Positions 1-64,000 of a stretch of 64,000 nucleotides of DNA are shown piece after piece. The notes under the pieces are model-generated. The model made no database searches. It saw nothing but the letters and a program-made list of their open reading frames with translations, and was not told the DNA's origin. How positions within the stretch are numbered: the stretch's first letter is position 1; the number at the start of each line of letters is the position of its first letter. The stretch is from an uncultured Haemophilus sp. (GTDB lineage Bacteria > Pseudomonadota > Gammaproteobacteria > Enterobacterales > Pasteurellaceae). Where the stretch lies: NCBI RefSeq assembly GCF_905205995.1, contig NZ_CAJLFU010000001.1. The stretch is one strand, 5' to 3'. A program made the translations under genes and the position numbers.

Positions 1-153
1 GGTCTTTCACAGCATCCAAACTGGAAAGACAATGATGTGCTTGTGCAAATTATCCGTCAAGCCAATGCTTGTGGCGCCCTTGCCACGACAGCAAAAGGGG
101 CAATGTCTGCGCTACCAAATAAAGCACAATTAGCCGCATTCCTAGCCAGCTAA
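1..153 (+). CDS. fructokinase (PfkB family), C-terminal fragment; CDS enters from the left edge
   Basis: Frame 1 translates to ...IRQANACGALATTAKGAMSALPNKAQLAAFLAS*, the conserved C-terminus of PfkB-family sugar kinases. It lies directly upstream of the sucrose hydrolase. Confidence 0.5.
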   Translation, partial: GLSQHPNWKDNDVLVQIIRQANACGALATTAKGAMSALPNKAQLAAFLAS

Positions 154-217
154 GGATCAAAGGTGCAAATTATTGCACCTTTTACTTACCCGATCACATT
201 AACGAGGCACGATCACG

Positions 218-1672
218 ATGATTATTTTCAATAATGGCAAATACAAAAGCATTCTAGCCACAGAAAAAGGCGAACTCGCAGAAATTGCTGAAACCGTGCA
301 AAAAGACAAAGATTTTCGACCGCACTTTCATATTGCCCCACCAACCGGCTTAATGAATGATCCAAATGGTTTGATCTTTGATGGTGAAAAGTATCATCTG
401 TTCTACCAATGGTTTCCATTCGATGCCATTCACGGGATGAAACATTGGAAGCATTTAATCACGAAAGATTTTCAACATTATCAATCAGCAGATGATCTGA
501 TTCCTTGCGAGCTTTTTGAGTCTCACGGCTGTTATTCTGGTGGCGCTTTAAAAGTTGGTGACAAATTGGCCATGTTCTATACCGGCAATACTCGTCGACC
601 AAGTGATAATCAACGCGTGCCTTATCAAAATTTAGCAATTTTCGATCTTAATGGGAAATTGCTTAGCAAACGTCCGTTAATTGAAAATGCACCTGAAGGT
701 TATACAGAGCATGTTCGTGATCCTAAACCGTATTTGACTGAAGACGGAAAAATCCGTTTTATCTGTGGCGCACAGCGAGAAAACCTCACAGGAACAGCCA
801 TTATTTTTGAAATGGACAATCTTGAAGATACGCCTCGTTTATTAGGCGAGCTTTCCTTGCCTGCTTTTGACAATAAAAACGTGTTTATGTGGGAATGCCC
901 TGACCTATTGAAACTCGGTGATAAAGATGTCTTTATTTGGTCGCCACAAGGTAAAGATCGGGAAGCGCATCAATTCCAAAATAATTATCATGCGACTTAT
1001 GCTGTGGGCAAATTAACAGATTTAACCTTTGAAGCAGAATATATTAGCGAATTAGATCAGGGCTTTGATTTCTACGCACCACAAACGTTTGGCGGCCTAG
1101 ATAATCAAACTCATGCGGTGCTTTTCGGTTGGATTGGTTTACCAGATTTAACCTATCCAACAGATAAATTTAAATGGCATTCTGCTTTAACCTTGCCAAG
1201 AGAATTGCGCTTAGAAGGCACAAGAATTTATCAACGTCCGATTGCTAAAATAGACGAAAATCTGACCGCACTTTATCCGTATCATCTTAATGGACAAGCC
1301 GAGATTAAAAATTTAGATTGCGCTTATATCAAATTTGAGGCAAATAACCAAGCCTTTGACTTAACCTTCTTCCAAAATGACAAAGGACAATCACTGCGTC
1401 TATCTTATAAAAATGGCTTGATCTGCTTAGATCGCAGTCAAAGCGAACAAACGGAATTAATGGAGAAATTCGATACTAAACGTTTCTGCGAAATTGAAAA
1501 TCTGCAGACTGTTGAAATTTTCTTTGATCGCTCAATTATTGAAATTTTCTTTAATCATGGTGAAAAAGCCATGACATCAAGATTTTTCATTGAGAACAGA
1601 AAAAATACAATAACCAGCAATCGCCCGTTAGATTTAACGATCGGTTATTTACCGACTATTCAATATATTTAA
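218..1672 (+). CDS. scrB: sucrose-6-phosphate hydrolase / beta-fructofuranosidase (GH32)
   Basis: Contains GH32 motifs: MNDPNGL (catalytic Asp box), FYQWFP and WECPD. Confidence 0.85.
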   Translation: MIIFNNGKYKSILATEKGELAEIAETVQKDKDFRPHFHIAPPTGLMNDPNGLIFDGEKYHLFYQWFPFDAIHGMKHWKHLITKDFQHYQSADDLIPCELFESHGCYSGGALKVGDKLAMFYTGNTRRPSDNQRVPYQNLAIFDLNGKLLSKRPLIENAPEGYTEHVRDPKPYLTEDGKIRFICGAQRENLTGTAIIFEMDNLEDTPRLLGELSLPAFDNKNVFMWECPDLLKLGDKDVFIWSPQGKDREAHQFQNNYHATYAVGKLTDLTFEAEYISELDQGFDFYAPQTFGGLDNQTHAVLFGWIGLPDLTYPTDKFKWHSALTLPRELRLEGTRIYQRPIAKIDENLTALYPYHLNGQAEIKNLDCAYIKFEANNQAFDLTFFQNDKGQSLRLSYKNGLICLDRSQSEQTELMEKFDTKRFCEIENLQTVEIFFDRSIIEIFFNHGEKAMTSRFFIENRKNTITSNRPLDLTIGYLPTIQYI

Positions 1673-1699
1673 AAGGTTTTTATGCAAAAAACTCATTTC

Positions 1700-1737
1700 A
1701 ATCTGAAAGATTTTCAGACGGCCTGTTTTTTATTTTG
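1700..1737 (+). terminator. possible intrinsic terminator after scrB (approximate)
   Basis: Hairpin tctgaaa-gat-tttcaga followed by a T-rich tract (cctgttttttatttt). The T-run does not abut the stem directly. Confidence 0.3.
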
Positions 1738-2012
1738 AGAATAATTGTATAGTGTATTTTTAACTTACTGTTTTTATTGTTTTAAATTACAGTTCGTGGA
1801 CTTGCATATATCATTTCGTATTAAAGGATGTTTGAAAAAATAGGTAGGATTAAAATCATCTATTTCTATGAAAATTATAGAAGCATAATAAAAGAACAGT
1901 TATTTTTTAAATTTTATCTTTAAAATCTAATTGATAGTTATTTATTCGTACTAAGTTTTCAAAATGGTGCTAGAATAATGGGCTAAGCCATTACAAATTT
2001 AAGGAGTTTCAA

Positions 2013-2414
2013 ATGAAAAAAGCATTATTTCTTTCTGTTTGCCTATTAGGGGCAGGTTCATGTTTTGCACAGGAAAATATAGAGCATAAAAAAGAAGTCT
2101 GTCCTAAAAGTGCATTAGAAAATATTGAAAATGTTAGTTATGATTGCTTGGATGTTTGGGATAGCCGTTTAGAAAAAAAAATTGATGAAAAATATAAGAT
2201 GATATACCGACGAGTAAAACAAAAAGATATGGCTATACATGCTTTGCCTTCCTCTTATTTTATTAAAGTACGTAAAACTTGGAATGCATATAGAGAACAA
2301 CTTTGTTCTGATCCTACAAATAATACAGATCTAAAATCTGCATCTGATTGGTATATTCTTCAATGCCGAATTGAGCAATCGCAAGCTCATTTGAAAGCAT
2401 TGGAGCGCTTCTAA
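2013..2414 (+). CDS. DUF1311 / LprI-like periplasmic protein (lysozyme-inhibitor family)
   Basis: Signal peptide MKKALFLSVCLLGAGSCFAQ. The C-terminal motif W-NAYREQLCSDP resembles the DUF1311 'AWxxYRDxxC' signature. Confidence 0.45.
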   Translation: MKKALFLSVCLLGAGSCFAQENIEHKKEVCPKSALENIENVSYDCLDVWDSRLEKKIDEKYKMIYRRVKQKDMAIHALPSSYFIKVRKTWNAYREQLCSDPTNNTDLKSASDWYILQCRIEQSQAHLKALERF

Positions 2415-2438
2415 TTTGTTTTAAGAAAGGAATAAAGT

Positions 2439-3269
2439 ATGGCAAAGAAAGCGAATCATGGCCTTCGTTTTACCGGTGGCGATCATTTAACCCCTAAAGA
2501 TGGTTTTAAATATTATCTACATCAAGCTATGATGGTAAATGAATTGCATGGGGGGTATGGTGCATATGAAATGTCTGATGCTGTATATGGTTCTAGTGGT
2601 CCAAGCTTTGGTGGAAATCAATTTGATGTGGGATCTAATAAAGATGGCCAAAAGTTATTAGAAAAAATACTTCATCACAAGATGAGCAAAAATGTCCTTT
2701 TTGCTTTAACAGCTTTTTCATTAGTCGCCTGTACGACAACACCAAGTGAACCGCCAAAAAATACAGAACATTGGGCAACGCTAATCAGCAAACAGGAAAA
2801 TTTATATCAGGTGGATAATAAATTTTACCGTAGTGAGCAATTAGAGCCGCAATCAGAAACGTTATTAAATAAGTTGAACATTCACACAATTGTGAATTTA
2901 CGCTTTTTTGATCGTAATGATGATAAACAAGCATTTGGTCATACTAAGATCAATTTGATTAATACCCCATTACTAACTTGGTCAATCAGTCCAGATGAAG
3001 TAGCTGATATTCTGTGGCAAATCAAGCAACACCAAAAAAATGGTGCGGTTTTAGTGCATTGTTATCATGGCGCTGACAGAACTGGCCTCATTGTTGCAAG
3101 TTACCGTGTGATTTATCAAAATTGGGATCTCAATGAAGCCAAACGTGAAATGCAACAAGGCCCTTACGGCTATCATTCTGTTTGGAAAAATATTGATAAT
3201 TTCTTCACGCAAGAAAATATGGCTAAGATCAAAGCCGAATTAAATAAACGTTCTAACAAGACAAAATAG
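2439..3269 (+). CDS. Cys-based protein tyrosine/dual-specificity phosphatase lipoprotein with in-frame 81-aa N-terminal extension
   Basis: CX5R P-loop HCYHGADRTG. An internal lipoprotein signal MSKNVLFALTAFSLVAC sits at aa 82-98. A strong RBS (aaggaataaagtATG) serves the 2439 start; no obvious RBS precedes the internal Met. Confidence 0.7.
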   Translation: MAKKANHGLRFTGGDHLTPKDGFKYYLHQAMMVNELHGGYGAYEMSDAVYGSSGPSFGGNQFDVGSNKDGQKLLEKILHHKMSKNVLFALTAFSLVACTTTPSEPPKNTEHWATLISKQENLYQVDNKFYRSEQLEPQSETLLNKLNIHTIVNLRFFDRNDDKQAFGHTKINLINTPLLTWSISPDEVADILWQIKQHQKNGAVLVHCYHGADRTGLIVASYRVIYQNWDLNEAKREMQQGPYGYHSVWKNIDNFFTQENMAKIKAELNKRSNKTK

Positions 3270-3278
3270 AACATGAAT

Positions 3279-3312
3279 AAAAGTGCGGTTAAAATTAACC
3301 GCACTTTTATTT
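3279..3312 (+). terminator. USS inverted-repeat terminator (aagtgcggttaaaattaaccgcactttt)
   Basis: Perfect Hin-USS inverted pair followed by a T-run. Confidence 0.6.
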
Positions 3313-3338
3313 CCCACTACGTTACTTAATTAACATTA

Positions 3339-4517
3339 ATGACTATGTTTGTTCAACAACAAAACGCAACGCCATCCAATATTGTGGCGTTCAATTTTCT
3401 ATTGATTGCCTTTTTAACGGGAATTGCCTCTGCGTTTCAAACACCGACCTTGAGTTTATATCTCTCTCAAGAGATTCAAGTTTCACCTTTTTTTGTGGGC
3501 TTGTTCTATTCAGTCAATGCCATTATAGGCATTATCTTAAGCCAAATTCTGGCAAAATATTCTGATAAGCAAGATGACCGTCGCAAAGTGATGATTGTTT
3601 GCTGTTTGATTGCCGTACTTGGTTGTCTGATTTTTGCTTATAGCCGAAATTATTATGTGTTGATTATTATCGGTACCACGCTGTTAGGACTAGGATCATC
3701 CGCTAATCCGCAATCTTTTGCTTTAGCACGAGAATATGCTGAAAGCAGCCATCGTGAAGCAGTGATGTTCACCACAATTATGCGAACTCAAATCTCATTG
3801 GCTTGGATTGTTGGGCCACCACTTTCTTTTTTCATTGCGTTAAACTGGGGCTTTGATTACATGTATTTGGTGGCAGGGTCAGCCTTTTTACTTTGTGCAG
3901 GCGTCAGCAAATTATTGCCGAAAATTCCTCGTCAAAGTGCGGTTAAAAATCAAGAGATTTTAGACAATACGCCACCAAGAAAAAGTGTGATTTACTTGTT
4001 CATCGCTAATCTATTGCTTTGGACCTGTAACAGCATGTATCTCATTAATATGCCATTATTTGTGATTAATGAATTACATTTAAACAAAGAACTGGCGGGA
4101 ACATTAATGGGGACGGCTGCGGGATTGGAAATCCCTGTGATGATATTGGCGGGCTATCTCACCAAATATTTCAGTAAAAAGCGCTTGATGATGATTGCTT
4201 TAGTTTCAGGTCTCGCCTTCTATTCAAGTTTGTTATTCGCTGAACAAACTTGGCAGCTTATCGGATTACAAATGCTTAATGCGATTTTTATCGGTATTAC
4301 CGCGACCATTGGGATGGTGTATTTCCAAGACTTAATGCCGACTAAAATGGGCACTGCCACCACCTTATTTAGTAATGCAGCAAAAAGTAGTTGGATTATC
4401 GGAGGACCTATTGCGGGTATTATTGCGGAAATTTGGCATTACAACTCTGTTTTTTATGTCGCTGTGGCATTAATTTTTATCAGCGTAGGCTGTATGTGGA
4501 AAGTCAAATCAGTTTAA
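3339..4517 (+). CDS. MFS sugar efflux transporter, SetA/SetB family
   Basis: N-terminal region ...FQTPTLSLYLSQEIQVSPFFVGLFYSVNAIIGI...SDKQDDRRKVM parallels the E. coli SetA/SetB N-terminus. About 12 TM segments predicted. Confidence 0.7.
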   Translation: MTMFVQQQNATPSNIVAFNFLLIAFLTGIASAFQTPTLSLYLSQEIQVSPFFVGLFYSVNAIIGIILSQILAKYSDKQDDRRKVMIVCCLIAVLGCLIFAYSRNYYVLIIIGTTLLGLGSSANPQSFALAREYAESSHREAVMFTTIMRTQISLAWIVGPPLSFFIALNWGFDYMYLVAGSAFLLCAGVSKLLPKIPRQSAVKNQEILDNTPPRKSVIYLFIANLLLWTCNSMYLINMPLFVINELHLNKELAGTLMGTAAGLEIPVMILAGYLTKYFSKKRLMMIALVSGLAFYSSLLFAEQTWQLIGLQMLNAIFIGITATIGMVYFQDLMPTKMGTATTLFSNAAKSSWIIGGPIAGIIAEIWHYNSVFYVAVALIFISVGCMWKVKSV

Positions 4518-4526
4518 TGAAAATAA

Positions 4527-4557
4527 AAAAGTGCGGTCAATTTTAACCGCACTTTTT
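4527..4557. terminator. bidirectional USS-pair terminator (aagtgcggtcaattttaaccgcactt)
   Basis: Lies between the convergent setA-like and pgi genes, with T-runs on both sides. Confidence 0.6.
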
Positions 4558-4565
4558 ACTTTATA

Positions 4566-6227
<1,662 letters not shown>

Positions 6228-6271
6228 TTAAAAATTGAATTCTTTACATTTTTGCTTTCTTGCAAAAACAA

Positions 6272-7354
6272 TTAATCGACATATTCTGTTATAACACGAG
6301 GGGTCAATTTTGTAATCAATTCATAGCTTAAAATACCACTGTATTTAGCTACTGTTTCAATTGGTAATTCCTTACCCCATAAAATCACTTCATCGCCCAC
6401 TTTATCTTGGCTATCTGGACCTAAATCCACCGTCAGCATATCCATTGAGACACGACCAACAATAGGAACAATACGACCATTTAGATAAACTGGCGTACCT
6501 TCTGGCACATCACGTGGATATCCATCACCATAACCAATGGCAACCACGCCAATTTTAGTATCTTTCGGACTCGTCCAAATACCGCCATAGCCAACAGGCT
6601 CCCCTTTTTTATGCTCACGTACAGAAAGCAAAGATGACGTTAAATTCATCACAGGAGTTAAACCAAATTCAGCACCTACAGTATCTGTTGGTGAAATGCC
6701 GTACATAATAATCCCTGGGCGAATACAATCTAAATGTGCTTCTGGCCAGAATAGAATCCCACCTGATGCGGCAATGGTTCGCTCTCCCTCTTTATTTTTT
6801 GTGGCTTGAAGGAAACGATCGAGCTGAACTTGAGTGTAATCAGAATCTAATTCATCAGCACGACTAAAATGACTCACAAAACCTAAGTGCGGTTGAATTT
6901 GAGGGAGTTTTTTCAGCTCTTGATAAAAATAATCCACTTCATCAAGTGACACACCCAAACGGTGCATACCCGTATCAATTTTTAACCAAACTTTAATTGG
7001 ACTTGGTACTACGGCTCGTTTTAATGCTTCAAGCTGTTCGCGGTTATGTACCACCGTCTCAATATTATTTACTGCAATAATAGGCAGATCTTTTTCATCA
7101 AAAAAGCCTTCTAGCAATAAGATCGGTTTGATAATACCGTTAGAGCGTAAAGATAACGCCTCTTCTAAGCGTGCCACAGCAAAGCAATCCACCATGCTTT
7201 CTAAAGCAGATGAGACAAATACCACACCGTGACCATACGCATTTGCTTTCACGACAGCAATAATCTTGCTGTGAGGTGCTTTTTTTTTAATAACTTGTAA
7301 ATTATGTTTTAAGGCAAGCGAACTGATTTTCGCTGTTGCCGGTTTTACGTTCAT
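6272..7354 (-). CDS. alr: alanine racemase
   Basis: PLP-lysine motif VVKANAYGHG. The dnaB-alr order matches E. coli and H. influenzae. Confidence 0.9.
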   Translation of the reverse strand: MNVKPATAKISSLALKHNLQVIKKKAPHSKIIAVVKANAYGHGVVFVSSALESMVDCFAVARLEEALSLRSNGIIKPILLLEGFFDEKDLPIIAVNNIETVVHNREQLEALKRAVVPSPIKVWLKIDTGMHRLGVSLDEVDYFYQELKKLPQIQPHLGFVSHFSRADELDSDYTQVQLDRFLQATKNKEGERTIAASGGILFWPEAHLDCIRPGIIMYGISPTDTVGAEFGLTPVMNLTSSLLSVREHKKGEPVGYGGIWTSPKDTKIGVVAIGYGDGYPRDVPEGTPVYLNGRIVPIVGRVSMDMLTVDLGPDSQDKVGDEVILWGKELPIETVAKYSGILSYELITKLTPRVITEYVD

Positions 7355-7377
7355 TTTTCTAATCCGTTATCTCTTGC

Positions 7378-8784
7378 CTAATAATCATCTCTGTATTCAC
7401 GCTGCTCGGCAAGATTATCAAAGCGTGAGAATTGACCGTTAAATGCTAAACGTACACGACCAATCGGACCGTTACGTTGTTTACCAATAATGATTTCAGC
7501 AACCCCTTTATCTTCGGAATTATCGTTATACACTTCGTCACGATAAATAAACATAATCAAGTCAGCATCCTGTTCAATGGAGCCTGATTCACGTAAGTCT
7601 GAGTTTACTGGACGTTTATCCGCACGTTGTTCCAAAGTACGGTTGAGCTGGGAAAGCGCAATGACCGGGACTTCTAATTCTTTCGCTAATGCTTTTAACG
7701 AGCGGGAAATCTCAGCGATTTCTAAGGTACGGTTATCTGAAAATGCAGGTGCGCGCATTAATTGAAGGTAATCCACCATAATCATGCTCAAGCCCCCATT
7801 TTCGCGATACACACGACGTGCGCGCGAACGCAATTCTGTTGGGGTTAAGCCAGATGAATCATCAATATAAAGATTGTTTTTTTGCTTAAACATCCCAAAC
7901 ACGCTGGCAATTTTGCTCCATTCCGTTTCATCCAAATTTTGACCAGTACGAATTTTGGTTTGGTCCACGCGAGCAAGAGAGGCAATCATACGCATCATGA
8001 TTTGTTCAGCAGGCATCTCCAAACTGAATACCAACACAGGCTTATCACTTGCCATGGCAGCATTTTCACAAAGGTTCATCGCAAACGTGGTTTTACCCAT
8101 AGAAGGACGTGCAGCGACAATGATGAGGTCTGAAGGCTGTAAACCTGCTGTTTTCTTATCTAAGTCAACAAAGCCCGTTGTGACCCCTGTCACACCGCTA
8201 TGATTTTCAAGCTTACTTAAGGTATCAATTCGAGCAATAGTACTTTCCAACACGCTGATCACATTTTGTGGTCCTTCAGTTGAAGAACTGCGTTTTTCAG
8301 CAATAGCAAATACTTCTCTTTCAGCTTCATCCAATACCATTTTGATGTCTTTGCCTTTCGGAGAATAGCTGTTTTCTGCGATACGATTTCCCACAGCAAT
8401 AAGCTCACGCAAAATCGCTTTTTCACGTACGATTTCAGCATAAGCCAAAATATTAATGGCATTTGGCGTGTTATTAGAAAGATCAGCGAGATAAGCAAAA
8501 CCGCCTACGGAATCACTAATACCTTTCGCTTTAAGGGCTTGATCAAGGGTGATTAAATCGATCGGTGTTTGGTTACGCATTAATTCTTCCATAGTTTGGA
8601 AGATTGCTTTATGCGCAAAAGTATAAAAATCCTCAGCGATCACTCTTTCTGCAATACCATCCCAATGTTGATTACTCAACATGATGCCGCCAAGTACGGC
8701 TTGTTCAGCTTCAGTGGAATGAGGCGGGATGCTAACTTGTTCAGTTTTCTGATCAGGTGATTGGATTTGTCGTTGTGATGCCAT
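7378..8784 (-). CDS. dnaB: replicative DNA helicase
   Basis: Walker A GKTTFAMNL and a RecA-like C-terminal domain; 468 aa. Confidence 0.95.
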   Translation of the reverse strand: MASQRQIQSPDQKTEQVSIPPHSTEAEQAVLGGIMLSNQHWDGIAERVIAEDFYTFAHKAIFQTMEELMRNQTPIDLITLDQALKAKGISDSVGGFAYLADLSNNTPNAINILAYAEIVREKAILRELIAVGNRIAENSYSPKGKDIKMVLDEAEREVFAIAEKRSSSTEGPQNVISVLESTIARIDTLSKLENHSGVTGVTTGFVDLDKKTAGLQPSDLIIVAARPSMGKTTFAMNLCENAAMASDKPVLVFSLEMPAEQIMMRMIASLARVDQTKIRTGQNLDETEWSKIASVFGMFKQKNNLYIDDSSGLTPTELRSRARRVYRENGGLSMIMVDYLQLMRAPAFSDNRTLEIAEISRSLKALAKELEVPVIALSQLNRTLEQRADKRPVNSDLRESGSIEQDADLIMFIYRDEVYNDNSEDKGVAEIIIGKQRNGPIGRVRLAFNGQFSRFDNLAEQREYRDDY

Positions 8785-8888
8785 AAGGATTTCAATTTAA
8801 ACTAAAAAACTGTGCTTATGATACCGCAAATACGAGGTGGTTTTAAGAAAAAAGTGCGGTTAATATTTTCAATATTTTAGAAATAAAA

Positions 8889-8916
8889 AACGGTGGAAAA
8901 ATCCACCGCTCTTTTT
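8889..8916 (-). terminator. intrinsic terminator downstream of pykA
   Basis: Hairpin cggtgg-aaaaa-tccaccg flanked by A/T runs. A single USS lies nearby at about 8852. Confidence 0.5.
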
Positions 8917-8930
8917 ATAAGAAATATTGA

Positions 8931-10367
8931 TTACTCAACGATTAAGGTACGGCAAACATTAGTTGTGCCTGCTGATTCATCACCTTGAGTTAATAATACA
9001 ATATCACCAGAAACCAAATAACCTTTTTCTTTTAATAGGTTAATCGCTGCTTTCGCACCTGCAGAAGTACGAGATTCACCATCAAAATGAACTGGTGTCA
9101 CACCACGGTATAATGCGCAACGGTTTAATGTTTCTTGAACACGAGAAAGTGCAAAGATTGGTAAACCTGAACTGATACGTGACATTAATAATGGTGTACG
9201 ACCAGAGTGGCTTAATGTAATAATTGCTGCAATACCGCTTAAGTGGTTTGCTGCGTACATTGCAGACATCGCTACAGATTCTTCAATATCTCTGAATTCA
9301 CGATCTAAACGGTGTTTAGAAATATTGATGCTTGGCATTTTTTCTGCACCTAAACATACGCGAGCCATTGTCGCCACAGTTTCAGCTGGATATTGACCTG
9401 CTGCAGTTTCAGCAGAAAGCATTACCGCGTCAGTACCATCTAATACCGCATTTGCCACGTCCATCACTTCTGCACGAGTTGGCATTGGGTTGCTGATCAT
9501 TGACTCCATCATTTGAGTTGCAGTAATAACCGCACGGTTTAATTGACGTGAACGACGAATTAATTTTTTCTGTACGCCAACTAATTCTGGGTCACCGATT
9601 TCAACACCTAAGTCACCACGAGCCACCATGATTACATCAGAAGCAAGAATAATATCATCCATTGCTGCTTCATCAACAACGGTTTCAGCACGCTCAACTT
9701 TAGCAACGATTTTCGCGTCTAAACCTGCTTGTTTTGCTAATTCACGCGCATAGTTTAAATCTGCACTTGAACGAGGGAAAGATACAGCTAAGTAATCTAC
9801 ACCGATACGTGCAGCTGTGATGATATCTGCTTTATCTTTTTCAGTTAATGCATCTGCAGATAAACCACCACCTAATTTATTGATCCCTTTATTGTTTGAT
9901 AATGGACCACCAACTGTCACTTCAGTAAATACTTTTGCACCGTCAGTAGAAAGGACTTTTAATTGAACACGGCCATCATCTAATAAAAGAATATCGCCAG
10001 GAACAACATCTTGTGGAAGTGTTTTATAGTCTAAACCAACGGCTTCTTGATTGCCTTCACCTTTTGGTAATTCCGCATCAAGAATAAATTTATCACCAAC
10101 ATTTAAGAAAATTTTGCCGTCTTTAAAAGTAGAAACACGAATTTTAGGGCCTTGTAAGTCACCTAAAATTGCCACGGTTTTACCTAATTTCTTCGCGATC
10201 GCACGAACACGCTCAGCACGCTCAATATGATCATCTGGTGTACCGTGAGAAAAGTTCATACGCACAACATTAGCGCCTGCTGCGATAATTTTTTCAAGAT
10301 TGTTATCGCGGTCTGTTGCAGGACCCATTGTACATACAATCTTCGTTCTTCTTAATTTTCTAGACAT
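8931..10367 (-). CDS. pykA: pyruvate kinase II
   Basis: N-terminus [19 protein letters not shown]; 478 aa. Confidence 0.9.
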
Positions 10368-10593
10368 TATCTAAACTCCACAAATAGTTACAATTTAAAA
10401 AAGCTTTTTTAATTTCGGCTCATCCGAGATAAAAACCGTCGCGCATTATACGCTTAAACCACCGCAAAATCAAAACAAGCACTGAGAGTTTTTGCAACAA
10501 ATTTTGGTTATTTTTTTAGCAGCTAAATTTAACTTAAAACAAATCCCCTTGTTTTCATCCTTAAAACTGTTTATCATCTGCCACATCTTTTAC

Positions 10594-10670
10594 GCGACTA
10601 TAGCTCAGTTGGTTAGAGCACCACCTTGACATGGTGGGGGTCACTGGTTCGAGTCCAGCTAGTCGCACCA
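10594..10670 (+). tRNA. tRNA-Val (anticodon GAC)
   Basis: Acceptor stem gcgacta/tagtcgc; D-arm agctcagttggttagagc; anticodon stem ccacc/ggtgg with loop ttGACat; T-arm ggttcgagtcc; encoded CCA 3' end. Confidence 0.9.
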
Positions 10671-10675
10671 TATTG

Positions 10676-10707
10676 CAATCCCAAGCTTTTTAGCTTGGGA
10701 TTTTTTC
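10676..10707 (+). terminator. intrinsic terminator after tRNA-Val
   Basis: Hairpin aatcccaagc-ttttt-agcttgggatt followed by a T-run (ttttttc). Confidence 0.7.
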
Positions 10708-10760
10708 TTTTTATCGCCTACTTAATTTGAATGAATATTTTCTGAATAAATCGCATAAGC

Positions 10761-10780
10761 AAATGAAAATAATTTGCATT
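10761..10780 (+). promoter_or_regulatory. candidate Fur box upstream of the TonB-dependent receptor
   Basis: aaatgaaaataatttgcatt matches roughly 12 of 16 positions of the Fur consensus gataatgataatcattatc. It lies 60 bp upstream of the receptor start. Weak call. Confidence 0.25.
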
Positions 10781-10838
10781 GATCGACGTAAACGTTTTCG
10801 TTATACTTCCCACTCTTTTTATCTAACGGGAAGCTAAT

Positions 10839-13082
10839 ATGAATTTTAAATTAAGCCTCATTTCAACCGCACTTTTAACCAGTTTTTCCATTTCTACGTT
10901 TGCAGAAACTGAGCAGGCCGTAGATACAAATACCGAGACGCTTGAGCAAATTAACGTTCAAGATACAGGGATTAAACAAAATGGTTACCAAACGACGGGG
11001 ACATCTGTCGTATCAAAAGCTGAAGTGCCAGTATTCGACACGCCAAACACAGTAAATATTCTTTCAACTAAACTACTAGAAGATCGCAAACCTGAATCAC
11101 TCATTGATGCACTTTATAACGTCAGTGGTGTGAGTCAAGCGAATACGTTAGGTGGTATGTTTGACTCTATTCAAAAACGTGGTTTTGGTGGAAACCGTGA
11201 CAACTCAATTATGCGTAACGGTTTACAAGCTGGCCCCGCTAAAAACTTTAGCGCGACAACTGAAACCGTTGAAGTTTTAAAAGGTCCTGCATCTGTACTT
11301 TATGGTATTCAAGATCCAGGTGGTGTAGTTAATATCATTACTAAAAAACCACAACAAACGCCACGTTATGTCGTTGGTGGAACCTTAGGTAATCATAGCC
11401 TGTGGGGAACGCAATTAGATTTTACTGGTGGCTTAGGAAATGGTTTTGCTTACCGCTTTATCTATGACAAACAAGAAAAAGATTACTGGCGTAATTTTGG
11501 CAAAGTGAAAAATACGACTTACGCCCCTTCTCTTTCTTGGGAAAATGATAAAACTAAAGTGCTTCTTTCTTATGAACACAAAGATATTCTTGAACCATTT
11601 GATCGTGGTACAAATCTTTTAACGGCAACCAATGCCTTACCGGATATTCCTGCATCGCGTCGTTTAGATGAACCCAATAATGAAACAACCGCAAAAACCG
11701 ATAATATTGATTTCAAAATTGAACACAAATTAAGTGACGGTTGGAAATTAAATGCGGGTTATAGCTATGCTCGTTACAAATATTTCTACGACCAAGCTCG
11801 TATTACAAATATTAACGTCACAGATGTTGCTATCCCTGCAGTGAAAAATAAAAAAGGCGAGATTACCTCTCCTGCATTAAGTGCACGTCATGTACGCCGA
11901 GAGATTGAACAGCAACAAGGTGACCAGCGTGTTCATAGTGGCACATTAAATATTGTCGGTGAATTTGGTATTGGTGATATTGCTAACCGCTTTGTAGCGG
12001 GTATTGATGCAATGCGTAATATTCGTGATCTTGGTCCGATTTATAACAAAGGTATCATGAATTCGGATATTAATATTGATAATCCAAACTATACCAGCCC
12101 TGTTGCGGAACATAAAAATGGTAACGGCAACGCCTACCAATATAACTATCTCAAAACTGTTGGGATTTATATTCAAGATACCGCCTACTTTACCGATAAC
12201 TTTATTATGACAGGTGGTTTACGTTATGAGTATTTTGATCAATTTGCAGGACGTCATTGTTTAAATGCGGCAAACTGTAAAAAAGGTCAAAATCTAACAA
12301 AAACCGGAAATACCGATCAGCATGATGGTAAATTATTGTATCAATTAGGTGCCGTATATAAATTTACGCCACATATTGCGACCTTTGCAAACTACTCCGA
12401 ATCTTTCCGTCCACAAATGAGTGTGGCAACACCTGTTAGCGGCGATTTAAAACCAGAACAAGGTAAATCTTTTGAAATTGGTGCAAAATACGAAAACTCA
12501 GGCTTTAATGCGACACTTGCATTATTCAATATTACCAAACGTAATGTGGCTGAGGCTGTTGGTTCTGGTTCAAATGCGCAATTGAATATCGTCGGCAAAC
12601 AACGTTCTCGTGGTGTGGAATTTGATCTTAATGGTCAAATTACGGATAGTCTAAGCGTAGCGGCTAACTATACATACACCAAAGTAAAATCACTTGAAAA
12701 TGAACGTTATCCTGATGCGGTAAATCAACAACTTTCTGGTGTACCAAAACATCAAACTTCTCTATTCCTAGCTTATAACGTAGGTGAATTTGATTTTGGT
12801 AACATCCGTGTTGGTGGTGGTGCTCGTTATTTAGGTTCTTGGCATGCTTATAACAGTGATTACACAAAAGCATACAAATTACCTCATGCCGTGGTATATG
12901 ATGCCTTTATTGCTTACGATACCAAAATCTCTGGCAAGAAAGTCTCTTTCCAACTTAACGGTAAAAACTTAACAGATAAAACTTACTATCCATCTACCTC
13001 TGGTAACGCAACAAATACGTTAATCCCTGTTGCATTAGGTTATGGACGTGAATTTATCTTCAACACGAAAGTTGAGTTTTAA
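10839..13082 (+). CDS. TonB-dependent outer-membrane receptor, YddB-like
   Basis: Signal peptide; TonB-box-like TLEQINVQ; plug plus 22-strand barrel length (747 aa); terminal Phe. The downstream YddA-like ABC reproduces the E. coli yddB-yddA arrangement. Confidence 0.85.
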
Positions 13083-13097
13083 TTGAGCGCACAATAT

Positions 13098-13125
13098 GAG
13101 GGCGAATATTTCGCCCTTTTTTCGT
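13098..13125 (+). terminator. intergenic hairpin terminator/attenuator between the receptor and ABC gene
   Basis: Hairpin gggcgaaat/atttcgccc followed by tttttt. Confidence 0.45.
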
Positions 13126-13146
13126 TTTTTACTTTATGGATAATCA

Positions 13147-14907
13147 ATGAATTGGCAAACTGAACTTAACTCAAGTTTAAGCTGGATTTTGACCGCACTT
13201 TTCTGGGTGATTTTATGCTTTAGCGTGGTGATGATAGCACTAAAGCAAACTACATTCGGTCAGAAGTTTTGGCATATTGCATCCCCTTCGATTAATCGCC
13301 GTAACAGCATCAAAATCATCGTTATGCTATTGGTGTTGTTTACCATGATTTTGTTAGAAGTGCGTTTCAGCGTACTCAACTCTTTTTTCTATAATGGGCT
13401 TTATAGCTCAATGCAGGAATTAGATGCGGATAAGTTTTGGTTCTTTGCAAAACTGAATGCACTCTTAGTATTGGTACAAGTCATCCACTCCATCGCCGAT
13501 TATTTCTTGCAACAAGTATTTGAAATCCGTTGGTTGGAAAGCTTGAATAAAGTCCTTGTTAAGCGATGGTTAGAAAATAAAAAATACTATCGCCTCAAAT
13601 ACGAAAAAGATCTGCCCGATAATATTGATCAACGTATTGAACAAGATGCACGTGAATTTATCAGTAGCACCGTCAAAATTGTGCGCGGTATGATTAATTC
13701 GATTTTGACTACCATTGAATTCACTATTATTCTTTGGTCACTTTCTGGAATATTAAGTCTTTTTGGCTTGAATATCGAAAAAGGCGTCGTTTTCTTTATT
13801 TATGCCTTTATTATCCTCGCAACGTTAATGTCCGTTTGGATTGGTCATCCGTTGATCAAGCTGAACTTTAACAAAGAAAAACTCAATGGTGACTACCGTT
13901 ATTCTTTAATTCGAGTACGAGATAATGCTGAAAGTATTGCATTCTATCAAGGTGAACAACAAGAACAGCATTTACTGAAAAACAAATTTGCCGAAATTAT
14001 TCATAACCGTTGGGCAATTGTGTTGAGAATGCTGGGACTAGACGGCTTTAATGGAAGCGTCACGCGTGTTGCGAAACTCTTACCGTTAATGCTGCAAGCG
14101 CCTCGTTTTTTCACTGGACAAATCAAATTAGGCGATATGCACCAAACTGTGCAAGCATTTAACCGATTAATGACCGCACTTTCCTTCTTCCGTTTGTTCT
14201 ATGAAGAATTTACGCTCTACCAAGCGCGTTTAAATCGTCTTTATGGTTTTATGACCAAGTTGGATGAATTAGATCATTCAAAGGTTCATCAACCCATGAA
14301 ATGTTCTAACCGTGTTGCATTGTCAAATTTTGGTATTAAAGATGAGCAAGGCAGATTGTTGCTGAATAACTTAAATATTGAATTAAAAAATGGTGATGCT
14401 TTATTAATTCAAGGTCCATCAGGCACAGGGAAAACATCTCTATTAAAAGCGATGGCGGGGATTTATCCTTTTGAGACAGTTGGTCTGGTGGAACATCCTT
14501 GTGTGACCAGTTTATTCTTACCGCAACGTCCTTATATGCCACAAGGCACATTACGTGAAGCAATTTGCTATCCTGATATTGATCCTTATCATCCTGAATT
14601 GGAAAAAACACTGACTGATTGCTGTTTTGATAAATACCTTCATAGTCTTGATGTAGATAACGATTGGCAAGCGATTTTGTCACCGGGTGAATTGCAGCGT
14701 GTGGCATTTATTCGGATTTTACTGACGAAGCCTGAAGTGGTCTTTTTAGATGAAACCACATCAGCTCTTGATGAGCCGACCGAGTACCTGCTTTATAAAA
14801 CAATTAAAAAGCGCTTACCGAATATGATCATTCTAAGTGTCGGCCATCGTGGTACATTACATCAATTCCATAATAAACAATTGGATTTGGCAGTCTGCAT
14901 CGTATAA
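13147..14907 (+). CDS. fused permease-ATPase ABC transporter, YddA/SbmA-like (ABCD-type)
   Basis: N-terminal 6-TM domain. Walker A GPSGTGKTS; signature LSPGELQRVAFIRIL; Walker B VVFLDETTSALD. 586 aa. Confidence 0.8.
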   Translation: MNWQTELNSSLSWILTALFWVILCFSVVMIALKQTTFGQKFWHIASPSINRRNSIKIIVMLLVLFTMILLEVRFSVLNSFFYNGLYSSMQELDADKFWFFAKLNALLVLVQVIHSIADYFLQQVFEIRWLESLNKVLVKRWLENKKYYRLKYEKDLPDNIDQRIEQDAREFISSTVKIVRGMINSILTTIEFTIILWSLSGILSLFGLNIEKGVVFFIYAFIILATLMSVWIGHPLIKLNFNKEKLNGDYRYSLIRVRDNAESIAFYQGEQQEQHLLKNKFAEIIHNRWAIVLRMLGLDGFNGSVTRVAKLLPLMLQAPRFFTGQIKLGDMHQTVQAFNRLMTALSFFRLFYEEFTLYQARLNRLYGFMTKLDELDHSKVHQPMKCSNRVALSNFGIKDEQGRLLLNNLNIELKNGDALLIQGPSGTGKTSLLKAMAGIYPFETVGLVEHPCVTSLFLPQRPYMPQGTLREAICYPDIDPYHPELEKTLTDCCFDKYLHSLDVDNDWQAILSPGELQRVAFIRILLTKPEVVFLDETTSALDEPTEYLLYKTIKKRLPNMIILSVGHRGTLHQFHNKQLDLAVCIV

Positions 14908-14911
14908 ATAA

Positions 14912-14946
14912 CAAAAGGCTAAATTATATTTAGCCTTTTCTTTTTA
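14912..14946 (+). terminator. intrinsic terminator after the yddA-like gene
   Basis: Hairpin aaaaggctaaat-tatat-ttagcctttt followed by ttttt. Confidence 0.5.
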
Positions 14947-15041
14947 CTACGCCCGTACAATTGCTTAGAACGTGCACAATGCTTGCTACACACCCCAATC
15001 CCCCCTATAATTTCCCCAATTTTTCTAATTTCATTTTCACA

Positions 15042-16565
15042 ATGTCAAATAAAACCATTGCTAAAAATACACTATTTCTTTACATCCGAATGCTCTTCAA
15101 TATGGGAGCGATGCTGTATATCTCTCGTGTGGTATTACAGGTTTTGGGTGTGGAAGATTTTGGTATCTACAACATTGTGATGGGTGTCGTGGTCTTATTT
15201 TCCTTTTTTAATGGCACAATGACCGCCACCACCCAGCGTTTTATTAACGTAGAAAAAGCCTCGAATGACATTCAACGTGTCAATAAAGTCTTTAATATTA
15301 GTATCTTAAATCACCTACTCATTATTCTTATCGTATTAGTGTTAGCTGAAACCGTAGGTTTATGGTTTTTAAATCACAAATTGGTGATCCCCGCTGAACG
15401 CTTGCAAGCTGCGAACATTGTTTACCAATTGGCATTAATTATTGCCCTTGTTGAAATCATCAAGGTGCCATTCAATGCCATGATTGTTGCACACGAAAAA
15501 ATGGGATTCTATGCGTGGTTGGGATTAGGTGAAACCATCTTAAAACTGACTTCTGTCTTTATCTTAAGTCATATCACACATTACGATAAGTTGATTACTT
15601 ATGGTTGCTTATTGCTTTCAGTCAGTTTAATCGTGCTCTCTCTTTATGTGTTATTCACTAAATATTATTTCAAAGAGGCTGCACGTTTCCGCTTATATAA
15701 AGATTTAAGCAAAACTAAAGAAATGGTGAGTTTTTCAGGTTGGATGCTTATGGGACAAGTTGCCTATGTAGGTTCGACCCAAGGCTTGAATATGGTATCT
15801 AACTTATTCTTTGGTGTCGCAGTCAACGCCGCTGTCGCTATTGCGACTCAGGTAGAAGGTGCTGTTTATAGCTTTGTGAATAATTTCCAAATGGCAGCTA
15901 ATCCGCAGTTGGTTCAGTCTTATGCCGCAAAAGATTACGATCGCAATCGCCAATTAATTCTTGGTATTTCAAAATATTCACTTTATTTAATGGCGATTCT
16001 CTCTGCGCCTGTATTGTATTTCACCCATACCTTACTGACATTTTGGTTAGGCGATCATCTTCCTCAATATACTGAACAACTTGTACAAGCCATTATTGCT
16101 TGCTTATTAATCAGTGCAATGGCTGGTGCATTTTGGATGAGTGCATTAGCGATTGGCACATCCACTGTAAAACAATACAATATCATCGTAGCGTTAATTG
16201 ATCTTTGTACGGTACCATTGGCTTATTATTTGTTCACACTAGGTTATAATCCAGTATTTGCCTTTGTGGGTAAATTTAGTACGATGGTCATCTCACAAAT
16301 CTATCGATTATATTTTATTAATAAAAAAATTAAATTTAACCAAAAAGAATTTGTCTCATATTTAGTGAATGTCGGCGTGGTGTTTGGCCTGCTATTAGGT
16401 ATCATCTATATATCCGATACTACCCGCAGTTATTCTTTATTGGAATTTATTGGACAATCCATCATCTTAGAAATGGTATTAATCTGTGTCATTTTAATCT
16501 TTGGATTAAACACAGCAGAAAAAAATTTCTTGTTTAGCTATTTAAAGAAAAGAGTAAAAAAATGA
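15042..16565 (+). CDS. Wzx-like polysaccharide/oligosaccharide flippase (Polysacc_synt family)
   Basis: The ORF opens at 14961, but the likely start is MSNKTIAK. About 12-14 TM segments. The N-terminal region resembles WzxC/RfbX (…LYISRVVLQVLGVEDFGIYNIV…). Confidence 0.65.
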   Translation: MSNKTIAKNTLFLYIRMLFNMGAMLYISRVVLQVLGVEDFGIYNIVMGVVVLFSFFNGTMTATTQRFINVEKASNDIQRVNKVFNISILNHLLIILIVLVLAETVGLWFLNHKLVIPAERLQAANIVYQLALIIALVEIIKVPFNAMIVAHEKMGFYAWLGLGETILKLTSVFILSHITHYDKLITYGCLLLSVSLIVLSLYVLFTKYYFKEAARFRLYKDLSKTKEMVSFSGWMLMGQVAYVGSTQGLNMVSNLFFGVAVNAAVAIATQVEGAVYSFVNNFQMAANPQLVQSYAAKDYDRNRQLILGISKYSLYLMAILSAPVLYFTHTLLTFWLGDHLPQYTEQLVQAIIACLLISAMAGAFWMSALAIGTSTVKQYNIIVALIDLCTVPLAYYLFTLGYNPVFAFVGKFSTMVISQIYRLYFINKKIKFNQKEFVSYLVNVGVVFGLLLGIIYISDTTRSYSLLEFIGQSIILEMVLICVILIFGLNTAEKNFLFSYLKKRVKK

Positions 16566-17518
16566 ATCAACTCCTTATTGATTTAAAAAACAAACTGAAT
16601 CCTATTGTCGAACTAATCAAAGATAAAAACGACGTATTTTATTTTGACTATCCGCTTCATTTAAATGTGGGCGATTTATTGATTTATCACGGAACCGAGC
16701 AATTTTTTAAAGATCACCACATTAATGTGACCTTAAAACGCTGTGAATACGATTTAGATCTTGCAGAAGTCAAAGCAAAAATCACACCAAACACCACCAT
16801 TCTTTTACATGGTGGCGGTAACTTTGGCGATCTTTATCCACAGCATCAAAAAATCCGCGAAGAAATGGTGACGCATTTCCCGAATAATCGCATTATTGTG
16901 TTGCCACAAACTGCTTATTTTAAGCACGAAGAAAATCTACAAAAATCAGCTGCACTTTTCCGTAACCACGGTGATTGCCATTTACTGGCTCGTGACGAAA
17001 GAACAGCGAATTTATTTGCCCAATTTTCAAATCATGTTTATTTGTCACCGGACATGGCTCATCAACTTTATGGCACCATGGAAACGAAGCAAGGCACAAC
17101 GGGTGAACAACTTTACTTCTTACGTAAAGATATTGAAGCAAGTGATGTAGAAAAAAATATCTTAGCGCAACTGCCCGCTAACAGTAATGTAAAAGACTGG
17201 GAAGACATTCTTTCAACAGAAGATGATGTGGTTTTAGCATTAAGTTGGCGAATGAGTAAAATGGCCAATAAATTTGGCTTAGGTTGGCTGAAAGATCTTT
17301 GCCATCAATTCTGGTATGCCTATACTCAACGCATTGTAAAACGTGTTGCGCAAGTATTCTTAGCGAACGACAAAGTGACCACTACTCGCTTACATGGTCA
17401 TATTTTCTCTTGCTTGCTAGAAATTCCAAATCGTGTTTGCGATAACTCTTATGGCAAAAATAGTAGCTATGCGAAATTATGGACAAAAGAGCTAGATTTC
17501 GTTGAATTGGATAAATAA
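16562..17518 (+). CDS. polysaccharide pyruvyl transferase (WcaK/CsaB family)
   Basis: Motifs HLNVGDLLIYHG and HGGGNFGDLYP are typical of PF04230. It overlaps the flippase by 4 nt (ATGA). Confidence 0.65.
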   Translation: MNQLLIDLKNKLNPIVELIKDKNDVFYFDYPLHLNVGDLLIYHGTEQFFKDHHINVTLKRCEYDLDLAEVKAKITPNTTILLHGGGNFGDLYPQHQKIREEMVTHFPNNRIIVLPQTAYFKHEENLQKSAALFRNHGDCHLLARDERTANLFAQFSNHVYLSPDMAHQLYGTMETKQGTTGEQLYFLRKDIEASDVEKNILAQLPANSNVKDWEDILSTEDDVVLALSWRMSKMANKFGLGWLKDLCHQFWYAYTQRIVKRVAQVFLANDKVTTTRLHGHIFSCLLEIPNRVCDNSYGKNSSYAKLWTKELDFVELDK

Positions 17519-18261
17519 TGTTTGAATTAAAAAAACTCATTACCGCTATGATTCTTCCCCCATTTAATATTTTAATTTTGTGGGGGCTGTCTCTTATTCT
17601 AGCTAAATTCAATTTTAAAAAATTAAGCCGAATTTCAACCGCACTTGGTTTCTCACTACTCTATCTTTTAAGCATTCCCTACACTGCACAAGTACTTAAA
17701 GATAGTCTCATCACTGAAGATCATTTAACACTGCAAGATTACCAACAAGCTCAAGCGATCGTTTTACTTGGCGGTGGCTTGCGTGATAGCAAAGAACTTT
17801 ACGCACCATTAGCTTCAACGGGTATTCAACTTGAACGCTTACGTTATGCTGCTTTCTTACAAAAAGAAACCCACTTGCCATTATTAATTACAGGGGCAAG
17901 TCCAACAGGTGCTATTGAAGCAAAAATCGCCGCAGAAGAGCTCCAAAACTTCTTCAATGTGCCAACCAAATGGATTGAACCTAAAGCCCTTACCACCAAA
18001 GAAAACGCCCTTTTCACCAAACAAATATTGGAAAAAGAAGGTATTCATAAAATTATTTTAGTCACTAATGAATGGCATATGCAACGTGCAAAATTATTAT
18101 TCCAACAACAAGGCTTTGATGTGTTACCTGCAAGTGTAGGTGAAGGCATTACGCCCGACAGCTACGGACTCAATATGATGCATTTTATTCCGCAAGGTGG
18201 CGCAATTACGAAAAATATGCAATTACTCAAAGAGTGGATTGGATATTGGAAAGAGCGCTAA
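17518..18261 (+). CDS. elyC: envelope biogenesis factor ElyC (DUF218)
   Basis: Collinear similarity to E. coli ElyC/YcbC: N-terminal TM segment, VLLGGG motif, ...LVTNEWHMQRA... It overlaps the pyruvyl transferase by 1 nt (TAATG). Confidence 0.75.
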   Translation: MFELKKLITAMILPPFNILILWGLSLILAKFNFKKLSRISTALGFSLLYLLSIPYTAQVLKDSLITEDHLTLQDYQQAQAIVLLGGGLRDSKELYAPLASTGIQLERLRYAAFLQKETHLPLLITGASPTGAIEAKIAAEELQNFFNVPTKWIEPKALTTKENALFTKQILEKEGIHKIILVTNEWHMQRAKLLFQQQGFDVLPASVGEGITPDSYGLNMMHFIPQGGAITKNMQLLKEWIGYWKER

Positions 18262-18309
18262 AGTGCGGTCAAAAGATTACAAATTAGATAATGTTAAGAG
18301 GAAGAAAAC

Positions 18310-18972
18310 ATGAGTCAAATTACACGCGAACAAATGCTTCAAGTATTCGAAAATCGCTGTTCAACACGTTATTACGATCCGAATAAAAAAATTAGCCAAG
18401 AAGATTTCGCAGCAATTTTAGAATTTGCTCGTTTATCACCAAGCTCAGTCGGTTCTGAGCCATGGAAGTTCTTAGTTATTCAAAATAAAGCATTACGCGA
18501 TAAGCTCAAACCTTTTAGCTGGGGCATGCAATATCAATTAGATGATTGTAGTCATTTAGTGATCATTCTTGCGAAGAAAAATGCTCGATATGACACGCCT
18601 TTCTTCCGTGATGTGGCGGTGCGTAGAGGTTTACAAGGTGAGCAGTTAGAAAAAGCCTTGGAAAAATATAAAGGCTTACAAGAAGTTGAAATGAAAACCG
18701 CAGAAAGCGAGCGTGCATTATTTGACTGGACAAGCAAACAAACCTACATCGCATTAGCGAATATGCTAACTGGTGCTGCCGCTATTGGTGTAGATTCTTG
18801 CCCGATTGAAGGCTTTAACTACGATAAAATGAATGAAGTTTTAGCCGCTGAAGGACTCTTTGATCCAAGTGAATGGGGCGTATCCGTGGCAGCAACATTT
18901 GGTTATCGTGCGAGACACATTACTAAAAAATCTCGTCGACCAATTGAAGAAATCGTCACTTGGGTTGAATAA
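18310..18972 (+). CDS. oxygen-insensitive NAD(P)H nitroreductase (NfsB/NfnB family)
   Basis: ...FARLSPSSVGSEPWKFLVIQ... and the C-terminal region match the NfsB fold; 220 aa. Confidence 0.8.
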   Translation: MSQITREQMLQVFENRCSTRYYDPNKKISQEDFAAILEFARLSPSSVGSEPWKFLVIQNKALRDKLKPFSWGMQYQLDDCSHLVIILAKKNARYDTPFFRDVAVRRGLQGEQLEKALEKYKGLQEVEMKTAESERALFDWTSKQTYIALANMLTGAAAIGVDSCPIEGFNYDKMNEVLAAEGLFDPSEWGVSVAATFGYRARHITKKSRRPIEEIVTWVE

Positions 18973-19013
18973 TCCATTTTCAAATAAATGGGCAGCAAAC
19001 GCTGCCCTTTTCT

Positions 19014-19991
19014 TTATCCACCGAATAAGGCTGCGCCACCTGTTACAGCCCCCATAGTGCCATATAACAAGCTTAGTGCAAAAAATATCATAATCGCACC
19101 CGCAATACATTTGATCATCGCCTCGCCTTTTTGATTAGAACCCGCTAAACCATACCAATGGCCTAAGCGAGTTGCTACATTTCTCGCATAGCGTACTAAC
19201 GCTGCAAAAAGCGAAAGCATTAATCCTGTCCCCAAAGACATGGCAAAAGTAGCTAAAATTCCCCACCAATACAGATCCAACATATAAGCGAGAAAAAGCA
19301 CAAAAATGGCGCCACTACACGGTCGCATACCAATGGTTAAAATCACTAAGAGTTGAGATTTTACATCACCCGATTGCTTAAGCTGTTGATGATTGGGTAG
19401 GTGTTGATGTCCACAACTACATTGCGCTTGGCTTGCTTTTCCTTGCTCATATCGAAATGGTGAAGCTGTTCCAATCTGTTTCGGCAATGATTGGATTGAT
19501 GTAATACGAAAAGATTGTTTTTTCTTCAAGCCTTTTAAACCTTGAGCAATCCAATAAAGTCCTAATAACAATAATAAAATGAGTGCGCTACGTTCCAGCC
19601 ATAGCTGACTAAGTTTAAAATATTTAGAGGAAAGATTAAGTATGACAACCACAATAGAGGTTGCTGCAACTGCGACAAAACCTTGCATGAGAGAGGAAAG
19701 TAAACTTAAGCGTACACTGGTTTTAAGCTGGCTTTCGTGAGTAGAAAGATAACCAGCGATAATAAATTTCCCATGCCCAGGCCCTAATGCATGTAATACA
19801 CCATAAGAAAAGGCGGCAAAAATCAACCACAATCCTGCTGTAGATGAATGTGCTTGAATTTGGTGTAGATTTTCAGAAATCAGCTGATTAAAAGCTTTTT
19901 GCCAATCGGCTACTTGTACAAAAAGCCAAGGTAACAAGGCGAAAATAATCGCTAATAAGCCGATAAAAAGTGCGCTCAATTTTAACTTCAT
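19014..19991 (-). CDS. NicO/RcnA-like metal (Ni/Co/Zn) transporter permease
   Basis: Signature HALGPGHGK. Cys/His-rich cytoplasmic loop CSCGHQHLPNHQQ. About 6-8 TM segments. Confidence 0.7.
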   Translation of the reverse strand: MKLKLSALFIGLLAIIFALLPWLFVQVADWQKAFNQLISENLHQIQAHSSTAGLWLIFAAFSYGVLHALGPGHGKFIIAGYLSTHESQLKTSVRLSLLSSLMQGFVAVAATSIVVVILNLSSKYFKLSQLWLERSALILLLLLGLYWIAQGLKGLKKKQSFRITSIQSLPKQIGTASPFRYEQGKASQAQCSCGHQHLPNHQQLKQSGDVKSQLLVILTIGMRPCSGAIFVLFLAYMLDLYWWGILATFAMSLGTGLMLSLFAALVRYARNVATRLGHWYGLAGSNQKGEAMIKCIAGAIMIFFALSLLYGTMGAVTGGAALFGG

Positions 19992-19994
19992 TTT

Positions 19995-20627
19995 TTATTC
20001 ACATTTAATTTTTACTTTCTGTGCAAACAATACACCAAGTGAATCATCTTCATTTTTTTGAGATTTATCCAATGATGAAGCGTAGGATTTAATTTTTTCA
20101 TCGACATTAGGTTCGAGCACTTCCCCTTTGCAGTTTGCAGGAAGTGCTGAAAAATCAACCGCTCTTTTACCTATTTCAGTATAACGCATTGCCACATAAT
20201 AAGTGCTGTCATAAGTCATCAGCGTAAATTCATTATTTTGCAAAGTCTGTGGTTGTGCCAAAAGAAAATCAAAATAATATTCCACCTCATTCCCTTTAAC
20301 ACGCATGCCATAATTTTCAGGCTGTTTTTTATATTTAATTTTGTGATTTTCTTTATCAAAAACATAACTAAAGTAATGTTCATTCACAACGTTTGCCATT
20401 ACCTCATCAACTAATTTCTGCTGAGCAGCTTTATCCCCTTTCGTCTGCATCATGTCATACAATACGGCTGAAGAACTGGCTTCATCCAGTAACCATTGGG
20501 TCGAAAAACCAATTAATTGATTATCTTTCACTAAGGGTTTGGTTTGCATATCAATAAAGGCATGAGGATGTGCGAGAACCGAAAAAGGAGAAATTAGCGA
20601 TAATCCAAAGAGTAATTTTTTAAACAT
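19995..20627 (-). CDS. DUF1007 periplasmic protein, partner of the NicO-like permease
   Basis: The signal peptide is followed by AHPHAFIDMQT, the hallmark start of DUF1007. It sits 3 bp upstream of the permease on the same strand. Confidence 0.65.
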   Translation of the reverse strand: MFKKLLFGLSLISPFSVLAHPHAFIDMQTKPLVKDNQLIGFSTQWLLDEASSSAVLYDMMQTKGDKAAQQKLVDEVMANVVNEHYFSYVFDKENHKIKYKKQPENYGMRVKGNEVEYYFDFLLAQPQTLQNNEFTLMTYDSTYYVAMRYTEIGKRAVDFSALPANCKGEVLEPNVDEKIKSYASSLDKSQKNEDDSLGVLFAQKVKIKCE

Positions 20628-20876
20628 AAATAAGAATAAAGTGGGCTAAATAATTGAATAGACAGATTTTATCACAAGCAGTTCCTAATCAAAATCGAAT
20701 AAAAATCGATCTAAACGTAAAAAATCCTGTGATTTTCTTGATTTGTATCAACAAATTATTCATTCGCATTTCCATTATAACTGAAATTTATGTACTATTT
20801 GTCTCGTCAAGTGATTGCTTGATATTCATAAAGTTCCTAAATAAAATAATCATAAATATAGCTAAACTACTTTCCT

Positions 20877-20903
20877 ACCACCCTATATGGGTGGTTTTTT
20901 TTG
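20877..20903 (+). terminator. orphan plus-strand intrinsic terminator in the DUF1007/ettA intergenic region
   Basis: Hairpin accaccc-tatat-gggtggt followed by tttttttt. No annotated plus-strand gene lies upstream. Confidence 0.4.
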
Positions 20904-20974
20904 CCTTTCAAATAGCTTATTCCCTAAACATCAAGTAAAATAGCCGCACTTTTATTCATAACATCGAGAAAATT

Positions 20975-22645
20975 ATGTCAACGCAATTTGTATATACGAT
21001 GCACCGTGTCGGCAAAGTGGTGCCACCGAAGCGTCATATTTTGAAAGATATTTCTTTAAGCTTCTTCCCTGGCGCAAAAATCGGGGTGCTCGGCTTAAAT
21101 GGTGCGGGTAAATCAACCCTTTTACGCATTATGGCGGGCGTGGATAAAGAGTTCGAAGGTGAAGCTCGTCCACAACCGGGTATCAAAATTGGTTATCTTC
21201 CACAAGAACCAAAACTTGATCCGCAACAAACTGTACGTGAAGCGGTAGAAGAAGCGGTTTCTGAAGTAAAAAATGCACTGACTCGTTTAGATGAAGTTTA
21301 TGCACTTTATGCTGATCCTGATGCGGATTTCGATAAATTAGCGGCTGAACAAGCGAACCTTGAAGCCATTATTCAAGCACATGATGGACATAATTTAGAT
21401 AACCAGTTAGAACGTGCCGCAGATGCATTACGTTTACCAGATTGGGATGCCAAAATTGAGCATTTATCAGGGGGCGAACGTCGTCGTGTCGCACTTTGTC
21501 GCTTATTACTCGAAAAACCAGACATGCTCTTATTAGACGAGCCAACCAACCACTTAGATGCAGAATCTGTAGCATGGTTAGAGCGTTTCTTACATGACTA
21601 CGAAGGTACTGTTGTGGCGATTACCCACGACCGTTACTTCTTAGATAACGTTGCGGGTTGGATCTTAGAGCTTGACCGTGGTGAAGGTATTCCTTGGGAA
21701 GGTAACTACTCTTCTTGGTTAGAGCAAAAAGAGAAACGTTTAGAACAAGAACAAGCAACTGAAAATGCGCGTCAAAAATCGATTGCGAAAGAGTTAGAAT
21801 GGGTTCGTCAAAATCCTAAAGGTCGCCAAGCAAAAAGCAAAGCACGTATGGCGCGCTTTGATGAATTAAACTCTGGCGAATATCAAAAACGTAACGAGAC
21901 AAACGAACTCTTTATTCCACCTGGTCCACGTTTAGGTGATAAAGTGATTGAGGTAGAACATCTCACTAAATCTTACGGTGATCGCACTTTAATTGATGAT
22001 TTATCATTCAGCATTCCAAAAGGGGCTATCGTGGGTATTATCGGAGCGAATGGTGCGGGTAAATCTACCCTATTCCGTATGCTTTCAGGTCAAGAACAAC
22101 CAGATAGCGGCTCAATTACAATGGGTGAAACTGTGGTACTTGCCTCTGTCGATCAGTTCCGTGACTCAATGGATGATAAGAAAACCGTATGGGAAGAAGT
22201 GTCTAACGGACAAGATATTCTCACTATTGGTAACTTTGAAATTCCAAGCCGTGCGTATGTTGGACGCTTCAACTTCAAAGGCGTAGATCAACAAAAACGT
22301 GTGGGCGAATTATCGGGTGGTGAACGTGGTCGTTTACACTTAGCTAAACTTCTACAACGCGGTGGTAACGTACTGTTATTGGACGAACCAACCAATGACT
22401 TAGACGTTGAAACTTTACGTGCGTTAGAAAATGCGATCTTAGAATTCCCAGGTTGTGCAATGGTGATTTCCCATGACCGTTGGTTCTTAGACCGTATTGC
22501 AACTCATATTTTAGATTACGGTGATGAAGGTAAAGTGACGTTCTACGAAGGTAACTTCTCAGACTACGAAGAGTGGAAAAAGAAAACCTTAGGTGAAGCC
22601 GCAACACAACCACATCGTATTAAATATAAGCGTATTGCAAAATAA
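20975..22645 (+). CDS. ettA: energy-dependent translational throttle protein EttA (ABC-F)
   Basis: Near-identical to E. coli EttA over the N-terminus (…QFVYTMHRVGKVVPPKRHILK…LSFFPGAKIGVLGLNGAGKSTLLRIMAG). Two ABC domains; 556 aa. Confidence 0.95.
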   Translation: MSTQFVYTMHRVGKVVPPKRHILKDISLSFFPGAKIGVLGLNGAGKSTLLRIMAGVDKEFEGEARPQPGIKIGYLPQEPKLDPQQTVREAVEEAVSEVKNALTRLDEVYALYADPDADFDKLAAEQANLEAIIQAHDGHNLDNQLERAADALRLPDWDAKIEHLSGGERRRVALCRLLLEKPDMLLLDEPTNHLDAESVAWLERFLHDYEGTVVAITHDRYFLDNVAGWILELDRGEGIPWEGNYSSWLEQKEKRLEQEQATENARQKSIAKELEWVRQNPKGRQAKSKARMARFDELNSGEYQKRNETNELFIPPGPRLGDKVIEVEHLTKSYGDRTLIDDLSFSIPKGAIVGIIGANGAGKSTLFRMLSGQEQPDSGSITMGETVVLASVDQFRDSMDDKKTVWEEVSNGQDILTIGNFEIPSRAYVGRFNFKGVDQQKRVGELSGGERGRLHLAKLLQRGGNVLLLDEPTNDLDVETLRALENAILEFPGCAMVISHDRWFLDRIATHILDYGDEGKVTFYEGNFSDYEEWKKKTLGEAATQPHRIKYKRIAK

Positions 22646-22652
22646 GAAATTA

Positions 22653-22677
22653 AAGTGCGGTCACTTTTGACCGCATT
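22653..22677 (+). terminator. imperfect USS-pair terminator after ettA
   Basis: aaagtgcggtcacttttgaccgca. Confidence 0.4.
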
Positions 22678-22699
22678 TAAATATCCTCAAGGAAAATAT

Positions 22700-23245
22700 A
22701 TGAAAAAATTATTTTTGATTTCTGCCTCTATTCTTAGCTTAACTGCTTGTGTTTCGACCGAATTATCAAATGAAAATCAGCCTTATGACGCCTCAAAAGA
22801 TGCTCGTATTCGATTATACGGGCAGAATGGTAGACCTTCTTATTTAACTGTAAATATTGATGGTAAAAAGGAAAAAGTTACTATTGGTGGCGGATTAGGA
22901 CAAGCATTTAGTTCAATGGTTGGAGCAAAAAGCAACGAAAGTATAGGTATGCCAGCAACAGAATTAAGTAAAGATCCTTCCGCTCATTCAAAATTTTTAT
23001 CTGGTATATTTTTCAAAGAATTTGTTATCCCTGCTAATAGTGAAGTAACTGTTCAAAATGAAATTATTCCATTAGATCATTCGCATACTCACTATACAAC
23101 TACTGAAAAAATTACAACTATAATAAAAGGAAAAAGCTGTAAAGGTAACATGATTAGTTTTATTCCTGAGGCTGGTAAAAATTATGAAGTTGCGCCAATA
23201 AGTTCTGATAGAGAATGTGGTGTTAGTCTTTATGAAATTAAATAA
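22700..23245 (+). CDS. hypothetical lipoprotein
   Basis: MKKLFLISASILSLTAC lipobox. AT-rich coding sequence. The ORF opens at 22655. Confidence 0.5.
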   Translation: MKKLFLISASILSLTACVSTELSNENQPYDASKDARIRLYGQNGRPSYLTVNIDGKKEKVTIGGGLGQAFSSMVGAKSNESIGMPATELSKDPSAHSKFLSGIFFKEFVIPANSEVTVQNEIIPLDHSHTHYTTTEKITTIIKGKSCKGNMISFIPEAGKNYEVAPISSDRECGVSLYEIK

Positions 23246-23286
23246 AATATAAAAATACGGTATCTCTACCACATTTTTATTCAGGA

Positions 23287-23649
23287 GTGATTATGTTAGT
23301 TTATTTGCACATTGTTTGTGCATTTTTAAGTTTAGGATTATTAATTATCCGTGGGGGAATGCAATTAAGTGGGAAAGATTGGCGAGCGATTAAACTGCTA
23401 AAAATTTTACCGCACTTAGTTGACACACTTTTAATTGCGAGCGGCTTAACGATTTTCTTCTTGGTCGGTTATCAGTTACAAAGCTGGCTCATCATAAAAA
23501 TCATCATGCTTGTGCTTTATATCTTCTTCTCTGCTAAATATTTTAGTCGCAAAGCTACAAATCCAAATAATGTATTTCTAGCATTTGCTGTATTAAGTTT
23601 CTTGGGGGCAATTTTCTTTGCTTACCAACCAGACTTCATGGAAAGTTAA
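23287..23649 (+). CDS. SirB2/YchQ family inner-membrane protein
   Basis: ...ILPHLVDTLLIASGL... matches the SirB2 core. 120 aa with 4 TM segments. Confidence 0.6.
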   Translation: MIMLVYLHIVCAFLSLGLLIIRGGMQLSGKDWRAIKLLKILPHLVDTLLIASGLTIFFLVGYQLQSWLIIKIIMLVLYIFFSAKYFSRKATNPNNVFLAFAVLSFLGAIFFAYQPDFMES

Positions 23650-23654
23650 TCATA

Positions 23655-23693
23655 AAAAAATCCATCTTAAATTGAAGATGGATTTTTTGTTTT
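23655..23693. terminator. bidirectional hairpin terminator
   Basis: Hairpin atccatctt-aaattg-aagatggat followed by tttttg. Confidence 0.5.
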
Positions 23694-23695
23694 AT

Positions 23696-24019
23696 CTAAC
23701 CGCCGGCTAACTTTACTTTAAATCCTTTTTGTTCTAAAAGTTGTTTTAGTAAATCACGTTTTTCGCCTTGAATCTCAATATTGCCGTCTTTTACTGAACC
23801 ACCACAACCACACCGCTTTTTAAGTTCAGCCGCTAACTTTTTCAATTCATCATCAGCTAAATCTAGCCCAGTAATCACTGAAACGCCTGCGCCTTTTCGA
23901 CCACTAGTTTGTTTTTGTATGCGAACCACACCATCACCTTTAGGGCGTTGTACTGGCTGCTTTTGCTCTTTAATTCTACCTACTTCGGTAGAATAAACTA
24001 AAGTACTCTCTGTCATACT
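23696..24019 (-). CDS. yciH: translation initiation factor SUI1-family protein YciH
   Basis: SUI1 domain (...GRKGAGVSVITGL...IEIQGEKRD...). Likely start MTEST; the ORF extends to 24088. The pyrF-yciH order is as in E. coli. Confidence 0.8.
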   Translation of the reverse strand, partial: SMTESTLVYSTEVGRIKEQKQPVQRPKGDGVVRIQKQTSGRKGAGVSVITGLDLADDELKKLAAELKKRCGCGGSVKDGNIEIQGEKRDLLKQLLEQKGFKVKLAGG

Positions 24020-24710
24020 ACAAAAGTGATGAATTAATTGAACGAAGCACTTCTGCTGGATTTTCAGCTTGAGTAATTGGGCGACCAATCACCAAATAAT
24101 CAGAACCAGAACGGATAGCCGCGGCAGGAGTCATAACGCGACGTTGATCGCCAAAATCACTTCCTATTGGACGAATCCCCGGTGTGACTAATTTAAAATC
24201 AGGGCCACAAGTATTACGTAAAATCTCCACTTCTTGTGGTGAACAAACGACTCCATCTAATCCTGCTCGCTGGGTTAAATGCGCAAGACGTAATACATGT
24301 TCAAGTGGTGAAGAATTAATACCGATTTGTAATAAATCCAAATCTTCCATACTGGTCAATACGGTTACTGCAATTAATAAAGGCGCATCTTTTCCATAAG
24401 GCTCGAGAATTTTCTTCGCTTCTTCCATCATTTTCAGACCACCGCTAGCATGGACATCAACCATCCATACACCTAAATCAGCCGCAGAACGCACTGCTCT
24501 TGCCACAGTATTCGGAATATCATGAAATTTAAGATCGAGGAAAACATCAAATTGACGCTCGTGTAATTGCTTAACGAAATTTGTTCCTAGTGTGGTAAAC
24601 ATTTCTTTACCCACTTTTAAACGGCATAAGCTTGGATCAATTTGATCCACGAGGGATAGCGCTTGTGCTTCCGTTTCGTAATCTAATGCAACGATTACTT
24701 TGCTATTCAT
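24018..24710 (-). CDS. pyrF: orotidine-5'-phosphate decarboxylase
   Basis: [18 protein letters not shown]...; catalytic Lys in DLKFHDIP. Confidence 0.9.
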
Positions 24711-24731
24711 AATTTTACCTCACTGTGTCAA

Positions 24732-25910
24732 TTAATTATGTTCTGGTTTGATGGATTCCCACTGTTTGCAAGAAGGACAATTCCACATTAATTTATGGGT
24801 TTGATAACCGCAATTTGAGCAACGATAACCAAAGCTTTGCTTAATTCTCTCACCGACCATTTTATGTAGCAAAATTAAGCTTTCCTTACCCCGCCCTTCC
24901 TCTGCATCATCAATTTGGAATTGAATAAAACGGTGGAAAATAGATGTACTCGGATGTTTTGTTAACTGCTGATAAAGTTTTGATTGTGCGGCACTCTTAC
25001 CATCTTTCTCTTCAATCACGCTTGCTAACATTAAATCGACTTTAGTATTGTTAACCTGCTTACTGGCTCGAATCAAGAATAACTCAAAGTTATCTCTCTC
25101 TCCTAATTCATCATAACAATATTTGAGCGTTTTCAGCACTTCACCAATATAAATTGGGTTTTGATCAAGAATATTCTCTAAAAAATGAATGGCTTGACGA
25201 TAGTTTTTATTAGCCATTTCTAAATCAGCAAGTAGCATTGATGCTCTCACACTGGTTGGAGATACATTCAGCGCTTTTTGTAAAATACTGGGTTTTTCGA
25301 CCGCACTTTCAAGTTCACCGCTTAAGGCATATTCACAATAACATTGTGCTAATTCCACATTATTTTCTTTAGGTGAGATCTTGGCAAGCTTCTCTGCGAT
25401 ATTAACCGCTTTTTTCCATTCTTTTGTTTTTTGATAAATCACTAAAAGCTGTTGTAGTGCATTTTCAGCAAACTCTGGTTCATCCACCATAATGATGTAA
25501 AGCGCTTCAGCACGGTCATAAAAACCGACAGTCATAAAATCTTTGGCAAGTTGCTGTTTAGCTAATAATTTTTGTTCGAAAGAATAATTGGGACTACGAT
25601 CGAGTGCTTGATGAATGCGTAAAGCACGATCCACTTCGCCTCGAGAACGGAAAAGATTACCGAGCGTTAACTCAGCTTCAAATTGTGAGTTGCTTTCAAT
25701 TTCATTTTCTGTTTCTTGTTTTTGCAACATATCAAGAAACAAATCAACGGCTTTATCCGTTTGATTAGAAAGCAAAAAATTGACCCCCGTGACATAATCA
25801 CGGGAGAGTTTATTACTAATATCTTCCTGATCTTTCTTGGCACTCCGATGCCCCATATACCAACCGTAAGCGGCGGCTATTGGCAGAAGCAGAAAGAGTA
25901 ATTCAAGCAT
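24732..25910 (-). CDS. lapB: lipopolysaccharide assembly protein LapB (YciM)
   Basis: N-terminal TM segment, TPR repeats, and a C-terminal rubredoxin-like CSNCGY...CPSC motif. Confidence 0.9.
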   Translation of the reverse strand: MLELLFLLLPIAAAYGWYMGHRSAKKDQEDISNKLSRDYVTGVNFLLSNQTDKAVDLFLDMLQKQETENEIESNSQFEAELTLGNLFRSRGEVDRALRIHQALDRSPNYSFEQKLLAKQQLAKDFMTVGFYDRAEALYIIMVDEPEFAENALQQLLVIYQKTKEWKKAVNIAEKLAKISPKENNVELAQCYCEYALSGELESAVEKPSILQKALNVSPTSVRASMLLADLEMANKNYRQAIHFLENILDQNPIYIGEVLKTLKYCYDELGERDNFELFLIRASKQVNNTKVDLMLASVIEEKDGKSAAQSKLYQQLTKHPSTSIFHRFIQFQIDDAEEGRGKESLILLHKMVGERIKQSFGYRCSNCGYQTHKLMWNCPSCKQWESIKPEHN

Positions 25911-26206
25911 TATACTGCCTTATCGCGAGTAGTCGTTAATTCGTTAATTTGTAATGTTTGACGTTTAACTTGACGCGCTAACGACATATTTTTGAATTTT
26001 AATTTTAAGTAGAAGAATCCAGTAATTAACCAACCTAAAATTAATCCAAAACCAAATAAAATCGCGACTAGCGTTGAAAGTTGGAATTGGCTTTCAGCAA
26101 CAATGTAGTTAAAGGTGATTACTTGATCATTATTCGCCCCTATAGTTACCGCAACGATTACGATAGCTAGCACAATAATGAGTCCGAGAATATATTTAAT
26201 CATCAC
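25910..26206 (-). CDS. lapA: lipopolysaccharide assembly protein LapA (YciS)
   Basis: 98 aa with 2 TM segments, immediately upstream of lapB with a 1-nt overlap. Confidence 0.75.
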   Translation of the reverse strand: MMIKYILGLIIVLAIVIVAVTIGANNDQVITFNYIVAESQFQLSTLVAILFGFGLILGWLITGFFYLKLKFKNMSLARQVKRQTLQINELTTTRDKAV

Positions 26207-26249
26207 AATCTCCTTGTTAAGAATAGTTTCATTATGCCAAAATTTGTAA

Positions 26250-26277
26250 TAAAAAACGACACCTAAGTGTCGTTTTA
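26250..26277 (-). terminator. intrinsic terminator downstream of ihfB
   Basis: Hairpin aaacgacac-ctaa-gtgtcgttt. Read on the minus strand it is followed by a T-run. Confidence 0.5.
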
Positions 26278-26295
26278 TTGATATCGATTGAATGT

Positions 26296-26580
26296 TTAAG
26301 CAAAAACATTTACGCGATCTTTTAATTCTTTACCTGCTTTAAAGTGCGGTACCGATTTAGCATCTAATTTTACAGAATCACCGGTTTTAGGATTACGGCC
26401 CACTCGCGGTTGACGATGGTGTAAAGAGAAGCTACCAAAACCACGCACTTCAATACGATTACCTTCTTCTAAAGATTGTGCAATGAGTTCAAGAATATCC
26501 TTTACAATACCTTCTACTTCTTTTGCGGATAAAGTTGGGTGCTTTGTTGATAGATTTTCAATTAGTTCAGATTTAGTCAT
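26296..26580 (-). CDS. ihfB: integration host factor beta subunit
   Basis: [10 protein letters not shown]...RGFGSF...RNPKTG; 94 aa. Confidence 0.9.
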
Positions 26581-26731
26581 CGTCAACTCTCCTTTAAATT
26601 TCTACTTAAACTTGTTATTAAGACTTACAGGTAATGTATTAGTTCATAATAAATTACCACTAAATCCTTGTTAATTATAGCTGGTAGTAATAAGGCTGAG
26701 TCCATGACCCAGCCTTATTTATGTGAATTAA

Positions 26732-28381
26732 TTATTCACCTTTAGCTGCTTTGAAAGCTTCAGCCATTGCGTTTGGAATAGCAACATCTTCTTGTTTGGT
26801 ATTCACGTTTGCAACTGCAGCGGCTTCTTCAGCTTGATCTTTCGCTTTTACAGATAAGTGAACGATACGAGCTTTACGATCAACACCAGTGTATTTCGCT
26901 TCAACTACATCACCTGGTGCAACTTCGTTTGTTAAGTCTGCTGCACGGATATAACCTTCAACGCCACCTGCTAATTCAACTTTAGCACCTTTAGCGTCAG
27001 CTTCAACAACAGTTGCAGAAACTACTGCACCTTTTTTGTTGATTGCTACGAAGTTGTTGAATGGATCATCTTCAAGTTGTTTGATACCTAAAGAAATACG
27101 TTCTTTCACTGCATCTACTGCTAATACTACTGCAGAAACTTCGTCACCTTTTTTGTAGTTACGAACTGCTTCTTCACCTGGAACATTCCAAGAAATGTCA
27201 GATAAGTGAACTAAACCGTCGATGCCACCTTCAAGACCGATGAAGATACCGAAATCAGTGATTGATTTGATTTTACCAGTAACTTTGTCGCCTTTGTTGT
27301 GAGTTTCAGCGAATTGAGTCCATGGGTTAGGTTTGCATTGTTTTAAACCTAAAGAAATACGACGACGTTCTTCGTCAACTTCTAATACCATAACTTCAAC
27401 TGTATCGCCTAAGCTTACAACTTTAGATGGGTGGATGTTTTTGTTAGTCCAATCCATTTCAGAAACGTGAACTAAACCTTCAACGCCATCTAAGATTTCA
27501 ACGAAACAACCATAGTCAGTTAAGTTAGTTACTTTACCAGTTAATTTGCTGTTTACTGGGTGGTTTTCAGCGATAGCAACCCAAGGATCTTGACCTAATT
27601 GTTTTAAGCCTAAAGATACGCGAGTACGATCTTTGTCAAATTTTAATACTTTAACAGTTACTTCGTCGCCTACATTCACGATCTCGCTTGGGTGTTTAAC
27701 ACGTTTCCAAGCCATATCAGTGATGTGTAATAAACCGTCAACGCCACCTAAATCTACGAATGCACCGTAGTCAGTTAAGTTTTTAACGATACCTTTAACT
27801 TCTGAACCTTCAGCTAGGTTCTCAAGGATTTGTTCACGTTCTTGGCTGTTTTCAGATTCGATCACTGCACGACGAGAAACAACAACGTTGTTACGTTTTT
27901 GATCTAATTTGATTACTTTGAATTCTAATTCTTTACCAAGTAGGTGATCAGCTTCACGTGCTGGACGTGTGTCAACTAATGAACCTGGTAAGAATGCACG
28001 AACACCGTTTAACTCAACTGTGAAACCGCCTTTCACTTTACCGTTGATTAAACCGATAACGGTCGCTTTTTCTTCGTAAGCTTTTTCTAATTCAATCCAA
28101 GATTCGTGACGAACTGCTTTCTCACGAGAAAGTTTCGTTTCGCCGTAACCATCTTCAACTGCATCTAAAGCTACGTTTACTGTGTCGCCAACTTTAACTT
28201 CAAGTTCACCTTGAGCGTTTTGGAATTCAGCAACAGGAATTGCAGATTCAGATTTTAAGCCTGCATCAACAAGTACAAAGCCTTTTTGAATAGCAACAAC
28301 AGTACCGCTAACGATTGAACCTTGACGGGTTTCAAGGCCTTTTAATGATTCTTCAAAGAGTTGAGCAAAAGATTCTGACAT
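26732..28381 (-). CDS. rpsA: 30S ribosomal protein S1
   Basis: Six S1 repeats; 549 aa. Confidence 0.95.
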
Positions 28382-28477
28382 ATAAATAATCTTCTTAATT
28401 TAAGTTAATAACATCCACATTAAGATCCATAAAATGCGGGGTTGAGGATAAATGTCTATTCTTCCTTGAATAAACAG

Positions 28478-29158
28478 TTAAATCGAAATTGACGCTTTTT
28501 GTTGAATATAAGCCAACGCTTGAGCAATGACTTCATCAATACTCAATGTTGTACTATCTAACAATAAAGCATCATCAGCCGGTTTCAATGGCGCAATCTC
28601 ACGATTTCTATCACGAAAATCGCGTTCTTGTATCTCGGCTAAAATCTGTGCAAAGTTACCATTAATTCCCTTATTTTGCAACTGTTTATAGCGTCTTTTT
28701 GCACGTTCTTCCGCACTTGCGTCTAAAAATAGTTTAATTTGTGCATTTGGGAAAACCACAGTTCCCATATCTCGCCCATCCGCAATCAGACCGTCATTTT
28801 TACCAAAATCCTGCTGAAGTTGCAGTAAAGCTGACCGCACTTTTGGGAAAACCGCCACTTTTGATGCAGCTTCCGCCACTTCTTGCGTACGGATTAAATG
28901 GCTTACATCCATCCCACCAAGAAGCACATTGACTTCTCCATTCTTTGGAATGAACTGAATATCTAAATGACGTGCTAACTCCGCTAATCCTTCTTCATCG
29001 GTTAAATCTGCATGACGTTTCAACGCAGCTAATGCCGTCACGCGATAAATGGCACCACTATCTAATAAGGTAAAACCTAACTTCTCTGCCAATGCATAGC
29101 AAAGCGTTCCTTTTCCAGCCCCACTTGGGCCATCAACGGTGATAATTATCCCCATCAT
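28478..29158 (-). CDS. cmk: cytidylate kinase
   Basis: P-loop [13 protein letters not shown]. The cmk-rpsA-ihfB order is conserved. Confidence 0.9.
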
Positions 29159-29538
29159 CTTTATCCTTTTACTTTCAAAACCGACATATTATAGACATAA
29201 ATGACTTATTTCTCTAAAGATTCTTTTGCTAAATGGTAAAAATATTAGCTATCGGAATTGTAAATAAATATAGATAATTCATACAAGATTTAAAGAAAAC
29301 ATACAGTATCAGCTCTTAGCCCTCCTTCACAAAGTGACAAACTCTACCGATAAAAGAAAAACATCAATAATCGTTACAATGCTTTTTCAACAAATGAATA
29401 AAAAAATTAAGAATTTCACAATATATAACATGAAAATTATTCTTTAGATCTTATATTCATTTCATGATCTCATCCCTTGAATTTCACCCCTTAGAAGAAG
29501 ATAATACGAATCTTTCTCATACAGATAGGAGGTAATTA

Positions 29539-32406
29539 ATGAAAAAACAAATGAGATTAAACTTAGTTACATTTTGCATAATAAATGCAATGAACATTAA
29601 TATTGCTGAAGCTCAAACAGAAGAAACACTCGATCAAATAAATGTGGTTGAAAAAAATGTAACTAATGATAAGAAACCATTTACAGAAGCAAAAGCTAAA
29701 AGCACAAGAGAGCATATATTTAAAGATACACAAACTATCGATCAAGTGATTCGTAGCATTCCGGGGGCCTTTACTCAACAAGATAAAGGATCAGGAGTGA
29801 TTTCAGTTAATATTCGTGGTGAAAATGGATTAGGTCGTGTCAATACGATGATTGATGGTGTGACACAAACTTTTTACTCTACAGCTATGGACTCAGGTCA
29901 ATCAGGCGGTAATTCTCAATTTGGTGCATCACTTGATCCTAACTTTATTGCTGGTGTTGATATCAATAAAAGTAACTTTTCAGGTTCCACAGGTATAAAT
30001 ACCTTATCTGGTAGTGCTAATTTTAGAACACTAGGTGTTAGTGATGTTATCACAGACGATAAACCTTTCGGCCTCATTGTAAAAGGTATGACAGGTAGCA
30101 ATGAAACTAAATCGAATTTTATGGCTACGGCTGCAGGCAGAAAATGGCTTGATAATGGAGGGTATGTCGGTGTGGCATATGGTTACAGTCAACGTGAAGT
30201 CTCACAAGATTATCGTATCGGTGGAGGAGAACGATTATCTACACTTGGGCAAGACATTCTTGCCAAAGAAAAAGAAGCCTATTTCCACAATGCCGGTTAT
30301 ATTTTAAATTCTGCTGGGCAATGGACACCTGATTTAAGCAAAAACCATTGGTCTTGCAACGCGCCAAACCCAACATTTAACGGAAATACAGCTCCAATTA
30401 CAACGACAAATGAACTGACTGGTGCAATTGAAACAAGAACACCAGGCTGTATTACTCGAGTTGAAAGAAAAGAAGAAAATTATGATTATGTGAGTGAAGA
30501 AGATACACCTAACGAGCCTCGTTACAATACATCTAGCTATCAACTTAACACCTATAAAAATGAAACTAGAACAAAAATTCTAAGAGAATTAGAAAATGGT
30601 GTGCCACCTAAAGATATCCCCGAATTACAAAATGATGTAGATTCAACAAATAACTCATTTGAACGTAATAAAGATCAATACAGCGTTGCCCCTATTGAAC
30701 CAGGCAGTCTGCAATCTCGTTCTCGTAGCCATTTACTAAAATTTGAATATGGCGATGATCGCCATACTTTAGGTGCACAAATTCGCACTCTTGATAATAA
30801 AATTGGTTCTCGAAAAATTGAAAATCGTAATTATCAATTAAATTATAATTTTAATAATAATCGCTATCTTGATCTAAATTTGATGGTAGCACACAACTTG
30901 GGCAAAACCATTTATCCTAGAGGCGCATTCTTTTCTGGGTGGCAAGTCGAAGATAAATTAATTACAAAGAATGTGGCAAATATTATTGATATTAACAATA
31001 GCTATACTTTTTTATTGCCAAAAGAAATCGATTTAAAAACCACATTGGGCTTTAACTACTTTATTAATGAGTATAGTAAAAACCGTTTTCCAGAAGAATT
31101 AAGTTTGTTTTATAACAATGAATCACACTCCCAAGGAAACTATAGTTATTTAGGTCGCTTCCAAGGAAGCAAAAGCGGATTACCACAACGTTCAGTGATC
31201 TTACAACCTTCGGGTAAACAACAATTTAAAACTGTTTATTTTGATACCGCACTTTCTAGAGGAATTTACCATTTAGACTATAGTGTCAATTTTACGCATT
31301 ATGCATTTAACGGTGAGTATGTAGGTTACGAAAATACACCAACACAAATTAATGAACCGATTTTGCATAAATCAGGACATAAAACAGCGATAAATCACTC
31401 TGCAACACTTAGTGCAGATATCAATGATTATTTTATGCCATTTTTTACCTATTCACGCACACATAGAATGCCAAATATTCAAGAAATGTTCTTCTCCCAA
31501 GTCTCTGATGTTGGCGTAAATACGGCATTAAAACCTGAGCGAGCTGAAACTTATCAACTTGGGTTTAATACCTATAAAAAAGCTGTTTTTACAGAAGAAG
31601 ATGTTCTAGGTTTAAAACTAGTGGGATATCGTAGTTTCATCAAAAATTATATTCATAATGTATATGGTGTATGGTGGAGAGATGGCGTTGTTCCTGACTG
31701 GGCAGCTAATAATGGATTTAGATTTACCATTGCTCATCAAAATTATAAGCCTATTGTGAAAAAGAGCGGCATCGAGTTAGAAATTAACTATGACATGGGA
31801 CGTTTCTTTGCAAATCTGTCTTATGCATATCAACGAACAAATCAACCAACCAATTATGCAGATGCAAGTCCACGTCCTAATAACGCATCAAAAGATGACA
31901 TTCTAAAACAAGGTTATGGTCTATCCCGTATCTCAATGTTACCTAAAGATTATGGAAGATTAGAACTTGGCTCTCGCTGGTTTGATCAAAAATTAACTGT
32001 TGGTATTGCTGCTCGTTACTATGGGAAAAGCAAACGAGCAACCATTCAAGAAGACTATATTAACGGTTCTGAATTTGAATTAAATACTAGTCATGAAAGA
32101 ACTTATTATGCAATTAAGAAAACAGAAGAAATTAATAAACAACCGATTATTTTAGATTTGCATATAAGTTACGAACCTATCAAAGATTTGATTATCAAAG
32201 CTGAAGTACAAAACCTACTAGATAAACGTTATGTTGATCCTTTAGATTCTGGCAACGATGCGGCATCTCAACGCTATTATTCAAGCTTAAATGATTCCAT
32301 TTGTAGCAAAAATGATACTTGCGATAACGGAATAAAAGATAAATCTGTGCTTTATAACTTTGCACGAGGAAGAACTTACATTCTCAGTTTAAACTATAAA
32401 TTCTAA
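29539..32406 (+). CDS. TonB-dependent receptor, divergent transferrin/lactoferrin/haemoglobin-receptor family
   Basis: Signal peptide; TonB box TLDQINVV. 955 aa with long Asn/Lys-rich loops. The FRAP/NPNL-equivalent region is altered to HRMPNIQEMFF ... ALKPERAETY. Terminal Phe. AT-rich relative to its neighbours. Confidence 0.8.
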   Translation: MKKQMRLNLVTFCIINAMNINIAEAQTEETLDQINVVEKNVTNDKKPFTEAKAKSTREHIFKDTQTIDQVIRSIPGAFTQQDKGSGVISVNIRGENGLGRVNTMIDGVTQTFYSTAMDSGQSGGNSQFGASLDPNFIAGVDINKSNFSGSTGINTLSGSANFRTLGVSDVITDDKPFGLIVKGMTGSNETKSNFMATAAGRKWLDNGGYVGVAYGYSQREVSQDYRIGGGERLSTLGQDILAKEKEAYFHNAGYILNSAGQWTPDLSKNHWSCNAPNPTFNGNTAPITTTNELTGAIETRTPGCITRVERKEENYDYVSEEDTPNEPRYNTSSYQLNTYKNETRTKILRELENGVPPKDIPELQNDVDSTNNSFERNKDQYSVAPIEPGSLQSRSRSHLLKFEYGDDRHTLGAQIRTLDNKIGSRKIENRNYQLNYNFNNNRYLDLNLMVAHNLGKTIYPRGAFFSGWQVEDKLITKNVANIIDINNSYTFLLPKEIDLKTTLGFNYFINEYSKNRFPEELSLFYNNESHSQGNYSYLGRFQGSKSGLPQRSVILQPSGKQQFKTVYFDTALSRGIYHLDYSVNFTHYAFNGEYVGYENTPTQINEPILHKSGHKTAINHSATLSADINDYFMPFFTYSRTHRMPNIQEMFFSQVSDVGVNTALKPERAETYQLGFNTYKKAVFTEEDVLGLKLVGYRSFIKNYIHNVYGVWWRDGVVPDWAANNGFRFTIAHQNYKPIVKKSGIELEINYDMGRFFANLSYAYQRTNQPTNYADASPRPNNASKDDILKQGYGLSRISMLPKDYGRLELGSRWFDQKLTVGIAARYYGKSKRATIQEDYINGSEFELNTSHERTYYAIKKTEEINKQPIILDLHISYEPIKDLIIKAEVQNLLDKRYVDPLDSGNDAASQRYYSSLNDSICSKNDTCDNGIKDKSVLYNFARGRTYILSLNYKF

Positions 32407-32416
32407 TGGGTTTATA

Positions 32417-32451
32417 TAAAAAGGCATAGTCAATTAACTATGCCTTTTTAA
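32417..32451. terminator. bidirectional hairpin terminator
   Basis: Hairpin aaaaaggcatagt-caattaa-ctatgccttttt. Confidence 0.55.
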
Positions 32452-32510
32452 ATAATGTTTATGATTCAATTTTAGAATTTATTATCTTATTAAAAGATTA
32501 TTACTACATA

Positions 32511-33200
32511 CTACAGTCTGTCTATCATCCCTAATACTAATGCCGAAGACTGTTTTGCAGCTAACGGTAAGAACTCTTCAAAAGACATACTCGCTTCGCC
32601 ATCTCCTGCATCAGAAATAGCTCGAACAACCACAAAAGGTACGTTAAAGGCATGACAAACTTGTGCAATCGCTGTTGCTTCCATTTCTACTGCAGTCACA
32701 TTGGGGAAATCAGCTTTAATTTGAGCAATTTTTTCTTCGCTATTAATAAAGCTATCACCCGAGCAAATTAAACCACGTTTTACATTTTGTCCTTGTGACT
32801 GTGCAATTTCATCGGCTAAATCGGCTAATTTTTGATCAGAAAGGAAAGCCGCTGGATTGGCGGGCAACTGACCTTTTTCATAGCCAAATGCCGTCACATC
32901 GGCATCGTGATAGCGGGTTTCATCCGAAATAACGATATCTCCTACTTTTAAACCTTTTGCGACACCGCCTGCTGACCCGGTATTTAAAACCACATCCGGT
33001 TTAGCTAATTGTAATAAAGCGGTAGTGCCAATAGCCGCAGCGACTTTACCAATCCCAGATTGCAATAATGCGACTTCTTTACCATTAATTTTGCCTTCAA
33101 AAATGACAGCACTTGCCACTTTTGTTTCTCTTTTATCTATCATTAATTGGGATAAAATTTCCACTTCTTGTACCATTGCACCAACAATCCCGATTTTCAT
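32511..33200 (-). CDS. mtnN: 5'-methylthioadenosine/S-adenosylhomocysteine nucleosidase
   Basis: [14 protein letters not shown]...; 229 aa. Confidence 0.9.
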
Positions 33201-33916
33201 TATTTTTTCCTTTCTTGTTCGAGTTTATTCACTAAGAAATCTAATACTGCTACGCCATAATCATCGTTATACAGCGTACTCGCGGTGAGAACATATTTTC
33301 CGCCCACAACCACATAAGGGAAAGTAAAAACACCATATTCTTCTGTCAAATAAATGGCGTTACTCACATCCTCTTTCACTTCTTTGGAATGGACGATTTT
33401 ATTAAATTCAGCTTTACTAATCCCTTGTGAGACGACCCATTCACGCATCTTATCTAATGTGGATAATTCGGTATAGCGTGCCTTTTCAGAAGTTTCAAAT
33501 AACAGCACATCTGACAGCTCACCCACTTTTAAACGCTGTAATGTATAGAATATTGTCGCTGAAAATTTAGCTTCGTTTGTAGCAACTGGATGCTCTTCTA
33601 ATGCCACTTTATTAGGACGAATTTGGCTATAAAGTTGCAAAATATCTTGAGCTGAAGAACAAACTCGGCAGTCGTAATCAAAGAAAAATTGGATAGGAAT
33701 TTTACGATCGTTTCTTTTAGCTTGTTCAATCGGTTCTTGATACGAAAAATAATCTCGACCATCTTCAAATTGTGCCACATTCGCTGGCGGTAAGTGCGGT
33801 GAATTTTTGGCAGAAAAATCCTTTGCATTGACTTCACCGAATGCGACATTTGTCACACTCAGCAATATCATTGCAAAGGATCCTTTTAATAATTTATTCT
33901 GCCAAACTTTTTTCAT
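33200..33916 (-). CDS. DsbA-family periplasmic thiol:disulfide oxidoreductase (atypical CRVC active site)
   Basis: Signal peptide. [12 protein letters not shown] aligns with the DsbA FFSFFCPHC motif; the C-terminal …YVVVGGKYV resembles the DsbA VVNGKY motif. Confidence 0.55.
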
Positions 33917-33919
33917 AAA

Positions 33920-35644
33920 TTAACCAATTGGTTCAATATAATCGACTAATAATTGGAGGTTTCGATTTCCACGAAACTCATTAATTTCTAACTTATAAGC
34001 AAATTTTGCCTGCTTAATCGACAAATCGGGATAATACCGAGTATCGATATTAAACGCAATGGCATCTAATAATGGACCGCCATTTTTAGGCTCTACGAGC
34101 ATTTTTAAATGATTTTGATTTTGCCCGATAGCACGTTGCTCAAAAATTTTAAATTCACCATCAAAAACAGGCTCAGGAAAGGCTTGTCCCCAAGGTCCGC
34201 CAGATTTTATCACTTCTGCAGTTTCAATACTAAATTCATTTACTTGAAGTTCGCCATCCGTCCAAATCACACCTTGTAATTGATCTTCATTTAACCAATC
34301 TTGCACCGTTTGATTAAAAATCTTTTGAAAATCAGGGAAAAAGCTTTCTTTAATGCTTAATCCTGCTGCCATGGCATGACCACCAAATTTTAAAATCATA
34401 TCAGGATGTTGGGAATGAATACGCTCTAATACATCGCGCATATGCAAGCCTTCAATTGAACGCGCAGAACCTTTTAAAATGCCTTCTTGATCTTGTGCAA
34501 AAGCAATAACGGGTCGATGGTATTGATCTTTGATTCGAGAAGCCACAATACCTAATACACCTTGATGCCAATCTGGCTGGAATAAGGCGATCCCCATCGG
34601 TAATTCATCAGAAAGTGCGGTGAGATTTCGGCAAATTTCTAAGGCTTCTAACTTCATGCCTTGCTCAATTTCTTTTCGAGCCTGATTTAAACTGTCTAAA
34701 TCCAAGGCTTGGGCTCTTGCCTCTTGCATGCTTTCTGCAAGTAATAACTCCACACCGACAGACATATTATCTAATCGACCCGCTGCATTTAAACGTGGGG
34801 CAATCGCAAAGCCCAAATCAGCTGAACAAAGTTTTTCAACTTCTCGATTAGCCACTTCAGCGAGAGCAATAATTCCTGGTCGACAACGTTTCGCACGAAT
34901 TCTCATCAACCCTTGATGGGCTAAAATACGGTTATTTTGATCAAGTGGAACAACGTCTGCAATCGTGCCGAGCGCGACTAAATCCAGTAACTCAGTAAAA
35001 TTAGGTTGTGTTTCAGCCGTAAAAATGCCAAACTCGCGAAATTTAGCACGTAAAGCGAGCATTAAATAAAACGCTACGCCCACACCGGCTAAACATTTTG
35101 AGGGAAAATCACATTGTTGCAAATTTGGATTAACAATGGCATCAGCATTCGGCAGTATTTCTGGTGGCAAGTGATGATCGGTAATCAACACCTTTACGCC
35201 TTGATCTTTTAAATACGCCACACCCTCACAAGACGATACCCCGTTATCCACCGTCATCAATAACTGCACGCCCTTTTCCATTGCCATTTCAGCAACAGGC
35301 ACACTCAAACCATACCCTTGCTCAAAACGATTTGGCACTAGATATTCCACATCAGTAAAGCCAAGCATACGTAAAGCTAACACTGAAAGCGCTGTACTCG
35401 TTGCCCCGTCTGCATCAAAATCACCGACAATAACAATCTTTTGTTGCTGTTGATAAGCATCAACTAATAAGCTCACGGCGTGTTGAATACCGTGTAATTG
35501 ATTGGGATTCAGCATTGATTGCAAAGTGCGGTCTAATTCTTGGCTATTTTTAATATGGCGAGAACGATAGAGACGATCGAGTAATGCATTATCTGAAACA
35601 GGATTTCCGGCAGGAATTTCACGACGTTTGATGAGTTTTTTCAC
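33920..35644 (-). CDS. recJ: single-stranded-DNA-specific exonuclease RecJ
   Basis: DHH motifs (IVGDFDADGATS; DHH); 574 aa. The dsbC-recJ-prfB order matches E. coli. Confidence 0.9.
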   Translation of the reverse strand: MKKLIKRREIPAGNPVSDNALLDRLYRSRHIKNSQELDRTLQSMLNPNQLHGIQHAVSLLVDAYQQQQKIVIVGDFDADGATSTALSVLALRMLGFTDVEYLVPNRFEQGYGLSVPVAEMAMEKGVQLLMTVDNGVSSCEGVAYLKDQGVKVLITDHHLPPEILPNADAIVNPNLQQCDFPSKCLAGVGVAFYLMLALRAKFREFGIFTAETQPNFTELLDLVALGTIADVVPLDQNNRILAHQGLMRIRAKRCRPGIIALAEVANREVEKLCSADLGFAIAPRLNAAGRLDNMSVGVELLLAESMQEARAQALDLDSLNQARKEIEQGMKLEALEICRNLTALSDELPMGIALFQPDWHQGVLGIVASRIKDQYHRPVIAFAQDQEGILKGSARSIEGLHMRDVLERIHSQHPDMILKFGGHAMAAGLSIKESFFPDFQKIFNQTVQDWLNEDQLQGVIWTDGELQVNEFSIETAEVIKSGGPWGQAFPEPVFDGEFKIFEQRAIGQNQNHLKMLVEPKNGGPLLDAIAFNIDTRYYPDLSIKQAKFAYKLEINEFRGNRNLQLLVDYIEPIG

Positions 35645-35747
35645 GGTGTTTTGTTATTTAAAATTATCACCTAAAGGAACATTTGATATGTGCTTTGATG
35701 ATATGAATATTTAAAGGGCGTATACAATACGCCCTCACTACTAAAAA

Positions 35748-36434
35748 TTATTGTGCTGATTCCTTCAATGCAGCTAATAAATCTTTGGGTTTCAAATATC
35801 CCCCAATCAATTCACCTGTTGAAGTCACAATACTTGGCGTACCTTGCACGCCGAGTTGTATACCTAAATCATAGTGTCTTTTCACAATATTAGGTGCTTT
35901 CAATTCTTTCGGTAAGTTACCTTTTTCAGCTTCGTTCAATGCAAATACAGGATCTTTCGATGTCCAAATGGCTTCCATTTGGCGAGCAGTTTCATTCATT
36001 CCACCACGTGGGAATGCAAGATAACGAACAGTAATACCTAAATCATTATATTCTTTCAGTTGTTGATGAAGGATATGGCAATAATGACAAGTAATATCCA
36101 TAAATACAGTCACAACATATTTTTCATTTTTTGCCGGATAAATGATCATTTCGCTTTTTAATGCATTCACTTTATCGGCTAAAAATTTACCCGCTACATC
36201 AACTGGGCCTTTATTTGTTAATTCATACATTTTGCCTTGCAAAACATATTGACCATTTTCGCTCACGTATAAAATGCCCTGATCAGTCACGGCTGTTTTA
36301 AGGCCTTTTACCGGTGAATCTTTCACTTCAATATTTTTTGCACCTAATGCCTGTAACTTCGATTTAATCTCAACATCACTCGCCATAGCAGTAGCTGAAG
36401 CAAAGATTAAAAGTGCGGTTAATAATTTCTTCAT
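35748..36434 (-). CDS. dsbC: thiol:disulfide interchange protein DsbC
   Basis: Signal peptide; active site ITCHYCH (CxxC); 228 aa. Confidence 0.85.
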   Translation of the reverse strand: MKKLLTALLIFASATAMASDVEIKSKLQALGAKNIEVKDSPVKGLKTAVTDQGILYVSENGQYVLQGKMYELTNKGPVDVAGKFLADKVNALKSEMIIYPAKNEKYVVTVFMDITCHYCHILHQQLKEYNDLGITVRYLAFPRGGMNETARQMEAIWTSKDPVFALNEAEKGNLPKELKAPNIVKRHYDLGIQLGVQGTPSIVTSTGELIGGYLKPKDLLAALKESAQ

Positions 36435-36562
36435 TTTTGTTCCTAAATATATCTAAACAACGAAGATTAGAATTATAAATGGATCGATAATTTGTGCAAG
36501 CCAAACTACCCAAAAAACTGAAAATGACTTATACTTCTGCCGCTTATAGAGGTTTATTTATT

Positions 36563-37661
36563 ATGTTTGAAATCAATCCAATCAAAAACAAAATCGCCGA
36601 CCTTTCCGAGCGCACTTCTGTGCTTCGGGGGTATCTTTGACTTCGACGCAAAAGTCGAGCGTTTAGAAGAAGTTAATGCCGAATTAGAACAACCCGATGT
36701 GTGGAACGAACCTGAAAAAGCCCAAGCACTTGGGAAAGAGCGCGTTTCACTTGAACAAGTGGTTAATACCATCAAGAATTTAGAACAAGGTCTAGAGGAT
36801 GTTGAAGGACTGCTTGAATTAGCCGTTGAAGCGGAAGATGAAGAGACCTTCAATGAGGCTGTGGCTGAATTAGATGAGCTTGAACAACAACTCGCAAAAT
36901 TAGAATTCCGCCGCATGTTTAGCGGTGAACACGATGCATGTGATTGTTATGTCGATTTACAAGCGGGATCTGGTGGTACAGAAGCACAAGACTGGACGGA
37001 AATGTTACTTCGCATGTACCTTCGCTGGGCAGAAAGCAAAGGCTTTAAAACAGAATTAATGGAAGTCTCTGATGGAGATGTCGCAGGTTTAAAATCAGCG
37101 ACGATTCGTGTCAGTGGTGAATATGCTTTCGGTTGGTTACGTACAGAAACCGGTATCCATCGTTTAGTGCGCAAAAGTCCATTTGACTCTAATAACCGTC
37201 GCCATACATCATTTGCAGCAGTTTTTGTTTATCCTGAAATTGATGATGATATTGATATTGAAATCAATCCGGCTGATTTACGCATTGATGTTTACCGTGC
37301 ATCTGGTGCAGGTGGTCAGCACGTCAATAAAACTGAAAGTGCGGTGCGTATTACTCACATGCCAAGTGGGATTGTCGTGCAATGTCAAAACGATCGTTCT
37401 CAACACAAAAATAAAGATCAAGCCATGAAGCAGTTAAAAGCGAAATTGTATGAGCTTGAGTTACAAAAGAAAAATGCGGACAAACAAGCGATGGAAGATA
37501 ATAAATCTGATATTGGTTGGGGCAGCCAAATTCGTTCTTATGTGTTAGATGATGCGCGTATTAAGGATCTCCGCACAGGCGTTGAAAATCGTAATACACA
37601 AGCCGTATTGGATGGCGATCTTGACCGCTTTATTGAAGCGAGCTTAAAAGCGGGACTTTAA
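36563..37661 (+). CDS. prfB: peptide chain release factor 2 (programmed +1 frameshift at codon 26)
   Basis: ATG at 36563. Frame 0 reads [25 protein letters not shown] then TGA. The shift site AGG GGG TAT CTT TGA C (CTT 36635-37, TGA 36638-40) with an upstream SD-like AGGGGG is the classic RF2 recoding site. The +1 frame continues [11 protein letters not shown]…SPGQ (…GGQHVNKT…). Confidence 0.9.
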
Positions 37662-37678
37662 TCATCTCTTTTATACAA

Positions 37679-37712
37679 AAAAAGTGCGGTCAATTTTAAC
37701 CGCACTTTTTTA
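37679..37712. terminator. bidirectional USS-pair terminator (aagtgcggtcaattttaaccgcactttttt)
   Basis: Perfect inverted USS between the convergent prfB and ycjF genes. Confidence 0.6.
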
Positions 37713-38780
37713 TTACACTTCTTCTTTTTCTTTCACTTTATTCTTGCCTAACACCACATCTTTCATCACCGTCAGCAATTCTTTTTGCACATGAGAAAGT
37801 TTTGGTTTTTCCGACTTTTCAAATGCCAGTGGACGACAAAACTCCATAGCCTTAATGCCCAATCGAGCGGTCAATAATCCCACGCCAAGCCCCTGCGCTG
37901 CTCGTGCTGAAAGTTTCGCAGTAATATCTTGTGAAAGCCAATCCATGCCTAAATCTTGCACGATTTCAGTTGCACCAGCAAAAGCAAGATTCACTAACAC
38001 CATTCTGAGTAAACGAAGGCGGGTAAAATACCCAAGCTCAATCCCATAAATCACTGCAATTTTATTGATTAAACGAATATTTCGCCACGCAATAAAAAAC
38101 ATATCAATAATGGCTAAAGGACTGATTGCCACAATCACCGCTGATTCTGCTGCCATTTTAGTAATCAGTTTTTTCGCTTTTTGATCAAAAGACTGTAACA
38201 CCGTTTGACTAAATAAATGGGTAACTTCGCGAGCTGAATAACTTTCATTCAACTGTTTTTCCCATTGGACAATTGCGGGATGTTGCGAATCCAATTTTAA
38301 GGTATCTGCAATCGATAAACACAAGGCTCTTCCTTTCTCACTATCCTGTTCAGAAAAAACGTGATGGTTTTTAACCGCACTTTCACCTATTAATCGCTGA
38401 CTTTGTTCTTGTAAATTTAAGCGTTTTTTAAGTTTCACCAAACGTCGCCATTCTGCGATGATTTCAGATAAACCAAACAACACAACGACAAAACTCACCA
38501 AGGCAAAAGCAAGATAAATCCATTGTTGATTTTGATAACTATCCCAAATCCATTGAACAGATTGCGCAACCGTCGCCCCTAAAAATAAAAGTGCGGTCAA
38601 TTTCAAAGCCGTTTTCCAACCACTCGGTTTAGGCTTCACAATTTGCTCAAATTGCTCGTCCAACAACTCCCCTTCTAAAGGTTCGTTATCGATGGTTGTT
38701 TCAACATTATAAAACTCCTGCTTAGGCAGAATTTCTTCCTCTTCGGGTTGGTGAGATTGTGTGAAAATTTGTTTTGTCAT
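37713..38780 (-). CDS. ycjF: UPF0283 inner-membrane protein YcjF
   Basis: Collinear with E. coli YcjF (acidic N-terminus, …VQWIWDSYQ…, TM segments, EWRRL). Likely start MTKQIFT; the ORF extends to 38861. Confidence 0.8.
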   Translation of the reverse strand: MTKQIFTQSHQPEEEEILPKQEFYNVETTIDNEPLEGELLDEQFEQIVKPKPSGWKTALKLTALLFLGATVAQSVQWIWDSYQNQQWIYLAFALVSFVVVLFGLSEIIAEWRRLVKLKKRLNLQEQSQRLIGESAVKNHHVFSEQDSEKGRALCLSIADTLKLDSQHPAIVQWEKQLNESYSAREVTHLFSQTVLQSFDQKAKKLITKMAAESAVIVAISPLAIIDMFFIAWRNIRLINKIAVIYGIELGYFTRLRLLRMVLVNLAFAGATEIVQDLGMDWLSQDITAKLSARAAQGLGVGLLTARLGIKAMEFCRPLAFEKSEKPKLSHVQKELLTVMKDVVLGKNKVKEKEEV

Positions 38781-38961
38781 TATTCTTTCCAATAAAAATA
38801 GAGACGGTATTTTACTTCGAATTTCTTTAGCAAATCTTAAATGGCTGAAATAAAAAAGCAATATTGACTAAAAAATAAAATGAGCTACTATAGCCATTGT
38901 CCACAATTAGTTTATCTAATGTGTTAAGTTTTAACTGTTAACTAACTAGAAGGATCTTTTC

Positions 38962-40068
38962 ATGAAGAAACTTATCGCCACTGCGGTGCTCTCCGCGTGT
39001 TCAATGGCTTATGCCAATACCGACATTCCAAACTACAATACCGATTCTCATCTGTATGAATTCACTCAAACTTATGACTTAGTTGCGCCAAAAGGTTCGC
39101 AAGGACAAGCGAATCTGTGGGTGCCTTTACCGTTTAATGGCGAGTATCAACAGGTAAAATCTATCCATTTTGAAGGTAACTATTTGGATGCCTATGTGAC
39201 AGAAAACAACAAATATGGTGCGAAAACCCTCTTTGCAACTTGGGATAAAGATGCACAAAAACGCGATTTAAAAATCACAATGGTGATTGAAACCAAAGAT
39301 CGCGAACCAATGGTTAAAGGTTTGTTGACGAATTACAAGCCACCAAAAGACGTTCACTATTCTGTTGATGTACAAGAATATTTAAAACCGACTCAACATA
39401 TTAAAACAGATGGTATTGTGAAACAGTTCGCCGATAAAATTGTAGGCACAGAAACCAATCCATTGAAAAAAGCTGAGTTGATTCACCAATGGATCGTCAA
39501 CAATATGGAACGTGATAATTCTGTTTTAGGCTGTGGTGATGGTGATGTAGAAAAAATCCTAACCACTGGTGTGCTAAAAGGCAAATGTACCGATATTAAC
39601 TCTGTTTTCGTTGCACTTGCTCGTGCCAGCGGTATTCCTGCTCGTGAAATTTTCGGTATTCGTTTAGGTGCGGCGGATAAAATGGGCAAATATTCCAAAG
39701 GTGCTTTCGGTAGTGCGGATGAACATGGCGTAGCAAACGTGAGTGGTGGTCAGCATTGTCGTGCTGAGTTCTATCTTGCTGGATTCGGCTGGGTGCCTGT
39801 TGATTCTGCAGACGTGGCAAAAATGCGTTTAGCAGAGAAAAAATCTATTGAAGATAGCGATACGCAAGCTGTAGCTAAATATTTATTTGGTAACTGGGAA
39901 GCAAACTGGGTTGGCTTTAACCATGCTCGCGACTTTGATTTATATCCGCAACCAGAACTTGCTCCACTCAATAACTTTGGCTATCCGTACGCCGAAATCG
40001 GTGGTGACCCGTTAAATTCATTTGATCCAAAAGAATTTAAATATGACTACGTCTCTAAAAAGCTCTAA
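38962..40068 (+). CDS. transglutaminase-like (TGc) periplasmic lipoprotein
   Basis: Lipobox LSAC. TGase core [30 protein letters not shown] (Cys), HCRAEFY (His), WVPVDSAD (Asp). Confidence 0.7.
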
Positions 40069-40405
40069 TAAATCTTTTTGGGTTGCGATTGCCACCGCGC
40101 TAAGTGCTGCGGTGGCATCAACCTTGTGCTGCATTGCGCCTTTAATCTATTTAGTTTTTGGCGTGTCATCCACATGGTTGATTGGCTTGGGTGAATATGA
40201 TTATTTACGCATTCCTATGCTTATCGTTTCATTATGCGCCTTTGCCTACGGCTTTTGGTTGCTGATGTTTTCCAAAAAAATCATCTGCAGCAAATACATT
40301 TCCCGTAAAAAGCTCATTGTTTTGTATTGGATTGTATTTATCGTCATGATGTTTTTCTTAACTTATCCAACCATTTTACCGTGGATTTTAGAGCTTTCTA
40401 ATTAG
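40043..40405 (+). CDS. MerT-like membrane protein (mercuric-transport family, Cys-Cys motif in TM1)
   Basis: ...[18 protein letters not shown]... matches the MerT TM1 CC motif. 3 TM segments. The ORF opens at 40022 and overlaps the TGc gene in another frame; the internal ATG at 40043 is the likely start. Confidence 0.6.
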
Positions 40406-40414
40406 GAACAAAAA

Positions 40415-40693
40415 ATGAAGAAATTAACGACCGCACTTTTGCTTTCATTATTCATCTTCTCTATTGCGCAAGCGGAAGAAACAAAGCAAGTTGTGCTAAA
40501 AGTGAATGAAATGAACTGCCAGCTTTGTGCTTATTTAGTGAATAAAGAGCTACGCAATATTGATGGCGTAATTTCCACTAAAGCCTCGATTAAAGATAGA
40601 ACGGTGACTGTTGTAGAAGATCCAAAAGTTTCCGATGAACAATTGATTAATGCGATTCATAAATTAGAATATACGGCAGAAGTAGTTAAATAA
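40415..40693 (+). CDS. MerP-like periplasmic heavy-metal-associated (HMA) protein
   Basis: Signal peptide. HMA fold with metal-binding site NEMNCQLC (CxxC). 92 aa. Confidence 0.65.
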   Translation: MKKLTTALLLSLFIFSIAQAEETKQVVLKVNEMNCQLCAYLVNKELRNIDGVISTKASIKDRTVTVVEDPKVSDEQLINAIHKLEYTAEVVK

Positions 40694-40707
40694 AGCGCTA
40701 GAAAAAT

Positions 40708-40763
40708 AAAAGTGCGGTCAATTTTGAGAAGTTTTAAAACTCATTAAATTTGACCGCACTTTA
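40708..40763 (+). terminator. USS inverted pair with long loop (aagtgcggtcaa…ttgaccgcactt)
   Basis: Direct and inverted USS 32 nt apart, downstream of the merP-like gene. Confidence 0.4.
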
Positions 40764-41144
40764 TATCTGGGTATTTAAAATTATATTCAACTCAAATATC
40801 AATCTATCCAATATTACCATCGTTTATTCCTAGCTTCAATTATCAAAACTAAAGTCGCCATTGCTGCGGATCCATTTAGCCAGAAATATGCCATTTTCTT
40901 AAAATCAGAAAAAGAATAACTATCAAGTTTTAGAAGTAGTTCAAACAAACTAAATGCTAATGTAGAAAATGTAAAACAAATAATAAATATAATTACCCAA
41001 AATATAAGGTATTGAAGCAATAGTTTAATTTTCAATATTCCCCCCTATATGTCCGCTCATTATCATCAAACACATTACTAATTTAAATATATTTATCAAA
41101 TAACTACCAATGGTTCGGTATAGTGTTGCCTTAGATTTAAACAC

Positions 41145-41178
41145 AAAGTGCGGTCAAAATTGACCGCACTTTTTTATC
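41145..41178 (-). terminator. USS-pair terminator downstream of sodC (aaagtgcggtcaaaattgaccgcactttttt)
   Basis: Perfect inverted USS with flanking T/A runs. Confidence 0.6.
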
Positions 41179-41192
41179 TTTCGATAATCGAC

Positions 41193-41753
41193 TTATTTAA
41201 TCACGCCACATGCCATACGTGGGCCGCCACCGCCAAGTGGAGCTGGATGATCTGAGTGGTTATCACCACCAGCGTGAATCATAATAGAGTGACCACGAAC
41301 TTCATCTAATTTTTTAAGACGAGGCGCTAAAACAGGGTTAGTTGCTGTACCATCATGTAATACAGTTAAAGCCGGTAAGTCACCTAAGTGAGCATCATCT
41401 TGCCATGGGTAACCGTGTTGTTTTGTACCTTTAGGATCCCAGTGACCGCCAGCCGCTAAACCTGCTGTTAATTTACCGTCTTTTTCTTTTGGATCACAGC
41501 TTGGATTTTCATGAATGTGGAAACCATGTAAACCTTCAGCTAAACCTTGTAGGTTTGGTGTAAACACTAAACCATAATTTGATTCAGTAATCGTTACAGT
41601 CCCTACATCTTTGTTACCATTTGCAGGATCTAATTGTTGTACTTTTACTTCGATTGAAGGACCTGCTGGTTTTGCCATATGGTCATGTGCATTTGCCACG
41701 CCAGCAGCACAAATTCCGCTGATTGCTAATGCTAAGAGAGTTTTCATTTTCAT
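41193..41753 (-). CDS. sodC: periplasmic Cu,Zn superoxide dismutase
   Basis: Signal peptide. His-rich N-terminal HDHMAKPAG. Cu/Zn ligands ([12 protein letters not shown]…; GGHWDP; HAGGDNHSD). The ORF extends to 41783. Confidence 0.85.
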
Positions 41754-41862
41754 CATAAGCTCCTTTACTTTAGAAAGACTCAAGTTAATTCTACCTAAAT
41801 ACCAATAAAAAAATAGTGGTTTATATTAAATATTTGACAATTAAATTGATTTGATTTTTCTA

Positions 41863-43272
41863 TCAATCAAACCTATCCGCCAATAAAAACTGCAAGACTG
41901 CATCCATTCTTAAATGCGGGATGCTTTCACCTTGTTGTAAAACTTGAGGTTCAAAGGAATCAAAATCAAAAGATTGTTTTGACCAGAACTCAGCATTAGG
42001 TAGTTTACTTGGAACAGATCCTGGATAAAGTGTAATCAGTTGTTTATCTAAAGAACGCACACCTTGAATAGCTTTGATTTGTTTACCGTTTTGATTAACT
42101 AAAACCTGTTTTGTTGCTCTAATCGCAGCAATTGCCGTATATTCTGTATCAATCCCTTCAAATTCAACATGACGACCGCCTTCTTGCACCAATTGGCGCA
42201 TCAGGCTGATTAGGTTTTGAATTTGATCTGTCGTGATATGATCGGCTTTTGTTGCCACAAACATGAGTTTATCAATATTCGGGGAAAACAAGCGATTAAG
42301 TAAATTGCGTTTCCCATAATGGAAATTTTTGAAAAGCTGATTAAGCCCCGTTTGCATATCGATAAAGGCTTGTTGACTGTGATTCAGTGGCGTTAAGCAA
42401 TCGGCTAAAATCACCTGGCGATCAAAAGTAGAAAAATAATTTTCATAAAAGCCTTTCACCACCTTATTACGATAATAATCATATCGCTTATTCAACACGG
42501 CAAAATAGCTATTGGATTTCGCTTCTCTTTTCAGTTTTTGCCATTGTTCTTCCGACAAATGCAATAACGGGAAAAATTGCAAAACAGGTGCGCCTTCTAA
42601 TTCCCCAGGCAAGACAAATCGGCCTGGTTGAATAAATTGCATTCCTTCTACTTTGCAGGCAAGCAAATAATCGGTATAAGATTTTGCAATCTGCGCTAAA
42701 ACATCTTCATTAACGACCGCACTTAGATCGAGTTTTTTCAGTTTATCCAACCAATCTTGAGCAAACTGCTGGCGAATACCTGATGTAATTTTAGCTTGTT
42801 CAAGTGACCATTGTTGAAAATCTAAATTCAGCAAAGGTAAATCCAATAGCCATTCACCAGGGTAATCAAAAATATCCAAGTATAATGTACCACGTTCTTT
42901 AAAATGGCGAAGTAAGCCTGATTGGCGTTCAAAACGAATAGCAAGACGTGTTTCACTTACCCCTCGGGTAGATTGGCACCATTGTGGAGGATTATTCATT
43001 AAATCATTGAGATTCGCTTCATAATCAAAACGTGGAATACTTAAATCCTGCTGTGGCACACGTTTTACTGCCAAAATAGATTGATTTCGGGCAGCCTCAA
43101 ATAAAGGAAGATGAGCATTTCCCTCTTGATTAATATATAACAATTGATTAATCAAGCTCGTAATAAAGGCTGTTTTACCGCTTCGACTTAGCCCTGTCAC
43201 AGCTAAACGTAAAGTGCGGTCAAATCCACGATTGATTATTTGATTAATTTCCCGATTAATTGATTTAAACAT
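41863..43272 (-). CDS. ycjX: YcjX-like P-loop ATPase (DUF463)
   Basis: N-terminal P-loop LAVTGLSRSGKTAF; 469 aa. In E. coli it is the operon partner of ycjF. Confidence 0.85.
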   Translation of the reverse strand: MFKSINREINQIINRGFDRTLRLAVTGLSRSGKTAFITSLINQLLYINQEGNAHLPLFEAARNQSILAVKRVPQQDLSIPRFDYEANLNDLMNNPPQWCQSTRGVSETRLAIRFERQSGLLRHFKERGTLYLDIFDYPGEWLLDLPLLNLDFQQWSLEQAKITSGIRQQFAQDWLDKLKKLDLSAVVNEDVLAQIAKSYTDYLLACKVEGMQFIQPGRFVLPGELEGAPVLQFFPLLHLSEEQWQKLKREAKSNSYFAVLNKRYDYYRNKVVKGFYENYFSTFDRQVILADCLTPLNHSQQAFIDMQTGLNQLFKNFHYGKRNLLNRLFSPNIDKLMFVATKADHITTDQIQNLISLMRQLVQEGGRHVEFEGIDTEYTAIAAIRATKQVLVNQNGKQIKAIQGVRSLDKQLITLYPGSVPSKLPNAEFWSKQSFDFDSFEPQVLQQGESIPHLRMDAVLQFLLADRFD

Positions 43273-43360
43273 ATCCTAAAAATCCAATAACTAGCCATTT
43301 TTGCCAAGATATTTTACAATTCACTCAATTTATCACAAAACGGTCTTTAATAATAAAGCT

Positions 43361-45061
43361 ATGTTACGTCGAAATGTCACTTTTTGTTTTTTATTGTGTG
43401 GGTTGAGCCAAATTAATCTGGCACAAGCCGCGCCAAGCATGCCCAAAATTCTGACAGAAAACGGCTTAACATACTGCACGAATGCATCGGGTTTTTCCTT
43501 TAACCCGCAAACTGCAGACGCCGGCACCAGTATGAATGTGGTGACGGAGCAAATTTATAACAAACTGTTTGATATTAAAGATCATAGTGCTGCGCTTGTT
43601 CCAGTATTAGCACAATCCTATTCAATTTCATCTGATGGCAAACAAATTCTCATTAATCTTCGTAAAGGGGTAAAATTCCATCGTACTCCTTGGTTTACAC
43701 CAACTCGTGACTTTAATGCCGAAGATGTGGTCTTTTCGATTAATCGTGTTTTAGGGCACGATACTTATCTGCCAACACTTTCAGATGATGTGGTAACTTA
43801 TAAAAATCCGCAATATAGAATCTTCCACGAGCAGGCCAAGAAGGTTCACTTTCCGTATTTTGAAAGTATTAAGCTGAATCAAAAAATTAAAAGTATCACA
43901 GCAACCAATCCTTATCAGGTCAAAATTGAACTGTTTGAACCCGATGCCTCAATTCTGTCGCATCTTGCCAGTCAGTACTCTATTATTTTCTCGCAAGAAT
44001 ATGCGTATCAATTAAGTGCCGATGATAATCTCACCCAATTAGACACACACCCTGTTGGCACGGGCCCTTATCAAGTGAAAGATTATGTTTATAACCAATA
44101 TGTTCGCTTGGTACGCAATGAAGATTATTGGAAAAAAGAAGCCAAAATTAAAAATATTATTGTGGATCTTTCAGCGGATCGTACAGGGCGTTTAATTAAA
44201 TTCTTTAATAATGAATGTCAAATCGCTTCTTATCCCGAAGTCAGTCAACTCGGCTTGTTAAGTGAAAAAGATGATCGCTACTATCTGCAATCTACAGATG
44301 GCATGAACTTGGCCTATTTGGCTTTCAATTTCCAAAAGCCATTAATGCAAGATAAAACTATTCGTCAAGCCATTTCGCAAAGCTTAAACCGTTTTAGAAT
44401 TGTGCGAAATATTTACCACAATACAGCAACCGTAGCGAATAACATTATCCCTGATATTTCTTGGGCTTCTGCGATTAATACACCTGATTTTTCTTATGAT
44501 TATCAGCCCTCAGAAGCGGAAAAAACGTTGCGCGATAAAAAACTCACGTTAAAAATGTGGGTAATAAACGAAGAGCAAGTATATAACCCTGCACCAATTA
44601 AAATGGCGGAGCTCATTAAATGGGATTTAGCCAAAGCGGGAGTGGATGTTAAAGTGCGGTCAGTCACACGTACATATTTAATCGAACAATTACGCAAAGG
44701 CACAGAAGATTATGATTTAATCTTAACGGGTTGGCTTGCTGGAAACCTTGATCCTGACGGTTTTATGCGTCCAATTTTAAGTTGTGATACACAAAAGGAA
44801 ATCACTAATCTCTCTAATTGGTGTAACCCAGAATTCGATAAGATGATGGATCGTGCACTATCCACCAATCATTTGTATGAACGTTCTAAAGCATATAACA
44901 ATGCGCAAGAGCTCATTTTAAACGAATTACCTATTGTGCCAATTGCAAACGTCAAACGGCTTTTGGTTGCACGTGGTAATGTAAAAGGAATTGAGATGAC
45001 CCCATTTGGTAGCATCAATTTTTCTACCTTGTATTTCATGAAAAATAAGGAGAAAAAATAA
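43361..45061 (+). CDS. sapA: antimicrobial-peptide/haem ABC transporter substrate-binding protein SapA
   Basis: Family-5 SBP with signal peptide. The ORF opens at 43301; the likely start is MLRRNV. Followed by sapBCDF. Confidence 0.85.
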   Translation: MLRRNVTFCFLLCGLSQINLAQAAPSMPKILTENGLTYCTNASGFSFNPQTADAGTSMNVVTEQIYNKLFDIKDHSAALVPVLAQSYSISSDGKQILINLRKGVKFHRTPWFTPTRDFNAEDVVFSINRVLGHDTYLPTLSDDVVTYKNPQYRIFHEQAKKVHFPYFESIKLNQKIKSITATNPYQVKIELFEPDASILSHLASQYSIIFSQEYAYQLSADDNLTQLDTHPVGTGPYQVKDYVYNQYVRLVRNEDYWKKEAKIKNIIVDLSADRTGRLIKFFNNECQIASYPEVSQLGLLSEKDDRYYLQSTDGMNLAYLAFNFQKPLMQDKTIRQAISQSLNRFRIVRNIYHNTATVANNIIPDISWASAINTPDFSYDYQPSEAEKTLRDKKLTLKMWVINEEQVYNPAPIKMAELIKWDLAKAGVDVKVRSVTRTYLIEQLRKGTEDYDLILTGWLAGNLDPDGFMRPILSCDTQKEITNLSNWCNPEFDKMMDRALSTNHLYERSKAYNNAQELILNELPIVPIANVKRLLVARGNVKGIEMTPFGSINFSTLYFMKNKEKK

Positions 45062-46026
45062 TGCTCTTTTCAGCAATTCGTTATGTCATTTGGGTAAGCA
45101 TTTTATTATTGATTTTATCCGTATTAAGCTTTGGGATTTTAATGCGAGATCCGCTCAATGCAGATCTTGTCACAAATAACATTTATAGTGCTTATTATCA
45201 TTACCTTACATCATTGTTACAGGGTGATTTAGGGATTACCTATAACGGCGGAGAATCGTTAAAAGATTTAATTTTTACTGTATTACCTCCCACGTTAGAA
45301 CTCTGTTTTACCGCACTTTTATTGGCTTGCATCTTAGGTATTCCTCTCGGCGTATTAAGTGCGGTCTATAATCAGCGTCCTTGTGCACGCGCATTGCAAA
45401 GTATCTCTAATGTAGGTTTGTCTATTCCTATTTTCTGGTTTGCCCCGATTTTGCTCTATGTGGCAGCGATTCAAAGCTGGGAGATTGCAGCCATCGGGCA
45501 GTATAATTTACTGTATGAAATCAAACCTATCACAGGCTTCCCTACCATTGATATGTGGTTTGTTGATGTCCCTTACCGAACCAAAATCGTACAAAACGTT
45601 TTACAGCATTTAGCCTTACCGACATTAGTGCTTTGTATTCTGCCGACAATGGAATTTATCCGAATCATTCAGCAACGAGCTGATTATTTACTTCAACAAG
45701 AATATGCAAAAGCGGCTGTAACACGTGGATGGTCGAAATGGACGATTTTAAAACGTTACGTTTTTCGTAATACATTTCCATTATTAATTCCACAGCTTAC
45801 TCGCGTATTTACCTTAGTATTAACACAATGTATGCTGGTAGAAAACGTTTTAGGTTGGCCTGGAATTGGGCGTTGGCTCATTGATGCCGTCACACAACAA
45901 GATTACAACAGTATTTCGGCTGGTGTCGTTGTGATCGGTGTTTGCATCATCATTATTGATACCTTAGCCAAGTTGCTGATGTTTATGTTAGATCCATTTA
46001 ATAAGAAGGGCTGGTATGCAAGATAG
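45061..46026 (+). CDS. sapB: Sap ABC transporter permease SapB
   Basis: DppB/OppB-type permease; 321 aa. Confidence 0.85.
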   Translation: MLFSAIRYVIWVSILLLILSVLSFGILMRDPLNADLVTNNIYSAYYHYLTSLLQGDLGITYNGGESLKDLIFTVLPPTLELCFTALLLACILGIPLGVLSAVYNQRPCARALQSISNVGLSIPIFWFAPILLYVAAIQSWEIAAIGQYNLLYEIKPITGFPTIDMWFVDVPYRTKIVQNVLQHLALPTLVLCILPTMEFIRIIQQRADYLLQQEYAKAAVTRGWSKWTILKRYVFRNTFPLLIPQLTRVFTLVLTQCMLVENVLGWPGIGRWLIDAVTQQDYNSISAGVVVIGVCIIIIDTLAKLLMFMLDPFNKKGWYAR

Positions 46027-46903
46027 AGAACCTGATGAATTTCGCGAAAGCACCTCCCTCTTTCAAATTTGGTTGCTTTTCCGCCAAAATCGTGTGGCAT
46101 TATTTAGTTTCTACTTATTTTTTGTCCTGATTTTGGTCGCTCTTTTCCCGAAACTAATCATGCCTTATAGCGAAAGCATGGAGTTTGTCGGTGAAGAACT
46201 CATGCCGCCATCTTGGGTAGAAAAAGGGCGCATCGCTTTTTTCTTTGGTACCGATGATCTTGGCCGCGATGTACTCAGTCGATTAATCATGGGAACACAA
46301 TACACCCTTGGTTCATCCCTTTTGGTAGTTATTGCCGTGGCGATTATTGGTGGTGCATTAGGTATTCTCGCGGGTATGTCTGACGGGATTAAAGCGCGTT
46401 TTTTAGGTCATTTTTTTGATGCTTTTTTATCGATTCCTATTTTGCTGATTGCCATTATCATTTCCACGTTAATGGAACCAAGCTTAATGAATGCGATGTT
46501 TGCTACCCTACTGGCCATTTTGCCGTATTTTGTATATGCCATTTATCAAGCGATTCAGCAAGAGCTAAAAAAAGACTACGTACTCTTACTGAAATTAGAT
46601 GGTATTTCAAACTGGGAATTATTAAAAACCACAATCTTACCGAATATTAGTATCGTCTATACGCAAGAAATCGCTCGCGCATTTGTTGTGGCAATTTTAG
46701 ATATCACAGCACTAAGTTTTATTTCTCTTGGTGCGCAACGCCCTATGCCAGAATGGGGTGCGATGATTAAAGACTCGCTAGAGTTGATTTATCTTGCTCC
46801 TTGGACAGTATTATTACCTGGTTTTGCTATTATTTTTACCATTTTATTAAGCATTATTTTTACTAACGGATTGTGTCAAGCAATCAATAAATATTACGAG
46901 TAA
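46016..46903 (+). CDS. sapC: Sap ABC transporter permease SapC
   Basis: DppC/OppC-type permease; 295 aa. Confidence 0.85.
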   Translation: MQDREPDEFRESTSLFQIWLLFRQNRVALFSFYLFFVLILVALFPKLIMPYSESMEFVGEELMPPSWVEKGRIAFFFGTDDLGRDVLSRLIMGTQYTLGSSLLVVIAVAIIGGALGILAGMSDGIKARFLGHFFDAFLSIPILLIAIIISTLMEPSLMNAMFATLLAILPYFVYAIYQAIQQELKKDYVLLLKLDGISNWELLKTTILPNISIVYTQEIARAFVVAILDITALSFISLGAQRPMPEWGAMIKDSLELIYLAPWTVLLPGFAIIFTILLSIIFTNGLCQAINKYYE

Positions 46904-46906
46904 CTC

Positions 46907-47962
46907 ATGGCGCTGTTAGATATTCGCAATCTAAATATTGAAATTCAAACACCAAACGGCCGCATAAAAATTGTGGACGGCGTCAATCTTTCGCTTAATG
47001 AAGGGGAAATTCTAGGACTCGTCGGTGAATCAGGTTCCGGTAAAAGCTTAATCGCTAAAGTAATCAGTAATTCCATAAAAGACAACTGGATTGTCACGGC
47101 TGACCGTTTTCGTTTTAATGATATTGAATTGCTTAAACTCACACCGAATCAACGTCGAAAAATCGTCGGAAAAGAAATTTCAATGATCTTCCAAAACCCA
47201 TTAAGTTGCCTTGATCCAAGCCGAAAAATTGGTAAGCAGCTTATCCAAAGCATTCCAAACTGGACTTTTAAAGGCCGTTGGTGGCAATGGTTTGGTTGGA
47301 AAAAACGTCGCGCAATTGAACTACTACACCGTGTAGGGATTAAAGACCATAAAGACATTATGGCAAGTTATCCAGATGATCTCACTGAAGGTGAAGGTCA
47401 AAAAGTGATGATTGCTGTGGCAGTGGCGAATCAACCTCGTCTATTAATTGCGGACGAACCCACTAATTCTTTGGAATCTATCACTGCCTTGCAAATTTTC
47501 CGTTTGCTTTCGAGCATGAATCAAAACCAAGGTACAACGATTTTATTAGCAAGTAACGATCTAAAAAGTATCAGCGAATGGTGCGATAGTATTTCTGTAC
47601 TTTATTGTGGACAAAATACGGAATCGGGACCAACAGAACAATTATTGGAAACGCCTCATCACCCTTATACGCAAGCCTTGCTCTACTCTGTGCCGGATTT
47701 TAGTCGTCCTTTAAGCTTTAAAAGCAAATTAGGGACACTCGAAGGCACTGTGCCGATTTTGGAACAAATGCCTATTGGTTGTCGTTTAGGGCCACGTTGT
47801 CCTTTCGCTCAACGTGAATGCATTCAAAAACCAAGCCGCTATCGCATTAAACAGCATGAGTTCTCCTGCCATCATCCGATCAATCTTCGAGAACGGCAGT
47901 TTAAAGATAAAGTGGCCGCTTCACCGCTTACGCTTAACACTGAATCAAAAGGAAACGAATAA
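46907..47962 (+). CDS. sapD: Sap ABC transporter ATPase SapD
   Basis: Walker A GESGSGKS and a C-terminal oligopeptide-ATPase domain. Confidence 0.85.
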
Positions 47963-48765
47963 TGCCATTATTGAAAGTGGAAAATCTCAGTAAAACCTTT
48001 GATGGTCCAGCCAAACTTTTTGGGTCTGAGCAGTTTTATGCGGTAAAGGATGTCAGCTTTTCGCTTAGTCGGAAAGAAACACTTGCGATTATTGGTAAAA
48101 ATGGTTCAGGAAAATCCACCTTAGTGAAAATGATTGCAGGAATTACCCCTCCTACATCTGGAAAAATCTTATTTAATAATTTACCGCTTCAATTTGAAGA
48201 TTTTCAGTATCGTGCGCAACATATCCGAATGGTTTTCCAAGATGCAAATTCAGCGTTTAATCCGCGTTTAAATATTGGACAAGCCTTAGATGCACCACTG
48301 CGATTAATTACCGATTGGGATGAAGAAACTCGTAACGAAAAGATCTTTGAAACACTTTCTCTGGTGGGGCTTTATCCTGATTACACCAATCTTAAAATTA
48401 AACATCTTTCGGTCAGTCAAAAACAACGAATTGCCTTAGCTCGTGCACTGATTCTTCAACCTGAGATCATTATTATTGATGATGCATTGAGTGCGTTAGA
48501 TGCCTCTGTGCGTATTCAATTGCTTAATCTAATTTTAGATTTACAAGAACATTTAGGTATTTCCTATATTTATGTCGGACAAAATTTAGGCATTATCAAA
48601 CACATTGCAGATCAGGTGCTGGTTATGGACGAAGGTGAAATTATCGAGTCTGGCACACCGAGAGAAATCTTTACCAATCCTCAAAATAATATTACTCGCC
48701 TTCTTGTAGAAAGCCATTTTGGTCAATTACTCGATAAAAATGCTTGGCAAACAACCACTTCCTAA
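47962..48765 (+). CDS. sapF: Sap ABC transporter ATPase SapF
   Basis: Walker [10 protein letters not shown]; 267 aa. Confidence 0.85.
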
Positions 48766-48860
48766 TCATCTGTAAATTCAAGTTAGGCATAGACATCTTA
48801 AAAAAACGTCTTTAAAATTGACCGCTCTTTTCATTCTTTTAACAAAATAGGAAAGCAACT

Positions 48861-49793
48861 ATGCAAGCATTATTAAAACTCACTAACTTTGTGAGCAAAA
48901 CTTTCGCACTATGGGCGATTGTTTTTGCTCTTCTCGCCTTTCTCTTCCCTGCACAATTTAAAATTTTTGCACCATTCATTCCTTACCTTTTAGGTTTAGT
49001 GATGTTTGGTATGGGGATTACCTTAACGTTTGCTGATTTCAGTGAAGTGGCTAAACACCCTAAATCTGTATTTATTGGTGTGGCAGGTCAATTTATCATT
49101 ATGCCTGCTGTCGCATTCGGGTTAGCAAAAGCCTTTAATTTGCCAGCTGATTTAGCGGTTGGCGTGATTCTTGTAGGTTCTTGCCCAGGTGGCACTTCAT
49201 CAAACGTAATGACTTACTTAGCGAGAGGTAACACTGCGCTTTCTGTCACTTGTACCACAATTTCAACCTTACTTTCACCAGTATTAACCCCTGCTATTTT
49301 CTATGTATTAGCAAGCCAATGGTTAGATATTAATGCGGGCGCGATGTTTATGTCTGTATTACAAATGGTATTATTCCCAATTTTCTTAGGTTTAGTCGTT
49401 CATGCACTCTTCAAAAAACAAGTGGAACAAGCAAGCCAAACTATGCCATTAGTGTCTGTTATTTCTATCGTCTTAATCTTGGCAGCGGTAGTGGCAGTAA
49501 GCAAAGATAAAATCATAGAATCAGGTCTATTAATTTTCAGCGTGGTAGTTTTACATAACTGCTTAGGCTATTTAATTGGTTACTTTGCGGCAAAATTATT
49601 TAAACTTAATACGGCGGATAGTAAAGCGGTGGCAATTGAAGTGGGTATGCAAAACTCTGCTTTAGGTGCTGCATTAGCTGCTGCTCATTTCAACCCAATT
49701 GCAGCGGTACCAAGTGCCTTATTTAGTTTCTGGCACAATGTATCGGGTCCAATTTTGGCGAATATTTTCTCTAATATCAAAAATGAAAAATAA
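48861..49793 (+). CDS. bile acid:sodium symporter (BASS) family membrane protein
   Basis: 310 aa with about 9 TM segments and Gly/Ala-rich helices typical of BASS/ASBT. It occupies the position held by sapZ in H. influenzae. Confidence 0.55.
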
Positions 49794-49814
49794 GCGATTT
49801 GGGTAAAAAAAAAT

Positions 49815-49845
49815 AAGGGCGGAAATTACATTCCGCCCTTTTTGT
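49815..49845. terminator. bidirectional hairpin terminator
   Basis: Hairpin aagggcggaa-attaca-ttccgccctt followed by ttt. Confidence 0.6.
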
Positions 49846-49856
49846 ATTTTACTGTT

Positions 49857-51719
49857 TTACTTAACCGAACCACAATTTAAACAATACAAATACTGCCCTT
49901 TTGGATCATTAAATTTGGTTAACACATTCAGTTGTTTTTTCACTTGATGCACTTCCTGTGGTAATCCTAACCAATTTGTCAGTAACACTTGGCCTTTTTG
50001 TTTAAGCTTACGATCTAATTGAGCTAAGAAGCTATTATCTTCATCAACCAACCATTGCACACTAAAGCTATCCATATATTTATCCGGATTTTGGTTTACT
50101 AGGGCACCAGCTTTCTCAATAGATACATCTATATCACCTAATTCATCCACCAAACCATTTTTATGTGCATCTTGCCCTAACCAAACTTGGCCTTGAGCAA
50201 TTTTATCTACTTTATCTTTTGATAACTGACGACCACGGCTTACGACATCTAAGAAGCGGTCATAACCATTTTCAATACCAAGTTGATAGATATCTTGAGT
50301 ATTTTTATTCAGAGGGCTTAAAGCTGATGTTTCCGCGAGATCTGTTGTCGCTACCCCATCGGTACTCATTCCCATTTTTTTAATCGTGTTTTCAAAGGTT
50401 GGGAATAATGTAAAGATCCCAATGGAACCCGTAATCGTATTTTTATCTGCCACAATATAATCTGCAGTAGATGAAATCCAATAACCACCAGATGCAGCCA
50501 TACCGCCCATAGATACCACAACAGGCTTACCTGCTTTTTGAAGATTTTCAGTTTCCTGACGAATAATTTCTGATGCAAAAGCGCTACCGCCCGGAGAATT
50601 AACACGGAGAACAACCGCCTTTACTTTCTCGTTATTGTAGGCTTGTCTCAATAACTTCGCGATGGTATCGCCACCAGCTGATTCCTCATCACTTTCCCCA
50701 TCAATAATTGTCCCTTCGACATTAACTACAGCAACGATATTTTTTTCATTTGGATCAACAGAGAAACGATCACCTAAATCAGATAAATAATCTTCAAAAT
50801 CTAATAATTTAGTATTTCCCTCTGCATCTCGACCAAAAAATGCGGTCAATTTTTTATCTAAATCCAATCTTGTCGCAAAATGTGTCACTAACTGACGTTT
50901 TTTTACATAAGCCGTTTCATCACCCTTTAACGCTTTTAAATCACTAATATATTTTTGTGCATTGGGTAATACATCATTAGCGGTAATATGACGATTAACC
51001 ATTAACGTTTGCATGTAGTTTTGCCACATACCCCCAAGCCATTTCTGCATATTCGCTCGTGCTTCTGGTGACATATCATCACGCAAGAAAGGTTCTACCG
51101 CGGACTTATATGTCCCCACTCGGAAAATATGCGGCGTAATTTCAAGTTTTTCGAGCATGGATTTGAAGTAAAGATTTTCCTGACGCAAACCTTGAATGCT
51201 GACTTGTCCAATCGGATTGAGATAAATTTCATCCGCAAAACTCGCAAGAAAATATTGTGATTGTGTGTAATTGTCAGCATAAGCAATAACTGGCTTTTGT
51301 GATTCTTTAAAACTTTGAATGGCCTTTCCTACATACTCTAATGATGGAAGATCCCCCCCTTCAAAGTCATTTAAATTCAACACTAAACCACGAATTCGTT
51401 CATCATCTTTCGCAGATAAAATACTTTGCACCACATCAAAGGTTGAATATTTATAAGAGACTTTTTCATTATTTAAACGTTGGAGTTCCTTTTCCCAACT
51501 CAACATATCTTCCGTGTTATCCGCAAGATAGCCCGTTAAATTTAAATATAATGCACCTTGATCACCTGATAAGACTTGGCTTTTCTTACCATCCCCAAAA
51601 AGGCCGACAAGAAAAATCAACGCTAAAACAAATAATAAAAACACAAAATTCATCACAAGATTTCGGATAAAATTGAGTGCTTTACAACAAAATTTCAATA
51701 CGCTTAAGATGTCATTCAT
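49857..51719 (-). CDS. sppA: signal peptide peptidase A (protease IV)
   Basis: 620 aa with two ClpP-like halves (S49 family). Confidence 0.9.
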   Translation of the reverse strand: MNDILSVLKFCCKALNFIRNLVMNFVFLLFVLALIFLVGLFGDGKKSQVLSGDQGALYLNLTGYLADNTEDMLSWEKELQRLNNEKVSYKYSTFDVVQSILSAKDDERIRGLVLNLNDFEGGDLPSLEYVGKAIQSFKESQKPVIAYADNYTQSQYFLASFADEIYLNPIGQVSIQGLRQENLYFKSMLEKLEITPHIFRVGTYKSAVEPFLRDDMSPEARANMQKWLGGMWQNYMQTLMVNRHITANDVLPNAQKYISDLKALKGDETAYVKKRQLVTHFATRLDLDKKLTAFFGRDAEGNTKLLDFEDYLSDLGDRFSVDPNEKNIVAVVNVEGTIIDGESDEESAGGDTIAKLLRQAYNNEKVKAVVLRVNSPGGSAFASEIIRQETENLQKAGKPVVVSMGGMAASGGYWISSTADYIVADKNTITGSIGIFTLFPTFENTIKKMGMSTDGVATTDLAETSALSPLNKNTQDIYQLGIENGYDRFLDVVSRGRQLSKDKVDKIAQGQVWLGQDAHKNGLVDELGDIDVSIEKAGALVNQNPDKYMDSFSVQWLVDEDNSFLAQLDRKLKQKGQVLLTNWLGLPQEVHQVKKQLNVLTKFNDPKGQYLYCLNCGSVK

Positions 51720-51834
51720 GTGAAATTAAACCTTTAAAAACAGAAATAAAAATTGTGCGTAGCCTATCATAAAGTTTAGTGAAAAACTATGTTATAATTA
51801 ACCGCACTTAAAACTAAAAAAAGGGAAAAACACT

Positions 51835-52389
51835 ATGGACGCATTAACTCTTTTAACACAACGCAAATCCAATAAAAAATTAACGGCGCCAGCACCTAGC
51901 CAAGTGCAATTAGAACAAATGTTTCAAGCGGCTTTACGTGCACCTGATCATGGTAAACTCGAACCTTATCATTTTGTCGTGATGCAAGGCACTGGTTTAA
52001 GTAAATTAGAAGGCTTGCTCAAAGCAGCTGTAACTGAATTTAATTTAGGTGAAGAGCGACTAAAAAAAGCAGAGAATTTTGCACGCCGCGCACCGATGGT
52101 TATTGCCGTCATTGCTAAAATTAATCATGAAGTCGCCAAAGTTCCTGGTTGGGAACAAATGCTTACTGCAGGTGCAGCAACTTATGCTCTTCAACTTGCT
52201 GGTAATGCGCTAGGCTTTGATAGTTTTTGGGCAACGGGTCCACTTATTGAAGGACGTGAATTACGTGAAGCATTTGGCTGTGGTAAAAATGATAAAATTG
52301 TTGCCTTATTACAAATTGGTACAGCAGCTGAAAAATTAGAAAAAGAGTGTAAACCAAAAGATTTATCACGTTTCGTCAGCCATTTATAA
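51835..52389 (+). CDS. ydjA: NAD(P)H nitroreductase YdjA
   Basis: 184 aa. Collinear with E. coli YdjA; the divergent sppA/ydjA arrangement matches E. coli. Confidence 0.8.
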   Translation: MDALTLLTQRKSNKKLTAPAPSQVQLEQMFQAALRAPDHGKLEPYHFVVMQGTGLSKLEGLLKAAVTEFNLGEERLKKAENFARRAPMVIAVIAKINHEVAKVPGWEQMLTAGAATYALQLAGNALGFDSFWATGPLIEGRELREAFGCGKNDKIVALLQIGTAAEKLEKECKPKDLSRFVSHL

Positions 52390-52394
52390 AAATC

Positions 52395-52422
52395 AAAAAA
52401 GGCGGAAATTTCCGCCTTTTCT
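52395..52422. terminator. bidirectional hairpin terminator
   Basis: Hairpin aaaaaaggcggaaatttccgcctttt. Confidence 0.6.
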
Positions 52423-52429
52423 ATTCCTT

Positions 52430-53515
52430 TTATTCTAACTCGCCTTCTATCCCGCTTCGAATTTTGTGCTCAAACGCCGTATAATCTACTAAAAAGGCAT
52501 CATGTCCATAATCCGATGGGAATTCGTAAAATTTTAAATCGACTCCCGCTTGTTCTAAAAGCTGTTTACTTTTATGTAAATCAATAGATTTAAACAGTTG
52601 GTCTGTCGTCACAGAGACTAACGTATAACGTGCTTTAATTCGAGATAAGGCTTCTTTTATATCCGAATAACCAACACTTGGATCATATAGATCGAGTGCA
52701 CGTAATAAATGCAAATAAGTGTTGGCATCAAAACGATCTAAGAATTTTTTGCCTTGATAACTCAAATAGGATTCTACTTGAAAGTGATCACCCCAAAATT
52801 GTCCTTCAGATTTAGTTGCTCGCCCAAATGCCTTGGCTAACTGTACATCTGTCCGATAGGTTAACATTCCCAACATACGAGCAATAGAAAGCCCCTGATT
52901 AGGCGGTGTCCCCTCATAATAATCGCCATTATTAAAATTCGGATCATTAATGACGGCCTGACGCATGACATGGTTAAATCCAATGGCTTCCGCACTAAAG
53001 AAGATAGAAGAACAAAGATTCACAATGTTATCCATAAAATCTGGATAATCAATTGCCCATTGTGTAGCTTGCATACCACCAAAAGAGCCTCCCACTATTG
53101 CTTTTAAATGAGGGATACCGAGATGCTCCAGCAAGGCTTTTTGGACTTTGATAATATCTTGAACGATGATATTCGGGAACTGGCTACCATAAGGTTTTCC
53201 CGTAGTGGGATTAATTGAGCTTGGTCCCGTTGTGCCTTTACAACCACCTAATACATTTGAGCAAATAAAAAAGTATTTAGATGTATCAAAAGCGAGACCT
53301 TCGCCCATAAAGTTTTGCCACCAACCGTCTTTATTCGGTTCATCAAAATAAGGTTCTGCATCTCCCGTTAAGGCATGACAAATTAATACAGCATTGCTTT
53401 TATCTGCATTTAAAGTGCCGTAAGTTTGATACGCGACATTAATAGGCGAAAGCTGTCCGCCCAATGTTAATTGGAGTGGATTGTCTTGAAAAAGCACGAC
53501 ATTTTGCACAGCCAT
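52430..53515 (-). CDS. metX: homoserine O-acetyltransferase
   Basis: Alpha/beta hydrolase; catalytic Ser in GGSFGGMQA; 361 aa. Confidence 0.9.
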
Positions 53516-53702
53516 TGAAATGATAACCTTTTACGTTGATGGTTCACCAATTATCAACAGCTCATTTTTTTTGTCAAGAAATTTTAGACGTTTAGACGTC
53601 TAAATATTTTCTTATCAATTCAGTAAACAAATTACACTTGAACTTACATTGTTTTTTCAGTATGTTAGCAAAATGCAACTATCCCAAACGCTGTCAAAAA
53701 TG

Positions 53703-54371
53703 ACCGCACTTTCCTGGCTCTTGCGCCTTCCGATAAAAAAACTCCTCGGTTACGCCTTGGGGCTCTTTTTGCTTGTTTTGATTGGTTGCTTCACCATTGA
53801 TCGTGCCGTGAGCTTTTATGTACAAGACCGCGTGTATGAAGATCTCGAAACGCTCCCGCATCGCCATTATGCATTGGTACTCGGCACATCCAAATATGTG
53901 GCTAAAGGCAAAACCAATAAATATTATGATTACCGCTTAGAAGCCTCAAAACTCTTGGTTGAGCAAGATAAAGTCGATTATTTGCTATTAAGTGGCGATA
54001 ATCGCACGCTTCAATATAACGAGCCTCGCACCATGTTTTTGGATCTACGTAAAATGGGTGTATCTGAAAGTGTGATGTTTAAAGATTTTGCGGGATTCCG
54101 CACCTTAGACTCTGTTGTGCGCGCAAGTAAAGTTTTCCAAGTGCCCTCTTTTACTATTATCAGCCAAAAATTCCATTGTGAACGCGCGCTGTTGATTGCT
54201 AAACACTATGATATTGATGCAATTTGCTTTACTGCGAAACAACCTGACGTGTATTTCGGGACACGTGTTCGCGAAATGTTTGCTCGTGTAAAAGCCGTAT
54301 TAGACTTAATTATCGGTGTAAAACCTTATTTCCTTGGTGCACCAGAACCTCTGCCAATTCCTACTGAATAG
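53703..54371 (+). CDS. sanA: SanA (DUF218) inner-membrane protein
   Basis: Collinear with E. coli SanA (…YNEPRTM…DFAGFRTLDSVVRA…QKFHCERAL…). The ORF opens at 53649. Confidence 0.8.
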   Translation, partial: TALSWLLRLPIKKLLGYALGLFLLVLIGCFTIDRAVSFYVQDRVYEDLETLPHRHYALVLGTSKYVAKGKTNKYYDYRLEASKLLVEQDKVDYLLLSGDNRTLQYNEPRTMFLDLRKMGVSESVMFKDFAGFRTLDSVVRASKVFQVPSFTIISQKFHCERALLIAKHYDIDAICFTAKQPDVYFGTRVREMFARVKAVLDLIIGVKPYFLGAPEPLPIPTE

Positions 54372-54538
54372 TTAATGATTCTTTAATTTTTACCCTGTTA
54401 AATCAAAAAATATCTAAATAATTGGTTTTTTACTCTATTTTTTTGGAGTATTTATTTGACAATTTTTGATGAAATCGCTATTTCTAATACCCATCACAAA
54501 ACACAACATCTTACTTTTCATTTTTAGAGGATTATCTT

Positions 54539-55891
54539 ATGTCTCATTTATCGGTAGCAAAATTTGGTGGTACATCCGTTGCAAACTATTCAGCTATGCA
54601 GGCTTGTGCCAAAATCATCATTGCAGATCCTAATACTCGCGTTGTCGTGCTTTCCGCATCAGCCGGTGTAACAAACTTATTAGTTGCCCTAGCAAATGGT
54701 GTAGAAGCAGAAGAACGTGCAAAATTAATCGGTGAAGTCCGTCAAATTCAAGAAAATATTTTAAATGAATTACAAGACGACAGCCGTGTGCGCCCCATCA
54801 TTGAAAAATACTTAGAAAATATTACCGCACTTTCTGAAGCGGCAAGCCTTGCGACATCAAAAGCTTTAACTGATGAAATCATCAGTCAAGGTGAAATGAT
54901 GTCGACACAAATTTTCATTGAAGTATTAAGAGAATTACAAACTACCGCAACTTGGGTCGATGTGCGTACTTTAGTCGCAACCAATGATAACTTTGGTAAA
55001 GCGGCACCAGACGATGCTCAAACCCAAACAAATTGCGATAATTTATTAAAACCATTAATCGACCGAGGTGAATTAGTCATCACCCAAGGTTTTATCGGCC
55101 GTGAACCAGGTGGTAAAACGACTACTTTAGGTCGTGGTGGTAGTGACTACTCTGCGGCACTTTTAGCTGAAGTATTAAACGCAAAAGATGTATTAATTTG
55201 GACGGATGTGGCGGGAATTTACACTACTGATCCTCGTGTCGTCTCTGAAGCAAAACGTATTGATACCATGAGCTTTGCTGAAGCTGCTGAAATGGCAACT
55301 TTCGGTGCTAAAGTATTACACCCAGCAACATTACTTCCAGCTGTACGTAGTAATATTCCTGTTTATGTGGGTTCAAGTAAAGCGCCAGATGCTGGTGGTA
55401 CTTGGGTAACACGCGATCCACAACCACGTCCGACATTCCGTGCAATTGCAGTTCGTCGTGATCAAACTTTATTGACGCTTTCAAGCTTAAGCATGTTACA
55501 TGCCCAAGGATTTCTTGCGAATGTATTCAATATCTTAGCCAAATATAAAATTTCGGTGGATACCATTACCACTTCTGAAGTGAGCATTGCATTAACGTTA
55601 GATAAAACAGGTTCTGCTTCATCTGGTATTGAATTACTTTCACCAGAATTATTAGAAGAATTAAGTCAATATTGCACCGTGAAAGTTGACACAGGTTTAT
55701 CACTTGTCGCATTAATTGGAAATGATTTACACCTTGCTTCAGGTGTAGCAAAACGTATTTTCGACACACTCGAAGGCTATAACATTCGCATGATTAGCTA
55801 TGGGGCAAGCACGAATAACATTTGTATGTTAGCGCATAGTGACAAAGCGGATGACGTAGTACGTTCATTACATAAATCGTTGTTTGAATAA
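54539..55891 (+). CDS. lysC: aspartate kinase (lysine-sensitive type)
   Basis: MSHLSVAKFGGTSVAN…; 450 aa with C-terminal ACT domains. Confidence 0.9.
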   Translation: MSHLSVAKFGGTSVANYSAMQACAKIIIADPNTRVVVLSASAGVTNLLVALANGVEAEERAKLIGEVRQIQENILNELQDDSRVRPIIEKYLENITALSEAASLATSKALTDEIISQGEMMSTQIFIEVLRELQTTATWVDVRTLVATNDNFGKAAPDDAQTQTNCDNLLKPLIDRGELVITQGFIGREPGGKTTTLGRGGSDYSAALLAEVLNAKDVLIWTDVAGIYTTDPRVVSEAKRIDTMSFAEAAEMATFGAKVLHPATLLPAVRSNIPVYVGSSKAPDAGGTWVTRDPQPRPTFRAIAVRRDQTLLTLSSLSMLHAQGFLANVFNILAKYKISVDTITTSEVSIALTLDKTGSASSGIELLSPELLEELSQYCTVKVDTGLSLVALIGNDLHLASGVAKRIFDTLEGYNIRMISYGASTNNICMLAHSDKADDVVRSLHKSLFE

Positions 55892-55912
55892 TAAATTTAA
55901 GGAAAGTGCGGT

Positions 55913-55935
55913 TAAAAATAACCGCACTTTTTTAC
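55913..55935 (+). terminator. USS-pair terminator after lysC (aaagtgcggttaaaaataaccgcactttttt)
   Basis: Perfect inverted USS followed by a T-run. Confidence 0.6.
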
Positions 55936-55987
55936 GTTTTAAATTTGAGATTAAGGCAAAAAAAGAGTAAAGTAATCGTTTGTCTGA

Positions 55988-57319
<1,332 letters not shown>

Positions 57320-57334
57320 AACAGCATAAAAATA

Positions 57335-57372
57335 AACCGCACTTTGGCATAACCAAGTGCGGTTATTTTTTT
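57335..57372 (+). terminator. USS-pair terminator after purA (aaccgcactttggcataaccaagtgcggtt)
   Basis: Inverted USS followed by tttttttt. Confidence 0.6.
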
Positions 57373-57381
57373 AAGGAGTTT

Positions 57382-58050
57382 TTGATGACTGAACAAGATA
57401 TTGCTGACTACCTAAAAAATCACCCTGATTTTTTTACCCATCGCCCTAAATTACTTCAACAACTTACCATTCCGCATAGCCATGAAGAAGGGACGATTTC
57501 CTTAGTCGAAGCACAGCTTGCTCAGCAACGAGAACAAATCAAAACGCTTACTCAACTCCTCGAAAAATTTCATCAACTTGCTCATCAAGAAGCAGATATT
57601 TTCTTTGCCCTCTTGCCTTTGCAGAAGAAACTGTTCCAGACAGAAGACTTTATCTCCATCAATGAAAAGTTAGATGACTGGGCAAAAGACTATGAGTTAG
57701 AAGGTGCTAAAATTTTACTTTTCACTGACAGCTGGCAAAAAAATAATTCTATTCCTGAACAACATTGGCTAGACCGAAAAGCCTTTGAACTCATTCGCCT
57801 AGAGCGTATGGGCTTACGCCAATTCTATTTAGGCGATCTCTCCAATAAAGAAAAAGCCCTCATGTTCCTCCCTGAAGAACTTCCTATCGGTTCTGTGGCG
57901 ATTTGCCGTTTAGGTGGAACACCGCAAAAACCAACCGCACTTTTACTCTTCAAATCTCGAGACACCGACCGTTTCCACAATGACCAAGACACCACATTTC
58001 TTCGACATTTAGTCGATATTGTGGAATTGCATTTGGGAAGATGGCTTTAA
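57382..58050 (+). CDS. DUF484 (YigA-like) protein
   Basis: 222 aa with an N-terminal coiled region and GAF-like C-terminus; resembles the YigA family. Confidence 0.55.
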   Translation: MMTEQDIADYLKNHPDFFTHRPKLLQQLTIPHSHEEGTISLVEAQLAQQREQIKTLTQLLEKFHQLAHQEADIFFALLPLQKKLFQTEDFISINEKLDDWAKDYELEGAKILLFTDSWQKNNSIPEQHWLDRKAFELIRLERMGLRQFYLGDLSNKEKALMFLPEELPIGSVAICRLGGTPQKPTALLLFKSRDTDRFHNDQDTTFLRHLVDIVELHLGRWL

Positions 58051-58058
58051 AGGTTATT

Positions 58059-58077
58059 AAGTGATCTCTATCACAAA
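58059..58077. promoter_or_regulatory. CRP/FNR-type palindrome aAGTGATCTCTATCACAa
   Basis: Inverted repeat with 5-bp arms. It matches tGTGA-N6-TCACA at 9 of 10 positions and is also compatible with FNR TTGAT-N4-ATCAA. It lies about 140 bp upstream of the ABC substrate-binding gene. Confidence 0.25.
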
Positions 58078-58213
58078 TCTGAAAATTATTTAAATTTAGA
58101 CTTTTATATTCAAATATTTAAGCGTATTTTGTAGATTAAATGTTTTGGTATAAATGTCGATCGTAGTTTGATCTCATTTACTGATTTTATCCCTATCTCA
58201 GTGAGGTTTCATT

Positions 58214-59209
58214 ATGAATAAAAAAATGTCTTTAACATTGATTGCCATTGGACTAGGTATGTCACTTAGTAATATGGCTGCGGCACAAGAAAAATTAATT
58301 GTGTACACATCAATGAAAGAATCATTAATTGGTGCATTAAAAGCAAAATTTACTGAAAAACATCCAGATGTTGAAATGGATTATCAGTCTGCCGGCGCCG
58401 GAAAATTGATGGCTAAAATTGCAACGGAAAAAGAATCCGGGAAAATTATGGCCGATGTAATTTGGACAAGTGAAGTACCTGACTTCTTCCAAATGAAAAA
58501 AAACGGCATGCTTGAAGCTTATGTTTCTCCTGAAACTGCCAATATTGTTAACCCTATCCCTAACTTTGATGGTTCTTTTACCCCAATCCGCCTCGGTACA
58601 CTAGCAATCGCCTACAATACCCGCTTCGTTAAAGATAACCCGCCTGCTGAATGGGCTGATATCTTAAAACCTGAATATAAAGGTGCGTTTGGTATTGCAA
58701 ACCCTGCATTATCGGGTACGTCATATATGAGTGTATCTTTATTAAAAGATAAATTTGGTTGGGAATTCTTTGAAAAATTAAAAGCAAATAAAGCTAAAGT
58801 AGGTAAAGGTGCTGGACAAGTTATCGACGATACCGCATCTGGTGATTTATTAGCCTCTCTCGCTGTTGACTATATTACCAACGATAAAATTAAAAAAGGC
58901 GCGCAATTAAAATTGGTTTATCCAAAAGAAACGCTCGTCATCCCTAGCCCTGCAGCAATCTTAAAAGGCACTGAACACCTTGCTGCTTCACAAAAATTTA
59001 TTGACTTCTTACTTTCTGAAGATGGACAAAAAATCATTGCAAATGAAGGAACATTACCAGTTAGAAAAGGTATTGAACTTGATGCTAAATTTGGTATGCC
59101 ATCTCTAGAAGATGCCGTATCAAGAGCAATTCCTATTGACTATGAAAAATTAATGTCAGAAAAAGAAGAAACAATTAAACATTTCACTCAAATTCTTCAA
59201 GGTCGTTAA
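58214..59209 (+). CDS. ABC transporter substrate-binding protein, AfuA/FbpA/IdiA (Fe3+-type) family 1
   Basis: Signal peptide; …LIVYTSMKESLIGALKAKFTEKHPDVEMDYQSAGAGKLMAKI… resembles the family pattern; 331 aa. Confidence 0.7.
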   Translation: MNKKMSLTLIAIGLGMSLSNMAAAQEKLIVYTSMKESLIGALKAKFTEKHPDVEMDYQSAGAGKLMAKIATEKESGKIMADVIWTSEVPDFFQMKKNGMLEAYVSPETANIVNPIPNFDGSFTPIRLGTLAIAYNTRFVKDNPPAEWADILKPEYKGAFGIANPALSGTSYMSVSLLKDKFGWEFFEKLKANKAKVGKGAGQVIDDTASGDLLASLAVDYITNDKIKKGAQLKLVYPKETLVIPSPAAILKGTEHLAASQKFIDFLLSEDGQKIIANEGTLPVRKGIELDAKFGMPSLEDAVSRAIPIDYEKLMSEKEETIKHFTQILQGR

Positions 59210-59222
59210 TCAGTAAGGAGTA

Positions 59223-60299
59223 GTGATTATGGCAACAATTACATTTGAAAATGTATCCAAAAAATTCGGTTCAAATGAAGTGTTAAAAAATCTGTCCTTA
59301 GTTGTACAAGATGGAGAATGTTTTACGCTTCTTGGCCCATCCGGCTGTGGGAAAACTGTCTTATTACGCCTGCTTGCAGGATTTGATGTGCCAGATAGTG
59401 GTCGTATTTTAATTGATGATGTGGTTGTTGCCGATCCCGCTACAAACACGGATATTCCGCCAGATCAACGCGGTCTAGGTGTGGTCTTCCAAGATTATGC
59501 TGTTTGGCCGCATATGACTGTTTTTGACAATATCGCCTACCCTCTAAAATTAAAGAATATTGAAAAACAAGCCCTCCATAAACAAGTAATGGAAGTGGTC
59601 GAATTAGTTAATTTAACTGGTTTAGAAGAACGTTTACCTTCTCAATTATCAGGAGGACAACAACAGCGTGTTGCTCTCGCAAGGGCATTAGTTGCTAAAC
59701 CGTCTTTAATGCTCTTAGACGAACCTCTCAATAATTTGGACGCCAATCTTCGAGAAGAAATGCGTTTTGAAATTAAAGAATTACAGAAAAAGCTCGGTAT
59801 TACTATTCTTTACGTAACACATGACCAAGAAATTGCCTTAGCAATATCAGATCGTTTGGCCATTATGAATGAACATGGCGATATCCAACAAGTTGGAACA
59901 CCATGGGACATTTATGAGCGTTCAGAAAATGAGATGGTGTTTAAATTTATGGGACTCGCAAATTTCATTCCTGTGAGATACCAAAATAACCATCATTATA
60001 TTGGAGAAGGTAATCAAATTTTAAACTGGAAAAACTTGCCACCTAACTCAGGGAAATTAGGATGTCGACCTTCCGATATCATACTAAGTAAAGACAATGA
60101 AGGTTTACTAGGAAAAATATCAAGAGCCAGCTTTCTTGGCGCAGTAATGGATTATATGGTAGAGATTGATGGTGTAACACTACGAACAGAAATCCCAACT
60201 AATAAAGCATTACGTAATAATTTAATGTTCAATGAAGGTGAAAATTGCTTTATCAGTTTTCATGATTTGCTTTGGTTTGATTCTGCTAAAGAAATCTAG
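59223..60299 (+). CDS. ABC transporter ATPase 1 (FbpC/PotA-like, with C-terminal TOBE domain)
   Basis: Walker A GPSGCGKT; signature LSGGQQQRVALARAL; Walker B LLDEPLNNLD; H-loop YVTHDQ. Confidence 0.8.
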   Translation: MIMATITFENVSKKFGSNEVLKNLSLVVQDGECFTLLGPSGCGKTVLLRLLAGFDVPDSGRILIDDVVVADPATNTDIPPDQRGLGVVFQDYAVWPHMTVFDNIAYPLKLKNIEKQALHKQVMEVVELVNLTGLEERLPSQLSGGQQQRVALARALVAKPSLMLLDEPLNNLDANLREEMRFEIKELQKKLGITILYVTHDQEIALAISDRLAIMNEHGDIQQVGTPWDIYERSENEMVFKFMGLANFIPVRYQNNHHYIGEGNQILNWKNLPPNSGKLGCRPSDIILSKDNEGLLGKISRASFLGAVMDYMVEIDGVTLRTEIPTNKALRNNLMFNEGENCFISFHDLLWFDSAKEI

Positions 60300-60310
60300 A
60301 GGGGTTTATT

Positions 60311-62005
60311 ATGGCTACAACTATTCAAAATAATCATCCATTCAATATTGCTAACGTTATTCTAGCCTTATCTATCGGTATCTTAGTTATCGTTGTTGCG
60401 GTTCCTGTTTTACTTATTTTCCTCAATTCTTTTTGGGTTGATGGGCAATTTAATATCACCGATGTGGTGAATATTCTTAAGCAAGAAGAAACCTATGAAG
60501 CATTACTCAATTCACTTTTCATCGCATCTGGCGTAACTGTGATGAGTACGATTATTGGTACATTTTTTGCTTGGTTAGTAACTCGAACAGATCTACCTTA
60601 TAAAGGTTTTATGAAAGTGATGTTCCTTGTACCTTTTATGCTTCCTTCTTTCATTGGGGCATTAGCTTGGAAAATGTTACTTTCACCACGTTCTGGTTAC
60701 ATTAACCAATTCTTTATGGATTTAGGATTTGATGGGCCTATTTTTAATATCTATAGCTACGCTGGTATTATGGCTGTAGAAACGATGTATCTTTTCCCAT
60801 TCGTCTTTATCCAAGTCTGTGGTGCATTAGAGCGCATGGACCCTACATTAGAAGAATCAGCGAGAATCTCAGGCGCAAGCCTCTTTACTATTACACGTAA
60901 AATTACCATTCCACTCGTTATGCCAAGTATCCTTTCTGGTGCATTACTCATTATGCTCTATTCCATGGCTCACTTTGGTACAGTTGCCGTACTGGGCGTA
61001 GAAAATGGTATTTTCAACATTCCAACCCTCATTTATGAACGCATTCACCAAAGTGCGGGTAGTTTTGAAGCCATTCGTACCGGTACTGTGCTTGCAACTG
61101 TTTTAGTATTCACTGCAGCACTGATTATTTGGTTACAAAACAAAATCTTAAATAAAGGTCGATTCCAAATTATTGCAGGTAAAAGCTTTAGACCTATCGA
61201 AGTAAAACTTCGTGGTTTGAGAAAACCGTTGCTTGTGATTTGCTTACTCTACATCGCCTTTACAATCGTATTGCCTACAGTCACGATTTTCCTTGTTGGC
61301 GGATTAAAAACCTATGGATTACCAATTACATGGGAAAATCTCACATTAGATAACTATAAATTCATCTTATTTGAATGGCAGTTAACAAAAGATGCAATTC
61401 GCAATAGTGTGACTCTTGGTCTCGCTGCAGCACTGATTACCATGTTTGCCGGGGTAATGATTTCTTATGTTATCGTTAAAATGCGTGTTCGCGGAAAAGG
61501 CATTCTTGAGTTCTTAGGTATGTTGCCATTCTCCGTACCTGGCTCTGTAATTGCTCTTGGGGTGATCCTTGCTTGGAGTGGTAAATTTGGCATCAATCTC
61601 TACAACACCGTTTGGATTATTTTAATTGCTTACATTGCACGTTATATGGCTTTCTCACTCAAAGCCAACTCTGCAGCACTTGAGCAAGTACATGATTCAT
61701 TAGTTGAAGCTTCTCGAGCATGTGGAGCAAGTATGTGGCAATCCTTAAAAGATATTGTTATCCCACTCGTAAGACCTGGGATGATTGCTGCTTTCTTCCT
61801 TATTTTCCTTCCAGCTCTACGTGAATTAACCGTTTCTGTTATGTTATATGGTCCTTCTACTCGAACTATCGGGGTAGCTATTTATACCCTAAATGAAGAC
61901 GGTGAAACGGTTTATTCTGCGGCATTAGCGGGTATTGCCCTAATAATCATTGTATTAGGTCAAACCGTTATTAAACGTTATGCTGAAAAGAAAACTCAAA
62001 AATAG
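60311..62005 (+). CDS. fused double ABC permease (FbpB/AfuB-type, two TMD halves)
   Basis: 564 aa with about 12 TM segments in two repeated halves, each with an EAA-like loop. Confidence 0.8.
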   Translation: MATTIQNNHPFNIANVILALSIGILVIVVAVPVLLIFLNSFWVDGQFNITDVVNILKQEETYEALLNSLFIASGVTVMSTIIGTFFAWLVTRTDLPYKGFMKVMFLVPFMLPSFIGALAWKMLLSPRSGYINQFFMDLGFDGPIFNIYSYAGIMAVETMYLFPFVFIQVCGALERMDPTLEESARISGASLFTITRKITIPLVMPSILSGALLIMLYSMAHFGTVAVLGVENGIFNIPTLIYERIHQSAGSFEAIRTGTVLATVLVFTAALIIWLQNKILNKGRFQIIAGKSFRPIEVKLRGLRKPLLVICLLYIAFTIVLPTVTIFLVGGLKTYGLPITWENLTLDNYKFILFEWQLTKDAIRNSVTLGLAAALITMFAGVMISYVIVKMRVRGKGILEFLGMLPFSVPGSVIALGVILAWSGKFGINLYNTVWIILIAYIARYMAFSLKANSAALEQVHDSLVEASRACGASMWQSLKDIVIPLVRPGMIAAFFLIFLPALRELTVSVMLYGPSTRTIGVAIYTLNEDGETVYSAALAGIALIIIVLGQTVIKRYAEKKTQK

Positions 62006-62022
62006 AAGGTTAGGAGTAAAAG

Positions 62023-63081
62023 ATGAGCTATATTCAATTAAATCATGTCATGAAAAAATTTGGTGATGTTATTGCCATTGAAGATCTTAACCTTTCTATC
62101 GAAAAAGGCGAATGTTTCTCTATGCTAGGGCCATCAGGTTGTGGAAAAACAACTACTCTACGAATGATTGCAGGCTTTGAAGACTTAGACGGAGGAGAAA
62201 TTAAAGTCGGTGATAAATTACTGTCATCGAAGAAAGACAATTTCTATCTTCCACCAGAGAAACGCAATTTCGGTATGGTATTTCAGGCCTTTGCGGTATG
62301 GCCACATATGACAGTATATGATAACGTTGCCTTTCCGTTAAAACTCAAAAATATTTCAGCCCAAGAAATTGAAAAACGAACAACTGATGCCTTAAGACAC
62401 ACTAATTTACTTAGTGTTGCTAAGAAAAGCCCTGACGATTTATCTGGTGGTGGAAAACAACGTGTGGCACTTGCTAGAGCATTAGCAATTAACCCTGATG
62501 TTATGTTACTAGACGAACCATTATCAAGCCTAGATCCCCATCTTCGCGAAGAAATGCGTTTTGAAATTAAAGCATTACAGAAAAAATTTGGGTTCTCAAT
62601 TATTTATGTGACTCATGACCAATCTGAAGCGATGGCACTTTCAGATCGTATTATGGTCATGAAGAAAGGGGCGGTACAACAAATTGATACCCCATTAAAT
62701 ATTTATAACAACCCAGCGAACAAGTTTGTCTTCAATTTTATCGGGTTATCAAATCAATTAAATGTAAACCTATCATCGCAAGGTATTCATATTGATAAAG
62801 TTGATGGTATTTTTAATCTTCCAGAAATGCCAAATAATGATTTACTTTCACAAGGTAAAGCGATATTAGCAAGCCGTCCATCTGACATTGAATTTGTTCA
62901 ACAAGGTGGAATCCCTGGTATCGTAAAACGTCGCTCTTATCTTGGTGAAGTAACGGATTACAATATCCAAGTTGGAGATCAAGATATTCGTGTTCAAATT
63001 GGACGACGAGATTCTGGCCCGAAAGAAGGGGAAACATGTCAGATAGCCTTTGAACATTTGCATTGGTACCCTGCTGAATAA
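62023..63081 (+). CDS. ABC transporter ATPase 2 (second NBD gene; atypical signature LSGGGKQR)
   Basis: Walker A GPSGCGKT; signature LSGGGKQRVALARAL (Gly-Lys in place of Gln-Gln); Walker B LLDEPLSSLD; H-loop YVTHDQ; TOBE-like C-terminus. Confidence 0.8.
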   Translation: MSYIQLNHVMKKFGDVIAIEDLNLSIEKGECFSMLGPSGCGKTTTLRMIAGFEDLDGGEIKVGDKLLSSKKDNFYLPPEKRNFGMVFQAFAVWPHMTVYDNVAFPLKLKNISAQEIEKRTTDALRHTNLLSVAKKSPDDLSGGGKQRVALARALAINPDVMLLDEPLSSLDPHLREEMRFEIKALQKKFGFSIIYVTHDQSEAMALSDRIMVMKKGAVQQIDTPLNIYNNPANKFVFNFIGLSNQLNVNLSSQGIHIDKVDGIFNLPEMPNNDLLSQGKAILASRPSDIEFVQQGGIPGIVKRRSYLGEVTDYNIQVGDQDIRVQIGRRDSGPKEGETCQIAFEHLHWYPAE

Positions 63082-63088
63082 CATATCC

Positions 63089-63126
63089 TAAGTGCGGTTA
63101 AATTGAACCGCACTTTTATTTTTTAT
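63089..63126 (+). terminator. USS-pair terminator (taagtgcggttaaattgaaccgcacttttatttttt)
   Basis: Inverted USS followed by a T-run after ATPase 2. Confidence 0.6.
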
Positions 63127-63289
63127 GATAATTAAACAAGCTTTTCTCATTATCAACTAATCTTTGATCTTGCTCACAATTTCAAAAAAATAAACTTTCT
63201 TTATTTTTCAACTCTTTCTACAATACCTTTGTTTTTATTATTAAAAACACACAATTCAATTTAACTTCAGATATCACAAGGGTCTAATT

Positions 63290-64000
63290 ATGAAAATTTT
63301 AACTTGGCCTGTGGTTGCAGGTGCTGCACTTGGTATCGTTGCGCCACTTCTCACTTACAATGGCAACCCTGGTAATATGGGATTTTGTGCGGCTTGTTTC
63401 TTACGCGATACAGCCGGATCGCTTGGGTTACACCACGCCGCCCCATTACAATACCTTCGCCCAGAACTCATTGGATTAGTTTTAGGAGCACTCGCCAGTG
63501 CATTCTTCTCTAAGGAATTTAAACCTCGTGGTGGCTCTGCCCCACTTGCTCGTATTAGCTTAGGCTTTTTTGCGATGCTTGGTGCGCTCATTTTCTTAGG
63601 TTGTCCATGGCGCGCTTATTTACGATTAGGTGGCGGTGATCTCACTGCAATTGCAGGTATTGTAGGATTGTTTGCCGGTGTATTAGGCGGCATTTTCTTC
63701 GCTAATCGAGGATTCTCATTAGGTAAATCTAAGGAACAAAGCCAATCTTCGGGTTTAATTGGTCCAATTTTTGCCGTAATTTTGCTTGTTTTAGCCTTAA
63801 CCCAATTTAAATTTGGTGAAAATCTAGCGATTTACACCTCTGAAAAAGGGCCAGGTGCACAACATGCGGCTATTTGGATGTCACTTGCTGGCGGATTACC
63901 TCTCGGTGTGCTGATGCAAAAATCGCGTTTTTGCACAATTGGGGCATTTCGAAACTTTGTCCTCTTCCGTGATGCACATTTATTAAATGGTGTGATTGCA
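63290..64000 (+). CDS. YedE/YeeE-family membrane protein, N-terminal part; CDS runs off the right edge
   Basis: ATG at 63290 is absent from the ORF track because no stop occurs within the window. It translates as MKILTWPVVAGAALGIVAPLLTYNGNPGNMGFCAACFLRDTAG…, with the Cys-containing GFCxACxxRD motif and repeated Gly-rich TM segments typical of YedE/YeeE sulfur/selenium transporters. Confidence 0.5.
   Translation, partial: MKILTWPVVAGAALGIVAPLLTYNGNPGNMGFCAACFLRDTAGSLGLHHAAPLQYLRPELIGLVLGALASAFFSKEFKPRGGSAPLARISLGFFAMLGALIFLGCPWRAYLRLGGGDLTAIAGIVGLFAGVLGGIFFANRGFSLGKSKEQSQSSGLIGPIFAVILLVLALTQFKFGENLAIYTSEKGPGAQHAAIWMSLAGGLPLGVLMQKSRFCTIGAFRNFVLFRDAHLLNGVIA

Follow-up and report, generated by a model that had tools for sequence, protein, structure and literature searches.

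In E. coli, ycjX has a sigma-32 promoter and a 4-bp overlap with ycjF, and tyrR comes next. The two genes are neighbors in almost all species (PMC3041696). In the window, that is, the entire 64,000-nucleotide stretch of DNA that we analyzed and whose sequence is that of H. parainfluenzae, the stop codon of ycjX and the start codon of ycjF are 3082 bp apart, with a convergent operon and two terminators in between. A reading made from this DNA without database searches (the sequence-only reading) had noted the adjacency in E. coli and a gap of ~3 kb here, both correctly, and proposed that the genes in the gap are one acquired cargo. How, then, did ycjX and ycjF come to be separated, and were the genes between them imported or already resident in the chromosome? 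The features of the locus are:

37713-38780, minus strand: ycjF, DUF697/TIGR01620 inner-membrane protein (E 1e-109)
38781-38961: divergent ycjF/tgl intergenic region, 181 bp, nearly invariant in 29 loci of the H. parainfluenzae group
38962-40068, plus strand: tgl-like lipoprotein gene; Transglut_core (PF01841, E 4e-24), lipobox LSAC
40043-40405, plus strand: MerT-like small membrane protein; overlaps tgl by 26 nt, CC motif in TM1
40415-40693, plus strand: MerP-like periplasmic HMA protein; PF00403 (E 2e-9), signal peptide, CxxC (MNCQLC)
40709-40762: USS inverted-pair hairpin, terminator of tgl-merT-merP; USS at 40710(+) and 40753(-)
40763-41144, minus strand: strain-variable cassette slot between the two USS hairpins, holding orf73 in the window
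40814-41035, minus strand: orf73, 73-aa hydrophobic protein; atypical GC (0.27) and CAI (0.56)
41145-41172: USS inverted-pair hairpin, terminator of sodC
41193-41756, minus strand: sodC, periplasmic Cu,Zn superoxide dismutase; NF007628 (179.8 bits, cut-off 165), Sod_Cu
41757-41862, minus strand: sodC upstream region, which travels with sodC in an alignment across six contexts
41863-43272, minus strand: ycjX, DUF463 P-loop protein; PF04317 (E 1e-177)

Profile matches confirmed every gene that the sequence-only reading had named, at or near the coordinates that it had given; the convergent plus-strand operon, the divergence of ycjF from tgl, and the USS-hairpin terminator that bounds sodC are also as described. 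Its inventory of the gap was right for sodC and the tgl-merT-merP trio but overlooked the second USS hairpin (40709-40762) and orf73 between the hairpins. The ycjF product matches PF05128 (E 3e-58) and scores 367 bits for TIGR01620 (cut-off 160), and its ATG at 38780 fits the 355-aa homologues, which are 98% identical. As elsewhere in the Pasteurellaceae, ycjX is divergent from sapA; ycjF is a single gene between prfB and the four genes tgl-merT-merP and sodC (the block).

In 17 Pasteurellaceae loci from ~ten genera, ycjX and ycjF are 8-63 bp apart, and tyrR is the next gene in 15 of these; E. coli has the same adjacency. This order is ancestral in the Pasteurellaceae, and H. parainfluenzae, with its 3-kb separation, shows a derived one. 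The sequence-only reading had reasoned that a separation shared by most Pasteurellaceae would be ancestral order and not an insertion; most are not split. The window encodes orthologs of both E. coli proteins (DUF463 and DUF697), and many Pasteurellaceae also keep the three-gene order of E. coli, adjoining sapA; the window differs in the distance between ycjX and ycjF and in tyrR, which is found neither in the window nor in the H. parainfluenzae loci and, unlike in the ancestral order, is not downstream of ycjF. Both proteins of the ycjX-ycjF(-tyrR) operon are therefore present, but adjacency and co-transcription with tyrR downstream are not. The junction is eroding generally and has been broken repeatedly in one part of the Pasteurellaceae: in Rodentibacter it is occupied by a DUF535 gene, in Cricetibacter by an OmpA-like gene and an IS1595 transposase, and in H. 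influenzae and H. pittmaniae ycjF is found without ycjX alongside (the genome scan was pattern-based, and the H. influenzae ycjX was not among the loci that it returned).

The sequence-only reading had described the E. coli genes as co-transcribed members of the sigma-32 regulon; neither property appears to carry over to this locus. We found no sigma-32-like promoter upstream of ycjX, sodC, or ycjF at four or fewer mismatches to CTTGAAA-N11-16-CCCCATNT, a crude consensus from E. coli only. A terminator scan detected no terminator between ycjX and sodC. The sodC gene has its own -10-like hexamer (TAGAAT/TAAAAT at 41793-41788) that is invariant across six contexts. On the other side of the interval, a cross-context alignment shows that the tgl-proximal ~110 nt of the divergent region (about 38850-38961) accompanies tgl wherever the gene is located; this stretch contains a predicted sigma-70-like promoter, TTGACT-N16-TACTAT at 38864-38891, and the tgl leader is conserved, with GTTAA/TTAAC repeats. 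Thus, tgl-merT-merP and sodC each carry their own regulatory region that moves with the unit, with the promoters themselves being predictions. An Rfam scan of 37-44 kb returned no RNA family.

The tgl-merT-merP trio is a conserved family-wide operon. Tgl, with an N-terminal beta-sandwich and a Transglut_core domain, is identified as a Transglut_core enzyme by its domain match, its fold, and its Cys-His-Asp triad (Cys209/His265/Asp281), which is invariant in 28 aligned sequences (mean column identity, 73%). The closest folds to its AlphaFold model (pLDDT 79.6) in a Foldseek search are 3ISR from Cytophaga hutchinsonii (E 1e-15) and TgpA from P. aeruginosa (6G49; E 5e-6); these share the fold and Cys-His-Asp core with Tgl, but the identity is only 13-16% and Tgl is a lipoprotein without a membrane domain. 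PDB sequence and fold searches yielded only uncharacterised or distant transglutaminase-like proteins. Tgl has ~130 invariant residues and is 70-80% identical across the Pasteurellaceae and ~60% identical in Shewanella; the divergence of the operon tracks that of the species. In P. multocida, A. pleuropneumoniae, and Shewanella, the trio has no sodC beside it and is located elsewhere in the chromosome; its matches in plasmid and phage collections are to large P. multocida records and to one Providencia plasmid.

The second and third genes resemble merT and merP of mer operons in that a small membrane protein whose first helix carries a CC pair (STLCCIAP) adjoins a co-oriented CxxC HMA protein (MNCQLC). 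However, the MerT-like protein is barely over the Pfam cut-off (PF02411; 34.1 bits vs 32.9), and both proteins score far under the equivalog cut-offs (31.4 bits vs 150 for NCBIfam MerT; 39.4 bits vs 92.55 for MerP), so by family thresholds the trio is not a mer operon. Also, the MerT-like protein lacks the second, cytoplasmic Cys pair of MerT (its loop has one Cys), and the merT-merP pair here is always preceded by the transglutaminase-like lipoprotein gene. In relatives, the merT-like gene is called as 117-120 aa. We found neither MerA nor MerR among the ORFs at 35.5-45.5 kb or in seven other neighborhoods where the trio occurs, and no MerD near the trio in the window; a literature search found no paper that links MerT, MerP, and transglutaminase-like proteins.

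The assignment of sodC is secure, with an equivalog-level match, a match to PF00080, and an N-terminal signal sequence read from the protein sequence; an AAGGAG RBS precedes the ATG at 41756. The gene is also family-wide, and SodC is 65-88% identical across the Pasteurellaceae; a search of a phage collection found matches to sodC of 67-75% in some phages.

Every one of the 29 H. parainfluenzae-group loci that reach across the interval has it, with the same gene order. Its only truly variable part is the slot between sodC and merP, which among 34 loci is empty in 14 (60-69 bp) and contains orf73 in 15, a DUF5677 gene in three, and a lipoprotein gene in two; in the strains with an empty slot, the 41145-41172 hairpin is a single bidirectional terminator. 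PADLOC assigned neither Tgl nor the slot cassettes to a defence family.

The four-gene block is also found in H. haemolyticus, H. pittmaniae, and two further relatives; the co-occurrence that the cargo proposal implied is therefore real. In the H. haemolyticus/H. influenzae group and H. pittmaniae, the genes, their orientations, and the USS-hairpin junction are those of the window (for H. haemolyticus, the identities are Tgl 92%, MerT 95%, MerP 81%, and SodC 85%), but the surroundings are not. In H. haemolyticus, the block is flanked by dmsA and folB (dmsA, block, folB). In H. pittmaniae, the order is dmsA, block, ycjX, with sodC directly downstream of ycjX, as in the window; unlike in the window, where ycjF adjoins the block, ycjF is elsewhere in H. 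influenzae and H. pittmaniae. From H. parainfluenzae to H. pittmaniae, H. haemolyticus, and a further locus (L096), the flanks change on one side per step, which argues for serial rearrangement instead of a single foreign insertion. We therefore favor, with a probability of roughly 0.6, the explanation that the 3-kb interval is an old, fixed, lineage-specific rearrangement of resident chromosomal genes and not a recent island.

The order of events would be as follows. The Pasteurellaceae ancestor would have had sapBA divergent from ycjX-ycjF-tyrR. On the branch to H. parainfluenzae, two self-contained units (sodC with its promoter, and tgl-merT-merP with a promoter and leader of its own) would have come between ycjX and ycjF, in convergent orientation and sharing a USS-hairpin terminator. 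Later breakpoints at the edges of the block would then have produced the arrangements in H. pittmaniae, H. haemolyticus, and other relatives. Having lost both ycjX and tyrR as neighbors, ycjF would have to use a promoter within the 181-bp divergent region.

The block may instead have arrived ready-made, that is, a pre-formed four-gene block from a related Haemophilus, with its own promoters and USS hairpins, may have been taken up by natural transformation and integrated precisely between ycjX and ycjF through recombination that was either illegitimate or facilitated by homology. No other defensible explanation comes as close to the cargo proposal, and we consider this origin possible but appreciably less probable. 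The block occurs with the same homology end-points in five or more chromosomal contexts among relatives that share the USS, and its 3.1 kb contains five USS cores, compared with 0.77 per kb in the window. In addition, a sodC-USS-merP' fragment has entered a genome with the Neisseria DUS: the DUS-bearing contigs L097 and L098 contain a sodC with 82-84% identity, together with a Haemophilus-type USS hairpin, but this copy stands alone apart from a decayed remnant of merP, whereas the window has the intact resident block. This matches the transfer of sodC from Haemophilus to Neisseria (the meningococcus) reported by Kroll et al. (1998; cited in PMC3088665). Given natural competence, the shared USS, and this transfer, movement of the whole block by transformation is possible. 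A further point against the rearrangement that we favor is that Rodentibacter, which has been placed beside the H. influenzae group (PMC13076348), does not have the block at its ycjX-ycjF junction; if one insertion in a common ancestor of the two Haemophilus groups is assumed, later loss or replacement there, or exchange between lineages, is needed as well. Against transformation, movement of the block would alter both flanks together, and the observed contexts shift one flank each; there is no compositional or phylogenetic discordance between the block and its flanks; and no H. parainfluenzae-group genome has an empty site. The 92% identity of Tgl to that of H. haemolyticus could be taken as recent exchange; we rejected this because YcjF, which is outside the block, ranks the relatives identically, with H. 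influenzae/haemolyticus nearest for both.

We regard as unlikely that two independent events, at different times, placed sodC downstream of ycjX and the trio upstream of ycjF, with the shared metal/thiol theme being coincidental. The trio never adjoins sodC outside the Haemophilus groups, the convergent units with their own promoters are not co-regulated by structure, and the gap between sodC and merP is itself an insertion hot spot. The convergent sodC/merP pair is, however, kept in five contexts and in the fragment that moved to the DUS-bearing genome, from which it follows that the pair formed once and early.

The literal form of the cargo proposal, a recently acquired foreign genomic island, is very improbable even though the interval breaks a conserved operon and all of its products are envelope- or metal-related. 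The interval is native in composition and codon use: its GC content is 0.370 compared with 0.380±0.014, its tetranucleotide distance is average (36% of equal-sized windows are more deviant), and the CAI of its genes is 0.64-0.80 compared with 0.69±0.04, with only orf73 deviating. It is also rich in the uptake sequence of H. parainfluenzae itself, with its five USS cores. The interval has no integrase, transposase, or tRNA, and the sole border repeat, a 15-nt AT-rich sequence at 38789-38803 and 41802-41816 with 13 of 15 positions matching, was judged to be chance and not a target-site duplication. The ancestral ycjX-ycjF spacers (8-63 bp) have no similarity to the interval borders, and plasmid and phage collections contain no match to the whole block. 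Its universality in the H. parainfluenzae group, with no presence/absence polymorphism, and the family-wide, species-like divergence of its genes also argue against this reading. The cargo proposal holds only in part: the four genes stay together in related Haemophilus lineages.

Least probable of all is that the split order is ancestral and adjacency secondary, to which the sequence-only reading would have pointed if the interval had the same composition as its flanks (it does), because adjacency together with tyrR is common to E. coli, Aggregatibacter, Pasteurella, Lonepinella, Necropsobacter, and others.

SodC would detoxify periplasmic superoxide; by homology, the periplasmic HMA protein of the trio may pass a thiophilic metal to the MerT-like membrane protein, beside a lipoprotein enzyme with a Cys-His-Asp triad. 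It is a speculative suggestion, to which we give little weight, that the trio, uncharacterised but very strongly conserved, handles a thiophilic metal such as Cu(I) in the envelope and that its pairing with sodC, which in Haemophilus persists through at least five flank changes, is functional; for example, the HMA protein could supply or buffer copper for SodC, and the lipoprotein could act on a thiol-metal carrier.

For a specialist in bacterial genome evolution, the locus is ordinary genome evolution and contains nothing surprising. Its anatomy is that of the donor side in the classic transfer of sodC from Haemophilus to Neisseria, and its highly conserved tgl-merT-merP operon carries an unsupported label of mercury transport in databases. 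Even the textbook ycjX-ycjF(-tyrR) unit can come apart; because its junction has been broken repeatedly in part of the Pasteurellaceae, inferences of sigma-32 control and co-transcription from E. coli should not be passed on to Haemophilus annotations.

The ORF list and profile searches locate every gene named in the sequence-only reading, and add one that it overlooked, a 73-aa hydrophobic ORF (orf73) between sodC and merP. In the window ycjX and ycjF are separated by 3082 bp; RNA-family and tRNA scans identify no RNA families or tRNAs in the region.

Features of the ycjX-ycjF region (window positions; USS, Haemophilus uptake signal sequence)
36554-37661, prfB, convergent with ycjF
37713-38780, minus strand, ycjF (DUF697/TIGR01620)
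38962-40068, plus strand, transglutaminase-like lipoprotein gene (tgl), lipobox LSAC
40043-40405, plus strand, MerT-like membrane protein (merT), 26-nt overlap with tgl
40415-40693, plus strand, MerP/HMA-like periplasmic protein (merP)
40709-40762, USS inverted-pair hairpin, 3' of merP
40814-41035, minus strand, orf73, between the two USS hairpins
41145-41172, USS inverted-pair hairpin, 3' of sodC
41193-41756, minus strand, sodC, passes the equivalog threshold
41863-43272, minus strand, ycjX, then divergent sapA

A YcjX scan of one genome per species yielded 79 loci, onto each of which twelve window proteins were mapped. The species of the window is H. parainfluenzae (YcjX identity 98-100%), and all 29 loci of this group that are sufficiently long (29/29) have the same order, that is, sapBA (leftward), ycjX and sodC (rightward), merP, merT and tgl (leftward), ycjF (rightward), and prfB (leftward). 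Among the 79 loci, 17 have ycjX and ycjF spaced by 8-63 bp (Pasteurella, Lonepinella, Necropsobacter, Mesocricetibacter, Canicola, Histophilus, Actinobacillus seminis, Bisgaard taxon 46, Aggregatibacter, and others), with a short tyrR next after ycjF in 15/17; in E. coli the two genes overlap by 4 bp and tyrR is next. According to Huvet et al. (PMC3041696), the genes are neighbors in nearly all species and belong to a ycjX-ycjF-tyrR unit with a sigma-32 promoter. Because the loci with close spacing, E. coli, and the cited work agree, the split order in H. parainfluenzae is derived, as the sequence-only reading had proposed. The junction of ycjF with prfB-dsbC-recJ is also H. parainfluenzae-specific, so the neighbors of ycjF are non-ancestral on both sides.

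The tgl-merT-merP trio and convergent sodC form a recurrent block, and this layout is found beside differing flanks:

Flanks of the block in other loci
H. haemolyticus: dmsCBA (leftward), block, folB (leftward)
H. pittmaniae: dmsA (leftward), block, ycjX (leftward) and sapA (rightward)
Locus L096: 1215-aa gene, block, folB
Locus L087: BCCT, block with DUF5677 cassette, methyltransferase-recF-dnaN-dnaA
Locus L088 ('Aggregatibacter sp. Marseille-P9115'): left flank in common with L087, sodC missing

In all contexts homology ends at the same points, about 110 nt 5' of tgl and about 105-150 nt 5' of sodC (in the window, the ycjX stop codon). The flanks differ on one side at a time: the left only from H. 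parainfluenzae to H. pittmaniae, the right only from H. pittmaniae to H. haemolyticus, and the left only from H. haemolyticus to L096; a jumping block would not be expected to give this pattern, whereas breaks arising one after another at the edges of the block would. The tgl gene of the relative L087 (8001-8969; 322 aa) has an in-frame deletion of ~45 codons (window 39640-39774 is missing); the remainder is 77-94% identical.

The simplest history would have three steps: a starting order ycjX-ycjF-tyrR, placement of the block between ycjX and ycjF (the state that H. parainfluenzae would have retained), and subsequent breaks on either side of the block in other lineages. Its weak point is Rodentibacter, which adjoins the H. 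influenzae group in a 2026 phylogenomic study (PMC13076348) yet lacks the block at the ycjX-ycjF junction; because of this, exchange between competent, USS-sharing lineages is a live alternative.

By composition, the interval is not recent: its GC content is 0.370 (0.380±0.014 for windows of equal size), its tetranucleotide distance is average (36% of windows deviate more), its CAI is 0.64-0.80 (vs 0.69±0.04), and it contains 5 USS cores in 3.1 kb (vs 0.77 per kb overall); the sole outlier is orf73 (GC 0.27, CAI 0.56). The sole border repeat detected, a 15-nt AT-rich direct repeat just inside both borders (38789-38803 and 41802-41816; 13/15 match; 3013 bp apart), is probably due to chance, though its position is curious. 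Tgl identity is 70-80% across the Pasteurellaceae and about 60% in Shewanella, and SodC is family-wide (65-88% identity). Intact tgl-merT-merP is also found between apaH and leuS in P. multocida, between pqiA and Fe-ADH in A. pleuropneumoniae, and at another site in Shewanella. The block proteins and the non-block YcjF rank relatives alike (Tgl 92% and YcjF 70% in the nearest, H. influenzae/haemolyticus; Tgl 75-78% and YcjF 56-58% in the next, Pasteurella and H. pittmaniae), with no sign in this ranking of a separate history for the block genes. By these comparisons, the trio and sodC are residents of the family. Thus, of the single acquired cargo proposed in the sequence-only reading, the grouping into one block is borne out and the acquisition is not supported: with native composition, no mobility genes in the interval, fixation in the species group, and family-wide genes, the block probably consists of old residents rearranged within the chromosome. 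The plasmid and phage collections contain no copy of the block; on a 243-kb Providencia rettgeri plasmid (NZ_CP082352.1, 27482-28081), a transglutaminase-family gene precedes one of the MerT family, at 65% DNA identity to the window, so the transglutaminase-MerT module is not limited to chromosomes.

The ycjX-ycjF junction is also eroding beyond H. parainfluenzae. In eleven Rodentibacter species a DUF535 (VirK/YbjX-type) gene of opposite orientation separates the two genes; the Cricetibacter junction contains an IS1595 transposase and two lipoproteins, one OmpA/BamE-like and one small; in H. influenzae ycjF is alone, behind a Bax1-I gene; in H. pittmaniae ycjF is behind a dmsD-like gene and ycjX is still next to sapA; and in three more species the twelve-protein mapping finds ycjF missing from the 10 kb around ycjX. 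In H. pittmaniae the dmsD-like chaperone gene directly precedes ycjF (L092, 6299-8059), and dmsABC abut tgl elsewhere (L085, 1152-7741); from this arrangement, a dms operon may once have been located between tgl and ycjF and split afterwards.

In all contexts each unit (the trio; sodC) is accompanied by its own upstream region. Cross-context alignment identifies an invariant TA(G/A)AAT hexamer 35-45 nt 5' of the sodC start and, 5' of tgl, a TTGAC...TA..AT element and a conserved leader with GTTAA/TTAAC repeats, ATTAGTTTATCTAATGTGTTAAGTTTTAACTGTTAAC (38895-38950). This leader recurs in every Haemophilus context and, in part, in P. multocida; it is a candidate operator for some regulator. The terminator scan of the window found none between ycjX and sodC; read-through into sodC is possible, if not required. 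The predicted ycjF promoter must be located in the ycjF/tgl spacer, which is almost invariant among the 29 loci (177-181 bp). A crude test detected no sigma-32-like site 5' of ycjX, sodC, or ycjF.

The sodC/merP gap (window 40763-41144) is a slot with variable content among 34 H. parainfluenzae-group loci: empty in 14/34 (60-69 bp, with a single bidirectional USS hairpin), orf73 flanked by two USS hairpins in 15/34, a 270-aa DUF5677 protein in 3/34, and a 203-aa lipoprotein in 2/34. Other instances of the slot are in L032 (12174-12986), L029 (12127-12738), and L087 (9561-10442); no slot cassette matches known defense families. Two loci on contigs with Neisseria DUS and an sdhCDAB-gltA-sucA neighborhood (L097, 7845-8813; L098, 7615-8583) contain sodC with its upstream region, 82-84% identical to window sodC (top DNA match L087, 88% over 731 nt). 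Beyond this sodC come, in order, a USS hairpin of the Haemophilus type and a merP remnant with a frameshift; therefore, the donor of the transferred fragment already had the convergent sodC/merP pair.

The identity of the trio as a mer operon is ruled out: the MerT-like and MerP-like proteins score below the mer equivalog thresholds, and no MerA or MerR partners are found in the eight contexts covered. Of the MerT cysteine pairs, the one in TM1 (CC) is present in the MerT-like protein and the loop pair is absent. The hand-over of thiophilic metal from MerP to MerT is the best available analogy for the pair. The Tgl model, a confident one (pLDDT 79.6), is a beta-sandwich plus transglutaminase core with invariant Cys209/His265/Asp281; its nearest structures, 3ISR and TgpA, have no known substrate. 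We found no paper linking transglutaminase-like, MerT-like, and MerP-like proteins, and the metal/thiol theme proposed for the four genes is unproven. The split of ycjX and ycjF is real and derived, and is an ordinary instance of operon erosion; it provides two modest leads, the uncharacterized tgl-merT-merP trio and the variable cassette slot.

What the first reader, a model, noticed from the sequence alone, without database searches (positions are those of the whole stretch)
38962..40693. Possibly undescribed three-gene module: periplasmic transglutaminase-like lipoprotein with MerT-like and MerP-like proteins, lacking merA and merR
The three co-directional genes are tightly packed. The MerT-like ORF overlaps the TGc gene in another frame (ATG 40043 against stop 40068) and the MerP-like gene starts 10 nt after it, so translational coupling is likely. 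The MerT-like protein keeps the TM1 Cys-Cys pair (LCCIAP) but lacks the second cytoplasmic Cys pair. The MerP-like protein carries NEMNCQLC instead of the canonical GMTCxxC. No mercuric reductase or MerR regulator is present. The TGc protein has an intact Cys-His-Asp triad. A plausible role is soft-metal (copper, mercury or another thiophilic ion) capture and import, or a thiol-dependent periplasmic modification system. Proximity to sodC invites the hypothesis of copper supply to Cu,Zn-SOD. That hypothesis is pure inference.
Basis: partly seen in the sequence, partly recalled or inferred. Interest (0 to 1): 0.6.

Follow-up and report, generated by a model that had tools for sequence, protein, structure and literature searches.

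The report
Candidate selenium-uptake operon, Mer-like relay
A tightly packed three-gene operon in this Haemophilus genome (a periplasmic transglutaminase-like enzyme, a MerT-like membrane protein and a MerP-like carrier) recurs unchanged in many bacterial groups, and its links to selenocysteine genes and a SECIS-like leader hairpin suggest it scavenges selenium rather than mercury or copper.

Summary
Three co-directional genes lie at 38962-40693: TGc, a MerT-like protein overlapping it by 26 nt, and an HMA/MerP-like protein 9 nt further on. No merA or merR is nearby. The order TGc>MerT-like>HMA was kept in every one of about 160 loci that had enough sequence. These came from Pasteurellaceae, Shewanella, Enterobacterales, Arcobacteraceae, one betaproteobacterium and one Acidobacteriota MAG, with unrelated flanks. 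sodC is adjacent only in a Haemophilus/Aggregatibacter/Rodentibacter island.

Two independent lines point to selenium, not metals:
- **Gene neighbourhood.** In Campylobacterota the triad sits divergently beside selD-selA-selB, and in one lineage MerT is fused to a TusA/YedF-like domain. Paralogues with the same Cys motifs lie beside or between sel genes (selA-selB-TGc-selD in Cupriavidus).
- **Leader hairpin.** In Pasteurellaceae (window 38918-38939) and Enterobacteriaceae, the leader has a covarying hairpin built like E. coli SECIS elements and the selAB leader (bulged 5' U, 4-5 bp stem, GU loop).

Best reading (about 0.55): a thiol-relay selenium acquisition module under SelB-type feedback. 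I found no description of it. All of this is computational, and no biochemistry was tested.

The parts
38864..38891 (+). Promoter-like site (TTGACT, 16 nt spacer, TACTAT) upstream of the operon
   Evidence: Consensus scan, 9 of 12 matches. The number of such sites in the region is no higher than in shuffles, so this is only a plausible start. It would place the hairpin inside the 5' UTR.
38918..38939 (+). SECIS-like leader hairpin: AAUG / bulged U38922 / GUUA / loop AGUUU / UAAC / UGUU. It ends 10 nt before the Shine-Dalgarno AAGGA (38950-38954).
   Evidence: A strict structural descriptor matched 77 of 134 unique upstream regions, against 1.0% of shuffles, 1.3% of random windows and 2.2% of reverse complements. 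In 20 sequence variants 156 of 160 cells pair, and the upper stem pairs in 80 of 80 cells with 2-5 pair types per position; partner shuffles averaged 106 with a maximum of 120. The architecture is the same as E. coli fdhF, fdnG and fdoG SECIS elements and the selAB leader. No Rfam family matches.
38962..40068 (+). Periplasmic transglutaminase-like (TGc) protein, 368 aa. It has a Sec-type signal peptide, an N-terminal beta-sandwich and a TGc core with Cys209-His265-Asp281, plus invariant Cys191 and Cys266.
   Evidence: AlphaFold2 model with pLDDT 86.8. The best PDB matches are 3ISR and TgpA. Family hallmarks GCGxGD / GKC[TA]D / QHCRA.
40043..40405 (+). MerT-like three-TM membrane protein, 120 aa. 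It has a CC pair in TM1 (Cys29, Cys30) and a single invariant Cys82 in the TM2-TM3 loop. Its start overlaps the TGc stop by 26 nt.
   Evidence: The overlap with the TGc gene is conserved in other lineages.
40415..40693 (+). Secreted HMA (MerP/CopZ-like) protein, 92 aa, with a signal peptide and an invariant CxxC (Cys35, Cys38).
   Evidence: The best NCBIfam match is UxxU_metal_bind (53.8 bits, below its cut-off of 95).
40710..40761 (.). Inverted pair of Haemophilus uptake signal sequences (AAGTGCGGT) forming a long hairpin directly after the HMA gene. It is the probable operon terminator.
   Evidence: USS copies at 40710-40718 (+) and 40753-40761 (-); sequence. The loop is too long for the terminator scan, so the terminator role is inferred.

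Best explanation
The triad is a self-contained operon that most likely captures selenium in the periplasm and hands it through a chain of cysteines into the cytoplasm, to feed selenophosphate synthetase (SelD).

**Proposed steps.**
1. The TGc protein is exported (Sec pathway in Pasteurellaceae, Tat elsewhere). It uses its papain-like Cys-His-Asp site, flanked by two further invariant cysteines, to attack a selenium-carrying substrate such as a selenotrisulfide or another Se-thiol or Se-peptide conjugate. It then holds the selenium as a Cys-bound adduct.
2. The secreted HMA protein takes the selenium on its CxxC pair.
3. The MerT-like protein passes it from the CC pair in TM1 to the single loop cysteine on the cytoplasmic side.
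4. A cytoplasmic acceptor delivers it to SelD. In one Campylobacterales lineage this acceptor is a TusA/YedF-like domain fused to MerT.

**Proposed regulation.** In Pasteurellaceae and Enterobacteriaceae the operon leader carries a SECIS-like hairpin. By analogy with the E. coli selAB leader, SelB bound to Sec-tRNASec would bind it and lower expression when selenium is plentiful.

**Shown.**
- Conservation of the gene triad.
- The invariant cysteines.
- Adjacency to sel genes in several phyla.
- The TusA fusion.
- The covarying hairpin with SECIS architecture.

**Inferred.**
- The cargo and its chemical form.
- The direction of transfer.
- SelB binding.
For: **1. A conserved module.**
- The order TGc>MerT-like>HMA was kept in all loci with enough downstream sequence from 80 species genomes and 80 metagenome contigs, with unrelated flanks and no fourth conserved partner.

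**2. The triad sits beside sel genes in Campylobacterota.**
- Campylobacterales MAG L079: selB<selA<orf<selD, then divergently TGc>TusA-MerT>HMA.
- Aliarcobacter-like L180/L181: selD, then divergently the triad.
- Malaciobacter marinus L192: selB<selA<selD (Sec-UGA), then divergently the triad, with an FDH-N-like operon 4 kb away.
- The TGc proteins of these lineages are only 46-64% identical, so the arrangement is old.

**3. A Rosetta-stone fusion.**
- The MerT-like protein of L079 carries an N-terminal TusA domain (Pfam 38.3 bits against a cut-off of 28.6). Its best NCBIfam match is selenium_YedF.

**4. Paralogues with the same motifs lie in sel clusters (GCGxGD/GKCxD/QHCRA).**
- Cupriavidus: selA>selB>TGc>selD, with TGc and selD overlapping.
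- Phyllobacterium: TGc>selD, 38 nt apart.
- Rhizobium and Sinorhizobium: selD>small secreted protein>TGc.
- Terrarubrum: TlpA>TGc>small protein>selD.
- That is about 7 sel-linked lineages out of roughly 45 sampled. My rough estimate of the chance expectation is well under 1% per lineage.

**5. The SECIS-like leader hairpin.**
- Strand-specific enrichment, compensatory changes and the same architecture as verified E. coli SECIS elements and the selAB leader.
- SelB repression through the selAB leader is cited in PMC13449736.

**6. The gap in the field.**
- A 2022 review states that no high-affinity Se transport system has been identified (PMC9312934).
Against: - In the window itself, and in all sampled Gammaproteobacteria (about 30 lineages), no sel gene lies within 10 kb of the triad.
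- Many family members without MerT/HMA are not sel-linked: Salipiger, Alloyangia, P0127, P0130, P0133, P0140 and P0145.
- The TusA fusion occurs in a single lineage.
- The SECIS-like hairpin was not found in Shewanella, Serratia, Budvicia, Providencia or Arcobacteraceae. It is short and AU-rich in Haemophilus, where its folding energy is no better than shuffles.
- I parsed the covariation alignment by hand, knowing the hairpin, so the counts lean towards it.
- E. coli uses selenium without this module.
- Whether every triad-bearing genome has selD was not tested.
- HMA and MerT folds are classically metal handlers. No chemistry was tested.
Confidence: 0.55

Rival explanations
1. Thiophilic-metal handling. 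The HMA protein binds Cu(I), Hg(II), Ag(I), Cd(II) or Zn(II) in the periplasm and MerT imports it. The TGc protein is an accessory, for example releasing metal from thiol or peptide complexes.
For: - Pfam MerT and HMA matches.
- Invariant CxxC and CC motifs identical in kind to MerP and MerT.
- The HMA protein scores on CopZ and MerP models.
Against: - There is no merA, merR, copA, cueR or other metal gene in any of more than 160 neighbourhoods.
- Scores are far below the MerT and MerP equivalog cut-offs.
- The second MerT Cys pair is missing.
- Plasmid-borne copies are not in resistance islands.
- The recurrent neighbours are sel genes, the fusion partner is TusA (a chalcogen carrier, not a metal binder), and the leader is SECIS-like.
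Confidence: 0.15
2. The module is selenium-related but is not an importer. It might act in the periplasm to detoxify or buffer reactive selenium, or to mature or repair the periplasmic, Tat-exported selenoprotein formate dehydrogenase-N.
For: - In Alpha- and Betaproteobacteria and in Malaciobacter the TGc gene lies in clusters that also hold fdnGHI and fdhE.
- Most TGc homologues are Tat-exported, like FDH-N.
- The alphaproteobacterial versions lack MerT and HMA.
Against: - L079 and L180 have sel genes but no FDH gene within the held flanks.
- The MerT family moves cargo inward (established for Tn21/Tn501 MerT, from my own knowledge).
- The cytoplasmic TusA fusion implies delivery to the cytoplasm.
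Confidence: 0.12
3. Generic periplasmic thiol, persulfide or sulfur trafficking (for example persulfide or thiosulfate sulfur import, or redox repair). The selenium association would then be only a by-product of S/Se chemical similarity.
For: - TusA domains usually carry persulfide sulfur.
- A TlpA thiol-disulfide reductase sits next to the Terrarubrum paralogue.
- Many family members have no sel neighbour.
Against: - The repeated neighbours are selD, selA and selB, not cys, sox, dsr or tus genes.
- The leader mimics SECIS rather than any sulfur-responsive element.
Confidence: 0.1
4. Copper chaperoning for the neighbouring periplasmic Cu,Zn superoxide dismutase SodC.
For: sodC lies convergently 70-500 nt downstream in H. 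parainfluenzae, H. haemolyticus, H. quentini, Aggregatibacter kilianii, Rodentibacter heidelbergensis and one metagenomic relative. This holds even where the outer flanks differ.
Against: - sodC is absent from the 10-kb flanks in all other Pasteurellaceae genera and in all other orders.
- Some close relatives (H. seminalis L027, L053) have the triad without sodC.
- The genes are convergent, not co-transcribed.
- TGc identities of 88-93% across these genera suggest one recently exchanged island (inference).
Confidence: 0.04

Closest known systems
MerT/MerP mercuric-ion uptake relay of Tn21/Tn501 mer operons
   Same: - A secreted HMA-fold protein with CxxC, plus a small three-TM membrane protein with a CC pair in TM1, encoded side by side.
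- The likely logic is a ligand-exchange relay from periplasm to cytoplasm.
   Different: - No merR, merA or merB.
- MerT and MerP equivalog scores are far below cut-off.
- One loop Cys instead of the cytoplasmic Cys pair.
- An obligatory TGc partner encoded first.
- The neighbours and the leader point to selenium.
- It is chromosomal, in commensals and environmental bacteria, and not on resistance transposons.
YedE/YedF (candidate selenium transporter plus TusA-like partner; Lin et al. 2015, PMC5322559) and YeeE/YeeD thiosulfate uptake (the latter from my own knowledge)
   Same: - A Cys-bearing membrane protein working with a TusA-like cytoplasmic carrier.
- Predicted from selD neighbourhood.
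- In L079 a TusA/YedF-like domain is fused to the MerT-like protein.
   Different: - The membrane protein family is unrelated (MerT, not the Sulf_transp family PF04143).
- Two periplasmic components (TGc, HMA) are added.
- The TusA partner is fused in only one lineage.
SECIS-like element in the E. coli selAB leader (SelB autoregulation; cited in PMC13449736) and true SECIS elements of fdhF, fdnG and fdoG
   Same: - Hairpin with a single bulged U on the 5' side, a 4-5 bp upper stem and a loop containing GU.
- The Enterobacteriaceae leader shares CAGGUCUG with the fdhF SECIS.
- Pasteurellaceae variants (U-GGCAA-GU-UUGCU) resemble fdnG (U-AGCAA-GUC-UUGCU).
- Like the selAB element, it lies in a 5' leader and not after a UGA.
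   Different: - It precedes a putative transport operon, not sel genes.
- SelB binding is untested.
- The distance to the Shine-Dalgarno varies: 2-10 nt in Pasteurellaceae, and about 100 nt with an intervening short uORF in Enterobacteriaceae.
Bacterial TGc proteins of unknown function (PDB 3ISR from Cytophaga hutchinsonii; TgpA periplasmic domain, 6G49)
   Same: - N-terminal beta-sandwich plus a transglutaminase/papain-like core with Cys-His-Asp.
   Different: - Only about 15% identity.
- This family has two extra invariant cysteines (GCGxGD, QHCRA), Tat or Sec export, and a fixed MerT/HMA or selD context.

Membership tests
MerT mercuric transporter (mer operon) | Sequence match at family level | tested here: inconclusive
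   Pfam MerT scores 34.3 bits, just above the cut-off of 32.9. The NCBIfam MerT equivalog scores 31.6 bits against a cut-off of 150. It belongs to the superfamily but is not an equivalog.
MerT mercuric transporter (mer operon) | Cys-Cys pair in TM1 | tested here: met
   LCCIAP; Cys29 and Cys30 are invariant in three distant homologues.
MerT mercuric transporter (mer operon) | Second Cys pair in the cytoplasmic TM2-TM3 loop | tested here: not met
   Only one Cys (Cys82) is present, and it is invariant.
MerT mercuric transporter (mer operon) | Genetic linkage to merR and merA | tested here: not met
   Neither gene appears in the window flanks, and no conserved extra partner appears in any related locus.
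MerP periplasmic mercury-binding protein | HMA fold with a CxxC metal site and a signal peptide | tested here: met
   Pfam HMA 2.4e-9. CxxC is invariant. The N-terminal hydrophobic signal ending AQA is read from the sequence.
MerP periplasmic mercury-binding protein | Equivalog-level similarity (TIGR02052) and the GMTCxxC motif | tested here: not met
   39.4 bits against a cut-off of 92.55. The motif is NEMNCQLC here, GMTCPLC in Shewanella and DMDCSLC in the Acidobacteriota MAG.
Transglutaminase-like (TGc) superfamily | Transglut_core domain with a Cys-His-Asp triad | tested here: met
   Pfam 85.5 bits. Cys209, His265 and Asp281 are invariant. The fold matches 3ISR and TgpA.
Transglutaminase-like (TGc) superfamily | Catalytic activity (transamidation, proteolysis or deamidation) | not testable with these tools
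   No substrate or assay is available.
Bacterial lipoprotein | Conserved lipobox Cys at the end of the signal peptide | tested here: not met
   Cys13 is not conserved among Pasteurellaceae. An AxA site is conserved, and other lineages use Tat signals.
SECIS / SECIS-like SelB-binding RNA | Hairpin with a bulged 5' U, a short upper stem and GU in the apical loop | tested here: met
   Window 38918-38939. Enrichment is and covariation. The architecture equals verified E. coli elements.
SECIS / SECIS-like SelB-binding RNA | Position directly downstream of an in-frame UGA (true SECIS) | tested here: not met
   There is no TGA in the 40 nt upstream. It is a leader element like that of selAB, not a recoding signal.
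SECIS / SECIS-like SelB-binding RNA | Binding by SelB and a selenium-dependent effect on expression | not testable with these tools
   This needs EMSA and reporter assays.
Selenium-utilisation gene set (selD neighbourhood genes such as yedE/yedF) | Recurrent chromosomal adjacency to selD, selA or selB in unrelated lineages | tested here: met
   Adjacency was seen in L079, L180/181 and L192 (triad type), and in L176, L177, L178, L091 and L095 (TGc alone). It is not met in the window itself or in other Gammaproteobacteria.
Selenium-utilisation gene set (selD neighbourhood genes such as yedE/yedF) | Phyletic co-occurrence with selD across genomes | not tested

The most novel reading that the evidence does not exclude
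The triad is the first dedicated, high-affinity bacterial selenium acquisition system. It would be a periplasmic TGc 'selenium-releasing' enzyme feeding a Mer-type cysteine relay. Its expression would be set by selenium status through a SECIS mimic in the leader that is read by SelB. This would extend SelB riboregulation beyond the selAB operon.
Probability: 0.35. Interest if true: 0.9.

Novelty: new variant of a known kind. Interest (0 to 1): 0.75.

Why it matters
- **The open question.** How bacteria obtain trace selenium is unresolved. A 2022 review states that no high-affinity Se transporter has been identified (PMC9312934).
- **What this offers.** This operon is a concrete, widely distributed and genetically tractable candidate. 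It occurs in Haemophilus, Pasteurella, Actinobacillus, Citrobacter, Shewanella and Arcobacter.
- **Consequences if correct.**
  - It re-assigns hundreds of genome annotations now reading 'mercuric transporter MerT family protein'.
  - It shows a Mer-type thiol relay adapted to a chalcogen.
  - It gives a role to a large orphan TGc family.
  - It adds a second natural target for SelB-mediated translational control.
  - It would bear on selenium competition between host and mucosal bacteria.
- **Value if the cargo is a metal.** The strict three-gene conservation and the structured leader would still define a new system.

Tried and rejected
1. **Shewanella sir / Wolinella mcc lead.** I recalled the copper-delivery genes of the octahaem sulfite reductase. 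Shewanella triads lie in unrelated contexts and the literature search gave nothing.
2. **A fourth conserved partner or a linked regulator.** Clustering 1333 neighbouring ORFs found none. Only order-level synteny appeared.
3. **Literature.** Five searches pairing transglutaminase, MerT/MerP, Pasteurellaceae, Shewanella or selenium terms found no description of the module. Lin et al. 2015 list an unrelated 'transglutaminase-like enzyme' in one table only. Haft's 2022 preprint mentions MerT only as a selenoprotein family.
4. **Rfam.** Nothing in the window 38600-41200 or in the Citrobacter leader.
5. **PDB sequence and fold searches.** These returned only uncharacterised TGc proteins.
6. **E. coli.** The module is absent from 5,426 complete genomes at blastn sensitivity.
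7. **Other copies of the leader motif in the window.** The two hits at 12956-12988 lie inside a TonB-dependent receptor coding region and are taken as chance.
8. **The dyad as a DNA operator (Zur, Fur, ArcA, CRP or LexA-like).** I rejected this because the arms covary, and because the bulged U and GU loop are strand-specific (2.2% on the reverse complement against 57%).
9. **A true SECIS for an upstream selenoprotein ORF.** There is no UGA upstream.
10. **Comparing the Malaciobacter leader hairpin with that organism's own selD SECIS.** There was no clear resemblance.
11. **Native Pasteurellaceae SECIS.** A search of the plasmid collection for Pasteurella selD found none.
Full report
**1. What is in the sequence**

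The window comes from a Haemophilus of the parainfluenzae group.
- It carries 49 copies of the uptake signal AAGTGCGGT, against 0.3 expected by chance.
- The exact TGc protein occurs on human oral and gut metagenome contigs and in H. parainfluenzae genomes.

- The TGc gene runs 38962-40068.
- The MerT-like gene runs from its ATG at 40043 to 40405, overlapping TGc by 26 nt.
- The HMA gene runs 40415-40693.

Pfam confirms Transglut_core, MerT (barely above cut-off) and HMA. The NCBIfam MerT and MerP equivalogs are missed by a wide margin.

The flanking genes are dsbC, prfB and ycjF (DUF697) on one side, and sodC, ycjX (DUF463) and an sap-like peptide ABC transporter (sapA-like) on the other. There is no merA or merR.

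A promoter-like site lies at 38864-38891. An inverted USS pair lies at 40710-40761. Together these bracket the operon.

**2. Corrections to the description**

- *Lipoprotein.* The 'lipobox' Cys13 is not conserved, whereas an AxA cleavage site is. Outside Pasteurellaceae the protein has a twin-arginine signal. The protein is periplasmic, but lipidation is unsupported.
- *TGc cysteines.* Besides the Cys209-His265-Asp281 triad, two more cysteines are invariant across the wider family: Cys191 in GCGxGD and Cys266 in QHCRA.
- *MerT-like cysteines.* The protein keeps the TM1 CC pair plus one invariant loop Cys.
- *HMA cysteines.* The CxxC is invariant.
- *Structure.* An AlphaFold2 model (pLDDT 86.8) shows a beta-sandwich plus a TGc core. 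It most resembles uncharacterised bacterial TGc proteins (3ISR, TgpA), so structure gives no function.

**3. The triad is a conserved module**

A genome scan found at least 560 species with a relative of the TGc protein. I examined the best 80 loci.

In every one of these loci with enough downstream DNA, the order TGc>MerT-like>HMA was kept. These loci covered:
- many Pasteurellaceae genera;
- Shewanella;
- Citrobacter, Leclercia, Atlantibacter, Serratia, Budvicia, Providencia and Rosenbergiella;
- the betaproteobacterium Mesopusillimonas;
- a Campylobacterales MAG.

The same order held in an Acidobacteriota MAG, in 80 metagenome loci and in further Campylobacterota.

The flanks differ everywhere, and clustering the neighbouring ORFs found no fourth partner.

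RefSeq names the genes only 'transglutaminase family protein', 'mercuric transporter MerT family protein' and 'heavy-metal-associated domain-containing protein'.

**4. sodC**

sodC is adjacent only in H. parainfluenzae, H. haemolyticus, H. quentini, Aggregatibacter kilianii, Rodentibacter heidelbergensis and one metagenomic relative.
- In H. parainfluenzae the block of triad plus sodC lies between ycjF and ycjX. In the others the outer flanks differ.
- TGc identities of 88-93% across these genera suggest a recently exchanged island. This is inference.
- Other Pasteurellaceae and all other orders lack sodC nearby.

The copper-for-SodC idea is therefore weak.

**5. First line of evidence for selenium: gene neighbourhood**

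*Paralogues without MerT/HMA.* A tblastn search of plasmid records found more distant TGc paralogues (33-37% identity, same Cys motifs). Several sit in selenocysteine clusters.

| Organism | Arrangement |
|---|---|
| Terrarubrum | selA-fdhE-fdnIHG, then divergently TlpA>TGc>small secreted protein>selD |
| Phyllobacterium | fdn/selA, then divergently TGc>selD, 38 nt apart |
| Rhizobium and S. meliloti pSymA | selD>small secreted protein>TGc, with selB, selA and fdh close by |
| Cupriavidus sp. EM10 | selA>selB>TGc>selD, with the TGc stop overlapping the selD start |

*The triad type itself in Campylobacterota.*
- L079 has selB<selA<orf<selD divergent from TGc>MerT>HMA.
- An Aliarcobacter-like contig has selD divergent from the triad.
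- Malaciobacter marinus has selB<selA<selD (with an in-frame UGA) divergent from the triad.

These TGc proteins are only 46-64% identical, so the divergon is long-lived.

*The fusion.* In L079 the MerT-like protein carries an N-terminal TusA domain above Pfam's threshold. Its best NCBIfam match is the selenium-metabolism protein YedF. The fusion is confined to that lineage.

*Negative cases.* Not every family member is sel-linked.
- About 30 gammaproteobacterial triad lineages, including the window, are not.
- Several stand-alone TGc genes are not either.

About 7 linked lineages out of roughly 45 is still far above what a random gene would show. That background rate is my rough estimate, not a computed value.

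**6. Second, independent line: a SECIS-like leader**

While looking for regulatory sites I noticed a dyad upstream of the TGc gene whose arms differ between lineages but stay complementary.

On the sense strand it folds as:
- a 4-bp lower stem;
- one bulged U on the 5' side;
- a 4-5 bp upper stem;
- a 3-5 nt loop reading (A/G)GU(U/C).

| Lineage | Leader hairpin |
|---|---|
| Haemophilus (window 38918-38939) | AAUG-U-GUUA-AGUUU-UAAC-UGUU |
| Actinobacillus | AAUA-U-AACA-AGUU-UGUU-UAUU |
| Lonepinella | AAUA-U-GGCA-AGUU-UGCU-UAUU |
| Citrobacter, Leclercia, Atlantibacter | CAGU-U-AACA-GGUC-UGUU-AUUG |
| Rosenbergiella-like | GACC-U-CCGC-AGGU-GCGG-GGUU |

*Enrichment.* A strict descriptor of this architecture matches 77 of 134 unique upstream regions. 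It matches 1.0% of shuffles, 1.3% of random windows and 2.2% of reverse complements. The low reverse-complement rate argues for an RNA feature over a symmetric DNA operator.

*Covariation.* Across 20 variants, 156 of 160 stem cells pair. The upper stem pairs in 80 of 80 cells with 2-5 pair types per position. Partner shuffles averaged 106 and never exceeded 120. I parsed this alignment by hand, so the numbers lean towards the structure.

*Comparison with real E. coli elements.*

| Element | Structure |
|---|---|
| fdhF SECIS (recalled sequence found at >=99% identity in 5412 of 5421 matching E. coli records) | GG-U-UGCA-GGUC-UGCA-CC |
| fdnG and fdoG SECIS | GG-U-AGCAA-GUC-UUGCU-CC |
| selAB leader | GCCC-U-UCUC-CGUGU-GAGA-GGGC |

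All three share the architecture. The Enterobacteriaceae leader shares the octamer CAGGUCUG with fdhF.

*Precedent.* The selAB leader element is bound by SelB with GTP and Sec-tRNASec and represses selAB (cited in PMC13449736). From my own knowledge, the original work is Thanbichler and Boeck 2002, and the SelB determinants are the bulged U and the loop G and U.

*Position.*
- In Pasteurellaceae the hairpin ends 2-10 nt before the Shine-Dalgarno.
- In Enterobacteriaceae a short conserved uORF starts directly after it.

*Limits.*
- The element is absent from Shewanella, Serratia, Budvicia, Providencia and Arcobacteraceae.
- No Rfam family matches it.
- It is not a true SECIS, because no UGA lies upstream.

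**7. Mechanism proposed**

Combining the anatomy with these two lines, I propose a cysteine relay for selenium:

periplasmic TGc (capture or processing) > HMA CxxC > MerT CC in TM1 > loop Cys > cytoplasmic acceptor (a TusA-like domain where fused) > SelD.

Expression would be repressed by SelB when Sec-tRNASec is abundant.

| Shown | Inferred |
|---|---|
| The gene architecture | The cargo and its chemical form |
| The invariant thiols | The direction of transfer (by analogy with MerT) |
| The sel neighbourhoods | SelB binding |
| The TusA fusion | |
| The hairpin and its covariation | |

I put this at about 0.55. The rivals are:
- thiophilic-metal uptake (0.15);
- a selenium-related but non-import role, such as FDH-N maturation or detoxification (0.12);
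- generic sulfur or thiol trafficking (0.10);
- copper supply to SodC (0.04).

**8. Comparison with what is known**

- It works like a Mer uptake relay but fails MerT and MerP membership on equivalog score, on the loop Cys pair and on mer linkage.
- It resembles YedE/YedF in logic (a membrane Cys protein plus a TusA-like carrier beside selD) but uses different protein families.
- Its leader resembles the selAB SECIS-like element.

I found no paper describing the triad or its selenium link. A 2022 review states that a high-affinity Se transport system has not been identified.

I therefore class it as a new variant of a known kind: a Mer-type thiol relay with a new obligatory partner, a probable new cargo and a new mode of control.

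**9. Verdict**

- The 'functional unit' claim is strongly supported.
- The metal and SodC readings are not supported.
- Selenium acquisition is the best-supported function, but it rests entirely on comparative genomics and RNA-structure inference.

Interest 0.75.

Noticed in passing
window 36564-36645: prfB carries the classical programmed +1 frameshift site. The ATG is at 36564, followed by an SD-like GGGGG and then CTT TGA C at 36636-36642. The long ORF continues in the +1 frame.
   Followed up: partly
window, whole; pairs at 3281-3306, 4529-4554, 37682-37707, 40710-40761, 41146-41171, 55904-55929, 57336-57363, 63090-63115: There are 49 copies of the Hin-type uptake signal AAGTGCGGT, against 0.3 expected. 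Many occur as inverted pairs just after genes, where they probably double as terminators.
   Followed up: partly
window 40694-41192 (small ORF 40814-41035, minus strand): The spacer between the HMA gene and sodC varies between H. parainfluenzae strains, from about 70 nt to about 1000 nt. Here it holds a 73-aa hydrophobic ORF with no Pfam match. This looks like an indel hotspot inside the island.
   Followed up: partly
window 37713-43272: The triad plus sodC is inserted between ycjF (DUF697) and ycjX (DUF463). From my own knowledge these form one operon in E. coli. In H. haemolyticus, A. kilianii and Rodentibacter the same four-gene block lies in other contexts, which suggests transfer as an island.
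   Followed up: partly
L064 9838 onward; also L065, L068, L071, L078, L127: In Citrobacter, Leclercia and Atlantibacter a short upstream ORF (MNxxHRxAxL..LSAVM) begins directly after the SECIS-like hairpin, with its AUG inside the extended lower stem. It runs up to or into the TGc start. This could be a leader peptide coupling hairpin state to TGc translation.
   Followed up: no
L079 11120-11677: A TusA (YedF-like) domain is fused to the N-terminus of the MerT-like protein. The fusion was seen only in this Campylobacterales lineage and in one cluster that is 92% identical.
   Followed up: yes
L095 8066-8356; L091 13340-13825; L178 7373-7768: In Hyphomicrobiales a small secreted, Gly/Thr/Pro-rich protein with no Pfam match and the shared motif GSTGW(T)GG lies between selD and the TGc paralogue. 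Terrarubrum adds a TlpA-type periplasmic thiol reductase. These may be alternative partners replacing HMA and MerT.
   Followed up: no
L192 7730-8800 (minus strand): Malaciobacter marinus selD has an in-frame TGA in the GxGCK-type loop (AAG-U-AAKMG), so it encodes a selenocysteine-containing SelD. One gene caller truncated it to 326 aa.
   Followed up: partly
L180 6204-6426; L192 8767-9000: Arcobacteraceae share a different conserved hairpin in the selD/TGc intergenic region: GCAUA-GGU-UAUGC or CCAUA-GGU-UAUGG, with no bulge. One copy folds much better than shuffles (z = -3.25). Its role is unknown.
   Followed up: partly
window 12956-12988 (minus strand): Two overlapping near-copies of the leader motif lie inside the coding region of a TonB-dependent receptor gene (10839-13082). 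I judged them a chance result of AT-rich repetitive codons.
   Followed up: yes
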